64,000 nucleotides of DNA from the NCBI GenBank assembly GCA_977017575.1, contig CDRNVI010000084.1:44019-108018 (forward strand). The letters are read 5' to 3'. The notes beneath the pieces are model-generated. The model ran no database searches, was not told the origin of the DNA, and was given only the letters and a program-made list of their open reading frames with translations. This document shows positions 1 to 64,000 of the stretch, piece after piece. The stretch comes from Paramoeba atlantica (Eukaryota > Protista > Discosea). Each line of letters starts with the position of its first letter. Within the stretch, counting starts at the first letter, position 1. Made by a program: the position numbers and the translations under genes.

Positions 1-2450
1 TCTGCGCGAAGCGTGTTGGTGTCTTATCCGCAGGTTGTGATTTCTGGCCTCGAGCGCCCAAACCTCCTTTCAGCTCGGCTGGGTTTCGTCAACTTCCGGA
101 TGAGTAATCTTCGCGCTCACGGAAAGCTACGGGAAACGTGCCATGAGGACTTGTCTGCGCGAAGCGTGTTGGTGTCTTATCCGCAGGTTGTGATTTCTGG
201 CCTCGAGCGCCCAAACCTCCTTTCAGCTCGGCTGGGTTTCGTCAACTTCCGGATGAGTAATCTTCGCGCTCACGGAAAGCTAAGAGAAACGTGCCATGAG
301 GACTTGTCTGCGCGAAGCGTGTTGGTGTCTTATCCGCAGGTTGTGATTTCTGGCCTCGAGCGCCCAAACCTCCTTTCAGCTCGGCTGGGTTTCGTCAACT
401 TCCGGATGAGTAATCTTCGCGCTCACGGAAAGCTACGGGAAACGTGCCATGAGGACTTGTCTGCGCGAAGCGTGTTGGTGTCTTATCCGCAGGTTGTGAT
501 TTCTGGCCTCGAGCGCCCAAACCTCCTTTCAGCTCGGCTGGGTTTCGTCAACTTCCGGATGAGTAATCTTCGCGCTCACGGAAAGCTAAGAGAAACGTGC
601 CATGAGGACTTGTCTGCGCGAAGCGTGTTGGTGTCTTATCCGCAGGTTGTGATTTCTGGCCTCGAGCGCCCAAACCTCCTTTCAGCTCGGCTGGGTTTCG
701 TCAACTTCCGGATGAGTAATCTTCGCGCTCACGGAAAGCTACGGGAAACGTGCCATGAGGACTTGTCTGCGCGAAGCGTGTTGGTGTCTTATCCGCAGGT
801 TGTGATTTCTGGCCTCGAGCGCCCAAACCTCCTTTCAGCTCGGCTGGGTTTCGTCAACTTCCGGATGAGTAATCTTCGCGCTCACGGAAAGCTAAGAGAA
901 ACGTGCCATGAGGACTTGTCTGCGCGAAGCGTGTTGGTGTCTTATCCGCAGGTTGTGATTTCTGGCCTCGAGCGCCCAAACCTCCTTTCAGCTCGGCTTG
1001 GTTTCGTCAACTTCCGGATGAGTAATCTTCGCCCTCACGGAAAGCTACGGGAGACGTGCCATGAGGACTTGTCTGCGCGAAGCGTGTTGGTGTCTTATCC
1101 GCAGGTTGTGATTTCTGGCCTCGAGCGCCCAAACCTCCTTTCAGTTCGGCTTGGTTTCGTCAACTTCCGGATGAGTAATCTTCGCGCTCACGGAAATCTA
1201 CGGGAAACGTGCCATGAGGACTTGTCTGCGCGAAGCGTGTTGGTGTCTTATCCGCAGGTTGTGATTTCTGGCCTCGAGCGCCCAAACCTCCTTTCAGCTC
1301 GGCTTGGTTTCGTCAACTTCCGGATGAGTAATCTTCGCGCTCACGGAAATCTACGGGAAACGTGCCATGAGGACTTGTCTGCGCGAAGCGTGTTGGTGTC
1401 TTATCCGCAGGTTGTGATTTCTGGCCTCGAGCGCCCAAACCTCCTTTCAGCTCGGCTTGGTTTCGTCAACTTCCGGATGAGTAATCTTCGCGCTCACGGA
1501 AAGCTACGGGAAACGTGCCATGAGGACTTGTCTGCGCGAAGCGTGTTGGTGTCTTATCCGCAGGTTGTGATTTCTGGCCTCGAGCGCCCAAACCTCCTTT
1601 CAGCTCGGCTGGGTTTCGTCAACTTCCGGATGAGTAATCTTCGCGCTCACGGAAAGCTACGGGAAACGTGCCATGAGGACTTGTCTGCGCGAAGCGTGTT
1701 GGTGTCTTATCCGCAGGTTGTGATTTCTGGCCTCGAGCGCCTAAACCTCCTTTCAGCTCGGCTTGGTTTCGTCAACTTCCGGATGAGTAATCTTCGCGCT
1801 CACGGAAAGCTACGGGAGACGTGCCATGAGGACTTGTCTGCGCGAAGCGTGTTGGTGTCTTATCCGCAGGTTGTGATTTCTGGCCTCGAGCGCCCAAACC
1901 TCCTTTCAGCTCGGCTTGGTTTCGTCAACTTCCGGATGAGTAATCTTCGCGCTCACGGAAAGCTACGGGAAACGTGCCATGAGGACTTGTCTGCGCGAAG
2001 CGTGTTGGTGTCTTATCCGCAGGTTGTGATTTCTGGCCTCGAGCGCCTAAACCTCCTTTCAGCTCGGCTTGGTTTCGTCAACTTCCGGATGAGTAATCTT
2101 CGCGCTCACGGAAAGCTACGGGTGACGTGCCATGAGGACTTGTCTGCGCGAAGCGTGTTGGTGTCTTATCCGCAGGTTGTGATTTCTGGCCTCGAGCGCC
2201 CAAACCTCCTTTCAGTTCGGCTTGGTTTCGTCAACTTCCGGATGAGTAATCTTCGCGCTCACGGAAATCTACGGGAAACGTGCCATGAGGACTTGTCTGC
2301 GCGAAGCGTGTTGGTGTCTTATCCGCAGGTTGTGATTTCTGGCCTCGAGCGCCCAAACCTCCTTTCAGCTCGGCTTGGTTTCGTCAACTTCCGGATGAGT
2401 AATCTTCGCGCTCACGGAAAGCTAAGAGAAACGTGAGGACTAGTCTGCGT
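1..2450. repeat. 153-bp tandem repeat array, ~16 copies, truncated by the window start
   Basis: TCTGCGCGAAGCGTGTTGG recurs at 1, 154, 307 and onward; copies are near-identical; the array decays at ~2435-2470. Confidence 0.98.
13..2436 (+). CDS. Possible repetitive-protein ORF (51-aa unit) running through the array; may be non-coding satellite
   Basis: The unit is 51 codons and one + frame has no stop. There is no ATG at the track start and no recognisable domain. Confidence 0.25.
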   Translation: MLVSYPQVVISGLERPNLLSARLGFVNFRMSNLRAHGKLRETCHEDLSARSVLVSYPQVVISGLERPNLLSARLGFVNFRMSNLRAHGKLRETCHEDLSARSVLVSYPQVVISGLERPNLLSARLGFVNFRMSNLRAHGKLRETCHEDLSARSVLVSYPQVVISGLERPNLLSARLGFVNFRMSNLRAHGKLRETCHEDLSARSVLVSYPQVVISGLERPNLLSARLGFVNFRMSNLRAHGKLRETCHEDLSARSVLVSYPQVVISGLERPNLLSARLGFVNFRMSNLRAHGKLRETCHEDLSARSVLVSYPQVVISGLERPNLLSARLGFVNFRMSNLRPHGKLRETCHEDLSARSVLVSYPQVVISGLERPNLLSVRLGFVNFRMSNLRAHGNLRETCHEDLSARSVLVSYPQVVISGLERPNLLSARLGFVNFRMSNLRAHGNLRETCHEDLSARSVLVSYPQVVISGLERPNLLSARLGFVNFRMSNLRAHGKLRETCHEDLSARSVLVSYPQVVISGLERPNLLSARLGFVNFRMSNLRAHGKLRETCHEDLSARSVLVSYPQVVISGLERLNLLSARLGFVNFRMSNLRAHGKLRETCHEDLSARSVLVSYPQVVISGLERPNLLSARLGFVNFRMSNLRAHGKLRETCHEDLSARSVLVSYPQVVISGLERLNLLSARLGFVNFRMSNLRAHGKLRVTCHEDLSARSVLVSYPQVVISGLERPNLLSVRLGFVNFRMSNLRAHGNLRETCHEDLSARSVLVSYPQVVISGLERPNLLSARLGFVNFRMSNLRAHGKLRET

Positions 2451-2621
2451 CCTCCCGCAAGTTGTGATGTAAAGTCGATAAGAAGTTGATGTGCGAGATG
2501 AACTTGTCGAGTCACGTAAAAAAAAAGACTTTGTATTAAGTTCGGTTCTCATTTCGTCGCAATATACATATGGTATATATATAAAAAAAAGTGTTGCAGG
2601 AAGGGATGGTGCATCTACAAT

Positions 2622-2884
2622 CCGCGAAGAAAGACAGCCGAGCAGAACAGGAGTTTCGGCGCTCGAGGCCATAAATCTTCACACATCGATGACAACGAAA
2701 TCTCACTTGACTCGAAGCTCTGAGGGGGCACTTGTCGCAACGCAACGCACTTGCAGTCCATCGTTTCACTTCACCCTTGCGTTTCCAGGGACTTCCTCCT
2801 TCCAAATATGCCGCCAAAGAAGATTTTGCACCAACCGCGAAGAAACACAGCCGAGCAGAACAGGAGTTTCGGCGCTCGAGGCCA
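2622..2884 (-). repeat. Two diverged, inverted copies of the 153-bp repeat core (2622-2671, 2835-2884)
   Basis: CAGCCGAGCAGAACAGGAGTTTCGGCGCTCGAGGCCA resembles the array reverse complement CAGCCGAGCTGAAAGGAGGTTTGGGCGCTCGAGGCCA; the two copies differ by 1 nt over 50. Confidence 0.8.
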
Positions 2885-5800
2885 CAAACGCCCAGCTCTG
2901 AACGTTGCTTCTTAGATTGTATCTCAACACCTCGGAACGCAAACAGTACTTTCTCAGACTCTAACTCAACGTCCGATCCACCTCGCGAGCCTCCAAGCCC
3001 TCCTCAATTTCCGCTCGAGAAATCAGACGACGAAAGATTGGTTGTCTTATCAGAGGAAATCGGAACATCAGAAAATCAAGAAACAAAATCCGACACCCCC
3101 GAGGTGAATGCATTACCCCGGCCATTCGCGCCCAACGTCGACGCCCGAGAAGCTGTGAGATTCGTTGAGCAAAGCTCACTCGTCGTGCGACCCGCCGACA
3201 CTTCAGAAAACAAGGATGCAGACAGCATAATTTTCGTCGAGCATGCAGCATCTCATGACATTTGCGAAGACTTGCTAAACAATATCAATTCGGATTCACA
3301 TTTCCCTATACAAGAAGAGCAAATCTGGAAGCTTTCGTCACATTTAAAGAAAGGATCCCTGTGCACGATTGCCTGGACGTTTAGCAATCAAAACAATATG
3401 AACATTTCGATGGGGAAAATCACGAGCGTGTACCGACGCAAAGGAACAGGAAGGCTCAACATGCAGTATAAAGGAATTACGGGACACAAGCTAGGAGAAG
3501 GTTTTTCAGGGACATTACCACCACACGAAAGTGTCCGAATCTATAAGATAGTTTGGCATGCATCCGCTCCAACCTCGAACAAGATGGAAACGCACAATGA
3601 GCACGGCCAGGTGAAGCAAATCACAGAATCAGAAACCCCCATCCCAGCCGCACAGCCCATCTCTGATTGGACTCCTGATGATTTAGATCGCTCGCCGATA
3701 CCGACCTCGCGAATAATCCAGGCGGAGCTAATTCCAGCAGCAATAGCCACATATCGGGAACTTATGAGTGACTATGCGCGCAGCACGTATACTCAAAGAC
3801 ACAAAATTTGGCACGACGTTTTGTCCGCTATGAAGAGCTCTCTTGCTTCAATCAGACAGGCTTCCAATCGCAGAAGACGCCGTCGACCCTTTCCAAGTGA
3901 TGAAAATAACAATAGTGCAAACAATGGGGAAAATAAAACAGAGGACAGTGCAACCCTGTTGGCCTCCGATACGCGCGCGATCAAAAAAGCTACGAGGCTT
4001 GCCCTGGAAGGCTGCTCACGCAGGGCAGCGAAAGTGATGGATCAAACTTATACGCCAAACCCTTTATCGGATCAAGAGACACTTCAAAAGCTCAATGACC
4101 TTCATCCGCAAAACCCGTATCATATAAACCTCCCTGAGGACGCACCGCTGCTGACAGCGCTAGGGCCTGATGAATTAAAAGCGGCGAGCCAGAAATTGGC
4201 TAAGGGTGCTAGCCCGGGGCCCACAGGAACAACCGACGGATTGGTAAGGCTGTTGATCGACGACCCGGTGTGTAGCATGAGCTTATGCCATATGATGATG
4301 GATCTCATTAACGGATTCCTCCCTAAAGAAGTGATGCGTCGTCTCACCCGCGCCAGGCTGGTCGCGCTCCACAAACCGAATGGTGGAATAAGACCTGTCG
4401 CCATTGGGGAAGTGTTGATGAAATTAGCGGGATGCATTCTCGTACAAAGATACGAGAACATTCTAGAGCCACTGTTCGCGCCATTACAGCATGGAGTACT
4501 ATCGAAGGCAGGGTGCGAACGGGTAGTACACACCCTAAATGATCTGTATCTTGCTGGCTCAAACATTGTATCCATTGACGTCAAAAACGCATTCAATTCC
4601 CCTTCGCGCACGAAGATAGCCAAAGCAGTTTTTGGGTTGGCCACTTTAAAACCTTTTCATCGCTTCTTCTATGCAGAGTACTCGGAGGCGTCGGAGCTGT
4701 GTTATTACGGATCGTGGGGTCGACTCACCGGGGTTCTTTCGAGCACAAACGGTGTACGTCAAGGTTCCACTCTCTCAACAGTATACTTTTGCGCCTTTTT
4801 ACAACCAATTATTGAAACTTTGGCTGCAGAATTCCCTGACATCACGATTGCTGCATACGTTGATGATATTAACCTCGCTTCCCACGACACGCAACTCTTA
4901 AGCAAAGCTTTTGTACGCCTAAAAGAACTGCTGGCAGCGGAAGATCTCCTTGTATCAACTGAGAAGTGCGTCTGGTTCAGCGGGGTAAACAAGGAGCCTT
5001 TACCTGATGACATCAGGGATGCAGGGGTGAGAAATGAAGAAGATGCACTGAAAACACTCGGAGCTTTTATAGGAGATGATGATAAAGTTAGTGAGAAACT
5101 TTTAAGTACATTCAAAAAGCACGATGCAATTTTCAGGAGACTCAAGCTCATGGGAGCAAACAACGTGTCAACCCAATTGCTGTCAAAATGTGTAAACGTA
5201 CGGCAAACTTATCACATGCGTGTACATAACCCAACTGCGACTGAGGCATTAACGTTCAATTTTGACAATGCCATTGCGGAAGTTCTCACTTCGTGGTTTG
5301 GAAAGCTATCCGACGACCAGATTTCGCTACTTAGACTACCTGTAAAGAAAGGAGGCCTGGGTCTGACTGCGTGTCTACCTACCCGCAAAGCGGCATATGA
5401 ATCTTCGAAATTCACAGTTCTTGAACGCCCAAAAACCAATTCAGTTCGGACTGGGGAATTCCAAGAAGCGAATGCCAACATGCATAAGGACGTACCAGTA
5501 GACGAATCAACGCAGGCGGCAGAGATACACGCGAAAACTTGGGTGCAACTCACGGAGTCGGAATCTCACATGGCATCTATATTGCAAGCAACGACGCATA
5601 AAGGAAACTACGCATGGATCATGTCAAGCGCACGGTTTGTGCCATCTCATCTATTCACTCTGGCACTTTTACCTAGGCTAGGTCTAACTCATCCGGAACT
5701 TCCACCCCGAATGTTATGCCCAGGATGCAAAGTTCTACTAACATCCGGTTCCATTCTGACGCACATAGCAGGCTGCACAAAATGCTCAGGGCTCAACGCA

Positions 5801-6364
5801 ACCGTGAAACATAGCACGCTAGTGAATTTCCTCTATGAGTTAAGCTTGAAAGCTGGCATTCCTTGTGAGAAGGAACCGCGTCTATATTCAACGTATCGGT
5901 GCACGCAATGCAATGAAGTAGTCGGGCCGGAATACAGGCAGACACATAGTAAAGTGTGCGGAGGGAAATCTTTTCGCCGCTCTGGACCAGATCTCGTAAT
6001 TTACTGGAATGATGGAGAAATATATTACGATTTCACCGTGGTACATGAATTAGCGCCTTCAAATTTGGGAACGAAATGCAATAAGCTATTCCGGGACGCC
6101 ATCAAACGAAAACACGATACTTATGTCGCAACAAATAAAATCGCGAAAGAAAAATTCAGATGTATTCCCATCCTCTCTGGTGGATCCCTCCATTTCAATA
6201 CGAAGTCGCTGTTAATGGCCCTCGCAGATGCGGGCAGCGTACCTCGACAGCAGCTTCAGCTTGAGCTACAACTTTTGCTACAGGAGCAAAATGGTGCCAT
6301 ACTATATTCACAACTTCGGAATTACCTTGAGAAGGACAAGGGGGCGCTCCAGTTCGCTATATAA
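2732..6364 (+). CDS. CRE/SLACS-clade non-LTR retrotransposon polyprotein (RT, zinc fingers, restriction-like endonuclease); true start uncertain
   Basis: RT motifs IRPVAIGE, SIDVKNAFNS, GVRQGSTLS, AYVDDI; KKGGLGL; CPGC..HIAGC knuckle; KH(ST)L; SGPDLV..YYDFTVVH (PD-D/ExK-like). No APE domain. Confidence 0.92.
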   Translation: MSQRNALAVHRFTSPLRFQGLPPSKYAAKEDFAPTAKKHSRAEQEFRRSRPQTPSSERCFLDCISTPRNANSTFSDSNSTSDPPREPPSPPQFPLEKSDDERLVVLSEEIGTSENQETKSDTPEVNALPRPFAPNVDAREAVRFVEQSSLVVRPADTSENKDADSIIFVEHAASHDICEDLLNNINSDSHFPIQEEQIWKLSSHLKKGSLCTIAWTFSNQNNMNISMGKITSVYRRKGTGRLNMQYKGITGHKLGEGFSGTLPPHESVRIYKIVWHASAPTSNKMETHNEHGQVKQITESETPIPAAQPISDWTPDDLDRSPIPTSRIIQAELIPAAIATYRELMSDYARSTYTQRHKIWHDVLSAMKSSLASIRQASNRRRRRRPFPSDENNNSANNGENKTEDSATLLASDTRAIKKATRLALEGCSRRAAKVMDQTYTPNPLSDQETLQKLNDLHPQNPYHINLPEDAPLLTALGPDELKAASQKLAKGASPGPTGTTDGLVRLLIDDPVCSMSLCHMMMDLINGFLPKEVMRRLTRARLVALHKPNGGIRPVAIGEVLMKLAGCILVQRYENILEPLFAPLQHGVLSKAGCERVVHTLNDLYLAGSNIVSIDVKNAFNSPSRTKIAKAVFGLATLKPFHRFFYAEYSEASELCYYGSWGRLTGVLSSTNGVRQGSTLSTVYFCAFLQPIIETLAAEFPDITIAAYVDDINLASHDTQLLSKAFVRLKELLAAEDLLVSTEKCVWFSGVNKEPLPDDIRDAGVRNEEDALKTLGAFIGDDDKVSEKLLSTFKKHDAIFRRLKLMGANNVSTQLLSKCVNVRQTYHMRVHNPTATEALTFNFDNAIAEVLTSWFGKLSDDQISLLRLPVKKGGLGLTACLPTRKAAYESSKFTVLERPKTNSVRTGEFQEANANMHKDVPVDESTQAAEIHAKTWVQLTESESHMASILQATTHKGNYAWIMSSARFVPSHLFTLALLPRLGLTHPELPPRMLCPGCKVLLTSGSILTHIAGCTKCSGLNATVKHSTLVNFLYELSLKAGIPCEKEPRLYSTYRCTQCNEVVGPEYRQTHSKVCGGKSFRRSGPDLVIYWNDGEIYYDFTVVHELAPSNLGTKCNKLFRDAIKRKHDTYVATNKIAKEKFRCIPILSGGSLHFNTKSLLMALADAGSVPRQQLQLELQLLLQEQNGAILYSQLRNYLEKDKGALQFAI

Positions 6365-6585
6365 AGAGTTTCTAAAGAGGGGCAGAGCTTCTAAAGCCTG
6401 CAGTCAGGATAGATTTTTCAGAACTTGAGATAGTAATTGGCGCATTTACATAACAAAAAAAAAGATATTTTATGTATAAAATGGTTTTCTATAGACGCAA
6501 ATTAAGAAAATTTCATGTTGGAGTTTCTTGAACACACAACATTCTATAAATTGAATTTAAGAAACTACGACTATTCCGCCATCCT

Positions 6586-7383
6586 ATGCCGGACGGTCAG
6601 CCCTCCGTTTCTGACGTCATGCGTCAATTGACGCTGTTAACTACCAAATTCGAATCAAATTCAAGTCAATTGCAAGTGTTGCAGGAAGGGATGGTGCATC
6701 TACAATCCGAACTGAGACGGCTAGATCGTATGGAAGGAGATCTAAACAGGTTGAGCACGCAAAACAAGGAGGCGCTCCAAATGGTAGCACGATCCTCGGA
6801 CTCTCCGACGTACGATATTTCGGTGCACGATCTGCCGCAAGAACACGTGTTACAGCCCGAGCACTGGAAACCTGAGCATTACTGCTCGGACAATCTCCGA
6901 CGACAGCTCATCCAGCGCGTAGAGCACGAGGTGAGAAAACTATTTGGGAACTCTGCGGATCCTACGGCCGTGCCGGGAGATGCTATAGGTCTGAAGGACG
7001 CTCTAGACACGATTCAAAGTCACCTTGAATGCTGCGATGAACTGGTTAAACGGGGCCAGGAGGTGTCGATCAAATCGATTTCCCCTGCCATAGAAAACGT
7101 AATCTTCTTGCGCTACAAACACAAGTGGGGCCGTCGTGTTGCGCTGCAATGGAAAGACGCACTCAAGTGTGCGCCAATCGGATCTAAGTATGACACGGCG
7201 CACAACACCGCAATGGAATTTTACAAAAACTGCTCGATTGCTCAAGGCGCGGTTGCTGTCTCGCAAGCAAAAAACGGCGGAGGGCGCGGGTTCGCTGCCA
7301 GTGGGCGCGGGAGAATCCGCGGGCGTGGAGGTCGAGGAGGTCGTGGCTACGCAGCTGCGACGGCTGCTCCCTCGTCCCAATGA
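6586..7383 (+). CDS. gag-like ORF1 of family A (N-terminal coiled-coil, C-terminal RGG tail)
   Basis: ATG start; sits upstream of YR; homologous to 29452-30236 (GDAI.L.D/E.LDTI, LRYKHK.GR, SIAQGA...AKNGGGRG). Confidence 0.75.
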   Translation: MPDGQPSVSDVMRQLTLLTTKFESNSSQLQVLQEGMVHLQSELRRLDRMEGDLNRLSTQNKEALQMVARSSDSPTYDISVHDLPQEHVLQPEHWKPEHYCSDNLRRQLIQRVEHEVRKLFGNSADPTAVPGDAIGLKDALDTIQSHLECCDELVKRGQEVSIKSISPAIENVIFLRYKHKWGRRVALQWKDALKCAPIGSKYDTAHNTAMEFYKNCSIAQGAVAVSQAKNGGGRGFAASGRGRIRGRGGRGGRGYAAATAAPSSQ

Positions 7384-9941
7384 CGGGACCTCGGGGCCGG
7401 ACGACCCCTGACACGGTACGGCTGCTCGGGAGGCCGCACCGTAGAGACGATAACCACGGAATTCCCTGGTCCCGGCCAGGTCCCGATCAGAGAAAATTAT
7501 TTAGGCCACAATATAAGGTTAAAAAACATAAATTATCTCGAGCTTCCAGAAGATGTGCTAGAGAGCTGTGTGCGACGAGCGGAAGAAATTTTCCGCGAAA
7601 AGTTTTCTCCAGGAACGCAGGAAATTATGAAGAGACTATGGCGAAGATTCGCAAGTTTCGGGGAACAGGTTCACTCCCAAGGATACGCGCTCGACGAAGA
7701 GAGGATGCTTTCCGCCTTTGCGCTCCATCTTTACGATCAAGAGGGCGTGAAAGGCCAAACAGTGGTGCAATATTTGTGCCACCTCGCGAACGAGTACTCC
7801 CTCTCGGGTGTGAAACTAGATGTAGCTCGGATGGATGCCTTAAAAATGGCCATGATGCGAAGGGCTTCTCCTGCTATAAAAGCGAACCCTATGTCTCGAG
7901 AGCAGGTAGTTCACTTTTTGAAGCAACCGCAACTGGCAGATATAGAAAGAACATTCATAATGGTGTACTGGCTCAGCGGCCAGAGGCCAGGCGAACTGCT
8001 AACTCTCAATGTGGACGAAGTGTCGATCACTTCCGAGGACAACGACGAGACACACTTAGCTATCTGGATGTTAAACCCGGCCAAGAATGTCACAAATCAG
8101 GAAAGGAGTACGCCCCGCTGCATACGAATGGTGATTCCTCAGGCCTGGAAGAAAACAATTCAAACCACTCTATGGACTTATCGGAGGATAGGTCGCGAAA
8201 AATGGTTCGGGGAAGTGGACTTGAGAAAACTAAATCTGGCATTGAAAAAACTGCCGGCCGTTTTGAACCATCCTCGACTGAAGGAGAGGTTCAGTTTGTA
8301 TTCGATTCGCAGAGGAGCGCTTCAACACCTTGCAGCGTTGGACGCGACAGCGCCGGATATTCAATGCTCAACTCGACATGTATCGGAAAACTCCCTTCGC
8401 GCTTACCTGGGATCCTACATGGATCCGAAAGCGGTGAAAGGTTTAGAGGTATCGAGACTACTAGGTGTACAGGCACCTCTGTATACGGAATTTCCCATGA
8501 GAGAACGAGGAACGTCTACCCGGAAAGATACCTTGACTCCACCCCCTACGAGGACACCAATCGAAATAGATTTGCCCCTCTGGGGGAGCGAGAATCCGAC
8601 CCCGGTTGCCGTGAGCGAGCGATCGTCAAAGAGGACTCCTTGCGAAACGATGGCTTGCGAAACCCCGCGCTGGGAACCCTCGGGCAGGTTCGAAACACCC
8701 TGTTTTCAGAATGTGGCGAGAATACTCCCTTTGTCAACCCCACCACTGCCCGGAGTTTCCTCGACCCTCGCCGTTTTAGCGCCGGAGAGCGACATACCAG
8801 AATCGTGGTCGATCGAAAAGTCCGGCGCTCCCCCTCTCGCCGCCCTGGAATTTCCTCCCGTGCCTCGGTTTTCCGAGCGACCTCGCCTACAGGATCCAAT
8901 CCCCGAGTTTCCATTACAGGACAGCCTGTTTCGTACCCCCGCTCTGGTGCCAGAACCTCCCACCATCATTTCCCTGTCGCCCCCTCGGCAACAAAGTTTC
9001 CAAAGTCAACCAACGTTCTTCCCCTCCTGGCTTGCCCAGCCGGAGAGAATGCAACAGCCGGAGATTGTCAACCCGGAGAACGTGTTTTCCTCCCCAAGCC
9101 ACGCTCAAGGCATGACACCTTCGACTTTGACGCAGTTTCCCCTAGTCTCTCAGACTATCATACCGGTTCAAGTGGTATCTTCCCTTTCTCCGCAAGCCCC
9201 GACGCCACACCAGAAAAAACCCAGTCCAGTGTTGGGTTCTCCCCCCCCTCGGCTTCTGGCCCCACATCAGGAAGCACCAAGTCTGATGGTGTGCTCCCCC
9301 ACTTCCCAGGCTCTGACGCCACATCAGGAAACACCAAGTCCGGTAGTGTCTTTTCGCACACCCGGGGCTCTGACGCCCCGTCAGGAAAGCTCAAGTCAAG
9401 CTCCTCCGTACATCACACCAGGTTTTGCCACTCCCGCAACTCCGTTCAACTTTTTGGCGTATCGGGACGCCGATCATTGGACCCCGCCTCCTCAGCCAAC
9501 GCCGCCCCCCAATCCGCCGCCCGTAATTCATTACGAACCGCCGATGCAGAAAAAACGGTATCGAGTTCCTCAATACTTGTACAACCCGACAGGGACGGAC
9601 TACGCGTCTCCCGTTCAATCGCGGGCGAGATTCAAGAAGGCAAAAAGAGACGAACGGGAAAGGGAACTGGCACAAGCGGAGCACGACGACATGGTAGCAC
9701 AAAGGGAGATGGAGTCCGATACGGAACGGGACATCTAGGTCCAAACAAAAACGAGGCGATCACAGATTATGGAGCCTGCGTCGCCGCACCAATAGGTGTC
9801 GGCACCTCGCCGTGGAAAGTGTTATTTGATTTCGCGTCATATGGGTATGCGCGATCGGGAAAACTTTTCAGCGAGAGAAATAGCAAGAAACCGCCGCAAT
9901 GGCCGTTAGACCCGATGCCTGCGACGCGGTTAGATGTATAG
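7380..9941 (+). CDS. N-terminal part of the family-A RT-frame ORF, overlapping YR in another frame; cut by element D
   Basis: ATG overlaps the gag stop (ATGA, 7380-7383). It ends WPLDPMPATRLDV, similar to LPLHVKPDVPILDV just before RT in 58435-59790. Confidence 0.6.
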   Translation: MTGPRGRTTPDTVRLLGRPHRRDDNHGIPWSRPGPDQRKLFRPQYKVKKHKLSRASRRCARELCATSGRNFPRKVFSRNAGNYEETMAKIRKFRGTGSLPRIRARRREDAFRLCAPSLRSRGRERPNSGAIFVPPRERVLPLGCETRCSSDGCLKNGHDAKGFSCYKSEPYVSRAGSSLFEATATGRYRKNIHNGVLAQRPEARRTANSQCGRSVDHFRGQRRDTLSYLDVKPGQECHKSGKEYAPLHTNGDSSGLEENNSNHSMDLSEDRSRKMVRGSGLEKTKSGIEKTAGRFEPSSTEGEVQFVFDSQRSASTPCSVGRDSAGYSMLNSTCIGKLPSRLPGILHGSESGERFRGIETTRCTGTSVYGISHERTRNVYPERYLDSTPYEDTNRNRFAPLGERESDPGCRERAIVKEDSLRNDGLRNPALGTLGQVRNTLFSECGENTPFVNPTTARSFLDPRRFSAGERHTRIVVDRKVRRSPSRRPGISSRASVFRATSPTGSNPRVSITGQPVSYPRSGARTSHHHFPVAPSATKFPKSTNVLPLLACPAGENATAGDCQPGERVFLPKPRSRHDTFDFDAVSPSLSDYHTGSSGIFPFSASPDATPEKTQSSVGFSPPSASGPTSGSTKSDGVLPHFPGSDATSGNTKSGSVFSHTRGSDAPSGKLKSSSSVHHTRFCHSRNSVQLFGVSGRRSLDPASSANAAPQSAARNSLRTADAEKTVSSSSILVQPDRDGLRVSRSIAGEIQEGKKRRTGKGTGTSGARRHGSTKGDGVRYGTGHLGPNKNEAITDYGACVAAPIGVGTSPWKVLFDFASYGYARSGKLFSERNSKKPPQWPLDPMPATRLDV
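7555..9738 (+). CDS. Tyrosine recombinase with long Pro/Ser-rich C-terminal tail
   Basis: WLSGQRPGEL (R), PAKN (K), YSIRRGA (H position is Y), TRHVSENSLRAY (H..Y). Start codon uncertain. Confidence 0.85.
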   Translation: MLESCVRRAEEIFREKFSPGTQEIMKRLWRRFASFGEQVHSQGYALDEERMLSAFALHLYDQEGVKGQTVVQYLCHLANEYSLSGVKLDVARMDALKMAMMRRASPAIKANPMSREQVVHFLKQPQLADIERTFIMVYWLSGQRPGELLTLNVDEVSITSEDNDETHLAIWMLNPAKNVTNQERSTPRCIRMVIPQAWKKTIQTTLWTYRRIGREKWFGEVDLRKLNLALKKLPAVLNHPRLKERFSLYSIRRGALQHLAALDATAPDIQCSTRHVSENSLRAYLGSYMDPKAVKGLEVSRLLGVQAPLYTEFPMRERGTSTRKDTLTPPPTRTPIEIDLPLWGSENPTPVAVSERSSKRTPCETMACETPRWEPSGRFETPCFQNVARILPLSTPPLPGVSSTLAVLAPESDIPESWSIEKSGAPPLAALEFPPVPRFSERPRLQDPIPEFPLQDSLFRTPALVPEPPTIISLSPPRQQSFQSQPTFFPSWLAQPERMQQPEIVNPENVFSSPSHAQGMTPSTLTQFPLVSQTIIPVQVVSSLSPQAPTPHQKKPSPVLGSPPPRLLAPHQEAPSLMVCSPTSQALTPHQETPSPVVSFRTPGALTPRQESSSQAPPYITPGFATPATPFNFLAYRDADHWTPPPQPTPPPNPPPVIHYEPPMQKKRYRVPQYLYNPTGTDYASPVQSRARFKKAKRDERERELAQAEHDDMVAQREMESDTERDI

Positions 9942-10046
9942 CTTGACTTGCCCCGCTCGGGTGCCAGTCACGCACACTTCCTGTAGGATGGAAGGTCGGA
10001 CGTTAACCTCATTCCCTTGCAGGAGAATTAAGTGTATCTGTATTTT
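9936..10046. repeat. 3' terminus of element D; exact 111-bp inverted match to 16583-16693
   Basis: Base-by-base reverse-complement identity. Confidence 0.95.
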
Positions 10047-10510
10047 GTTTGTTTGTTTGTTTGTTTGCTTGTTTGGTACAGGAGCGCCTGCAATCCCCAC
10101 GTGCAGACGCCACAAGTACCACTCCGGCTCCCGTCTGATTCCGGGTACGGGGACGCAAGGCTCTCCTAGGGCGCTTCACCAGTGACACTGTACACTATGT
10201 AGTGAGCCTACTATGTGCCAATCCCACTGGGAGGGTTCCTGATCAAGCACGAACGCCGCTTTTTCATGAATTAATAAATGATGCTGTAAAAAGAAAGTAA
10301 AGTTGAAGTGAAAAATGGAAAGAAGAAAAGAAAGATATTCAAGGTGACATGCTAGTAGAAAACCATTTTACCTTGACGCATGACCTTTTTACGAAAGGTG
10401 GAGTGACATACCAGAACAAAAGTTAGTGTATAATAGTACATGTAGTGTGTACATGCAACGTAGTCTGCGTCGCTGACGTAATTTTCCTTTCTACTAGATA
10501 TCTAATGTGT

Positions 10511-12253
10511 CTAAGGCAAAATTCTGCTTACAAAAGTCGCTCCTTGCTGCTCGTACACGTGTAAAGCATTGATCAATCGCTCCCAGGATTTTGCGCACCT
10601 AAAACAGTACTCCTCGTCTGTGTACTTTTTGTTTGGACGAGTTCCAACATCGGCTAAATTTTCTTCACTTGGAATGTCGCACATGATTATTCTTCCATGA
10701 AAGTCCTTGTACACTTTGACTATTTTATCCAGAGATTCTACCTGAGAAAAACCTTTAGAAAAGGAGCGAGCGGCTGCCGTGTTGTCGCTACCTATAATAA
10801 TGTTGGAAAATCCCCGCTTTATCGCCATTCGGATAGCTTCTGATATAGCAGTTGCCTCGGCCAGAACTATCTCCATTTGACAAGTTTGCTCGACTATTTG
10901 ACTATTTACTGGCTTAGAATCGGACATTGGCCACACGGCCAACCTGGTAGTTGTGGCGTCCACGACAGCATAAAATATTCTCTTGCCCTTAATGTAACGG
11001 CGATACATTTTCCAATTGTGTGGATGAGAGTTTTCCCGGATAACTCGAAAAGAGGTCTCAATAGTTACATCTCTCGCACAACCCGATAACAGCCTTGCAT
11101 CCCAGTCATCCACCAGACCAAGTTCGCTTTGATACTTGGTGAGCCTACCCAATTCGCGAGGAGGTATACCAAGAATGGCAGAAACGTGTCGCACGTACCC
11201 GCAGAACTGAAATAAAATACGCGGAGTTATTTCTACTAAGTTCTTCAAAGCGTTGGACCAGGTTTCAGCAACAGTCGGGTCAGCCATCCACGATACATGC
11301 CCCTCTTTTTGGATAATCCTTATACCACAATACGTGAACTGACACGTGTTCTTCTCCATGGTCATGTATTTTGCGACTACATTGAATTTACGAAAGTTGT
11401 ATTTTAGATTGACGTGCCATCTTTTCAGTGTACTTTCTGTGCTGACGATCAAAAATGAATCGTACATAAGGGCAATGAAACCTCCTTCATGGAGCAGTAC
11501 GATCCCTGGAGCTCTGGTATCGGTAAGCACGCTTTCTAAACCATCAAGTTCTGTTGGATTATGGTCACGATAGGTCAATATTCCCCACATGATGCTCTGA
11601 GCGATACCGCATGCGAGCTTATACCCCATAGGTAGCACCGTAGGTCGGAGATATGAGGAGCCTTGCCTGATGCAACATGCGCTCCCAAGTTCAGGGGTAA
11701 TAGGGATTTGGTAATACCAATTTTTGATGTCCCCATGAAGAAAGCGGAAACGCTTTTTCGTGCAATCCCCCAAATCCACTAATGCTTGTATAAGTTCCGC
11801 AGTGCTCGGAATTTTAAATGAAATTTCTGTAAGAATAGTGCGTTCGTTAGTCCATCTCAAATCGAAAATTGCACGGGCGAACTTTTCGTCCTTCAAAACT
11901 GCCATATACTTGCCGACTCCTGTGACATTTTGTGGTGTCGTAGGCACTAACACTTTGCTATCACATAAAGTGTCCAAATGGTGCCTATAGGATTGTGAAT
12001 TCGGTGTATCGGACATACACTCTTTCTGAATGTCTGGAGGGAGAGGGGAGGTGCCAAGTAACTTCAGTGCCTGGCATACAAAGGGAATACGAGCGAAGTC
12101 GGAACTCATTATTTTTATTCCCCCGACGTTTTGAAGGGGACAAAGAGGAGCCCGATCATTCGCAAATGAACCTCGACCACGCCAAGCCGTGATTTCTTCA
12201 TTGTGATAAACACCCCCGCTTAAATCAGCGTCGATGAAGGAGTGCGCAATCAT
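10511..12253 (-). CDS. DIRS-type reverse transcriptase / RNase H
   Basis: AVLKDEKFARAIFDLRWTN, HGDIKNWYYQ, LPMG, MYDS (atypical motif C), FTYCG; RNase H VDAT, AEATA, SDN, ENLAD. Confidence 0.88.
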   Translation of the reverse strand: MIAHSFIDADLSGGVYHNEEITAWRGRGSFANDRAPLCPLQNVGGIKIMSSDFARIPFVCQALKLLGTSPLPPDIQKECMSDTPNSQSYRHHLDTLCDSKVLVPTTPQNVTGVGKYMAVLKDEKFARAIFDLRWTNERTILTEISFKIPSTAELIQALVDLGDCTKKRFRFLHGDIKNWYYQIPITPELGSACCIRQGSSYLRPTVLPMGYKLACGIAQSIMWGILTYRDHNPTELDGLESVLTDTRAPGIVLLHEGGFIALMYDSFLIVSTESTLKRWHVNLKYNFRKFNVVAKYMTMEKNTCQFTYCGIRIIQKEGHVSWMADPTVAETWSNALKNLVEITPRILFQFCGYVRHVSAILGIPPRELGRLTKYQSELGLVDDWDARLLSGCARDVTIETSFRVIRENSHPHNWKMYRRYIKGKRIFYAVVDATTTRLAVWPMSDSKPVNSQIVEQTCQMEIVLAEATAISEAIRMAIKRGFSNIIIGSDNTAAARSFSKGFSQVESLDKIVKVYKDFHGRIIMCDIPSEENLADVGTRPNKKYTDEEYCFRCAKSWERLINALHVYEQQGATFVSRILP

Positions 12254-12612
12254 TCCTTTATATAGATTTTGAAATATGAAATGTGTTCATACGTATGGAA
12301 GATGTGGCACAATTCGTCGTAGGCGTTCGTAGAACGCTCCTCATCTTAAACTAATGGAGTAGTATGTACACGATGTGTAGAACAGTGGAGATGTGCAGTA
12401 ACTGCATCGAATATTTTAATTTTATTCATTGTTGCTCCACAGATCTCTTGGATTACAAAATAAAGCAATTAACAAGCGGTTAGTGGTACGTGGTCGCATA
12501 GCCCATCGATCCGGTTACGTAGAAAATTTTCGTGTACATTGTAATACTAAAAGTAGCAAGGAACTTCTTGGAGTTTGCCGGTTTATCAAAAGCTTAAAAT
12601 CTAATTGTAGGA

Positions 12613-13485
12613 CTATTCCATAGAATAGTGAGTAGCTGTGAACTCTGACATCCAACGCCCTCGCCGGAGGCGTGTCGTAAGGTCTGTTCCTTCGCGAGTT
12701 AAATGACCAGCGCATCCATGTCGGAGACAGTGGAAGGACCAAGTTTGATGTGAGTTCCACTGCAAAAGGTTCGCAACATGTGATATGATTCTGTTTGCTT
12801 TCACTTTGTCCCAATTAGGAAATAAGGCCAGATGGGATGATGATGATTTTAGGTACATCAACAGATGACATACTTCTGGGGCTACGACAGTGTCGACAAT
12901 ATAATGTTGACGTCCTTTTCCTCCACGAATCTTAATCAATGCGTCAGAGGAATTCGCTTCAATATCTGTCTTTTCGAGATTCACTAATTCGCTGTGACGC
13001 AGAAGTCCGAAATACGCGACGGCGAAGCCTTGACCATATGCGAGTTCGCCTTGGTCTTTACAGTAATTAGTCAGAGACCGCATTTGCGCGAGTGTGATCG
13101 AGCCTCGAGGTTTGGGCTGCAGACAGATATTTTGGACGCCTTTGAAGCGTCTGCGAAAGCGCGAGGTCTGCGACCAACACTGATCGGTGTTTTGATCTTC
13201 TAATTGCCGCCAAACTACAGCGGCACGGTAGGATTCCAAAGTGGATCCCCGATAGAAGCGTGACAGGCTGACGCACAACGCCAAGAAGTCCTCTTCCGTT
13301 ATATTGTGTACCCCGTGTACACCAAGTAATTGTTCTGTGCGGGAAAAATAGTACACACGCTTTTGTGCTGTCGCAGGGGCCACTGCCCACTGAGAAATTT
13401 GTCGATGTACGCTGTTTTGACGCGCTTGACGATAACCTTGACTGATGGTTTCATCAGAAACTCGAACGCGGCGTTGAGAAGGCAT
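12613..13485 (-). CDS. Tyrosine recombinase
   Basis: YFGLLRHSE (R), GGKG (K), FHCLRHG (HxxR), GRW...HY (W, Y); N-terminal core-binding-like region. Confidence 0.92.
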   Translation of the reverse strand: MPSQRRVRVSDETISQGYRQARQNSVHRQISQWAVAPATAQKRVYYFSRTEQLLGVHGVHNITEEDFLALCVSLSRFYRGSTLESYRAAVVWRQLEDQNTDQCWSQTSRFRRRFKGVQNICLQPKPRGSITLAQMRSLTNYCKDQGELAYGQGFAVAYFGLLRHSELVNLEKTDIEANSSDALIKIRGGKGRQHYIVDTVVAPEVCHLLMYLKSSSSHLALFPNWDKVKANRIISHVANLLQWNSHQTWSFHCLRHGCAGHLTREGTDLTTRLRRGRWMSEFTATHYSME

Positions 13486-14054
13486 GCAGGAAATGTAGCT
13501 CTATCGAAAACGAAATTTATAGAGAAATCCTATTGAGAGAAACAACATGTTTTACACCCTTTCGTCTAGTGTTACAACCATGACCCGTATGGGGGAAGAA
13601 AATCCCAAGACTTCTGAATGTGGCTTTAGTCCACTAGGATAAAGTACCAATGTAATATTCTCATAACTTACTACAGTTGTTACGAGTTGCTCAAGTATAG
13701 CATAAAAAAGAATAGCCCAACTTTTGTTTTGTAAGTGCAAAAGCAGCCGTGTCATTTCACACCGTTAAAAGGAAGCATCCAGTCAGAATAGAACAGTCCC
13801 TGTGAGTAGTATACTATATTTCTACGTTTTTGAAAAACGTTAAGCAGTTCGATCGGTTTGAAGCATAAGTAATGCAGTAAATTTGTAGTAAAAAATTGCG
13901 CAGATATAAATATGCAACAGCATTTCAGAAGTAAAGCACATTGAGCATTTTCTTTGCTAAGCACAAGTTTCTCTATGTGTAAAAAGAGATGTTAAACCAA
14001 TATCGATTTCGAAATCACACTCGAGCCTCTAAAGCTACTATTTCGAAAGTAGGT

Positions 14055-15125
14055 CTATTCACGACCTACGCGCTTGTACCCCGGCTTTTCATTAGGGGTT
14101 TTCATTTTGAGACGAACCTGTTCGTCGGTCAATCGACAATTCTTCAGTTCATGACCGCGCATCCCGCAGTGCTTACATGAACCACGTGGTGCATTGGGAT
14201 ACAGCCACGTTTTCCAGTTACGCCCCCGTATGGCAGGCGAGCGTGGCTTATGTCCCGAACCTGACGCACTCTTGCGAGGTTGGGACCGATTTACGAGCTG
14301 GACAGCGCGGGAGTGGGTCGCAATAAATGAAACAATATTCTTATTTCCGCGGTCCTTGGAATCGTCAAGCATAAGCTGCTCGAGAGTTACCGTGTCCACC
14401 TGCGCCCCGTCGTGGGAGAGACGATGGGAGAGGAGTTCGGCCCCTACCTTGCACAAGAATGTCCAAAAGGAGATGCGGACCGCCTCGTTTTGAACATCAG
14501 GTATCGGCGTCCCCGGCGCGAGCTCGGTTAGAACCCGGGCGCAGTTGACCATGTCAGGCCGACTACCAACGCTGTCACGGACCTTCTTCTTGGTCGCTGC
14601 TGTCAGCCACGGTTCGGAGCTAAAGCCCGACTGCGTCAAACAGTCATGAAGCTCTCTTCCGCACCGCGGGTCATCGCGCGTACCGATGATGTCACGAAAC
14701 GCCCCACGTACATCCTTGCTGTTCTTATCTTCAGTAGAACAGCTAGCAGTGGTAGCATCTGCGGAGGTACCGGAGTTCAATGTTCCTTGAAGAGCACACA
14801 GCTCATCTCGAAGGGCAATAAGCACGTTCTGGGGAACGTCGCGGGATCCAAAGTCTCCGCTTTGCAGGGCCACAAGCGCACGGCGAATCGCTTGAACCCC
14901 CCGAGCGCTGTCGCCACTCCCACCATGCGCTGAAGTGCGCTCAAAAATTTCATCAATGCCATGCTTCTCCTTAACATGGCAGACTGCGCCGGAAATCGCA
15001 TCAAGGATCTCGGACCGCAAGGTGACTCCCATCCGTTTCATTGAACAGAGGCTCAGAAACGCTTGATGAGCGTCTCCGATTCCTGAAATTGAGTCAGGAA
15101 CCAAGTTCGGAAGAGCGTCGGGCAT
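14055..15125 (-). CDS. gag-like protein with CCHC zinc knuckle
   Basis: CKHCGMRGHELKNC (C-x2-C-x4-H-x4-C); first ORF of element D. Confidence 0.85.
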   Translation of the reverse strand: MPDALPNLVPDSISGIGDAHQAFLSLCSMKRMGVTLRSEILDAISGAVCHVKEKHGIDEIFERTSAHGGSGDSARGVQAIRRALVALQSGDFGSRDVPQNVLIALRDELCALQGTLNSGTSADATTASCSTEDKNSKDVRGAFRDIIGTRDDPRCGRELHDCLTQSGFSSEPWLTAATKKKVRDSVGSRPDMVNCARVLTELAPGTPIPDVQNEAVRISFWTFLCKVGAELLSHRLSHDGAQVDTVTLEQLMLDDSKDRGNKNIVSFIATHSRAVQLVNRSQPRKSASGSGHKPRSPAIRGRNWKTWLYPNAPRGSCKHCGMRGHELKNCRLTDEQVRLKMKTPNEKPGYKRVGRE

Positions 15126-15544
15126 AGGTAATTAAAGGTAAAATAGTATAATAACTTTCAGTCTCTTTGAAAACAAAAACATGTTATTTTGTTCGCTGCC
15201 TGCTTATCTTTTATTCACCTGATGATCACAATGAATTATGTGATTGTCCTTTTCCGTTGACAAACGATAGACAAAATGATGCAGCGACTATGAAATCGTC
15301 GCAAACGACGTAGTGCTGCAGAGCACATATCAAATCAAAACACATGACAAAATCTCCAGCCATGTAGGCTGGATTGCTCATTTTATAACACGCGGCGGGA
15401 AGCCTGAATACACTGTCGCGTATGACTGTGTACCTCGTGTGTTTCCAGATATCACGTATGACTATGCAACAAGTGTTTGCACCTTTATGAGCGGAAAGGC
15501 TGCATGTCTTGTACCTGATCAGCCCAAAATCTACACATGTGCAG

Positions 15545-16415
15545 AAGTTTCCACGAATGTCGGAACCTTATGAGCCTCTTGACCATGTTCGTGGTAACAC
15601 GTGGGATTTTTCCACAAATGTTGGAATCCAATAAAGGTTACAGATGCAGCGCCATATACAAAAAATACACGATTCACAGAAATGTTGTAATCCATTGAGC
15701 CACAAATTTTGGAGTCTGATGAGCCTTTAAAGCTATAGAAGGCTGGCTTTAGTGAAAAAATCCACAAATGTTGGATCGCACGAGCCGAAGGGCTACATAT
15801 TTCGTGACGTATGTTCCACGTGTCGGAACGTATGAACCCAAAGGCTACACATGTAGCGTCATGTACAAAGCTTTTCGCAAATGTAGCCTATGGAGTCTGA
15901 TGGCCTTAAAACCGTTCGTGGTAACACGCAAGAATTCGTCCACAAAATGTTGGAATTACCCATTGAGCCACACAATGGGCCCTCAAAGTGGTTTCATATA
16001 AAAAATAAAAATCCGCAAATGTTGGATGGCACGAGCCGAAGGGCTACATATCTTGTGCCGTATGTTCCACATGTGTTGGAACCATCACGTAGAACTTTCC
16101 ACAAATATTGGAACTTTTTCAACCACTTGGTCATGTTCGTGGTAACACGTAAGAATGTTTCCACAAATGTTGGAATCTATAAAAAGGTCACAGATGCGGC
16201 GCCACATAAGAAAAATTCCACAAATTTTGGAATCTATTGAGGTACAATAGCTGGAGTCTAATGAGCTGTTAGAGCTGTATAAGTGGTTTCAGTGAGATTC
16301 ACATAAAAAATCCACAAATGTTGGATCGCACGAGCCGAATGGCATACGGTATCTTGTGATCTACACATACATCACACACGTTGTATGTTCCACATGTGTT
16401 GGAATCTTATGAACC
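15545..16415. repeat. Degenerate composite repeat array upstream of the element D gag
   Basis: Recurrent CCACAAATGTTGGAA, CACGAGCCGAAGGGCTACATAT, GTTCGTGGTAACACG and TATGTTCCAC modules. Confidence 0.8.
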
Positions 16416-16582
16416 CAAAGAATATACTAATTGTTACGTATGCATGCACGCGTTTACGTACGCGACATATACGTATATATAAAAAAACTTAGAATAATGA
16501 GCGGTCTGGCAGTAAGCATTTCCCTGAGTCTGTTTATTGAAAAAATGAATCAAGAAATGATTGGAAAGCTAAGTAATGACAA

Positions 16583-16737
16583 AAAATACAGATACACTTA
16601 ATTCTCCTGCAAGGGAATGAGGTTAACGTCCGACCTTCCATCCTACAGGAAGTGTGCGTGACTGGCACCCGAGCGGGGCAAGTCAAGCTATACTTCCTAT
16701 ATGTGTAAGGTGTCCTATAATCCTGCTGGTCCAAAGC
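16583..16737. repeat. Internal complementary region (ICR-like) of element D
   Basis: 16583-16693 is the reverse complement of 9936-10046; 16691-16737 approximates the reverse complement of 16921-16972; the shared TAC/GTA is at 16691-16693. Confidence 0.9.
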
Positions 16738-16920
16738 TAACAGGTCGGAAGAACCTCCCCCCCCCTTTTTTTTTGTGTGTGTGTAAGTATTTACACAAAA
16801 TACAAGTAGTACTTAATTTCCTATATCCTAATACAGTAGTATATATATTACAGTTGTACTTAATTTCCTACCATCACCTTTCCACATGCACTTGGTTGCG
16901 ACCAAGGCCAGTGGCCCCGG

Positions 16921-16972
16921 GCTTTGGACCGGTAAAGCAGGGTTATAGGATACCTTACACATATAGGAAGTA
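16921..16972. repeat. 5' terminus of element D; imperfect inverted match to 16691-16737
   Basis: GCTTTGGACC....AGCAGG.TTATAGGA.ACCTTACACATATAGGAAGTA, with a small indel and a few mismatches. Confidence 0.85.
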
Positions 16973-17359
16973 AAATTATTGAAAAACATAGCACGGGAAG
17001 AACACCTGGAAGCTCAGGCCGAGATTTTAAAATACTTAGAAAGTGAACATTTCAACAGTTTAGGCTGTGCAAAAGCTACACCGGTTTATCGAGGTGAGTC
17101 CAAATATCTGTCCCCATTTTTAGACGACTTAGTGGAAAGTGGAATCTTGAAACCCCTACCGCGCCGAAAAGCAAAAATCTGGATGTCAGCATTCCTAGTC
17201 CCGAAGCAGCGCAAACGAACCTTAAGGGCAATTCTGAATGCAATACCTCTGAATGACTTGCAGGAGATGGTGCCAGGGCCGTTAGATCTTCCAGGATTGT
17301 CCAACATTGAAGATATGATTAGGACTCATGCGTTTTTCTGTGAAACTGATGGAAAGTGA
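16973..17359 (+). pseudogene. Continuation of the family-A RT, truncated at motif A
   Basis: FLDDLVESGIL, AFLVPKQRKRTLRAILNAIPLN, FCETDGK then stop, followed by three tandem copies of TGTGAAACTGATG(G)AAA (17335-17401). Confidence 0.8.
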
Positions 17360-17398
17360 TGATTTCTGTGAAACTGATGAAAGATGTGAAACTGATGG

Positions 17399-18001
17399 AA
17401 AAATAGTCGGGATGATTGGACTGAAACTTTCATTGAAGCGATATATTACTAGGAAAATTGGTTTTAACATGGTTTACTTTCATTATGATGCAGGGGAGAG
17501 AAGACGTTGATTTCTAGAAGTATACGTTTAGAAATTTAGGATGATTGACATAATGGCCCTTCGGGGCACATAATATTTATATTATGATTTGTTTTTACAG
17601 ATTGTGGCCCCGAAAGGGGCACCCGTTCTTAGATGTAATGAGATTTATTATTTAGTAGTACTCGGGATGAAGTCATATATATTGTTTTTGTGTATAGCGA
17701 CACTCCTTCTTTTACCCTTTTCAAATTGCGCCCACCCACCAACCCCCAACCATTTCGCGGAGTTGGTGGACGGGATGCCCGTTCGTAAGTTTGAGGAGTT
17801 GTTGACTGGGTTTCTGTGATTGTTTTTATTATATTGGCCAGGTACCTTGATAATTCGTCAGATAGATATAGTTTATTGGAAACTAAAAATAGTCGGGATG
17901 ATTGGACTGAAACTTTCATTGAAGCGATATATTACTAGGAAAATTGGTTTTAACATGGTTTACTTTCATTATGATGCAGGGGAGAGAAGACGTTGATTTC
18001 T
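17399..18001. repeat. 117-bp direct repeat (17399-17515, 17885-18001); partial inverted copy at 46571-46639
   Basis: AAAAATAGTCGGGATGATTGG...AGAAGACGTTGATTTCT occurs twice. Confidence 0.9.
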
Positions 18002-18222
18002 GGTTTGTAACGGGGCGATTAAGTCGGCTTTCAGCGGGTCTACTAGGTATCTCGGGACCCGGGACTTCGGAGGACTTGCGTCCGTGATAGAACCCTTCGG
18101 AAGCATGTGAACTACTCCTCGAGAGAAGTCTTTTCGACACCATGTGGGGTTTTCGCCTTCGCCCATTTCGCGTAGCACCTCGCGCTCTGTGGTCAGGTAC
18201 GGATAAGGTAGCGTCTGTTGAG

Positions 18223-18260
18223 ATCTTTAACGATAAAGATACAGTTTCTGTACCTTGTTG
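18223..18260 (+). ncRNA. Spliced-leader (mini-exon) sequence copy heading an RTE-like element; not a complete SL RNA gene
   Basis: ATCTTTAACGATAAAGATACAGTTTCTGTACCTTGTTG contains the kinetoplastid SL core ACAGTTTCTGTAC and ends TTG; followed by T18, with no GT donor. Confidence 0.85.
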
Positions 18261-18469
18261 TTTTTTTTTTTTTTTTTTACACCTCTAACAATTTTCATGA
18301 CACATCACAGCACGGTAGACGCGTTTTCGTGAATGGGAAAAAGAGGAAAACGATCAACCGAGGGTGCAGACCGCCAGCTTAAACGTAGGAATGAAAATGT
18401 AACGCAAAAACAAAAAAAGAATGAAAATAACCCCTCGTTTTTGGCAAAAGCAAGCCCGAAGAACAAAGT

Positions 18470-19738
18470 GTGCTCGTGAACGACAAACTAAAAATTCAGG
18501 CGACTGAAAGGAATAGTTTCTGTTTAGGAACCTACAATGTACGCTCCTGGGGTGGCCGGTCGAATGATACATCAGATTGCTGGGTAACTAATGCGTCGAA
18601 CACTGCTAGGCTAGCAACGCAAGCGGACATCGACATACTTGGTGTTCAGGAATGTCGCATTCCCGGTGTCAACCGAATTCAAATCGTAACAGAGAATGGT
18701 CCTTGGACATTACTACATAGTGGTCACGGTACGAAGAAAAAGTTTATAAACGGCGTAGGACTACTTCTAAACAGACGTGCTACCAAAGCTATGATTGGGT
18801 ATCATGGGATAAACGAACGCATTATCTGTGCAAACTTTAGAATCCGCAATTCTAAAAACATGTTTATCGTTTGCACATACGCGCCGACAGAGGTTGCAGA
18901 ACCTATAAACAAAGATGAGTTTTATGAGTCACTGAATGAAGCAATGAAGTTTAAGCGTGCTGATGAAATACCGCACGTAATAGGTGATTTCAACGCCAGA
19001 ATTTGCTACCGCAATGCCTTATCTCCACAGGTAGGTCGCAATGCGATCGGAACAAGGACAACAAACAACGGATCAAGACTCGTCGATTTCTGTCGCACGC
19101 ACGGCTTAATCCTATTAAATACACATGCAATACCAAAGAACGATACAGAGCATAATAAGCCATACTCAGTCACATGGTATTCGAATACAAAAACAGACTG
19201 CGGCCAAATAGATTACATAGCTGTACCCTCTTTCGTAGTCGCGCGTAATACGGAAGTAGCACAAAACTTGGAATACGAAAGCGATCACCGCCTATTACGT
19301 ACCAGCTTGGCAGTCGAACCAGCACGTATCCAGACTGAGTGTAATAAGACGTACGTTATTAATCTTCAGGATGAGGAAATCCGACTAAAATATCAGCAAA
19401 AGCTTCATGAGAATCTTGAAAACAAAGTCCATGATTCCAACACAACGTTAAATCTTACCGCGATATGGGAGGAAATTACTGTTGCAATTCGCAACAGCGC
19501 GCAAGTATTAAACGCTGCACGAAAAAAGACGAAAATTTGGATGACTCCTCAAGTACATGAAATAATAACACGCCGAAAAAAAGCTTTTCAGGAAACACTA
19601 CACCAAGGATCCACAGATCAGGAAAGTATCGTTGCCAAGAATTACTACACGCAAATAAGATCTGAAGCTCAGAAAGTGTGTCGATCAGCAAAACGAAAAC
19701 ACTATAACACAGAAATAAATAGAAAACGCTGCCCGTAG
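18470..19738 (+). CDS. APE endonuclease part of the RTE-like polyprotein
   Basis: GTYNVRS, LGVQECR, GVGLLL, YAPT, GDFNARI, IDYI, SDH. Confidence 0.9.
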   Translation: MLVNDKLKIQATERNSFCLGTYNVRSWGGRSNDTSDCWVTNASNTARLATQADIDILGVQECRIPGVNRIQIVTENGPWTLLHSGHGTKKKFINGVGLLLNRRATKAMIGYHGINERIICANFRIRNSKNMFIVCTYAPTEVAEPINKDEFYESLNEAMKFKRADEIPHVIGDFNARICYRNALSPQVGRNAIGTRTTNNGSRLVDFCRTHGLILLNTHAIPKNDTEHNKPYSVTWYSNTKTDCGQIDYIAVPSFVVARNTEVAQNLEYESDHRLLRTSLAVEPARIQTECNKTYVINLQDEEIRLKYQQKLHENLENKVHDSNTTLNLTAIWEEITVAIRNSAQVLNAARKKTKIWMTPQVHEIITRRKKAFQETLHQGSTDQESIVAKNYYTQIRSEAQKVCRSAKRKHYNTEINRKRCP

Positions 19739-19739
19739 A

Positions 19740-21674
19740 CAAAAAGTAAAAGAACTTCACAGACAGGCAGATCTCATTGTAGCACGCGACACAATTGCAA
19801 GCAAGTACTGTCAGATCATCAATGATCAAAATGGGGACTCGACAATTGATGAGCAAGACATCGTTAATACGTTCGCTGCCCATTTCACACGTTTGCAGCA
19901 CTGCACGAAGTCTAACTTCAGCATAGAAAAAGTAAGAAAAGACCTAGAGTGTAATGAACTGCATTCAACAAGAAAACAAAACTTCATAAGAAACGAAGAC
20001 GAATCCTACAACGAACTACCGCCAAGCGTAGAAGAAACCCAAGAAGCAATAAAAAACTTAAAGAACGGGCGTGCTGCAGGACCAGACGAAGTGCAAGCTG
20101 AATTATTTAAGTATGGCGGCGCTGAACTGACGTTCCTCACAGCCAAAATAATGCAGGCCTGTTGGAACCAAAGATCGATACCACACAGCTGGCAACACTC
20201 TACGATAATATGTCTATATAAAGGAAAAGGTGCTGGGTCAATGCGAGACACAAACTCGTACAGAGGTATCTCCCTACTGACTCTAGGCAACAAAATTCTC
20301 ACAAACATAATTCACACCCGGCTTACAAACAGAATCGAAAGAAGTTTACTCGAAACACAAAATGCTTATAGAAGGAACAGGGGAACAACCGATGCCATAT
20401 TTTCACTGAGACGTCTCATCGAACTCCATAGAAATCAAACAAAACCGCTCTACATTGTATACGTGGATATCAAAAAAGCTTTCGACAGTTTGCCAAGGGA
20501 TGCAATCTGGGAAGTACTCCGAAATATCAACATAAAGGGCACACTACTCGAGATGATCCAGGTGCTGTATAAAAATACAACCGCTGATGTGAAGCTCGGA
20601 ACAACTACTAGCGTCACCTTCGAAACGACAACAGGCGTCAAACAGGGTTGTGCCATGAGCGGGACTCTGTTCATCGCGGTCTTCGATGCGATATTGAGAA
20701 CTTGCACTCGGGATCATAATTCAGGGATTACAGTCAAATGGAGGATTCCTAAGGGCAGAAAGTGCAGAGGCGACACAGTTGGTGGCACTGAAGGAGTAGG
20801 GCACCTGGCATACGCGGATGACCTCTGTATCTGCTCAAACGACATCAATAAGTTGAGAAACACATCTGCAGCCTTAGCAAGCACGCTAGAGTACTGGGGC
20901 CTAAGCATCAATATAAATAAAACAAAGATCCAAGTGCTTCAGCAAGAGAAGGTAGCACGCCCTGTCAGTATCATGATTAAAGGACAAGAACTAGAGCAAG
21001 TCAAAGTATTCATGTACTTAGGGTCCATCATTGAGGAAAATGGAGAGATCAACGCTACCATATCGCATAACATAAGGTCTGCCTGGTCGAAAATAAAGTA
21101 CTTGGACCGCCTATGGAACAACAGTACTTTATCACGCAACACGAAAACTAGATTCTTCAAAGCTTTTGTGATTCCACGGTTAACTTACGCATGTTCCACC
21201 TGGGCTGTAGACGAAAGACAGCTCAAATGGATCACTAAGGAGTATATGAAAATGGCAATGAAAGCTAGTGGAATATTCGCCACACAGCTCATCAAAGTCC
21301 AGAACGAATTACATGGCCCAGACGAGGAGGAGCACATATATCTATTAAAACGCAGAAGCCACGAAGAAATACTTTCTACTAGCAGACTACCACATATACG
21401 TGAAGTAATCGAAAAGCAAATACTGAGCTACGCAGGCCATGTAGCTAGGATGGGCCCCGAACGCCTACCAAACAAGTTACTTTTCGGAACCATCGATTCA
21501 GAGAAAAAATTAAAGAGAGATCCACCACATATCCGTACAATATATCGGTGTCTACATAAAACTGGTATATCGCCCGAAAACTGGAAACAAGCATCTCAGA
21601 ACCGTGCGCAGTGGAAAAAAGACATTGACGTAACAGCACAGCCCAATAGTTTAAGAAGACGCCGTGCAATATAA
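19740..21674 (+). CDS. RT part of the RTE-like polyprotein (frameshifted from the APE part)
   Basis: GRAAGPD, YRGISLL, YVDIKKAFDS, GVKQG, YADD, YLGS; RTE-type C-terminus YAGHVARM..RLPNKLLFG. Confidence 0.92.
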   Translation, partial: QKVKELHRQADLIVARDTIASKYCQIINDQNGDSTIDEQDIVNTFAAHFTRLQHCTKSNFSIEKVRKDLECNELHSTRKQNFIRNEDESYNELPPSVEETQEAIKNLKNGRAAGPDEVQAELFKYGGAELTFLTAKIMQACWNQRSIPHSWQHSTIICLYKGKGAGSMRDTNSYRGISLLTLGNKILTNIIHTRLTNRIERSLLETQNAYRRNRGTTDAIFSLRRLIELHRNQTKPLYIVYVDIKKAFDSLPRDAIWEVLRNINIKGTLLEMIQVLYKNTTADVKLGTTTSVTFETTTGVKQGCAMSGTLFIAVFDAILRTCTRDHNSGITVKWRIPKGRKCRGDTVGGTEGVGHLAYADDLCICSNDINKLRNTSAALASTLEYWGLSININKTKIQVLQQEKVARPVSIMIKGQELEQVKVFMYLGSIIEENGEINATISHNIRSAWSKIKYLDRLWNNSTLSRNTKTRFFKAFVIPRLTYACSTWAVDERQLKWITKEYMKMAMKASGIFATQLIKVQNELHGPDEEEHIYLLKRRSHEEILSTSRLPHIREVIEKQILSYAGHVARMGPERLPNKLLFGTIDSEKKLKRDPPHIRTIYRCLHKTGISPENWKQASQNRAQWKKDIDVTAQPNSLRRRRAI

Positions 21675-22643
21675 ACAGTGCCGAGTAACCCATAATTCAG
21701 AGGACTTACTCACGTTTTATAGAGTCTAACGAATATTGTAAAGTTCATGAATATTTCTGCTAAGGTGAGCCAACATACAAAGATATACGCATAACATGGG
21801 TGTGTCTGGTGATAATAAGACAAATCACTAAATAACTAAGTCACGATCCATCGGTGTTCTTAGTGCACGCCAATCAGTCGCTGACTCGATGACTTTTCTC
21901 GATCGGACTGAGCACAACAGATACCAAAGTGATCTTGGAAGGGGCGCACCAGCCTTCTCTGGTGAGGCCATATCCCTAGCTGGACAAACGGCCTGAAAAT
22001 AGAAATAGAAATAGCGTCTGTTGAGGGATATGCCGATGAGGAGTGTAATAAGGGGTGGGAAGGTGGTGAGAGTCGAATTTCTGAAGTCGAGAAACGGGAG
22101 TTCGTGGATGATCTTCGTCCATCGGGATGGGGGGTAGCATTGCTCCTGCCTCGCGTGGTTGTTGTTGTTGTTGGAATGCCTCGAGTGGTGTGGGGAGGGA
22201 TGGCGGGATTGATTCGCGAGGATCGGGAGTTGCTGAATGATCTTCCATCATCACGGGGGTTAACAAAGGTTCTTCCTCGCGTGACGTGGGGAGGGACGGC
22301 GGGATCGTGTTTGTTGGCTCGGGAAAACGTGATTCGAGAGGTGTCTGCAGCCGATGACTCACGCCTGTTGGTACGGGGAGTATTGGTGGGTCTGTACGAG
22401 GGGTTCGGCTGGGGGAGAGCGGAGTGGAAATTACTCGTATGTTTTTTACACAGCTTGAAAAGCTTAGGCGTCTGGGGAGGCTCGCCCTCTGCAGGATTCC
22501 CCACCGATCTTTTGGTGTTGAGCAATTCGATTGAGAAATCCACGCCGAGGGGCTCCCTGGAAACATATACACTGATAACATATATGAATAAATGAACAAC
22601 TATGAATAGCTCAATCGTAATTCAAAATGACACAACATATCAT

Positions 22644-23863
22644 TCATTCATTTCCCCCCACCGGAACCCTCGGCCAAATGGCTGGGGGCTCGGTGGGTGG
22701 GCACAAAACTTTAAACGTAACAAAATAACAACCTAACAAGAATATAACAAACGAGTAAACACCCCCCTCCATGCAATTAGAGAATACTACATCATAATTT
22801 GAGAAAATTATGTGCCCCGAAGGGCCAGCAGGCAAATATATAGCCGCCCCTCGGCTAAATTTCAAAACGTGAACTATTAGTGACCACTCCCATCGTTTGA
22901 TCGACGGATAGAATTGAGCTGGTCCGTTCGTCGGTCTTACCTCTTTCCTCAATGACTCGGGAGTACTTTCCTGCTGTATTTGAATGCTTCCCGTCTCCAC
23001 GATAGTTTCGAGCGGCAGGAGTGTCTCTTCGGCTGGTGTGAATCCTCTTTTCTCTGCCGACAGGGTAGTTCTTGGCTCGTCGAGATCTGGCTTTTCTTCT
23101 ATCCGGGATGTCGTGGCTTGATTGTGACCAATTTCCCGGGTCTGCGTCGTAGGATGCTCGAAAGGCACGGCTACGTATTGTCCTAGTTTTTGAGACACCT
23201 CTAATCCCGCTATCGCTCTTGGGTCTAGAAACGAGCCGAGATACGCCCGCAGGGAAGCTTCGGAAACGTGCCGAGTCAGTTGCTGTATCGCTACTGCATC
23301 TTCCCCAGCCGCCGCGAGATGCTGGAGCGCGCCGCGTCTGATGGAGTACAAGGTGTGTTTTTCTTTTAGAAGAGGGTGACGAGTAACAACTGGGATTTTT
23401 CTCAATCGCTGATCGATTTGGTGTAGCTTCACCCCGGGGAATAATTGCTGTTCGTTTGCCTCTCGTCTCCGCCATATCTGCTTCACCACAAGGTCGCTCC
23501 AAAATGCCGGAACGTACATTCTTACACAACGCGGACTTAAGCGTTCCGTGGTCGTGGTGTTTTTGCACATTTGGTACATCCATATACTTAATTGCAATTC
23601 GTGGTTGTTCTCCATCATCGCTATATCGCATACTTTCTGGTTTATCAGGTCTCCTGGTCGCTGGCCCGAAAGCCAGTAGATTATCAGGAATGTTTTTTCC
23701 TCGTCGCAGAGCCCCGGTCCGGCGAGGAAACTCTTCAAACCGGCTAGATCCATGGGACACGCTCTTATTGCTGGACTCGCCCTCCGGTGCATCGCTCCTT
23801 TGAGGGCTTCTGTTTTCTTTAATGGGAGCGGCGATCCTCGCAAAGCGTATTCGTTCCCCAAAC
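22644..23863 (-). pseudogene. Family-A paralog (element B): catalytic part of the YR
   Basis: RRASPAI, WLSGQRPGDL, YSIRRGALQHLAA, TRHVSEASLRAYLGS match 7555-9738. Confidence 0.88.
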
Positions 23864-24006
23864 AACAACAACAACAACAAAGACACTGATACATATGTAT
23901 CAGCTGGGGGGTTTACAATTTACACCATAAACATAAAAACTTCTCCATGTAAACTCACATAAAATTTACGTGCAAAGAGTCCATCTGCAGCCAAGAACTC
24001 GTGCAT

Positions 24007-24277
24007 GATTGATTGATTGATTTTTAGGCAATCTATCTCCGAGGAGATGTTACCTCCCTAGGACAAGCCCCCCCTTATCGCTTGCTAGGAGCTGTGCCAC
24101 GCAGCACGCAAGTCAAATCCGAAGATTTGACCAGATCGAGCGCGAGCAGCCAGCTTATCTTTTTTAACCCCTTTTATATACTACAAGAAAATATTCTTTA
24201 TGAAAAAAACACTTCTTTTGAAGTGAAAAACACAACACACTCCAAAGATTATGCTGAATGACAGAAAGATTATGCTG
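24007..24277 (-). mobile_element. 271-bp SINE-like or 5'-truncated LINE insert with (AATC)n tail and 14-bp TSD
   Basis: AAGAACTCGTGCAT at 23993-24006 and 24278-24291; (GATT)4 from 24007. Confidence 0.8.
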
Positions 24278-24582
24278 AAGAACTCGTGCATCCTCATTAC
24301 TTTCTTATGAGAATGGCCCTATAGGGCGAAAATGTCCTCCAACTCACCTCCCATACACTTGGCCACCTTATCTGCTGGCGAAACACAACTAAAACAAATA
24401 ATAACGTATAACTACAATTTATAAATATATATATAAATATATGAACAACCCTTCGTCTCACAACCCCCTCTTCAACTGCTGAAACAGACCAATTGATCGC
24501 ATTATTGAATATAAAATAAAAGTAAAAATAAGTAGACAAAATAAATAAAATGATACTCCATTCAACTTTTGGGCTTCCAAAA

Positions 24583-25420
24583 TCACGTTTTAGAAGAAGA
24601 GCTCCCCCCCTTTCGAGTTCTCTTGCACTCCTCTTCACAATTAGCTCGCTTTCTTTGTGGATGCTTTCTGGCTAAAGTTACCTCTGCTAATCCTGGTGAA
24701 TATGTATTCGTACTCCTCTTTCCATCAGTTTTTCGTGCCTTTTGGTTGCTGTGCGTATTCGCATTTTCACGCTTGTTCTTGGATCTTGATCGTTTCCCCT
24801 TTTCATTTATCAGGTTACCTTTATTTTTCGTGCTTATAGAGTGCGTAGGAGACATTTCGATAGGTGTGTGCGCAAACTCTGGTAATTTCGTATTTTTGTT
24901 TTTGTTCTTTTTCACATTGTTTTGAATTTCGTTACCTTTCCTCTTTTGATTGGTCACGATATCAAAACCGCGGTAAGTAAAGGAAGGGTTTTCGTCTTGA
25001 TGTGCGCAAGCTCGTTTAGCGAGCCAGTCTGAGGTTGCGTTGTGCGGGTTTCCTTCATGCCCTCTGGTTTTGATGCAATATACATTGCTATTTTGTTCGA
25101 TCTTAGAACACAAAAGTTGTATCTTCTTGAGTAGTTGTGCGCTCTGGAATAATTGAAACCCAACTATGCAAAATCGATGCCTTATAATGTGGAAGAATTC
25201 CCATACGTATTTTGATTCTGTGTGTAATACAATGTCCTGCCCATAATGTGCCGCAAGATTCAGTGCCTCATATACGGCATAGAGCTCTACCGCAGTTATG
25301 GTGAGCTCAATATCCGTTGGAGGTCGTACTCCCATTAAGGACCTCAATACCATCCCCCCACCACACGATTCCGCATCCAGAAGTAACTTTCGATTTCGTT
25401 GTTTTAAGAGAGCCATCAGT
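24583..25420 (-). pseudogene. RNase H domain plus basic tail (frameshift near 25350)
   Basis: MYTDGS..GCGIVW; AVELYAV; HTES; RGHEGNPHNATSDWLAK. Confidence 0.8.
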
Positions 25421-28247
25421 ATACATGTGTACGGCTGGAGAAATATTTGGGAATGGCAATGCGCCTTCTTCGACGAATTGTAGTGATTTATATTGACTCT
25501 CTTTTCGTGCAACCATTGCTCGTTTTTCCCATGATTTTGCTTCGATGGGTACATAATCAGGGCGTGGTTCGATCCGATTTCGTAGTCGATCAACGCTTGA
25601 CCTCCATAAGGCGCGGTCCCGAGACGAATGTATGACTTCTTCTATTGAAAGATTTAAATCTTTTGCGCATAATTCAGAGATCGAAGGATATGATGATTTG
25701 TCTTGCACGCGCCACAGAATGGCTAGGCTAAACGGCGATTCATGTCGAACAAGATGGCCAATAAGTTGAGCACGTTGTATTTTTGATGTTGTGCTGAGTT
25801 TCAAGTCATCTTGAGAAAGAGATTCAAGACGAATGCACTTTCCCGTTTTCCATCTTTTCCCTACTCCGCATACCCATCTTCGCATTTTGCTGACTTGTAC
25901 GTCCAATTCGCTCATTTGATTCGATGAAATATTCCACGTGCCGCAGTTATAATTAATAACAGGCATAACAAGTGTTCGAAATATTTTTAACCGACTTGCG
26001 ACTTGAATGGGTGAGTTCCATATCGCATGAAGTTTATGCATTGTGGCCCTTCCTAGACGAATGCGTTCTTGTGGGGCTACATGACGATTTTCATTCTCTT
26101 GTGTACTTCCAAGATATTTATATTTGTATACTCGGGGGATTTCTCCAACACTTGGGACTAGAAGGGGAGCTGTCATGTCATCAATTTTTCCTAGAACCAT
26201 CCATGCGGTCTTGTTTTTGCCCAGATTTACCTGAAGGTTTGCCCTCTTTGCATACTTGCACAGGTTTTCTAGCATTTCGGAGAGTTCAGACATAGAAGAA
26301 GCGAAGAGAACTACGTCATCTGCATATGCCACATCAGAAATTCGGAGGTGCTTTTCGCCGCGACTCTTCGTCCCGGTGGAATAAGCAATGACACCCAACC
26401 CCTTCGCGTCAATGGCCTCTGCCATAATCCTGTCGAGGACCATAATAAAGAGATATGGCGCGAGCACATCCCCTTGTAGAGTACCATTTTCAATAGAAAA
26501 CGATTCGGTGTCATATGAGTTTACGATATGAAATTTAGGATACTATAACTAATTTTTTCGCCATAGGAAAAAGCTAGTAAACTGTATTGAAATAAACTGT
26601 ATCTTAAGACCCTTAAGATCACTTTTTGTATTAAGATCACTTTTTTTTTGTGTCACCATGAGGCGTCCTCACATAAGATTTCAGGCCTTCATACATGCTC
26701 ATAATAACTTTAGTAATATTTTCCGGTATGTGGAATGCTCTCAGCGCATCTCGTATTGCAGAGAAAGTAACGGAAGGAAATGCCTGCTTAAAGTCAACAA
26801 ACGCTACCGCAACACCTTCTCCCCTCGAAGCTTTAGTAGCTATTTCCACGAAAGTTGCCTGTGCGCCGGTAGTGGATCGGTGCGGGCGAAATCCAAACTG
26901 ATTTGAGCGAAGCATATTCTCAACGGCTGGTTGTATACGCTCTAGTACCATCCGGTTCATTACCTTTACCACATGGTTTACAATGCATATCGGTCTCCAA
27001 TTTATAAGATCATTGAGATTCCCTTTCTTTGGAAGTGACTCTTGCAGAATCATCTTCCATTTATCCGCCGCGGCACCGGTACACATTACTTCATTTATTA
27101 TGTTCAAGAGCATGCCAAGTGCTTCTTCGCTCTGAGCCAATGTAGAGAGAGCCTCAATAGGAATGTTGTCGGAGCCTGAAGCTTTTCCAGATTTGACTTT
27201 TTGCAGAGAAATTCTGAGCTCCTTTAGGGTAAATTCCGTATCCTCAATACCAATTAAGCTTTTATTACAGTTAGGGAAGTTTACCGGTTCGGAAATTTGA
27301 TTTAATTGGTTACCTATCGCCTGAAAATGTCCTCTCACTCTGCACATACTGTCTCGAACATTTTCACCAAACATGGAGAATACTTTTCGATTTTCCCCTA
27401 CAATATAGCGAATTGCTTGATACGCGCTTTTTGGACATTTATATAGCTTTTCTTGGATCACTTCACATTCTTCTTTCACGCATTCTTCAATCATTTTTCC
27501 GTGTTCTCGAGCAAAGGTATCGAAAGTCCTTCGATTTCGAGCAATTTGTACAATAGTTTTCATATCAAGGGAATGCGAGTCAGTTTCCGAGTCAGGAGCT
27601 TTTCCAATATTGGCAATTTTCCTGGGTAATTTCTCTGCGGCGGAGTTGACTGCGGACGATAGCTTATCCCATAAAGCGGGGCCAATTGACCCTTCTCGTG
27701 ACCGTTTATTTCCCCCCTGAATTGACTCCTCCACATTTTTCACGAATGTATCACATATGGTTTCGTTTCTCAAGGATCCCCAAAACGGTTGTAACTTACC
27801 AGGTTTGCATGCCACTCTCCATTTTATATTTAATCCTGCTATTACTGCACAGTGTCTCGTAGGTATGGGAGCCAAAAGCACCTTCTGATACCGAAATGCT
27901 GAGCTGAAACGGGAATTTATTATGATATGATCAAGCTGTTTTGTTAGACCATCAGGGTGTTTCGGCGTAGGTGGAAACCTATAAGTCCACTTTCTTTCTG
28001 TGCTGCAACATTGATGAGCCGATTTAGATCCAAGGGTTACCAAAAATTTGCGAAATTCTTGCGCTCTTTCCGAACAACATTTTCTGCCATTTGGATCTTG
28101 CAAAGGTGCGTTCATGTCTCCGCATATTATCTTTAGCGAACATTGTGAATCATGCCAATCATCAAATAGCTCCTCATCAAACGATTCTTGCTTCTCTTTC
28201 TTTGCACCAGCCGTCGGGGAGTAAACATTAAATATACACGCCTTCAT
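25307..28247 (-). pseudogene. APE C-terminal half and RT, interrupted by a short insert at 26514-26649
   Basis: VYSPT, GDMNA, LDHI; KASGSDNIP, WRPI, QFGFR, VDFKQAF; LQGDVLAP, YADD, YLGS, IGHLVRH. Confidence 0.9.
26508..26655. other. AT-rich 136-bp insertion in RT flanked by GTGTCA direct repeats
   Basis: GTGTCA at 26508-26513 and 26650-26655; removal restores PHGDT-ESFSIENGTLQGD. Confidence 0.75.
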
Positions 28248-29011
28248 CTTTCCAATATGCCTTTCATAATGCGATCATTGATCTTTTCAACACCCATGGG
28301 TTGCAGACTCAGCATTGCCATTCCGTTATAGCCCTTTATTGCACTCATAATATATATATTAACACTAATGCCAACCAGATAGAGCCTACGATGAATGATC
28401 GGTTCCTCGCTCTTGAACGATAGTCGCGTTTCCTGCAAGGCCATTATTGTTACGCCGTAACTTCGCATGAACTCTACAGCTTGATGCAAACGGAAACATT
28501 TACGTAGAGCAAACTCGTCTGTGGTTTTACACTTTAAAGTATCTACATTCATGGTGCTTACTGCAAACCCCTCTCTCATAGCTTTGATCTTGGGTCTCTG
28601 CTCTCGGTAGCCACGCCGAAAGCAGGATTTGCGTTTCCGATTACGTTTGCGCAAAGATTTTGGAAGCAGTCCAACTCTGCCGCCTAGCACATGGATACGA
28701 TCATCTCTCGGAGGAAACGGGAGAAGGCGCCCATTCATCAAGTCGTACTTGACGAGCCAACCAGACCCATCAAGCGATGAGTGAACCACCCCTTCCCAGA
28801 GTGTAATACGTTCGTTATAAGCCATACACCAAACAACAGCCACGCGTTTTCCCACAGCCAAAACCTTTGACATCTGTAAAAGGGCCCGCTGCCGGAGTTT
28901 TGTCCCAACCCCCCTCTGCTGTGGAGGCAGAAAAAGGTTGCCCCGACCACACCTGGCCGTCCGAAGTTTGCCACAGAGTTCCAACACACTTTCGAACGGT
29001 CCGGAGGCCTC
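28244..29011 (-). pseudogene. N-terminal domain plus APE N-terminal half of the 23864-29047 element
   Basis: STMNVDTL, ALQETRL; preceded by a W/G/Y/FPP beta-rich segment. Confidence 0.75.
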
Positions 29012-29047
29012 CGCCATTTTGTACCAACGTATTAATACAAAAAGTGG

Positions 29048-29394
29048 TCGTTCCCCAAATGGCAAAGGTATTGAGCAACGGTTTGTCCCTTTAAACCTTC
29101 TGTTTCGTTCAGATGCACCGCAAATGCGGCTAGGTATATCTCCTCCTCGAGGTAATGTCCGTAGTCTCGGAGCCGCCCCACATAACTTTGATACCGTCGC
29201 CATATGCGACGCATAATGTCCCTTGTTCCTTCCGCGAACTCGCGAAAGACATTTTCGGCTTTCAAAACTTCTTGGCAGACTGTTTCTTCTGATAATTGCT
29301 GTATAACTATATTTTTTGGTATTTTTGTTTGTAATAATGACCCCTCTTTTGGGAAAGATCGGCCGGCGCCGAGGAAACTTTGCATTAGGTGCAC
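29048..29394 (-). pseudogene. Element B YR N-terminus
   Basis: AENVFREFAEGTRDIMRRIWRRY..AFAVHL..EGLKGQTVAQYLCHL, homologous to the start of the 7555 ORF. Confidence 0.85.
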
Positions 29395-29451
29395 TGTACG
29401 GTCTTCTCCCTCCCCGTACAGTTTGATGGGGCGTCCGGCCCCGGGGCCGAG

Positions 29452-30236
29452 TCACTGAGACCCGGCGATGTTGTGGCCGTTTCGGGAGGCCATTCCCCGT
29501 CCGCCTCGGGCGCGCCCTACGCCTCGGAAAGGTCCTCGAAAACGCTCTCCGTACCCGCGCCCTCCTCCGTTTTTTGCGTTCATAGCGGCTCCTTGCGCGA
29601 TCGACATATTTTGGTAATACGACATGGTCGCCTCGTGCGCCTGGGTATATTGATCGTCCATCGGGGCGCTCCGCGCAGTTTCTTTCCAATAGCGGCCGTA
29701 TTCTCGACCAAACTTATGTTTGTAACGAAGATTGTGCAAATTCTCAAACGCGGGCTCCACTGAAACCATCGAAAACGGACGTCCTGCTCGCGCGTGCAAC
29801 CCGCAATCTTGGAGGTGTTTCGAGATCGTGTCGAGACTTTCTCTCAAACTTATGGCATCCCCCGCAACCGCACCAGGATCTTTTGAGTTTCCAAATTGTT
29901 TGCGAATTTCATGCTCCAATCGTCCAATTAAATTGTCCCGGTATAGATCACTGCAGAAATGTCGGTATTCCCATTTTTTGGGCGGAAAAGCTTTTCGTGG
30001 GGGAGGTCATGGGCCGCAGGATCATACCCGCCCGGCGCCGACACACTCTTTGCTGCCATTCCCAGAGCTTCCCGAATTTGCGCGGATTGCCGCTCCACCG
30101 TAGCTTCCAACATACCGATGCGCTCTTGATCAATCTTCGTTGACGCCATGAGTTCCTCCATACGCTGCATCATTCTGGTATTATCCCCCAACTGCTGGAT
30201 CACATCTCTCGGAGAGGGTGGCTGACCTTCGGCCAT
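29452..30236 (-). pseudogene. Element B gag-like ORF1 (one frameshift in an A-run near 29985)
   Basis: Colinear homology to 6586-7383. Confidence 0.85.
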
Positions 30237-30426
30237 GGGAATGGACGATTAGTTAGTAGTTTTCCGAAAACGAAAGCGTTCTAAATATATATATATATCT
30301 TTCGGAAAACCCCAACAGAAATACTCTGATTTTTTTATGCTATAAAAAATCCATTTATACTAAATTATCTTTTTTTTTTTCAGATGGAATCTGCCTCCAA
30401 AAATAAAGTTCATTATCCCAGACACC

Positions 30427-30678
30427 TCATAATTCAATCCCTTCTTTTCGAATCTTACCTTGCACAACTTGCATTGGCTCAGAAGAAGAGTCCTTGCGTC
30501 GAAATTTGGCCCTAACATTGACCGCCACCCTACTCAACAGTTTTTCTCGGGCAACAGTGCACACCAAACTCAGCTCCTGCTGCGACAACGGCTCGGTAGG
30601 CTCGGGCCGTTGCACTGCAGGAGACGAACTGCGCGATGACCGTAAATTTCGGGTAGAGTGAAGTTCGAGTTGTGTCAT
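30427..30678 (-). pseudogene. N-terminal fragment of a family-C gag
   Basis: LRSSRSSSP..PTEPL.QQELSLVCTVA..FRRKD matches the 32672 ORF N-terminus. Confidence 0.8.
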
Positions 30679-30871
30679 CGCAACTTTCCTTTTGCGAGTG
30701 GAAAAAGGTTATAAGTCACTAGAGTAAAATAATGTATAGTATAGTATGCTAAAAGTATAATTACATGGTTCCCCCCGGAGGGGGCAAAATCAGGTACATA
30801 TATGTATATGTGCCCCGTAGGGCCACGGTCAAAGAATAAATATTTTCTTCAAGCAATTCTTTCCGTAAACT

Positions 30872-31396
30872 CTAAGAGTAAATGGTTTGGAGACTTCGGG
30901 CATACGTCATTCTGGTTGTTACTGCGATCTTTAAGGAATCGAGGAAGAGAATGGCGTTTAACGCCGTTGGGGAAAGGTTCTTTTGGGTGCAACACGCCTT
31001 TAGACGGATCCATATCAGTTCTCTTGTGGACCATGTCGCGTTCGCCCACATAGGCAGAACGGCGCGTTGGAGGTCGAGAGCGTAGTGGTGCTGTGGATCG
31101 ATTCCGAGCATTTGATTTGTCAATGTTGTTCTGCGGATTTTGGTTTCTGGGGTATACTGGTCTCTGAGTCGCTCGTTGAAAGTCTTCATTCGCTTGATCC
31201 CCGTTCCTGTGATGTTCGGTGGACGCATAATTGTTTGACCCATGGACTGGGTCACGAGTATCGGCTGCTTGGGTACGAGTGTTTGTGTGTTTACATACCG
31301 GACACCATTCCACACATATTTCCGATATGAACTTGATAAAGAATTGCTCATCATAAAATCTAGCTCCACGGGCACTTCCGTGAGTTTTTGAGACAC
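30872..31396 (-). pseudogene. N-terminal fragment of a family-C YR
   Basis: MWANATWSTRELIWIRL..TALNAILFLDSL..TYARS resembles MWSVSTWRARARIWERL..TALHAVTFLASL..TYART in the 53672 ORF. Confidence 0.75.
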
Positions 31397-31930
31397 TTCG
31401 ATGATTTCTCATCGAAGTGCCTACGTGTCACAGGGTGACTCATCGAAACGTCAATCTTCTCATCGAAGGTGATTTTAATTGCTTTGGAAAGAAAAAAATC
31501 GAGAACATGAAAATAAGAAAGCGGCGACACTGAGAATCTGTGTCTGCCAGTAGTGGAGGTGGCGGAGTGGCAAGAATTCAAAGTTTGAAGCACATGGTGC
31601 TCAGCCGGCGAGCTCAAACCCGCTCATCGCAATATTCCCGGCGGCCTCACTCTAAGAGGCTGGGCTGATAACTGACTAGGCCCAGTACTCGGAGGACCGT
31701 CCCGGACCCTCCCCTCAGGGAACCGGCTCCCTTACCCGGCTTACACCTCTTGGGTAAGCCGTGTTGACGTACAGTTCGTCGACGCAGCGTGTTGGCAACA
31801 GCACGTTGGTGCCGCCTTGGACAAGCGGAAACTGGTAGAGGACGTCGGCCTCGGAACTTCCAAATCTGTCTGTGAAGGGTCTGGCTTGCCAGTGACCATC
31901 CGGAGCAATCGGGAATGTTTTTTTTTTGTG

Positions 31931-32439
31931 TGTCTGCCACTTCCGCAGGTTTGTGTATTTCTTTTCCTATACTACGACACCTAGTTTACGTGTCTGGAGG
32001 CAAGGCCCAACTTTGAGCGAAGCCTTTTTTGAGCGAAGCCCACTTCTGGAGGCAAAAGCCCCCGTTTGCGAGCAAGGCCCAACTGTGAGCGTAGCCCTGG
32101 GACAGAATTATATTTTTTGGCGACCCACGCGCTGGAGCGCGCGGGTCGCGCACTGAGAACCTATGTCTGCCACTTCCGCAGGATTGTGTATTTGTTTTCC
32201 TATACTGCGAGACCTAGTTTACGTGTCTGGAGGCAAGGCCCAACTTTGAGCGAAGCCCACTTCTGGAGGCAAAAGCCCCCGTCTGCGAGCAAGGCCCAAC
32301 TGTGAGCGTAGCCCTGGGACAGAATTATATTTTTTGGCAACCGGCGCGCTCCATGCTCCATGCTCCACGCTCCACGCGCTGGAGCGCGCGGGTCGCGCAC
32401 TGAGAACCTATGTCTGCCACTTCCGCAGGATTGTGTATT
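31931..32439. repeat. ~240-bp tandem repeat (2 copies plus the start of a third) containing GCAAGGCCCAACT(G/T)TGAGCG motifs
   Basis: TGTCTGCCACTTCCGCAGG at 31931, 32164 and 32411; the same motifs recur at 33769-33870. Confidence 0.9.
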
Positions 32440-32671
32440 CGTTTCATAGTTTACGGAGAGAATTGGGCGAATAAATTATTTACGTTATACCAGTTTATCT
32501 ATTGTGTGATGGCCGAGGGGCATTGTACCTGTTGTAAGAATTCAACTGATTTGATATATACACCCCCCAGATGTAACCCCATGTGTATACAGACGAATAT
32601 GACGTTTGCTATGGTGATTATAAATTCAAGACTTTATTTCCTTTGTTAATTCGCGACAGTTAAAGTTTCTA

Positions 32672-33541
32672 ATGACCGTGGTTGACGCTCCTTCAACTCG
32701 AGCTTTACGGTCGTCGCGTAGTTCTTCCCCTACTGCTGAGTCGCTCGTGCCTACCGAGCCGCTCACGCAGCAGGAATTAAGTCTCGTTTGTACGGTGGCC
32801 AGTGTGAAACCCTCGGTGCAGGTGCAAGCATCTTTCCGTCGCAAGGATGATCGTAATGGTGCTCGACAAACGTTGATGGGCAAGTTGCGCAAGGAAGGTC
32901 TTGACTTATGGGGGGTGTGGGAAGATAAGCCGTCTAAGGAGTACCCCTTTCCTCACCCGGATTTGGACTATTTTGAGATTAACATTATTGAGGATCGCGA
33001 GGTGCCGTCATCAGTTGCTAATTCGCAAGTCCCTATTTCTGAGCCAGTGGGATCGTCTGGGGAACTGCCAAGTAGCGCCCAAGAAATGGCAGGGGGGAGA
33101 CAGATTGAGGGACCCTCCTTGACGCTTCCGGAGGCCCCACAGGAGGGCAGGCCCAGGCTCCTTGACCCCAACGCATTGAACCCTTATGAACCGATAACCT
33201 TTGAACCGTGGATTAATGCGTTAGACGACGACGGATTCCGTACCAGAGATTTGATTCGCGAGCTGAGAGAGGCCCCGGAATTTGGTTTGCATGGTAACCG
33301 ATTTTATTATGATCGGAGCTTCGTTAAGCAGCAGGAACGTGTGTTCAATTCGATTTTTTGCAAGTGGATTGTTTTTGCTCGGTTGATACCAAATCGGAAC
33401 CAAGGGGTCTATCTCGAGATGGGACGCGGAATAATTCAAACCCTTCGGGATGCTTACTGGCGGGCGCGCCGAGTTGACGTTGATCTCGTCCACCAGAAAA
33501 TGGAGAGGAAACTGGAGAAATTGGAGAGAAAATGGAAGTAG
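32672..33541 (+). CDS. Family-C gag-like ORF lacking the C-terminal zinc knuckle
   Basis: RELREAPEFGL..CKW..GVYLEMG..RDAYWRARR.DVDLVHQK is shared with 53063-53605. Confidence 0.75.
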   Translation: MTVVDAPSTRALRSSRSSSPTAESLVPTEPLTQQELSLVCTVASVKPSVQVQASFRRKDDRNGARQTLMGKLRKEGLDLWGVWEDKPSKEYPFPHPDLDYFEINIIEDREVPSSVANSQVPISEPVGSSGELPSSAQEMAGGRQIEGPSLTLPEAPQEGRPRLLDPNALNPYEPITFEPWINALDDDGFRTRDLIRELREAPEFGLHGNRFYYDRSFVKQQERVFNSIFCKWIVFARLIPNRNQGVYLEMGRGIIQTLRDAYWRARRVDVDLVHQKMERKLEKLERKWK

Positions 33542-33971
33542 GACGAGCGAATGGGTGGTCCCCGCGTCACCCGTTCGCAAGCTGGGAGAGGACAGAAGTG
33601 TTGTGGGATTATTTAATTTTGTTATGTTATGACCGGTCATACAGTATTCATATGAATTTTGAACGTGCATAGAATTGAACGTATCAAATATCAGATAGAA
33701 GAGGGGAATGAAGATATTGTTTTGCTTAGTGCTTTCTTTCTTTCTTATAATATTTATGATGCACAATTCTTCCTATACTGCGAGACCTAGTTTGCGAGCA
33801 AGGCCCAACTGTGAGCGTGGGTTTATCTGTATCTGTAGTTTGCGAGCAAGGCCCAACTGTGAGCGTAGCCCACGTTTTTCCCTTCGAACGGAGTTCTACA
33901 CCACGTTGTAGCTCTCGTGATAAAAATTACTAGGCTGTTCTATTTTACTTCGGTTTCGTCCCTTCTTTTTA

Positions 33972-35156
33972 ATGAATAACAGTCAAGCGGGGAGTGCACG
34001 CGAAGCTCTTTTGAATAGTTTTGTGCGTTTCGTAGACAGCGAAATGCGTCGCACTCAAGAACAAGAGGAAGAAGAAGAGTTACCTCGCACTCCAGAGGAA
34101 TTACGAACTCCTGGTGCCTGGGCTGACAGACTTATTTTTAGCCCCTTGGTTGGGGCCGAAGCTGCTGCACGTACTTTGCTTCCGTCAGTTCGTGTATGTC
34201 CAGGTTGTGCTGAGTTTTCTTGTGTGCGCGCGTGGCGAAATTTTAATATGATCCCTCAAGGCAAGCGTGCAGAATCCTGGATGAAAAATCACGGTCTGTT
34301 GAAAGCACCTTCTTGTACTGTGCATGGTCCAAGTATGATGCGGGATATACCCGGACGGCCTAACATCCAAATGTGCTGTTTTCATGAATTCCAGCGCAAT
34401 CCGTGTCGGATGAAGCGAGGAAAACTTGAACCTTATGTGTCTGGTCGAATGGACATTGACGCGGGAAAGTTGCTTCGAATTTGGGCAGATATTGCCGATA
34501 ATTTGACAGCGGGCCAAATTGCGAGAAACCGTTCCATTAGGCACAAGGTGGTGACGAAAATTCTACACGACTTAGGCAATGCAGCACTACACCAAGAAGA
34601 AAATGCGGTGTACGCATTTTCTAGTCTGCAGGTGGATGAAACCTTCGTGGGAAAACGGAAATACCACCGAGGAAGACGCCCCCGAAACGTGGGACATTGG
34701 TTTGTGAGCATAACCGAGGTTAAGGGAAGACGAATGGGTCGGACTCATTGGAAGCTCGTTAAGCGACGAGACCACGAAACTTTGAAAAATTTCATACTTC
34801 CGCACTTGGAGAGTGCGCGGTCTTTGGTAGTGACTGATGCTTGGCGTGGATACTTGGGGATGGAGGAGTTCTGTCGGCACTTCGCCGTGAACCATTCGAG
34901 AGAGTTCGTTGAACTCCATGGCTATCATACGAACCATGCGGAGTGTGTGCACCGAATTATAAAAGACTGGACCAAGCGCCAGCACTATAATTTCGGTGCA
35001 TCAGCTCAAGACCTCAAGCGCAATATTGCTCTCCAATGCGTTAAATTCGGGAGCGTACACAATGATCCAGAGCGAGCCAAGCTTCCAATGAGGTGGGCAT
35101 GTCAGAAGAAGAAGTGCGTTTTGGGCGCACTAAAGGGATACACTTTTTTTTTTTAA
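33972..35156 (+). CDS. Merlin / ISXO2 (IS1595-like) DDE transposase, intact
   Basis: QVDETFVGKRKYHRGRR, RDHETL, VTDAWRGY, VNHSREFV, HTNHAE; N-terminal Cys/His cluster. TIRs not identified. Confidence 0.92.
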   Translation: MNNSQAGSAREALLNSFVRFVDSEMRRTQEQEEEEELPRTPEELRTPGAWADRLIFSPLVGAEAAARTLLPSVRVCPGCAEFSCVRAWRNFNMIPQGKRAESWMKNHGLLKAPSCTVHGPSMMRDIPGRPNIQMCCFHEFQRNPCRMKRGKLEPYVSGRMDIDAGKLLRIWADIADNLTAGQIARNRSIRHKVVTKILHDLGNAALHQEENAVYAFSSLQVDETFVGKRKYHRGRRPRNVGHWFVSITEVKGRRMGRTHWKLVKRRDHETLKNFILPHLESARSLVVTDAWRGYLGMEEFCRHFAVNHSREFVELHGYHTNHAECVHRIIKDWTKRQHYNFGASAQDLKRNIALQCVKFGSVHNDPERAKLPMRWACQKKKCVLGALKGYTFFF

Positions 35157-35320
35157 AATCACCTTCAGCTTTAGAAGGGCATACGACCTTTTAGCTGCAA
35201 CTTGCAGCCTTTAACTATTCTGCATTGGACGGTGATAAACTTTCATACTTCAGAAAATCACTTTCAGCTTTAGAAGGGCATACAACCTTTTAGCTGCAAC
35301 TTGCAGCCTTTAACTATTCT
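35155..35320. repeat. 67-bp direct repeat x2, period 99 (duplicated at +6729)
   Basis: AAAATCAC.TTCAGCTTTAGAAGGGCATAC...AACTATTCT. Confidence 0.9.
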
Positions 35321-35419
35321 CAACATTCCCCAAACAACTTCAACTTTCCGCTACTGCATGTCTCTCGTGTAAACCCCGAGGCTATGCACACGCCAGTTTT
35401 AGGTTTCGTGCGGTGAAGT

Positions 35420-35697
35420 CGAACTTCGTGGAATAAGGGCCCGAGCTGAATGGGGTTTTTGGGCGCTCGAGGGCCATTGCTCCGTTTCATTCTACTTTTC
35501 ATGCATACGAAACTGGTCCGAAAAAGGCGAACTTCGTGGAATAAAGACCCGAGCTGAAAAGGGTTTTTGGGCGCTCGAGGGCCGATGCTCCGTTTTATTC
35601 TACTTTTCACGCATTCGAAACTGGTCCGAAAAATACAAACTCCGTGGATTAGGGGCCCGAGCTGAATGAGGTTTTTGGGCGCTCGAGGGCCATTGGT
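35420..35697. repeat. ~108-bp tandem repeat x3, sharing a core with the 153-bp array (duplicated at +6729)
   Basis: CCGAGCTGAA...GGTTTTTGGGCGCTCGAGGGCC in each unit. Confidence 0.88.
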
Positions 35698-36287
35698 CCA
35701 TGTAGTCGTCTTTTTCACCGATGCCAAGCCGGAGGGGTATAACCGAATATTCATATCAATCCGATTTCAATATCAATCTCACTTATGGAACGATCATTAC
35801 ATTTTTGTACTTGCTTGTTTGTACCTGGAGGTTTGGGGGAGGGGGGGCACTCGATGAATATTCATCGAACGGACAGTGCGTTCGATGAATGAAAACGCAA
35901 TTTTTTTTGTAAAAAAATGCTCGACGAACGGAGCTTGGTTTTTTATTGTAAGCGAGACTGAAATACCGTTGGAAAAGGTTATAGTCCTTGCGCGCACTAA
36001 TAGGGATCGTGAGGACACGTACAGAAACAGCATCTTTATGTCTTGAAGGATTAAACCTTGCTTGCATGGTATTCTTGCGCCCAAAACAATTTTTTTTTCA
36101 TTTTTTTTTTTGCAATTAATGAGGGGGGAGAAGTATGAGTCGCGGCATTGCCTCTATATTTTAACCCAGTAGACGAACCAAGTAGGTCCATTGGGGGATA
36201 TACGAGTTGAAAACAAGCAATCAAATTAGCAATTTTATATTGTTTTTTTTTTGGAGCCCAAAACGAGCAATTCGATCTCCCGTAAGT

Positions 36288-38440
36288 ATAATAACAATAA
36301 TAACAATAATAACAATAATAATAAAAACAAGCAATCCACGCCCAATCCATTCGCGCGTTCCGGACCGGGTCTTTCGACCTCTCCACGGCCTGACTTGTGA
36401 ACCCTTCCCTTGCTATATGGGAGGGCGCAGGCGCGGGCCTGTGTCGACAGCGACACGGTCGCGAAACAGGATGCTGGTCGACGGGGAGGAGATTCACTTC
36501 CCGTGTGCTACCTCACTTGGGGTACCTAGCCCTCGCGGGCTAGGCGTGAGCATAGACTCTGTCGACTCGACCAACATCCAGGCCAGAAGTTTTCCTTACT
36601 CTTCTTTGCCATACCCCACAAGTGCAGGGCCTGTGTTCGCCGAGGGGAGGCGAAGAACGAGCATACGCGCCTGGGAGCGCATGAGGGTGACGTTCACACT
36701 TGTTAGTATTTGCTGTAACGCCCCCCCTTGCGAAAGTGTTCCACCTGAGGTCGCAGCTTGGCCTTTCGAGACTTCCCGCAAGACCGACATAGCGGCCGGA
36801 CTCCAGCATCCGTATGTTTCGACAGCCATAGCTGTGAACTTGGTCTTCGCTTCTTCAGCTTCCTCCCGTTGCTTCCGCTTGTGTTCGACGGCGTACCTCT
36901 CGGCGAATGACCCGGCTGCCACCATGTTAGCATCACGGACCAGGTCCGTATACTTTTGTTGCTGAACATGTGTGACAGCGAAATCAAGGACGAGGGCCTG
37001 ACCGAGACCACCGTTCCGGACATAGACATCTGCGGGTCGCGTGAGGGCGCCGCCCGGACCCCTGTTTCCCAGAGAGACTTCTCTCTGTGGGCTCAACCCG
37101 GCCTTGCTGCATTCAGCGGAGAACTGTTCCGCTAGGGCGTTGTGCCTTGTAATGATTCCGTGGCCGCACTTGCAGGCTAGCGCATGGTCCCCCCCAGGGC
37201 CGAGTGGGAGGCGACAATTCGGAATCGGGCAGTTGTGACCTTGAGGGTATATACTCTCCCCGAGCCACCAACGAATCAGAGTCCGAAGCTCAGTAGGGGT
37301 GTAGGCATGACCGCAGAGAGTTGAGGGAACCGTGAAGGCCCAGTTGGATGCCCCGTCGCCCGTTTGTGAGAGCCACCTAGCCCGAGTGCGGGGATCCGCT
37401 CTTGCGTAATCTTCCTCAAAGTCTCTCGCTGAAATCGCATGACTGAGATCGCGTTGTCGAGGAATCGCCAGATCTTGAGAAAGGTCAATATCGGGGGAGG
37501 GCGAGAAGGGGCATCTCTTTATGACGGAGTCCTTGTGGATTTTCCCGGTAGATTTGTCCACCATACACCCCACTACACGCCGAGTGTTTTATCATGCACT
37601 TATAGTGCAGAGATTTGCTCACCATGTCCTTATCCCGCATACGACGGGTGGATCATGTGAGGTTTCGTCCTCGCCGGAGGTGTGCGGGTGCGGAGAGCTG
37701 GCGTCCCAGGTGCAGAGAGCTCGGTTGTCATGTGCAGGTGCAGAGAGCCGGATGCGTAATCCCCATATTACAGTTTCGGGGGCAATCCGGGTGCAGAGAG
37801 CTGCGACAGAGCCGAGGTGCGGAGAGCTGGGCGACCGCCAGGTGCAGAGAGCCGAGTCTCGTCGGCGGAGGACACGTCTAGTGGTCCTCAAGGGAGGCCA
37901 CTGTGACGCATGGCCCTCTCGGAGAGGAAAAAGACAAGTCGAAAAAAAAGCCGAGAGGGGGAAGCACACTCACTCCAGGGGAGTGAGTCGGGGAGGGGTG
38001 AAGTGGTGAAAGCGCGTCCCCTGCTTCAGCGACAAGAGGGACAGTTCCGACCTTAGTGCCGGCCGGCAACGGGCATGAAAATACAGTAAGAGTATGCCCG
38101 TTGCCGGGGAAAGAAAGGATGAACTAAGGAAAAAGGATTAATGTCCTCCACGGCGTAAGAAAAGCTCTCAGCCTCATTTGCATCCCATCGATCCTTGTCG
38201 GAAGCGAAAGCTACTGAAGCTACGTACGCTGAGGTGGCATGCATTTCCGCTGAGCGAAGGCCGAGACCGCCGAACTGTTTATTTCTTTGTGCTTGTCGTC
38301 GAGCCATGTCACTCAGTGGGCGACAAAACGTTTCAACAGTACGCTGAACGGCGTTGTCGAGTCTGCGACATAAGTCCAGTAGTTCGTCCGTCGGCGTCGT
38401 GCGAAGGGAGTAAACCATCTGGCAAAACCCTGTGCTTTCA
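36288..38440 (-). mobile_element. 5'-truncated CRE-clade element (post-RT region, knuckle, endonuclease, 3' UTR, (TTATTATTG)n tail) with a ~551-bp insert
   Basis: TGFC.MVYSLRTTPT, GGLGLRSA, DHALAC, RHNAL, RPADV, LDFAVTH; close to the C-terminus of the 47751 ORF. Confidence 0.9.
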
Positions 38441-39115
38441 TTTTTTTTTTTTGCGAATAATTGGGGGGAGTAGTATTGATTCTAATGTTTATGTCTACGT
38501 TTCGAACTTTCCGCCAATTAAAACCTTTCACCCTACTTCCTTCCTTCCCCTACTTCCTTCCCCTCACCACACTCACTTCCCTTACCCCACTTACGCCCTA
38601 CCGACTGACGCGTCCCTGCTGACCGGCTCGTCCGCACTGTGGCCCATGTGGTCCAGGACCTCCGCTCCCACCCCGTTAGCAGTATAAGATACTTTGAGTT
38701 GCTGTACGAGGGTGGGAGACTTGGAGGAGACGAAACGCATAGCCGCCGTCACGCCGAGGGCAAAAATCGGGAAGAGGGACATGGCGGGACGGACGCGGGG
38801 ACAAGGAGAAACGACGCCCGAGCCCATCGGTCTGGACCTCTGCCCCCACCCCGTGAGCAAGTATACAATACTTTGGGCTGCTGGCACGGGGGTGGGGTAC
38901 GCAAGAGAGGAAAACAACAGAACGACAAGCGCGCCGACACAGAAGGTCGAGGTGGGGGGATACGGCGCAGGGGGATGATGGGACGAGAGAGGGAGGGGGG
39001 ATGCCGACAAGAAAGTGTGTATTTGAGGGGGGTGCCCTCCCATGGTCTGGAAGATGGTGTAGGGAAGAAAAAGGAAACAACAAGGTACAGAAACTGTATC
39101 TTTATCGTTAAAGTT
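38441..39115 (-). mobile_element. SL-headed, poly(A)-tailed retrosequence (SL-SINE or processed transcript), copy 1
   Basis: SL at 39078-39115; C-rich body; A12 at 38441-38452. Confidence 0.8.
39078..39115 (-). ncRNA. SL exon copy
   Basis: AACTTTAACGATAAAGATACAGTTTCTGTACCTTGTTG followed by TTTCC (no GT). Confidence 0.88.
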
Positions 39116-39234
39116 CATTTTTTTTTTATTTTTTATTTTTTCTTGTTTTTTTTTAGCCAGTCAGGTTGAGCCCTGAGTCCCAGCAAAATAAGGGGGAGGG
39201 GGGGCACTCGATGAATATTCATCGAACGCACTGT

Positions 39235-39660
39235 CCGGCCCGGATCTGTGCATTACGGCGTCTTTACAGATTTGTTGATGTTCCCGCTTCCGCCCGCAAT
39301 CCATAAGATCTCCACAAGAAGAACACTTGTATGAAGTAAATTGTCGGGGTTCTCGCTCACACGGAATGCCAGCTTTCAAGCATAGATTATAAATTCTTCT
39401 GACTAGAGCATTATGTTTCATGGTTGTTCCCGGGGCATTTCACACATCCGGATACATGCGACATGGCAGACGCTGCGCTCAAGGTAGACGTAAACTTCAT
39501 GCAATCAATAACCAAGCAGAACGGACATGTGAGCGATTTTGATGTGTATGAGGAATGAGTGAGTGAGGAGACGAGATGACGAGGGGGGGCTCTCAGATAG
39601 TAGGCAATCTGGGGTTTCTTCTTCTTGCCGTCACTAGCGTTTGGGTGATTTGAAGACTGG
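39235..39660 (-). pseudogene. Zinc-finger fragment of a CRE element related to 2732-6364 (also at ~45964-46390 and partly at ~56470-56640)
   Basis: CPFC..SHVSGCVKC..KHNALV..LKAGIPCEREPR..CSSC..EHQQIC..RSGPD, then breaks off. Confidence 0.85.
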
Positions 39661-40700
39661 CGAGTGGGTGGTCCCCGCCGGGGAACTACCCATTCACAAG
39701 AGAGAGAAAGTTTGAATATTGTTTTGTGGACGTCCATATATTTTTTGTTATCATTCCGTCCCTATTTCTGAGCCAGTGGGATCGTCTGGGGAACTGCCAA
39801 GTAGCGCCCAAGAAATGGCAGGGGGGAGACAGATTGAGGGACCCTCCTTGACGCTTCCGGAGGCCCCACAGGAGGGCAGGCCCAGGCTCCTTGACCCCAA
39901 CGCATTGAACCCTTATGAACCGATAACCTTTGAACCGTGGATTAATGCGTTAGACGACGACGGATTCCGTACCAGAGATTTGATTCGCGAGCTGAGAGAG
40001 GCCCCGGAATTTGGTTTGCATGGTAACCGATTTTATTATGATCGGAGCTTCGTTAAGCAGCAGGAACGTGTGTTCAATTCGATTTTTTGCAAGTGGATTG
40101 TTTTTGCTCGGTTGATACCAAATCGGAACCAAGGGGTCTATCTCGAGATGGGACGCGGAATAATTCAAACCCTTCGGGATGCTTACTGGCGGGCGCGCCG
40201 AGTTGACGTTGATCTCGTCCACCAGAAAATGGAGAGGAAACTGGAGAAATTGGAGAGAAAATGGAAGTAGGACGAGCGAATGGGTGGTCCCCGCGTCACC
40301 CGTTCGCAAGCTGGGAGAGGACAGAAGTGTTGTGGGATTATTTAATTTTGTTATGTTATGACCGGTCATACAGTATTCATATGAATTTTGAACGTGCATA
40401 GAATTGAACGTATCAAATATCAGATAGAAGAGGGGAATGAAGATATTGTTTTGCTTAGTGCTTTCTTTCTTTCTTATAATATTTATGATGCACAATTCTT
40501 CCTATACTGCGAGACCTAGTTTGCGAGCAAGGCCCAACTGTGAGCGTGGGTTTATCTGTATCTGTAGTTTGCGAGCAAGGCCCAACTGTGAGCGTAGCCC
40601 ACGTTTTTCCCTTCGAACGGAGTTCTACACCACGTTGTAGCTCTCGTGATAAAAATTACTAGGCTGTTCTATTTTACTTCGGTTTCGTCCCTTCTTTTTA

Positions 40701-41885
40701 ATGAATAACAGTCAAGCGGGGAGTGCACGCGAAGCTCTTTTGAATAGTTTTGTGCGTTTCGTAGACAGCGAAATGCGTCGCACTCAAGAACAAGAGGAAG
40801 AAGAAGAGTTACCTCGCACTCCAGAGGAATTACGAACTCCTGGTGCCTGGGCTGACAGACTTATTTTTAGCCCCTTGGTTGGGGCCGAAGCTGCTGCACG
40901 TACTTTGCTTCCGTCAGTTCGTGTATGTCCAGGTTGTGCTGAGTTTTCTTGTGTGCGCGCGTGGCGAAATTTTAATATGATCCCTCAAGGCAAGCGTGCA
41001 GAATCCTGGATGAAAAATCACGGTCTGTTGAAAGCACCTTCTTGTACTGTGCATGGTCCAAGTATGATGCGGGATATACCCGGACGGCCTAACATCCAAA
41101 TGTGCTGTTTTCATGAATTCCAGCGCAATCCGTGTCGGATGAAGCGAGGAAAACTTGAACCTTATGTGTCTGGTCGAATGGACATTGACGCGGGAAAGTT
41201 GCTTCGAATTTGGGCAGATATTGCCGATAATTTGACAGCGGGCCAAATTGCGAGAAACCGTTCCATTAGGCACAAGGTGGTGACGAAAATTCTACACGAC
41301 TTAGGCAATGCAGCACTACACCAAGAAGAAAATGCGGTGTACGCATTTTCTAGTCTGCAGGTGGATGAAACCTTCGTGGGAAAACGGAAATACCACCGAG
41401 GAAGACGCCCCCGAAACGTGGGACATTGGTTTGTGAGCATAACCGAGGTTAAGGGAAGACGAATGGGTCGGACTCATTGGAAGCTCGTTAAGCGACGAGA
41501 CCACGAAACTTTGAAAAATTTCATACTTCCGCACTTGGAGAGTGCGCGGTCTTTGGTAGTGACTGATGCTTGGCGTGGATACTTGGGGATGGAGGAGTTC
41601 TGTCGGCACTTCGCCGTGAACCATTCGAGAGAGTTCGTTGAACTCCATGGCTATCATACGAACCATGCGGAGTGTGTGCACCGAATTATAAAAGACTGGA
41701 CCAAGCGCCAGCACTATAATTTCGGTGCATCAGCTCAAGACCTCAAGCGCAATATTGCTCTCCAATGCGTTAAATTCGGGAGCGTACACAATGATCCAGA
41801 GCGAGCCAAGCTTCCAATGAGGTGGGCATGTCAGAAGAAGAAGTGCGTTTTGGGCGCACTAAAGGGATACACTTTTTTTTTTTAA
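40701..41885 (+). CDS. Merlin / ISXO2 transposase (duplicate copy)
   Basis: Identical translation to 33972-35156. Confidence 0.92.
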   Translation: MNNSQAGSAREALLNSFVRFVDSEMRRTQEQEEEEELPRTPEELRTPGAWADRLIFSPLVGAEAAARTLLPSVRVCPGCAEFSCVRAWRNFNMIPQGKRAESWMKNHGLLKAPSCTVHGPSMMRDIPGRPNIQMCCFHEFQRNPCRMKRGKLEPYVSGRMDIDAGKLLRIWADIADNLTAGQIARNRSIRHKVVTKILHDLGNAALHQEENAVYAFSSLQVDETFVGKRKYHRGRRPRNVGHWFVSITEVKGRRMGRTHWKLVKRRDHETLKNFILPHLESARSLVVTDAWRGYLGMEEFCRHFAVNHSREFVELHGYHTNHAECVHRIIKDWTKRQHYNFGASAQDLKRNIALQCVKFGSVHNDPERAKLPMRWACQKKKCVLGALKGYTFFF

Positions 41886-43016
41886 AATCACCTTCAGCTT
41901 TAGAAGGGCATACGACCTTTTAGCTGCAACTTGCAGCCTTTAACTATTCTGCATTGGACGGTGATAAACTTTCATACTTCAGAAAATCACTTTCAGCTTT
42001 AGAAGGGCATACAACCTTTTAGCTGCAACTTGCAGCCTTTAACTATTCTCAACATTCCCCAAACAACTTCAACTTTCCGCTACTGCATGTCTCTCGTGTA
42101 AACCCCGAGGCTATGCACACGCCAGTTTTAGGTTTCGTGCGGTGAAGTCGAACTTCGTGGAATAAGGGCCCGAGCTGAATGGGGTTTTTGGGCGCTCGAG
42201 GGCCATTGCTCCGTTTCATTCTACTTTTCATGCATACGAAACTGGTCCGAAAAAGGCGAACTTCGTGGAATAAAGACCCGAGCTGAAAAGGGTTTTTGGG
42301 CGCTCGAGGGCCGATGCTCCGTTTTATTCTACTTTTCACGCATTCGAAACTGGTCCGAAAAATACAAACTCCGTGGATTAGGGGCCCGAGCTGAATGAGG
42401 TTTTTGGGCGCTCGAGGGCCATTGGTCCATGTAGTCGTCTTTTTCACCGATGCCAAGCCGGAGGGGTATAACCGAATATTCATATCAATCCGATTTCAAT
42501 ATCAATCTCACTTATGGAACGATCATTACATTTTTGTACTTGCTTGTTTGTACCTGGAGGTTTGGGGGAGGGGGGGCACTCGATGAATATTCATCGAACG
42601 GACAGTGCGTTCGATGAATGAAAACGCAATTTTTTTTGTAAAAAAATGCTCGACGAACGGAGCTTGGTTTTTTATTGTAAGCGAGACTGAAATACCGTTG
42701 GAAAAGGTTATAGTCCTTGCGCGCACTAATAGGGATCGTGAGGACACGTACAGAAACAGCATCTTTATGTCTTGAAGGATTAAACCTTGCTTGCATGGTA
42801 TTCTTGCGCCCAAAACAATTTTTTTTTCATTTTTTTTTTTGCAATTAATGAGGGGGGAGAAGTATGAGTCGCGGCATTGCCTCTATATTTTAACCCAGTA
42901 GACGAACCAAGTAGGTCCATTGGGGGATATACGAGTTGAAAACAAGCAATCAAATTAGCAATTTTATATTGTTTTTTTTTTGGAGCCCAAAACGAGCAAT
43001 TCGATCTCCCGTAAGT

Positions 43017-45169
43017 ATAATAACAATAATAACAATAATAACAAAAATAATAAAAACAAGCAATCCACGCCCAATCCATTCGCGCGTTCCGGACCGGGTC
43101 TTTCGACCTCTCCACGGCCTGACTTGTGAACCCTTCCCTTGCTATATGGGAGGGCGCAGGCGCGGGCCTGTGTCGACAGCGACACGGTCGCGAAACAGGA
43201 TGCTGGTCGACGGGGAGGAGATTCACTTCCCGTGTGCTACCTCACTTGGGGTACCTAGCCCTCGCGGGCTAGGCGTGAGCATAGACTCTGTCGACTCGAC
43301 CAACATCCAGGCCAGAAGTTTTCCTTACTCTTCTTTGCCATACCCCACAAGTGCAGGGCCTGTGTTCGCCGAGGGGAGGCGAAGAACGAGCATACGCGCC
43401 TGGGAGCGCATGAGGGTGACGTTCACACTTGTTAGTATTTGCTGTAACGCCCCCCCTTGCGAAAGTGTTCCACCTGAGGTCGCAGCTTGGCCTTTCGAGA
43501 CTTCCCGCAAGACCGACATAGCGGCCGGACTCCAGCATCCGTATGTTTCGACAGCCATAGCTGTGAACTTGGTCTTCGCTTCTTCAGCTTCCTCCCGTTG
43601 CTTCCGCTTGTGTTCGACGGCGTACCTCTCGGCGAATGACCCGGCTGCCACCATGTTAGCATCACGGACCAGGTCCGTATACTTTTGTTGCTGAACATGT
43701 GTGACAGCGAAATCAAGGACGAGGGCCTGACCGAGACCACCGTTCCGGACATAGACATCTGCGGGTCGCGTGAGGGCGCCGCCCGGACCCCTGTTTCCCA
43801 GAGAGACTTCTCTCTGTGGGCTCAACCCGGCCTTGCTGCATTCAGCGGAGAACTGTTCCGCTAGGGCGTTGTGCCTTGTAATGATTCCGTGGCCGCACTT
43901 GCAGGCTAGCGCATGGTCCCCCCCAGGGCCGAGTGGGAGGCGACAATTCGGAATCGGGCAGTTGTGACCTTGAGGGTATATACTCTCCCCGAGCCACCAA
44001 CGAATCAGAGTCCGAAGCTCAGTAGGGGTGTAGGCATGACCGCAGAGAGTTGAGGGAACCGTGAAGGCCCAGTTGGATGCCCCGTCGCCCGTTTGTGAGA
44101 GCCACCTAGCCCGAGTGCGGGGATCCGCTCTTGCGTAATCTTCCTCAAAGTCTCTCGCTGAAATCGCATGACTGAGATCGCGTTGTCGAGGAATCGCCAG
44201 ATCTTGAGAAAGGTCAATATCGGGGGAGGGCGAGAAGGGGCATCTCTTTATGACGGAGTCCTTGTGGATTTTCCCGGTAGATTTGTCCACCATACACCCC
44301 ACTACACGCCGAGTGTTTTATCATGCACTTATAGTGCAGAGATTTGCTCACCATGTCCTTATCCCGCATACGACGGGTGGATCATGTGAGGTTTCGTCCT
44401 CGCCGGAGGTGTGCGGGTGCGGAGAGCTGGCGTCCCAGGTGCAGAGAGCTCGGTTGTCATGTGCAGGTGCAGAGAGCCGGATGCGTAATCCCCATATTAC
44501 AGTTTCGGGGGCAATCCGGGTGCAGAGAGCTGCGACAGAGCCGAGGTGCGGAGAGCTGGGCGACCGCCAGGTGCAGAGAGCCGAGTCTCGTCGGCGGAGG
44601 ACACGTCTAGTGGTCCTCAAGGGAGGCCACTGTGACGCATGGCCCTCTCGGAGAGGAAAAAGACAAGTCGAAAAAAAAGCCGAGAGGGGGAAGCACACTC
44701 ACTCCAGGGGAGTGAGTCGGGGAGGGGTGAAGTGGTGAAAGCGCGTCCCCTGCTTCAGCGACAAGAGGGACAGTTCCGACCTTAGTGCCGGCCGGCAACG
44801 GGCATGAAAATACAGTAAGAGTATGCCCGTTGCCGGGGAAAGAAAGGATGAACTAAGGAAAAAGGATTAATGTCCTCCACGGCGTAAGAAAAGCCCTCAG
44901 CCTCATTTGCATCCCATCGATCCTTGTCGGAAGCGAAAGCTACTGAAGCTACGTACGCTGAGGTGGCATGCATTTCCGCTGAGCGAAGGCCGAGACCGCC
45001 GAACTGTTTATTTCTTTGTGCTTGTCGTCGAGCCATGTCACTCAGTGGGCGACAAAACGTTTCAACAGTACGCTGAACGGCGTTGTCGAGTCTGCGACAT
45101 AAGTCCAGTAGTTCGTCCGTCGGCGTCGTGCGAAGGGAGTAAACCATCTGGCAAAACCCTGTGCTTTCA
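43017..45169 (-). mobile_element. Duplicate of the truncated CRE element at 36288-38440
   Basis: Part of the 6,729-bp duplication. Confidence 0.9.
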
Positions 45170-45845
45170 TTTTTTTTTTTTTGCGAATAATTGGGGGGAG
45201 TAGTATTGATTCTAATGTTTATATCTACGTTTCGAACTTTCCGCCAATTAAAACCTTTCACCCTACTTCCTTCCTTCCCCTACTTCCTTCCCCTCACCAC
45301 ACTCACTTCCCTTACCCCACTTACGCCCTACCGACTGACGCGTCCCTGCTGACCGGCTCGTCCGCACTGTGGCCCATGTGGTCCAGGACCTCCGCTCCCA
45401 CCCCGTTAGCAGTATAAGATACTTTGAGTTGCTGTACGAGGGTGGGAGACTTGGAGGAGACGAAACGCATAGCCGCCGTCACGCCGAGGGCAAAAATCGG
45501 GAAGAGGGACATGGCGGGACGGACGCGGGGACAAGGAGAAACGACGCCCGAGCCCATCGGTCTGGACCTCTGCCCCCACCCCGTGAGCAAGTATACAATA
45601 CTTTGGGCTGCTGGCACGGGGGTGGGGTACGCAAGAGAGGAAAACAACAGAACGACAAGCGCGCCGACACAGAAGGTCGAGGTGGGGGGATACGGCGCAG
45701 GGGGATGATGGGACGAGAGAGGGAGGGGGGATGCCGACAAGAAAGTGTGTATTTGAGGGGGGTGCCCTCCCATGGTCTGGAAGATGGTGTAGGGAAGAAA
45801 AAGGAAACAACAAGGTACAGAAACTGTATCTTTATCGTTAAAGTT
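45170..45845 (-). mobile_element. SL-headed retrosequence, copy 2 (duplicate of copy 1); SL at 45808-45845
   Basis: Same structure; A13 tail. Confidence 0.8.
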
Positions 45846-47016
45846 CATTTTTTTTTATTTTTTATTTTTTCTTGTTTTTTTTTAGCCAGTCAGGTTGAGC
45901 CCTGAGTCCCAGCAAAATAAGGGGGAGGGGGGGCACTCGATGAATATTCATCGAACGCACTGTCCGGCCCGGATCTGTGCATTACGGCGTCTTTACAGAT
46001 TTGTTGATGTTCCCGCTTCCGCCCGCAATCCATAAGATCTCCACAAGAAGAACACTTGTATGAAGTAAATTGTCGGGGTTCTCGCTCACACGGAATGCCA
46101 GCTTTCAAGCATAGATTATAAATTCTTCTGACTAGAGCATTATGTTTCATGGTTGTTCCCGGGGCATTTCACACATCCGGATACATGCGACATGGCAGAC
46201 GCTGCGCTCAAGGTAGACGTAAACTTCATGCAATCAATAACCAAGCAGAACGGACATGTGAGCGATTTTGATGTGTATGAGGAATGAGTGAGTGAGGAGA
46301 CGAGATGACGAGGGGGGGCTCTCAGATAGTAGGCAATCTGGGGTTTCTTCTTCTTGCCGTCACTAGCGTTTGGGTGATTTGAAGACTGGCGAGTGGGTGG
46401 TCCCCGCCGGGGAACTACCCATTCACAAGAGAGAGAAAGTTTGAATATTGTTTTGTGGACGTCCATATATTTTTTGTTATCATTATAGTCAGGATAGAAA
46501 AGTTGAAAGACATGTAGTTATTTAGTTTTATTTACTTGATGAATATTATTTACTTAGGAAAATTCTTTATGAAATCAACGTCTTCTCTCCCCTGCATCAT
46601 AATGAAAGTAAACCATGTTAAAACCAATTTTCCTAGTAAGAAATCAGCGTCTTCTTTCTCACACATAATAAACAAGAATAAATAAAATGAAACCAATTCC
46701 TAAATCATGTAATATCTTTCTTCATAAAGCAATTCAAAGAATTCAACTGCTTTAGTATCCTCACCACCTATCCATGAAAAGAAATTAAGGTACCTGGCCA
46801 TTTCAATCAAACTTGCAGTATTCGAAACAAATCCACAACAAACTCCTTTACTTACGAACGGGCATCCCGTCCGCCAACTCCGCGAACCAGCCCGCTCGCA
46901 CGTAATACCACCACCCGAGCGCATGTGTTTTCAGCAAATGGTGGCGGCCACCTACTGAAACACCTACATGTATAGCCCCGCTATTGCTTATTTGACCAAG
47001 TCACTGAGCGCATCTG

Positions 47017-47704
47017 TTTTTTTTTGTTGTTTTTTTGCAAATAATTGGGGGGAATAGTATTGAGTCTAACTTTTTATGTATGGAGTCCAACTTTTCCACA
47101 ATTTCCACACTTACGGCCCTTCACTTTCCCTTACTCCCCATACTTTCCACACCTACCCCTCTTAGCCCTCTCGTACTTCCCTTCCCTCACTCCCTACCCC
47201 ACTCACCGATCCGCATGTACCCAGGCCCGTATGGTCCTGCACCTCCGCTCCCACCCCGTTAGCAGTAATAAATACTTTTGGTTGCCGTACGAGGGTGGGA
47301 GACGTGGAGGCCACGAAACACAAAGACGTCGTCACGCCGAGGGAGAAGAGCGCGGAGAGAGACACGGGGCGACTGACGCAGGGGCGAGAGGAGGCGAAGC
47401 ACGGGCCCATCTGCCAGGAACTCTGCCCCCACCCCGTGAGCAAGTATTGTATACTTTTGGCTGCTGACACGGGGGTGGGGGACGCGAGAGAGAAACACAA
47501 CAGGGGGGCAAGCGCACTGCGGAGGGAGGGTGAGGTGGGGGGATGCGGCGCAGGGGGGTGATGGGACGAGACGGGGAAGGGGGATGCCGACAAAAAGGAG
47601 TGTATTTGAGGGGGGTGCCCTCCCATGGTCTGGAAGATGGTGTATGGAAGAAAAGGGGAAATAATTCAACAAGATACAGAAACTGTATCTTTATCGTTAA
47701 AGTT
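47017..47704 (-). mobile_element. SL-headed retrosequence, diverged copy 3; SL at 47667-47704
   Basis: Colinear with copy 1 but clearly diverged; same 3' end CCCCCCAATTATT(C/T)GC then an A-rich tail. Confidence 0.8.
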
Positions 47705-47750
47705 TCCCCCTCCCCCCCCTGCGGCTGTTAAATGATTGGGGGGGACCGAA

Positions 47751-50700
47751 TTACTCATCGTTCCCATATCCAAGGAGGGCCGTGTCAGGGACCGCCGCGG
47801 GAAGTCGGAGTACCAGCATCCGAGCCTGTGTCCGCATCAGAGTGATGTTAAGTGACGTCACCAATTGGTGTAAGGCTTCCCCGTTCGAAAGGGTACCCCC
47901 GGAGTATGCCGCACGAGAGACGGAAACCTCCTTGAGGATCGCAAAGGCGCTTGGACTCCACGCTCCATAAGATTCCACGACCATCGCTCCAAATCGATGG
48001 CGTGCAAACTCTGCTTCCTCTCTTTGCTTCTTTTTGTTTTCGGTGGCGTATCGTTCCGCAAAAGACCCCGCCGTCACCCAGTTAGCATCACGGACTAAGT
48101 CCGCATACTTTGGTTGCTGAACATGAGTGACGGCGAAGTCTAATACAAGAGACTGGCCTAGCCCGATTGTAGGGATGAACACGTCTCCGGGCCTGGTGAG
48201 GGCGCCCCCAGGACTCTTGTTGCCCAGACTCACTTCTCTCCGCGGGGTGAAACCGGCCTTTTTACATTCAGAAGTAAACTGTGCCGCTAGTGCGTTGTGG
48301 CGTGCGATTATACCATGCCCGCTTTTGCACCCCAGAGCGTGGTCACCCTCGGGATCTAGCGGTAGCGTGCATTTTTCCATAGGACAAGCCCGGGACGCTG
48401 GATAGATTGGGTCCCCTAGCCACCAGCGTGTGAGGGTGCGAAACTCCGTCGGTGTGAAAGCCAGACCGGTTTTCTTGGAGGGGATCACAAAAGCCCATTC
48501 TGAGGCTCCTTCTCCTGTTTCTGATATCCATCTGGCCCGTGTGCGAAGGTCAGCTTTCGCAAATGCCTCGTGAAATTCCTGGTTGGCGATGGCGTGGCTA
48601 AGGTCGCGTTGTCGGGGAATCACCAGTTCTGTTCCAGATTCCTGCGCGTCGGTATACGGAGAATCAGTCGCCAAAGCCATATTTTTCGGAATTTTGCCGC
48701 CTTGTTGGACCACCGTCTTTCCCGCACGCCTGTTCACCTCCCGCACGGCATGGTCAAAGCCCTCAGCGTCCGCTGGGTCCCAACGGTCTTTGTCCGTTGA
48801 GAAAGCTACGGAGGCAACGTAAGCCGCACTCGAATGTTCCCCCGCCGACCGAAGGCCCAACCCCCCGTACCGCTTTTCGCGTTGCGCCTGGCGTCGCGCC
48901 CCATCACTCAAAGGACGGAAGAAGTGTTCAATAGTGCGCTGGACGGCATCATCTAAGCGTTGGCAGATATCTTGAAGTTCCGTTGTCGGGGTAGTCCTGA
49001 GCGAGTAAACCATTTTACAGAAACCAGTACAGTGGCGTATGAGGGAAAGGGCCACCTGGGGATCTTCAAGTGTAGCTATGGCCTCGAGAGATTCCTCTGC
49101 CATGTCGATTGTGTTCTTGAGAAAGAATTCGCGGCAAAATTCTGTCGAACCAATTGGACTCCCCAAAATATGAAAATTTCCTGCCGAATTCGTGTTCAGA
49201 CCGGGGATGTCAGGGAAAAGTGAGCAACGATGGGAGGAAGCTGGGTGTGTTGCGATCTCGCACTTGGCCACGTTGATATGCAATCCCCATTTCGGGCCGG
49301 ACATCGCGATCACGTCTAGTGCGTGCCGAACGTCGCAGGATGGGCCGGCGAGTATCCCGTCGTCTAAGTACCACAGGTTTAAAGCGAGTTTCGGAGCGGC
49401 AGTGTGGATTTGTAGGGAAACTTCTTTCATCACAAGCGAAAAGAGCAGAGGGCCCAGGGGGTCGCCTTGTTGCACCCCTTCAGATGATTCGATAAAGCGT
49501 GAGCCAAAGGTCAGAATGCTTTGAGTGTTGTAACACCACTCCACGTACGCACCCAGCTCAGGGAAATGCTGGCGTGTTAGGGCCACAAAGAAATCCCGTG
49601 AGACGTTATTGAAAGCGTTTTTGAGGTCGACTTTGCATAGCAGGAAGTCGTCATCCTCAATATGTTCGGCGAAGGTCTTCCGACAGAGGTGGATGATTCG
49701 CTCGGCTCCAGCAGGTGTGGCTACGCCGTACTGGTGCCCTCTGAAGAGTTTTTGGGCCTTGAATTTTGCGGAGAGGCAGGCAACTTTGCTTGCCAAGCGG
49801 CGAAGGGTTTCTCCGGCAGCAATTGGACGAACATCGTGTTCACCCTTTTTCAGGGCGCATAACCGACCACCCGCAAAATAATCTTTGACTTCCAACGGTG
49901 CTTTTCCTGCGAGCAAGTGATTGGTAAACTTCGTAAGCGTGCCCAGAGGATCGGTGTACGCGTCGTGATGGTACTGCATCGCGGCCTGAACGTGCTCCGG
50001 CCGCATACCGAAGGCCCCTCCCGAGGACCCTCGGTGGAAAGTCGCTAGGGCCTCGGCTACATCGTCTTCCGTTGCTTCAAGCGGTTTTGCTTCCGGCGCT
50101 GAAGGGCTTGCCACGTTGAAAGTGCTGTCAAGTCTCTGAGGATGCTTTGCCTGGAGCTTCGAGTAGGTGGCGTCGTCGTCAGGGGCAAGTGGTTCCGAAG
50201 TTAATGCTGTCATGGCGCGGGAGAGCTCCGCGTCGCGGACAAGCCGTTCTGCCCGTAAAGCCGCTTTCTTTACTTCTTCGTCTATGGTAAGCGCTTGTGG
50301 TACATTTTTCTTTTTGCGTGATACACTCGAGACAGCTTCTTTCCAAAGCGCCAGGAAATCTTTGTTGGACCATCTCGCGAGGCACTTCTTTACATGGGAG
50401 GCGTAAGAGGCTTTTGCGCGGTTACCTCCGCGATGAGGGGCGGGTAGGACGCATTTGGGCAGCATGGCGAGGAGTGTCCATGCCTCGAGCGTGTTCTCTC
50501 TCGCTGCTGTGGATAAGCAACCGCAGAGTGTTTTAGCCCATTCTTGTCGGCAACTGTTGGGGATGTCCTTGCAAGTGTTAATAAGTAGCGCACTGATAGA
50601 GGATAAACTCGGAAGGGGTGTGTCGGAGACTTTCACGTTTTCGCTTACTACGCTTTGATGAGAGGGTGTGGAGGGTGAGTTAAGGGCAGGCAGAGCATTC

Positions 50701-51794
50701 CAGTCCACATTGGGGCTTAGAACAGGGTCGGCACTGCTCGTCGAGGGCGACGGACGGCTTTGAGGAGAGGAATGGCGGAACATGCAGATCTTGTCGTGGG
50801 TTTCCCGTTTGCCTTGATCATAATGTTTATTGCAATCATGACACCTAAAACGTCCTTCGTCTTTCCACCACTCGTCTGGGACCTCATCACCGTGTCTGTT
50901 TGCTACGTGGTTGTGGAATGCCTGCCATTGGCCCCCGTGGGGCCCTGTTTTCCAAGTACATCCCTCGAAGGGACATTTTCGCGTATTTTCATGCGTGGTG
51001 TGTGTTTTTTCTATCGCACAGTTTTGGGTTGGGGTCGGTTCGGGGGCATTGTTCATTGTTTCAGCTTTGGGGGCGTCAGGGGAGGTAGTTTTCGACACCT
51101 GCTGGGGACGTTTACGTTTGCCTACAGCCGTTTTCGGGGTTAACTTCTTCAGGGGTGATTCAGCCGGAGAGCTGTGAACACTTGTTGACGCATCTGTGGA
51201 GTCACGGTCATCACTGTCGCCCCCAGACTCGGTGCATAACTGGGTATGTAGCTGGGAAAGTGAGATCCCTTTAGGGCGCTTTTTCTTTTTCCTTACTTTG
51301 GTTCCACCGCTCAACGAAAAGTCGAGGTCTTGAGGCGTCAGGTCGGGGAAAATTAATTTGTCGTCGTCATAATTGTATTCGGTACGAGCTATCCCCCGGT
51401 TGTGGCGCTCGCATTTCTCCTTCACAGCCTTGTTTGTAGATTTCGATTGGCTGAGTGAAGAAGGAGCGGCCCCTTCGAACTGGAAAACGGAATTCTCGGT
51501 GGGACGGACGCTGGAAAATAATTCTTCTTCCGAGCTCGTTTGCTGACGCCCTGTGTCTGGTGTCACGCCTTCGATGGAGTTCGTAATGCTGAGGGCAATG
51601 TCTTCGGCCCGTTGTTCTAATTCTGATGAAGGATCCGGCGGAAGTGGTGTCGTGTACAGCTCTTCCTTGTATGTGCTAGCGCCTTTAACCAGGTCTTTGT
51701 TTGCCTGAAACTGGTCCCATGAACCGAGCTTGTGCGCGCCCGCTTCGCGATCAAAGTTGGATTCCTGTTTTGCTTTAGAGCGAGTTAGAACCAT
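47751..51794 (-). CDS. Full-length CRE/SLACS-clade polyprotein (N-terminal zinc fingers, RT, CCHC, restriction-like endonuclease), intact
   Basis: CPFEGC..HVANRH, CHDC..HDKIC; VRPIAAGE, KVDLKNAFN, GVQQGDPLGP, WYLDDG; CPMEKC..DHALGC, RHNAL, RPGDV, LDFAVTH. Confidence 0.95.
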   Translation of the reverse strand: MVLTRSKAKQESNFDREAGAHKLGSWDQFQANKDLVKGASTYKEELYTTPLPPDPSSELEQRAEDIALSITNSIEGVTPDTGRQQTSSEEELFSSVRPTENSVFQFEGAAPSSLSQSKSTNKAVKEKCERHNRGIARTEYNYDDDKLIFPDLTPQDLDFSLSGGTKVRKKKKRPKGISLSQLHTQLCTESGGDSDDRDSTDASTSVHSSPAESPLKKLTPKTAVGKRKRPQQVSKTTSPDAPKAETMNNAPEPTPTQNCAIEKTHTTHENTRKCPFEGCTWKTGPHGGQWQAFHNHVANRHGDEVPDEWWKDEGRFRCHDCNKHYDQGKRETHDKICMFRHSSPQSRPSPSTSSADPVLSPNVDWNALPALNSPSTPSHQSVVSENVKVSDTPLPSLSSISALLINTCKDIPNSCRQEWAKTLCGCLSTAARENTLEAWTLLAMLPKCVLPAPHRGGNRAKASYASHVKKCLARWSNKDFLALWKEAVSSVSRKKKNVPQALTIDEEVKKAALRAERLVRDAELSRAMTALTSEPLAPDDDATYSKLQAKHPQRLDSTFNVASPSAPEAKPLEATEDDVAEALATFHRGSSGGAFGMRPEHVQAAMQYHHDAYTDPLGTLTKFTNHLLAGKAPLEVKDYFAGGRLCALKKGEHDVRPIAAGETLRRLASKVACLSAKFKAQKLFRGHQYGVATPAGAERIIHLCRKTFAEHIEDDDFLLCKVDLKNAFNNVSRDFFVALTRQHFPELGAYVEWCYNTQSILTFGSRFIESSEGVQQGDPLGPLLFSLVMKEVSLQIHTAAPKLALNLWYLDDGILAGPSCDVRHALDVIAMSGPKWGLHINVAKCEIATHPASSHRCSLFPDIPGLNTNSAGNFHILGSPIGSTEFCREFFLKNTIDMAEESLEAIATLEDPQVALSLIRHCTGFCKMVYSLRTTPTTELQDICQRLDDAVQRTIEHFFRPLSDGARRQAQREKRYGGLGLRSAGEHSSAAYVASVAFSTDKDRWDPADAEGFDHAVREVNRRAGKTVVQQGGKIPKNMALATDSPYTDAQESGTELVIPRQRDLSHAIANQEFHEAFAKADLRTRARWISETGEGASEWAFVIPSKKTGLAFTPTEFRTLTRWWLGDPIYPASRACPMEKCTLPLDPEGDHALGCKSGHGIIARHNALAAQFTSECKKAGFTPRREVSLGNKSPGGALTRPGDVFIPTIGLGQSLVLDFAVTHVQQPKYADLVRDANWVTAGSFAERYATENKKKQREEAEFARHRFGAMVVESYGAWSPSAFAILKEVSVSRAAYSGGTLSNGEALHQLVTSLNITLMRTQARMLVLRLPAAVPDTALLGYGNDE

Positions 51795-51823
51795 GGAACG
51801 TGAGAAAGATTAAGAAAATAAAT

Positions 51824-51861
51824 CAACAAGGTACAGAAACTGTATCTTTATCGTTAAAGAT
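51824..51861 (-). ncRNA. SL exon copy 29 nt upstream of the CRE ATG
   Basis: ATCTTTAACGATAAAGATACAGTTTCTGTACCTTGTTG then ATTTATTTTC...CCATG; preceded by an A-run. Confidence 0.88.
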
Positions 51862-52763
51862 TTTTTTTTTGCTCCCTCCCGTGCCCCCCTCCGCGCTCCA
51901 CGCCACGCTCTCCGTCGCCCTTCCCCTCTGGCGCTCTCCTCCTGTGCTCTCCGCCGATGTTTTTTTTTCTTTCTTCGTTGCCTTCGCCCTCCCCTCGCCA
52001 CCCCCTTGGTTGCCCTCTGTTGCCCCCTGCGTCGCTCTGCCGCGCCGCTTTTCGCCCCCCACCCACTGCGCCGTCCCCTTCGCCGCCCATTCCCCCTCCC
52101 TCCCTGCTCCCACCTGCGCCACTCTTTCCCTTCCCACTCTTTCCCTTCATCCCCTCCGCCACCCCCTCACGCTGTATCTCGAAGAATGGCGCCGCCCGGT
52201 ACCGAATATAGCAAGGTACTAAAAAACTAGGGTAGGCGTCATTCACGCTTTTCTTTTTTCTTTCTTTCTGCGGCTTGCAACTAGCCCATGATAACGGGGC
52301 TAGGGTAACAATTTGGAGAGATACGAGCTTGTTGAAGCTGAGGTTTGGCCTGTTGAAGCTGAGGAGCCAGTCCGCTCGAGGGGATACCACCCTAGAAGAC
52401 TTGGTCCGTTGAAGCTGAGGTGCTAAAACCGTTGAAGCTGAGAGTCGACACTCCCAAACTATGCCAGCAAGCAGGCAAGGGGTCAAGGAGCACTGCTTTT
52501 GGCAGTGTCGGGGTGTGGCGAACCCCACCCTCCTAGCTAATCCAGCTTCCCGCAGCGGGCTTTCAGTCTGCGCGTTAGCTGGATCGGCTTGCATTGGCTC
52601 TGTGCAGCAATCCTTTTAGGTCTGCGCATGGGTCGTGCGGGTCGGAGCTACCTTCGGCTCTCTCCGAGGAGGCAACACCCCGTCTACGGGGTTTTTACCT
52701 GAAAACAAAACAAACAAACATCTCCTCGGATATATATTGCCTAATTCATCATCATCATCATCA

Positions 52764-53605
52764 TCAAAAGAGTATCCATTTCCGCACGCCGACTTGTACT
52801 ATTACGACATTTCGATCATAGATGATCCTCCGGCGACTACGGGGTTAGAACAAGGGTCGACCGCCAATGGATTACGTACTAGTCAGAATTTCCCGGATGG
52901 TGAGGAGACAAACGAGACTATTGTTAATGCTGATACTGTGGAAACTGGAATTCCTTTCGGACCGAGTGCCAATTTGGACCCAACGGCCTGGATCCTTACG
53001 AGCCGATTACGTTCACCCCATGGATTAACGCCTTTGATGACGGGGGATTTCGCGTACGGGATTTGATGCGAGAACTGCGAGAAGCACCAGAATTTGGACT
53101 TCGTGTGAACCAGTTTTTCACCGACCGGACTTTTCTGAAGCAACAAGAACGATTTTTTGAAAATGTTTTTTGCAAGTGGATTCTTTTTGCGCGGATGACT
53201 CAAGGTTGGGATCAGGGAGTTTACTTGGAAATGGGAAAAGCAATCATTCAGACGATGCGCGATGCGTATTGGCGAGCCCGGCGCATTGACGTGGATCTCG
53301 TGCATCAAAAATTGCAAAAAGACGTCCGTCCGAATGATAAGTTCTACCATCTTGTCAGTGAGCAATTAGTTGACCGCCAGAAGCAGTATGCCCGCCAAGT
53401 GGGATTTTCCGGATCAGGGGTCTTCCACTCAAAGGCAAGTTTTCAAGGAAATGCGCGCCAGAATTTTGTGCCTCAACAGCGAGCTCCTTTGTTGTGTTAT
53501 GGTTGTCGTTCCCCTGACCACATGTGGAGAAATTGTCCTAAACGGTTTCAGCAGGGTTTTCGTTCGAGGGTGGCTGGCCCTGCACAAGGCAGCAAGAACT
53601 TCTGA
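52764..53605 (+). pseudogene. Family-C gag (5'-truncated, frameshift near 53010) with zinc knuckle
   Basis: SKEYPFPH; CYGCRSPDHMWRNC. Confidence 0.85.
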
Positions 53606-53671
53606 AACGTTCCCACCCGAACGGCCAGTACTACAATAAATACCAACCGAAACCACAAACCTTTTACGCAA

Positions 53672-54739
53672 GTGAACAGTACAGTAACAGTTTTCAAAAG
53701 AAAAAGGATACAATTTATGCAAGTGACGAAGAAACGAAGGATGGAGAAGAATCACGTGGGTGTAGTGAGTGCAAAGAACTCAAGAGGAAGACATCTCAGA
53801 TCTGGGACTTTATACGGCGGGACGCTCAGTTTGGAGCAGAAGGTGCCGGAAAGGCAGAAATTGATGAAGTTATTGCTGGGTGTGACAATAATGAGTCCTG
53901 AAATAAGGATGGCTCTCGACGCAATAGGGGCAATGTGGAGCGTTTCGACGTGGCGGGCACGGGCACGAATATGGGAGCGCCTGTCAGCCTTTTGCACGGG
54001 AAGGGGGATACGGATAACGGCGTTACACGCCGTGACTTTTCTTGCCAGTTTGCAGATAAGAATACAGGCGAAACTAACTTACGCCCGAACCCACGCCTCG
54101 ATATTAAACCTTGCAGGGGAAAATACGAACCCGTTAAAATTCTACGTAAAATCTCTAATGGCGGAAGGAGCGACGGAACCATGCCGTCAAATGGAACCCC
54201 TGACGCAGCAGCACATTCAGAAATTGTGGAACCACATGGCATCCCGCGAAATACATACGCTGCTGCTGTGCTGGAAGGGGGCAAGCCGTTGGTCCGAAAC
54301 GGCAGCGTTGACCAGAGAACGGTTTTACGAAGTGGCGTCCAACAGAATTGTAATTTGGTGGGGAAGGCATACGAAGACGTCCCGCCTAAACCCATATCGC
54401 CCATCCATGTATACCGTCATCGAGGGACCGGGCACGGAGGAGCTCGCAAGGTATGTAGCGCAACTAAAGCCTCTCCAACCGATGTCATGGGCTACAACTT
54501 CACAAGTGGATGTCGAGATAAGGAAAATTCTCGGATTGGGTTTCGGGTCACATTCGGCAAAGCGCGGGGCGATCACTCTTCTTCTCGCGGAGGTGGCAAA
54601 CGGCAATCTAAATTTGGAGGAGGTCCAGCATCTTGCAAAACATCAGAGCCTGGAATCTCTTCTGCGGTACAATGCCGATCCAGTGACGACTGCACTGGCA
54701 CTGGGAACGCACAAAGCAACGCGCAAGTTGACCATCTGA
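53672..54739 (+). CDS. Tyrosine recombinase
   Basis: WKGASRWSE (R), TKTS (K), HSAKRGA (HxxR), AKHQSLESLLRY (H..Y); true start probably a downstream ATG. Confidence 0.9.
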   Translation: MNSTVTVFKRKRIQFMQVTKKRRMEKNHVGVVSAKNSRGRHLRSGTLYGGTLSLEQKVPERQKLMKLLLGVTIMSPEIRMALDAIGAMWSVSTWRARARIWERLSAFCTGRGIRITALHAVTFLASLQIRIQAKLTYARTHASILNLAGENTNPLKFYVKSLMAEGATEPCRQMEPLTQQHIQKLWNHMASREIHTLLLCWKGASRWSETAALTRERFYEVASNRIVIWWGRHTKTSRLNPYRPSMYTVIEGPGTEELARYVAQLKPLQPMSWATTSQVDVEIRKILGLGFGSHSAKRGAITLLLAEVANGNLNLEEVQHLAKHQSLESLLRYNADPVTTALALGTHKATRKLTI

Positions 54740-56349
54740 TTACGGAAGACAATCTTTTTATCAAGTTTTTAGACGATATTCCTCAGGAGAAAGTTAAACA
54801 CACGATTACTCGTACTCGACGAACATCGAAAGTGGCTCTTCCATCCGATTATAATCTTCCGTTGCACGTGAAATCCGGAATACCCGACATGCAGGTTAAT
54901 ACTCTCAGACGAATGATTAACAGCGAAGCAGAACGCCGATTCGCAGAAACATGGGATACACTTGTTCGGCTACCGTCTACACCGACGATAGAGCAGCGAT
55001 TCAAATCCTTTTTACTCCCAGCTGATATATCCGCTTTGTTGGAGACAGGAGTTATTTCACGGGTTGGATCCGAGGTAGTAAAGGCCAGACCTTCGATGGA
55101 GTGGGTGATTCCGTTCACGGTGGTGGAGCCAGCTGACGACGATTCGGAGCGACGTCGCTTTATAGCCTGGACCCGAGGCGATAACAATAGAATTCGCGAA
55201 GAGTACAAGCCTGAGGTTCCGGTTTGCCATGCTGCATATTACCTTCATCGGGTTCGAGACCAATGTGCTATTAAGCGGGATTTAGCGTGCGGGTTTTGGC
55301 AGGTGAAGATACCGGTGGAATCGCGACAAAAATTTCGCTTCCGTGACGAGGAGGGCACATTATACGAAATGAATGTTATGCCCATGGGGCATCGTTGTGC
55401 CCCGGAGATAATGCACACCCTTACGGCCACCATTGGGGGTGACCCCCGATATTGTAATTGAGATGCGTCTTTTCCTGGCGGGGGTCTGGATGTTTACATT
55501 GACGGTATTCGTTTTGCGGGCGAGGTGTCTAAGGTGAATGAGTACGCGCGCTTCATTGATCGTCGTGCTATCAATGTCAATGCTAAGTTTAAGGATCATG
55601 GCGACCCGCCAATGGATGTTTATACCTTTAATGGGGTTACCTTTTTTCACCGAGATGGAAAGGTTAGTCTAGGGCCTAAGTTGACGCGACGACTGCAAAG
55701 TGATGATTTCTTAGCGGGAACCTATGGGTCTTTGGAGGCAGGCGTTGGGAGATTAATTTTTGCATCGGCCATCATGGGAATATGTATGCCAGAGTACCAT
55801 TTGGAGTTGAAAATTGTTAGGCGCCGAATTTGTCGATTGAATCGCGAACCGAATTTACTTGATGATAAGGTCCCATTACCGACATCTGTCAGGATACGTT
55901 TGATGGCGTGGAGGGATAAATTGCTTTATCGTTCACCTGTTACACCGCCTCGCCATCCAGATACTGTTCCCCATCAACATACTTTGTTTACGGATGCGTC
56001 ATCTGTAGGATGGGGGGCGGTCCTATATCTTGATTACGGACCCATGTTTTGCACTGGGGCGCAGTGGCCGGCGGATTTTAATTACGAGGTTAATAGAGCT
56101 GAAGCGCGGGCAGTTCGACTCGCCTTTGAGAAATTTCAAATTCACTTTAAGAAAGATACGTGTGTGGACTTGTTCATTGATAATACTTCGTGTGTGGCCG
56201 CTGTTAATAGAAAGGTTTCAAAATCAAATGGAATTACCGAGGAGCTTCGTCGTTTACTGCATTTTCTGAACAAGAACGGCTTAGCGGTTAAAGCAGAGTA
56301 CGTACGATCATCCGAAAACCCAGCAGATCATTACAGTCGATATTTTTGA
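53935..56349 (+). pseudogene. RT/RNase H ORF overlapping YR, with one in-frame TGA at 55459-55461
   Basis: KRDLACGFWQ, MPMG, VYIDG, FNG; RNase H TDASSVGWG, NRAE, IDN, ENPADHYSR. Track ORFs 53935 and 55525 are in the same frame. Confidence 0.9.
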
Positions 56350-57007
56350 AAGATGTTGTTTTCGAAGGATTGAATTACGCCATTTGTGAAAGCGCATATG
56401 ATGCGTATAGTGGATAAAAATAAGATATTGAGCGTTGAAAATCAAAAAAAAAAAATGAAGACGAGAGAGACGTAAACTTCATGCAATCAATAACCAAGCA
56501 GAACGGACATGTGAGCGATTTTGATGTGTATGAGGAATGAGTGAGTGAGGAGACGAGATGACGAGGGGGGGGCTCTCAGATAGTAGGCAATCTGGGGTTT
56601 CTTCTTCTTGCCGTCACTAGCGTTTGGGTGATTTGAAGACTGGCGAGTGGGTGATCCCCGCCGGGGAACTACCCATTCACAAGAGAGAGAAAGTTTGAAT
56701 ATTATTTTGTGGACGTCCATATATTTTTTGTTATCATTATAGTCAGGATAGAAAAGTTGAAAGACATGTAGTTATTTAGTTTTATTTACTTGATGAATAT
56801 TATTTACTTAGGACAATTCTTTATATATTTTGTACAAAGATTTTATGATGAGCAATTCTTAGAGTTTACGGAAAGAATTGCTTGAAGAAAATATTTATTC
56901 TTTGACCGTGGCCCTACGGGGCACATATACATATGTGTACCTGATTTTGCCCCCTCCGGGGGGAACCATGTAATTATACTTTTAGCATACTATACTACAC
57001 ATTATTT

Positions 57008-58220
57008 CAGGGTTCGCAGAAACTATAAAACTATCAATATAGTACTATATAGTTACTATAAACTTTTTTCAAAAACTATAAAAAACTATATTCTTTTTCT
57101 TCGTATTTCAAGGTGCTTTTAAGCCCTTTGACGCATCCTATTCAATGAATAGGATCTCATATGAATTTCATATGCAAATGTGTTTTTATCCCTTTTTTTC
57201 TTAATTTTTCTTCATTTTAAAACCGAAACAGATGCCCGAAACGAAACTGACGAGGGGAAATTTCTGTAAAGACTATTTTAGTGAAGTACCGCGCACGGAA
57301 GGACAGAAACCAGCGGTGGAATGCAACCTGTGTGAGGAGGGAAGTAAGAAGCGTTTTTTGGTTCCAAGAGGACTATCGACAGATTATCATTCCGCAGAGA
57401 AGCACTTAGTGAAACACGACAAGAAATATGATACCTGGTGTGCTGAACAAAACAAAAAGCGTCGACGTGCAAATGCGACGTTGAACATCTCGTCACCAGC
57501 GTCCAAACCTCAGGACCATAAGGATATAATAGTTTGGAAAGCAGAGTTCGGAATTTCAACCGCAGCTCTTGAGCATCCTTTGTTTCTTAACAGAATTGTA
57601 CGAGGCATGTGTCCCACTCCACCTCGAAGGGAAAAATTAAACGAACTGACCATTGAATATGCTAAGCAAACTAGAGTAAAGATGCGTTGACCTTGTTTTT
57701 AAATTTTCGGATGTGAGTTTTGTGTTTAGACACAGCCACTTTTCACCATCGTACGACCTGCGCCGTTACAATGATCAACAATGGTGTGTCTATGTGTTGG
57801 ACCGTCAGACCCATGCCCGCAAGTGATGCATCCGCCTTTCAACTTCTATTAAAAGGGGTTATAGAGGAGCTTTACGCCGATCGAATTTTTGTGGCGCACG
57901 TAGTTTCAGACGCAGTTGCATTCAGAGCGCAATTGCTACGAGCGAGTAGACTTATCCACTATTTACTAAAAACGGATACTTCGAGTTTGGGCTATATTTC
58001 TTTTAGCTTTGGGTAGGCTAAGTGCGGAGGTGGAGTGACGATGGACGTATAAAAACGCGTGTGTGTTACTCACTTACACAAAAAATACCATTTGGAATGC
58101 AGCAAAAGTTTATAGTTTTCTTATAGTTTTATAGTAAAATACAGTAAATATAGTACTATATAGTAACTATATTCAATAAAAAAACTATATTTTACTATAT
58201 TATAGTTTCTGCGAACCCTG
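57008..58220 (+). mobile_element. hAT-superfamily DNA transposon, internally deleted (1,213 bp)
   Basis: 21-bp TIR CAGGGTTCGCAGAAACTATAA; 8-bp TSD CATTATTT (57000-57007, 58221-58228); ACTATA/TATAGT subterminal motifs. Confidence 0.92.
57232..58016 (+). pseudogene. Truncated hAT transposase: BED-type zinc finger and first two acidic motifs
   Basis: YF..VECNLC..HLVKH; CLDT; VVSDA; broken near 57690-57720; C-terminal half absent. Confidence 0.8.
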
Positions 58221-58474
58221 CATTATTTTACTCTAGTGACTTATAACCTTTTTCCACTCGCAAAAGGAAAGTTGCCCCACCCCCCATCCCCCAAACCACT
58301 CCCCGCCGGGGAACTACCCATTCGCAAGAGAGAGAAAGTTTGAATATTGTTTTGTGGACGTCCATATATTTTTTGTTATCATTATAGTCAGGATAGAAAA
58401 GTTGAAAGACATGTAGTTATTTAGTTTTATTTACTTGATGAATATTATTTACTTAGGACAATTCTTTATATATT

Positions 58475-60716
58475 TTGTACAAAGATTTTATGATGAGCAA
58501 TTCTCACGTAAATGGCGATACCACACCACTAAAGTTGTATGCAAAAGCGCTACAAGCACAGGGCGGTCTGGAACCGCAGCGCCAGATGGAGCCCCTAACA
58601 CCGTATCCATTGAGGAAGCTGTGCAGCAGAGTCACCAATTCGGAGTCAATGGCAATCTTGCTGTGCTGGAAGGCAGCTGCCAGGTGGACGGAAGTTGCGG
58701 AGTTAACCAGAGAGAAATTTCTAAAGATATCTCCAGAGGAAATCGTCATCTTTTGGGGGAGGGGTACCAAGGCAACACGATTAAACTCATACCGCCCCTA
58801 CATGCACGCGGTCATAATGGGGCCGGGGACGGCGGAATTGGCACAATATCTTGCGGGTCTCCCTCTGGGCCAAAGGATATGCAGAACGCCGGTAAGAGAA
58901 ATGGACAACCAAATACGAAGCGTTCTCGGAAACGGATTTGGTACCCACTCCATCAAGAGGGGCGCGATAACATACCTATTTCAGCAAGTCGCCAAAGGCC
59001 ACCTACTCTTATCGGAAGTACAGCACCTTACAAAACATCTGAATATCGAAAGCCTGTTGCAGTACAATGCCAACCAAATCACGACGGCACGCGCTCTCGG
59101 GACCCAAAAAGTGTCGGCACGCCTCCCGGGATTATCACTGCAACAATGATCGAACAATGCTACACCGAGGTGCCGTACCTCAAACGACATTCTCTCTTAT
59201 GTACTCGTCGAAGTTCTAAACCCGCAAAGGGGGTGGACTTCGAAATACCACTTCATGTGAAACCCGACGTGCCTATTTTAGACGTACAAGAACTACGGCA
59301 ACGGATGTCTTCGGCTGCAGACACCCGTTTTGAGGAAGTGTGGAGTCAATTGTTATGTATGCCGGCTCGTCCTGAGGAACCACCACGAGTGAAAAGTGGT
59401 TTGTCTTCGAATGACTACGACCTATTAGTGCAACATGGGATTGTTGCGAAGCTGTCGCCACAAGATGTCGAAGCTCGTCCGTCCGTTCAATTTTTAATTC
59501 CGTTTACCGTAATAGAAACGGATGATCAGGGCAACAAACGCAGACGTTTTATTTCCTGGACGCGATCAGACAATGATCGCTTACGAACCTATGAGCCAAA
59601 CGTCCCCTTATGGCATCCTTCGAAATATCTGCACCGCGTTACGGAAGAATCAGGTGTCAAACGAGAATGCGGATTCTGCCAAGTTGAAATTCCCCAGGCT
59701 TCCCGTCAAAAATTTCGCTTTCTATCTGACAATGGCGATGTGTACTACCCATGGGTCACAGATGCGCACCTGAAATTATGCATTCCTTGATGGGGGCATT
59801 GGCTGGTTCGCCAGATTATTGTGAGTCGAGTGCGAGTTTCGCGAAAGGGAGTGTAGATGTTTACGTAGATGGTGTACGGTTTGCGGGGACTGCCCGCGAG
59901 GCTTTGGTCTATTCTACATGGATTGATCGACGAGCAGTTCTCTTCGGAGCGCGTTTTAAGGACGCGGGTAGCTTACCAACGAAGCACTACGTATTTAATG
60001 GAATTCAATACGATCATCACACACACAGGGTCTGCCTGGGCCCAAAGGTGATGGCAAAGTTACAAACGGACCAATTCTTACGACTTACTTTTGTGGAACT
60101 CGAGGCGGCGGTGGGGTGCCTATTGTATTGTTCCTCCGTATTGGGCTTGATAATTCCGAAATACCATTTCGTGTTGAAGGTATGTCAAAGACGTATTAAC
60201 CTTTTAAATCGGGACCCGACAAAAGCGAGTAAAATAGTAGATCTCCCTCAGAACATTCGAGCATTGCTAGGCCGTTGGCGCAATGAACTTTCGCAGAATA
60301 CGCCGATTAAGCCCCCACCTCACCCAGAAATCGCACCGCGACGTCACCAACTTTACACCGATGCTTCCTCCAAAGGGTGAGGGACAATCCTGTATCTGGA
60401 TTCCGGAGAAGTATGTATTGTTGGAGCCCCGTGGAAACCCGACTGGTCCTATGAGGTGAACAAAGCAGAAGCAATGGCAGTGAGATTAGCACTAGAAAAG
60501 TTGGAAGATAAGTTTGAGACGGGAACATGCTTGCAACTCTGGGTGGACAATACTTCCTGCAAAGCTGCAATCAATCGCAAAATATGCAAGTCCGACGGAA
60601 TTGCGGAAGAGTTGTGCAAGGTTCTTGAATGGGTGGAAAAACGTGGCTTATGTATCAACGCGAAATATTTATCGACGAAAGAAAACCCCGCAGATCCGAT
60701 AAGCCGAAAATTTTGA
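58475..60716 (+). mobile_element. Second family-C copy, degraded (YR C-terminal half, RT, RNase H)
   Basis: WKAAARWTE, HSIKRGA, KHL..LLQY; VYVDG; YTDASSKG*G, ENPADPISR; frameshift/deletion near 59650-59750, TGA at 60378. Confidence 0.88.
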
Positions 60717-60892
60717 TTACCTGCCGATTTATTTAGACATTCAGGTTATCGTCTGGTCAACGGTGATCGGGATGACAATAATATAGTTTAAAAAAAAAGA
60801 GAACGAAAATTTTGAAGTATTGTTTCGAGTGTATTACCGTCGTTAGCTACGCGTGGGCGGGCGCATGAGAGGTACGTGTGAGCGGGATTGGA

Positions 60893-61589
60893 GCTGCGTG
60901 TTGGAGGGCTAAGCCCCTTCACTTCGTATTTATTAATTATATCATCCGGAATATTATTGAAGGCCTATTTTATACTTTATATGCATACGGTACCGATTTC
61001 CAGCAACTATTGACAGAAGATATTTTGAACTAGGTAAGTATCCATAGCTAAGCAATATTATGCGACATATTCCAATGTAGTTTCTTGCTCATATACGTTC
61101 TGTTATTATCTATATGTCCGTGCAGCCCTCGCCGTGATTTCTGATAGTTTACGATATGAAATTTGGCGAGGGCTATTGTACTTATATTTTTGGTAAGATT
61201 TGGCCGGCGGGCATTGTACGCTTTTGTTTGCAATCTAATGTGTTTATATAGATATCGTCATGCATTATTGTAATAGAATCATCCAATTTCAAACTACTAA
61301 TACTACAAGTTTTGAGCCCACCCACCAACCCCCAGCCACGGCTGCGGGTTGGAGGGCTAAGCCCCTTCACTTCGTATTTATTAATTATATCATCCGGAAT
61401 ATTATTGAAGGCCTATTTTATACTTTATATGCATACGGTACCGATTTCCAGCAACTATTGACAGAAGATATTTTGAACTAGGTAAGTATCCATAGCTAAG
61501 CAATTTTATGCGACATATTCCAATGTAGTTTCTTATTCATATACGTTCTGTTATTATCTATATGTCCGTGCAGCCCTCGCCGTGATTTC
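60893..61589. repeat. 249-bp AT-rich direct repeat (60893-61141, 61341-61589)
   Basis: Near-identical blocks at offset 448. Confidence 0.92.
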
Positions 61590-61889
61590 AAATTGTTGTT
61601 TGTATGATGTATTAGGTCCATAATTGTGATCTTATGTATTTGATATTCTTATTAGATTGAAGCTTTACGTACTCGTGAAGAAAAAATTTGCCCCACCCAC
61701 CATCCCCCAAACCTCTCCCCGCGTGGGTTACCCGTTCGCAAGAGTGAGTTATTGAAGATTTCTTTAATGGGACGTCCCTTACTATATTTCTTGGCTTTGT
61801 GTTTAATAGCATATTGAAATTTTGAATAAAAAAGTAATAATGATACTCTGAGGTATGTACATAGAAGGAAGTTTACTTGTTTATATTCT

Positions 61890-62681
61890 GATTTTTCTTT
61901 TGGGTTTCTTGATCACGGCGCTTTACCAGTTTCCAGTGCGTTCGGCCCATTTTCCGATCATCGATTTCTGTCACCGTGACGAACCATCCTATTTTCGGAC
62001 CCTTTTCCCACGGTTATATTTCCGTTTTCCTATGAATGTTTCACCCACTTGCAGTTTGGAAAAGTTAAAATCCGTGTTTTCTTGTTGGTGGAACGCTGCG
62101 TTACCTACCATGTGAAGGAACTTTGTAACAGTGCCTTGCCGCACTCCACGGTTACGACTGATTTGCCCTGTCGTGAGGTTGTTCGCGATGTCCCCCCATA
62201 TTAGAAGAAGAGTGTCTATATCCACCCCAGAGCGACTGTTCAAATAAGGGGAGAATCTAAACGCTCGCGCACGACATGGGTTGCGAGCATGGTCAGCACG
62301 ATACGTACATATTTCTACGTGCGGTCTTCCGCGTACTTCCCTCATGTAGTCAGAGCCATGTTTTTCGCAACGATGGTGTCGAAGCAAATGATGGTTTAAC
62401 ATCTATTCGATGGCGGACTCGCCTTGAGGAATGTGGCGCAAGTTTTTCCACGAACGCACGCACGCAAACCCAACACATCCACTACAAGTGCGACGAGCAA
62501 CTTGCGTAGCTGGAATTTCAACTCGTTGATCTTCCCAAGGCACATCACCATCGCCCTGATTAAAGCGCTCACTGTTGCCACTCAAGCGCTCACTGCTGCG
62601 ATTCTGACGATCAATATAAGAAAGAAAACGGCGAACCAAATCTTCCGCGTCCTCATTTCGATTGGGGTTGTCGCGCGCCAT
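61890..62681 (-). pseudogene. Diverged, broken Merlin transposase
   Basis: CSGCVGFACVRSWKN, LLIWGDIANNLTTGQI, QVGETFIGKRKYNRG (D to G), frameshifts, ends after WKLVKRRDQET. Confidence 0.88.
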
Positions 62682-62995
62682 AAACCGTTAAATTTTTTTG
62701 CGAATAGTTGATAAGAAAACACGCTAAACTTGAATATATTTGCTATTCTTGTTTTCTATTATTTTCTTATGAAATTTGATATAAATGTGCACTTCCTGGG
62801 CCTAATAAAAGTAAAAAGAATACTCACGATCACGCACAAAAATACTCGAGTACTCAACGAACCCGGGACGTACCCAAACAGTCCCATACAAAATATTTCC
62901 AAAATCGAACAAAATGCAAGACCTGTAGGGGGGGGGGGTAAAAGAGGCTGAACACTACTGTATGTGTTACCCAGAGACGGCTTGTCAAGGAGGAT

Positions 62996-63382
62996 TCAAC
63001 GTGTTGTCAAGGCCCAATTTCGAAGCATAAAGGGGGGGGTCTTACAGCGAAGTATAAAGGGGGGGGTCACAGTAGTCGGAAAAATATGACCATTTTTGTA
63101 CAATACCTCTAAAATACGGCTTCCATCGTCAGCATAAGTGACCTGCGGAGTCCCCACCCAAGTAAAAGGGCTTGAAGGCCCATCTGCTTCCTGGTACCAC
63201 ACAACGGTTAGCTCCACGGCCTCCGTCTCCAACTTGTCAGCAATGGTATCAATGCGCGCGCGGACTTGAGTATCTGTCATGGGAGAAATATTTTGCGAAC
63301 CCGGAGGTAAAGCAGTTCTGTACTCTGTATTTCGCGTCTGGGTGGTATCAATGTTCGGCATTGACGGGGCCTGAGCCAACAT
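62996..63382 (-). pseudogene. Short ORF resembling the N-terminal beta-rich domain of the non-LTR ORFs
   Basis: VVWY..TWVG..LEVLY..IFP pattern; truncated in G-runs. Confidence 0.35.
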
Positions 63383-64000
63383 AGTCTAGGATAATGTTTC
63401 GAACTGTGATCGCCGGGAGAACACTGGATTTGGCGCCGCGGGCTCCCGATGTACTTGTTGATTCTAAAGATTCGTGTGCTGCGGCGGAAGAGGTGGCACC
63501 AAAACACTTGGGGGCTGCTGCAGACCTGAAAATTGCCTACGAGCAATTTAGCCGATGGGCTAAATGAAATTTAGCCGATGGGCTAAAAGTTTACGTACAG
63601 AATTTTATGAAGGGTGCAGTGGTTAACGTGCTACATTGTTCGAAAATATTGAAAAGATATCAAAGTTACATTATTTAGTTTTATACTAGCATTTTATATT
63701 TATCTTCGCATTATTTTTTCGCGCCCGCCCACCGGCTCCCAACGCCGGCCGGGCGCGAATCGCCCATTCGTAGACATTTTGCAGATTTTTGATTTAGTTA
63801 GTTTCAACATTTTAATATAGCTAATTTAGTAAGACGTTTCATACATTTCATAGAATCGAATAGCGACGATATTAAATTTGAGAGAGGATGCTGTTGTTGT
63901 TGTTTATCCCGTTTGGCCATGACTGGCTATGGGTTCAGAGTACACCCTAGTTATTTAGTGCTCGTGTGAAACGGCACCGGGTATTACCGTACTCCGTGGG

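Follow-up and report, generated by a model that had tools for sequence, protein, structure and literature searches.

The 64,000-nucleotide window analyzed here, a stretch of one contig of the Paramoeba atlantica assembly, contains an element of 7,037 bp on its minus strand (positions 9936–16972), counting a TAC at each end; the net insertion is 7,034 bp. All features described below lie on this strand, and nt denotes numbering from the 5' end of the element. Three ORFs, each with an ATG close to the start of its frame, are open in the order gag-like protein, tyrosine recombinase (YR), and reverse transcriptase (RT)/RNase H, which upholds the description of an intact YR retrotransposon given in an earlier note on this DNA. 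The same three ORFs are just as open in a second copy, the sister on contig C12.

Coding capacity and insertion of the element

The gag-like ORF (14055–15125, 356 amino acids) has a CCHC zinc knuckle (CKHCGMRGHELKNC) in its translation, is found as the same ORF in the sister copy, and had no match in a Pfam search. The YR ORF (12613–13485, 290 amino acids) matches PF00589 (E 4.6e-11), and its translation shows the R, K, H-x-x-R, W, and Y motifs. The RT/RNase H ORF (10511–12253, 580 amino acids) has 17 homologues, with E-values down to 1e-255; the Asp of motif A, LPMG, and YDS are invariant in the RT alignment (A1). The sole Pfam match in this ORF is RVT_3, at 20.8 bits slightly under the 21.6-bit cut-off; no methyltransferase domain was found after RT/RNase H, and there is no other long ORF. 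Named relatives were absent among the homologues returned by the RT protein search. By protein features, the nearest neighbors of the RT are Euglenozoa clusters, with the hepadnavirus P protein among more distant ones. The element has a YR, an RT/RNase H, and a gag-like protein and lacks an integrase or endonuclease, which places it in the DIRS order of YR retrotransposons.

The element is a single unit that was precisely inserted. Its flanks match uninterrupted paralogous sites, and the two flank matches overlap by 6 nt. The empty site, as seen in uninterrupted paralogues of the flanking repeat, reads ...CAATAATTT-TAC-ATCTAACC..., with one TAC in six of six such sites; once the site is filled, a TAC stands at each end of the element. 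The insertion is recent, since the coding frames of the window and sister copies differ by 0.27%; this divergence and the empty sites fit the earlier suggestion of recent activity. Loose ends at 16970 in contigs from public runs correspond to empty paralogous sites and the flank of the sister copy. The interrupted host ORF was considered as a reverse transcriptase and rejected: uninterrupted, it is 957 amino acids in length, has no Pfam match, and has no BLASTP similarity to the RT of the element.

The termini and the internal complementary region

Two inverted pairs link the termini to an internal site. The first (I1) pairs 9933–10046 with 16583–16696 (114 nt, 99% identity), and the part at 9936–10046 is perfect at 111 of 111 nt, the length reported earlier. 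It consists of the 3' terminus b' (9936–10046), the last letters of which are TAC, and its perfect complement ICR-b (16583–16693). The second (I2) pairs 16691–16727 with 16936–16972 (37 nt, 95% identity; ~52 nt with a 5-nt gap) and consists of ICR-a (16691–16727) and the 5'-terminal a' arm (16936–16972) to which it is complementary. The a' arm is made up of a leader (nt 1–28, TACTTCC..., 16945–16972) and 8–9 nt past a predicted ribozyme cut, which the twister alignment places at 16945/16944. Of the 28 leader nt, 27 agree with ICR-a in reverse complement, the single mismatch being at nt 22. ICR-a and ICR-b have 3 nt in common (16691–16693), which read GTA on the sense strand. The ICR as a whole (16727–16583) is located at nt 246–390 of 7,037 (nt 236–390 when delimited more widely), upstream of every ORF. 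The earlier note had equated this block with the circle junction in sense orientation, with GTA at the join. Its composition and the GTA stand, while its orientation does not; the block corresponds, in reverse complement, to a junction of the 3' and 5' ends through the common GTA, which makes it a genuine internal complementary region.

The termini are not repeats of each other. Comparison of the 5' 235 nt with the 3' 300 nt gave no repeat, direct or inverted, above the level of shuffled sequences (score 21 against a shuffle maximum of 27, and 27 against 26). ITRs were absent from both the repeat listing and this terminus comparison, and a search for split direct repeats (A1 ... B1 A2 B2) found no direct repeat tying the termini to an internal site. 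The architecture proposed earlier, one 5'-proximal ICR with neither ITRs nor split direct repeats, is borne out by the inverted pairs and by its recurrence in other families of the genome.

The remaining noncoding parts are a 5' UTR array, a conserved 3' block, and a microsatellite tail. The array (15608–16403) consists of short hairpin motifs of the TTCCAACATTTGTGGAA type, recognized by motif count, inside 250–300-bp repeats (direct repeat families D1, D3, D4, and D8). The conserved block (10075–10267), with predicted stem-loops, is 82–88% identical at at least 14 other loci of other families; its predicted fold is stable (-36.9 kcal/mol), and its sequence is too conserved for covariation. 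The (CAAA)n tail (10047–10074) lies between this block and b'.

The same layout occurs on contigs C3 (121-nt b, 38-nt a, TAC), C53 (157-nt b), C30 (a 2.4-kb element), C65 (1.6 kb), and C51. The nucleotides common to both ends vary among copies, being TAC (also in the C3 flanks), CTT, and CGGTAC (C53, C30). Divergent relatives on C23 and C14 were fragmentary and were set aside as comparison copies. About half of the related copies, including the sister copy, have no b' and end instead in a (CAA)n-type tail. The earlier note had held that other copies ending elsewhere would speak against its reading; the sister and about half of the related copies do end before b', which counts in part against that reading. 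Five b'-less copies, belonging to four leader types, end in the tail 0–9 nt before the b' position. Such copies start exactly at nt 2 or 3 and are ragged at the right end. Under the classical circle model, one would not expect about half of the copies to lack b' and yet start precisely at nt 2–3.

These observations bear on the possibility that the arrangement is a composite or an assembly artefact, in which a small twister-bearing hairpin element lies beside a separate element with 111-bp inverted repeats. ICR-b and b', taken alone, can be read as near-terminal inverted repeats. This explanation is nevertheless extremely improbable and already contradicted, in that the empty sites show the full 7,034 bp to have gone in together, the join between the a and b halves is exactly the trinucleotide of both ends, and the same arrangement is found on other contigs and in other families. 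Parts of the element are in addition covered by independent contigs from public runs; these are assembled Logan contigs, none recorded as RNA, in which no read starts or ends are visible and a circle junction would be indistinguishable from its reverse complement, the ICR.

The 5' twister ribozyme and the register of complementarity

As judged from covariance models and covariation, nt 24–106 (16867–16949) constitute a twister ribozyme of the P1 type with a P5 hairpin, in which pseudoknot T1 is a CCA/UGG variant; the fold covaries and is under selection, and cleavage is predicted. P3 is absent and P5 is long, and every core block is present. The conserved core (U-AA, GC, the P4 loop UCCNAAGCC, and GANGG), together with P1, P2, P4, T1, and T2, is supported by covariation. 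Among 30 distinct twister sequences, 94.7% of cells are paired, as compared with 77.1% in shuffles (a level reached by 0 of 500), and the covariation score is 0.517 as compared with 0.203, figures that come from related sequences and stand for fewer independent events than cells counted. Controls with slid partners were 39–56% paired. In ten of the 16 pairs, both partners have changed; a T1 pair is C-G in 15 of the 30 sequences, A-U in 13, and unpaired in none. The window copy has its own compensatory change in P1 (CCUA/UAGG versus CCUU/AAGG in relatives).

Our own covariance model scores the window twister at 71.4 bits. The Rfam model RF03160 scores it at 23.3 bits (E 0.21), far below the gathering threshold of 67.2 bits, and an Rfam scan of the window at gathering thresholds gave no match. 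A metagenome scan with the exact twister core likewise had zero matches; with a looser core it found three contigs, of which two have twisters with this pseudoknot variant and none has an ICR in reach. The earlier note makes no mention of a twister at nt 24–106.

The 5' end ceases to be complementary to the ICR close to the predicted cut. In 15 elements representing ~8 leader types, this complementarity ends 8–10 nt past the cut in every type. Mismatches between leader and ICR-a in these 15 elements number 17 of 447 before the cut, 4 of 120 at +1 to +8, and 127 of 180 at +9 to +20; perfect pairing past the cut extends for just 8 nt. A stop near the cut is what would be expected if a cut-off leader were rebuilt from the ICR. 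Leader and ICR-a have also changed together, the sister copy having GTTA in both and the window copy GGTA and GGTG, while a post-cut mismatch at nt 31 is kept in both copies. Given the twister, the ICR looks like a template that restores the cleaved leader, and not merely like a splint.

An account in which the ICR is a passive splint, as the earlier note proposed, would have the template RNA start at nt 1–3 from a start site belonging to the element, with the twister either inactive or serving another purpose, for example releasing translatable coding RNA from a polycistronic precursor. The start of b'-less copies at nt 2 or 3 is as run-off copying of such an RNA predicts, and cleavage by the Perere-3 twister sufficed for translation of downstream reporter genes (PMC8501958). 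We nevertheless consider this account unlikely: it is at odds with a complementarity stop that keeps its distance from the cut despite differing leaders, with the joint change of leader and ICR-a in the sister copy, in which the post-cut mismatch was not homogenized, and with selection on the ribozyme fold.

A possible replication cycle and its place among known retroelements

We interpret the element as an autonomous YR retrotransposon with VIPER-like gene order that restores its ends in the manner of DIRS1, in rearranged form, by means of one 5'-proximal ICR and a twister, and put the probability of this reading at roughly 65%. Read-through transcripts of the kinetoplastid host would be cut by the twister after nt 28, which would leave a template RNA without the leader. 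Reverse transcription would begin at or near the microsatellite tail behind the conserved 3' block, so that the cDNA would lack the 111-nt 3' terminus as well. The 3' end of the minus-strand cDNA could then anneal, by way of AACCCTGC and a bulged extension, to the ICR as copied into the minus strand, and elongation of this 3' end would rebuild the leader and, if continued, the 3' terminus. The ends would be closed into a circle with the junction ...GCTA-TAC-TTCC..., a step in which we infer a role for the ICR, and the YR would recombine this junction with a target TAC, leaving no target duplication. The b'-less copies are probably linear products that bypassed the circle step. Against this reading stand the low Rfam score, the short run of perfect pairing past the cut, the leader mismatch at nt 22, the variation among copies in the nucleotides common to both ends, and the large share of b'-less copies. 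The fuller proposition, that the replicating RNA contains neither of the two DNA termini (the leader being removed by the twister and the 3' terminus lying beyond the RT start), that both are rebuilt in each generation from the one 5'-proximal ICR, and that the b'-less copies are trapped linear intermediates, we advance tentatively, at somewhat less than even odds. Published work favors the cycle: in DIRS-1, the ICR is essential for retrotransposition and acts after first-strand synthesis, with a trinucleotide junction defining integration (PMC7192593, PMC3266345), and a 5'-end twister functions in non-LTR retrotransposition (PMC8501958).

The inverted pairs might instead not serve mainly as templates. 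Pairing within single-stranded cDNA, of the 5' end with ICR-a and of ICR-b with the 3' end, could fold it into a nicked double-stranded copy of the junction, which the YR would use directly, as with integron attC or CTX phage, no closed double-stranded circle being involved. In DIRS-1, most intermediates are single-stranded linear cDNA, from which the circle junction was not amplifiable (PMC7192593), and the b'-less copies, precise at the left end and ragged at the right, resemble products of one-ended reactions. We regard such a folded site as quite improbable, since complete copies are precise at both ends and their empty site has a single trinucleotide, as a crossover with a circle predicts, and since the abrupt loss of complementarity behind the ribozyme cut would be left unexplained.

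Regeneration of ends in YR retrotransposons reportedly rests on a model put forward by Cappello in 1985; to our knowledge, only the ICR requirement of that model has been shown experimentally. Should rebuilding from a 5'-proximal ICR after twister cleavage hold, the element would be a ribozyme-dependent variant of YR retrotransposition, undescribed in the literature searched, and a natural system in which untested steps of the Cappello model can be read from genomic copies. The site of RNA 5' loss is predictable to the nucleotide because a ribozyme would make the cut. With ICR complementarity ending 8–10 nt beyond it, the model predicts that element RNA begins at nt 29 and that tags in the ICR pass to the leader.

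The architecture is distinct, as proposed earlier, from the published layouts of DIRS1-like elements, which have ITRs and an ICR at the 3' end (PMC3266345, PMC7192593), and of VIPER and TATE, which have split direct repeats (PMC6681497, PMC12278014); a literature search found no description of it. Like DIRS1-like elements, the element has two ICR halves, one per terminus and of similar order in size, that overlap by a 3-nt circular junction (16691–16727 and 16583–16693, GTA); a trinucleotide at both ends that occurs once in the target, without target-site duplication, which is an established DIRS1-like trait; and a YR together with RT/RNase H and gag. Unlike them, it has its ICR near the 5' end instead of beside the right terminus, lacks ITRs, such that its termini are wholly 'extension' in published terms, and has the order gag, YR, RT/RNase H in three separate ORFs, with no methyltransferase domain found. 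Its right ICR half is 111–157 nt in length as compared with the published 57–88 nt, and the 5' deficit of its RNA would arise through a predicted ribozyme, whereas that of DIRS1 arises through an internal start site. Ngaro/PAT-like elements, likewise YR retrotransposons, also have the terminal junction copied internally, so that complete ends can be restored, but their copy is direct (split direct repeats) and that of the element is complementary.

Retroelements headed by a 5' self-cleaving ribozyme, namely Perere-3 with its twister variants (PMC8501958) and L1Tc with Pr77 (as cited in PMC12278014), are similar in that the ribozyme would trim co-transcribed upstream RNA. In Perere-3, the 5' strand of P1 comes from target-site duplications that adjoin the cleavage site, whereas DNA copies of the present element keep the 26–35 nt that precede the cut, a stretch mirrored in the ICR. 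The element further differs from such non-LTR elements in having a YR and no endonuclease, and in its mode of integration. The literature search found no YR retrotransposon reported to have a 5' self-cleaving ribozyme, and the element would add YR retrotransposons to the retroelement groups that use one. Under polycistronic transcription, this suggests how a promoterless element could set the start of its own RNA.

With VIPER and TATE the element shares the kinetoplastid host group, a kinetoplastid-type spliced-leader tail (...CAGTTTCTGTAC...) being present in the window, as well as the order gag-like, YR, RT/RNase H and the absence of target duplication. The Euglenozoa neighbors of its RT by protein features may hint at a relationship with them. 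In VIPER and TATE, for which a ribozyme is unreported, the split direct repeats are at the 3' end, whereas the junction copy of the element is inverted and 5'-proximal. The combination of DIRS1-type end logic with VIPER-like gene order implies that, within the order, superfamily may not be reliably read from terminal architecture.

Termini, insertion site, and coding capacity

The element occupies 7,037 bp of the window's minus strand, from 16972 to 9936. A repeat search of the window returned two inverted pairs, one joining 9933-10046 with 16583-16696 (114 nt, 99%; 111 of 111 positions match across 9936-10046) and the other joining 16691-16727 with 16936-16972 (37 nt, 95%). In the sense orientation, the element starts with TACTTCCTATATG... 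and ends with ...GTCAAGCTATAC, while the sequence of the internal block is ...CATATAGGAA-GTA-TAGCTTGAC... Reverse-complemented, this block thus gives the 3' end linked to the 5' end by a single shared trinucleotide; the earlier note had it as equal to that junction, but it is an internal complementary region (ICR) as defined for DIRS1. Its two parts, ICR-a (16691-16727) and ICR-b (16583-16693), are complementary to the 5' terminus and to the 3' terminus (b', 9936-10046), respectively. The same note held that the element has neither inverted terminal repeats (ITRs) nor split direct repeats, and this was borne out, as the 5' 235 nt and 3' 300 nt have no similarity above that of shuffled sequences in either direct or inverted orientation.

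The flanking sequence is a repeat that also occurs uninterrupted at six or more genomic sites, where the matches to the two flanks share 6 nt. These empty sites read ...CAATAATTT-TAC-ATCTAACC..., and TAC occurs on both sides of the filled site. A single TAC in the empty sites and two in the filled one indicate a precise inserted unit, with the element junction and target sharing a single trinucleotide. DIRS1-like elements have the same pattern, with one trinucleotide common to junction and target (PMC3266345, PMC7192593). A sister copy on contig C12 (locus L001, 2242-9479) is 97-99% identical to the window element, with the three ORFs differing at 10 of 3,732 nt (0.27%); two more fragments, one each on C56 and C30, duplicate one another. 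The window element is full-length, coding, and recently inserted, with its empty sites known. The first 620 nt, comprising leader, ribozyme, spacer, and ICR (16353-16972 versus L001 2242-2861), diverge by 3.7% between the sisters, a difference that could stem from template exchange among families or from error-prone copying there.

Three separate open frames, each with an ATG near its start, encode a gag-like protein (356 aa) with a CCHC knuckle, a tyrosine recombinase (YR; 290 aa; PF00589, E 4.6e-11) with the R, K, H-x-x-R, W, and Y motifs in its translation, and a reverse transcriptase (RT)/RNase H (580 aa; 10511-12253, minus strand). The homologues of the last come from ENA, Logan, and JGI assemblies and are unnamed, and its nearest feature neighbors are Euglenozoa clusters. 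The C12 copy also keeps the three-ORF plan intact, as does a C6 copy belonging to another family. RT motif C is YDS instead of the usual YxDD; Y264 and D265 are invariant and the next residue is S, T, or N in 11 of 11 aligned homologues. The departure seems to be a clade-wide trait rather than a defect of this copy.

The 5' UTR contains an array (15608-16403, minus strand) of a 17-nt hairpin motif of the TTCCAACATTTGTGGAA type inside 250-300-bp repeats. With a strict pattern, 7 motifs are counted in the window copy against 11 in that on C12, whose array is ~300 bp longer; the motif was not found in three other families. A palindromic repeat (TTAGGCTCTTCGTTAAACGCGGTGG..., arms of 41-48 nt), which yields spurious weak microRNA matches in Rfam, lies beside or within YR elements at four loci (L031 8185-8295, L009, L052, and L054) and could represent either a MITE-like element or a favored target. 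The window also has a spliced-leader-like tail of kinetoplastid type (...ACAGTTTCTGTACCTTGTTG) with a T run after it (18223-18280, plus strand) and a LINE-type endonuclease/RT pair directly downstream (18470-21674); such a tail is consistent with a kinetoplastid genome. Two ORFs of identical length (394 aa; 33972-35156 and 40701-41885, plus strand) are separated by 6.7 kb within a local duplication; a domain scan of the first matched an ISXO2-like DDE transposase (PF12762).

A twister ribozyme and its relation to the ICR

A permissive Rfam scan matched twister-P1 at 16949-16867, or nt 24-106 of the element, a feature missing from the earlier note. The low score (23.3 bits, E 0.21) is due to an absent P3 and a long P5. 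Genome-wide there are 56 comparable matches, the best at 39 bits; 28 distinct examples were parsed. A covariance model constructed for this analysis then served to align 30 distinct sequences. Paired cells amounted to 94.7%, versus 77.1% in shuffles (0 of 500 reached the observed value), although the sequences are related and independent covariation events are therefore fewer than the cell counts. The covariation score was 0.517 versus 0.203 in shuffles, slid-partner controls were 39-56% paired, and 10 of 16 pairs had changes on both sides. At the pseudoknot T1 pair, 15 sequences have C-G, 13 have A-U, and none is unpaired; the window's subfamily shows A-U, with loop UCCAAAGCC and GAUGG. A compensatory P1 change, CCUA/UAGG versus CCUU/AAGG in relatives, is private to the window copy. 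By these comparisons, the predicted fold is clearly maintained. Metagenome contigs L048 (2653-2716, minus strand) and L050 (107-168, minus strand) contain twisters with the same A-U variant, that of L050 adjoining TTAGGGTG repeats.

The predicted cut falls after U28, between 16945 and 16944. In 15 distinct elements that represent about eight leader types (the leader being nt 1-28 in the window element), we matched the 5' end to reverse-complemented ICR-a without gaps. Mismatches numbered 17 of 447 before the cut, 4 of 120 at +1 to +8, and 127 of 180 at +9 to +20. Leaders diverge strongly between families, yet each fits its own ICR-a, and the match always stops right after AACCCTGC. The C12 copy has GTTA in both leader and ICR-a, the window copy GGTA and GGTG, and the post-cut mismatch at nt 31 is identical in the two. 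This pattern is that expected if the ICR templates the leader at each transposition and the post-cut stretch comes from RNA. In several families, the ICR complement resumes after a 5-nt gap with a GGTCCAAAGC-like segment, which would lengthen pairing. In the window ICR (16700-16737, minus strand) and in those of loci L007, L032, L035, and L040, this segment, past the 8-nt post-cut match, is a copy of the twister P4 loop with the 5-nt linker missing; the ICR could thus also pair with the ribozyme 5' half in RNA, perhaps holding it open.

Related copies and the 3' region

The order of 5' terminus, twister, ICR-a and ICR-b, body, conserved 3' block, microsatellite tail, and b' recurs on other contigs of the genome. 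The C3 copy (5,872 bp, b of 121 nt) has TAC at both ends, the C51 copy has the same layout, and the C53 copy (6,929 bp) has a perfect b of 157 nt; shorter copies occur on C30 (a 2.4-kb non-coding derivative) and C65 (1.6 kb). The nucleotides common to both ends are TAC in two copies, and CTT and CGGTAC in two others, a variation that crossover in a short homologous core would fit better than a fixed cut.

In five copies, which represent four leader types, the sequence stops in a (CAA)n or (CAAA)n tail, 0-9 nt short of the b' position. These lie on C12 (the sister copy, L001), C6, C56, C9, and one ENA contig; the remaining four loci are L008, L046, L031, and L035. All begin at nt 2 or 3 and retain the full leader, and no target duplication is visible at any of the five. 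Coordinate searches suggest that complete and b'-less related copies occur at about 1:1. Directly before the tail is a 190-nt block (10075-10267, minus strand) that is 82-88% conserved at at least 14 loci across families whose RT proteins are only ~50% identical. The block, which is predicted to fold into stem-loops, may be where the RT recognizes its template or is primed. From these features of the tail and the b'-less copies, we infer that reverse transcription starts at the tail, in which case b' would be absent from the cDNA and supplied only by the ICR. A YR cut or block at the junction is one possibility for the halt of extension in b'-less copies.

Proposed mechanism and comparison with known systems

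In the Cappello model for DIRS-1, the ICR templates completion of an incomplete minus-strand cDNA, the circle is closed, and YR crosses over at the trinucleotide (PMC7192593). This model with two changes is the best-supported reading of the element, in which we infer cleavage, cDNA ends, circle, and RT primer. Public sequencing runs, examined as assembled contigs, yielded no RNA evidence. The 5' deficit would be created by a ribozyme instead of an internal promoter, and a single 5'-proximal ICR would serve termini lacking a common repeat.

Full-text searches of the literature that combined twister with DIRS, retrotransposon, or kinetoplastid turned up no YR retrotransposon reported to have a ribozyme; the non-LTR element Perere-3 is headed by twister variants (PMC8501958). 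VIPER and TATE are the known kinetoplastid YR elements of this gene order, and are described, still so in 2025, as having split direct repeats (PMC6681497, PMC12278014), which the window element lacks. DIRS1-like elements have ITRs and an ICR adjoining the right terminus (PMC3266345, PMC7192593), whereas the window element is without ITRs and its ICR is 5'-proximal.
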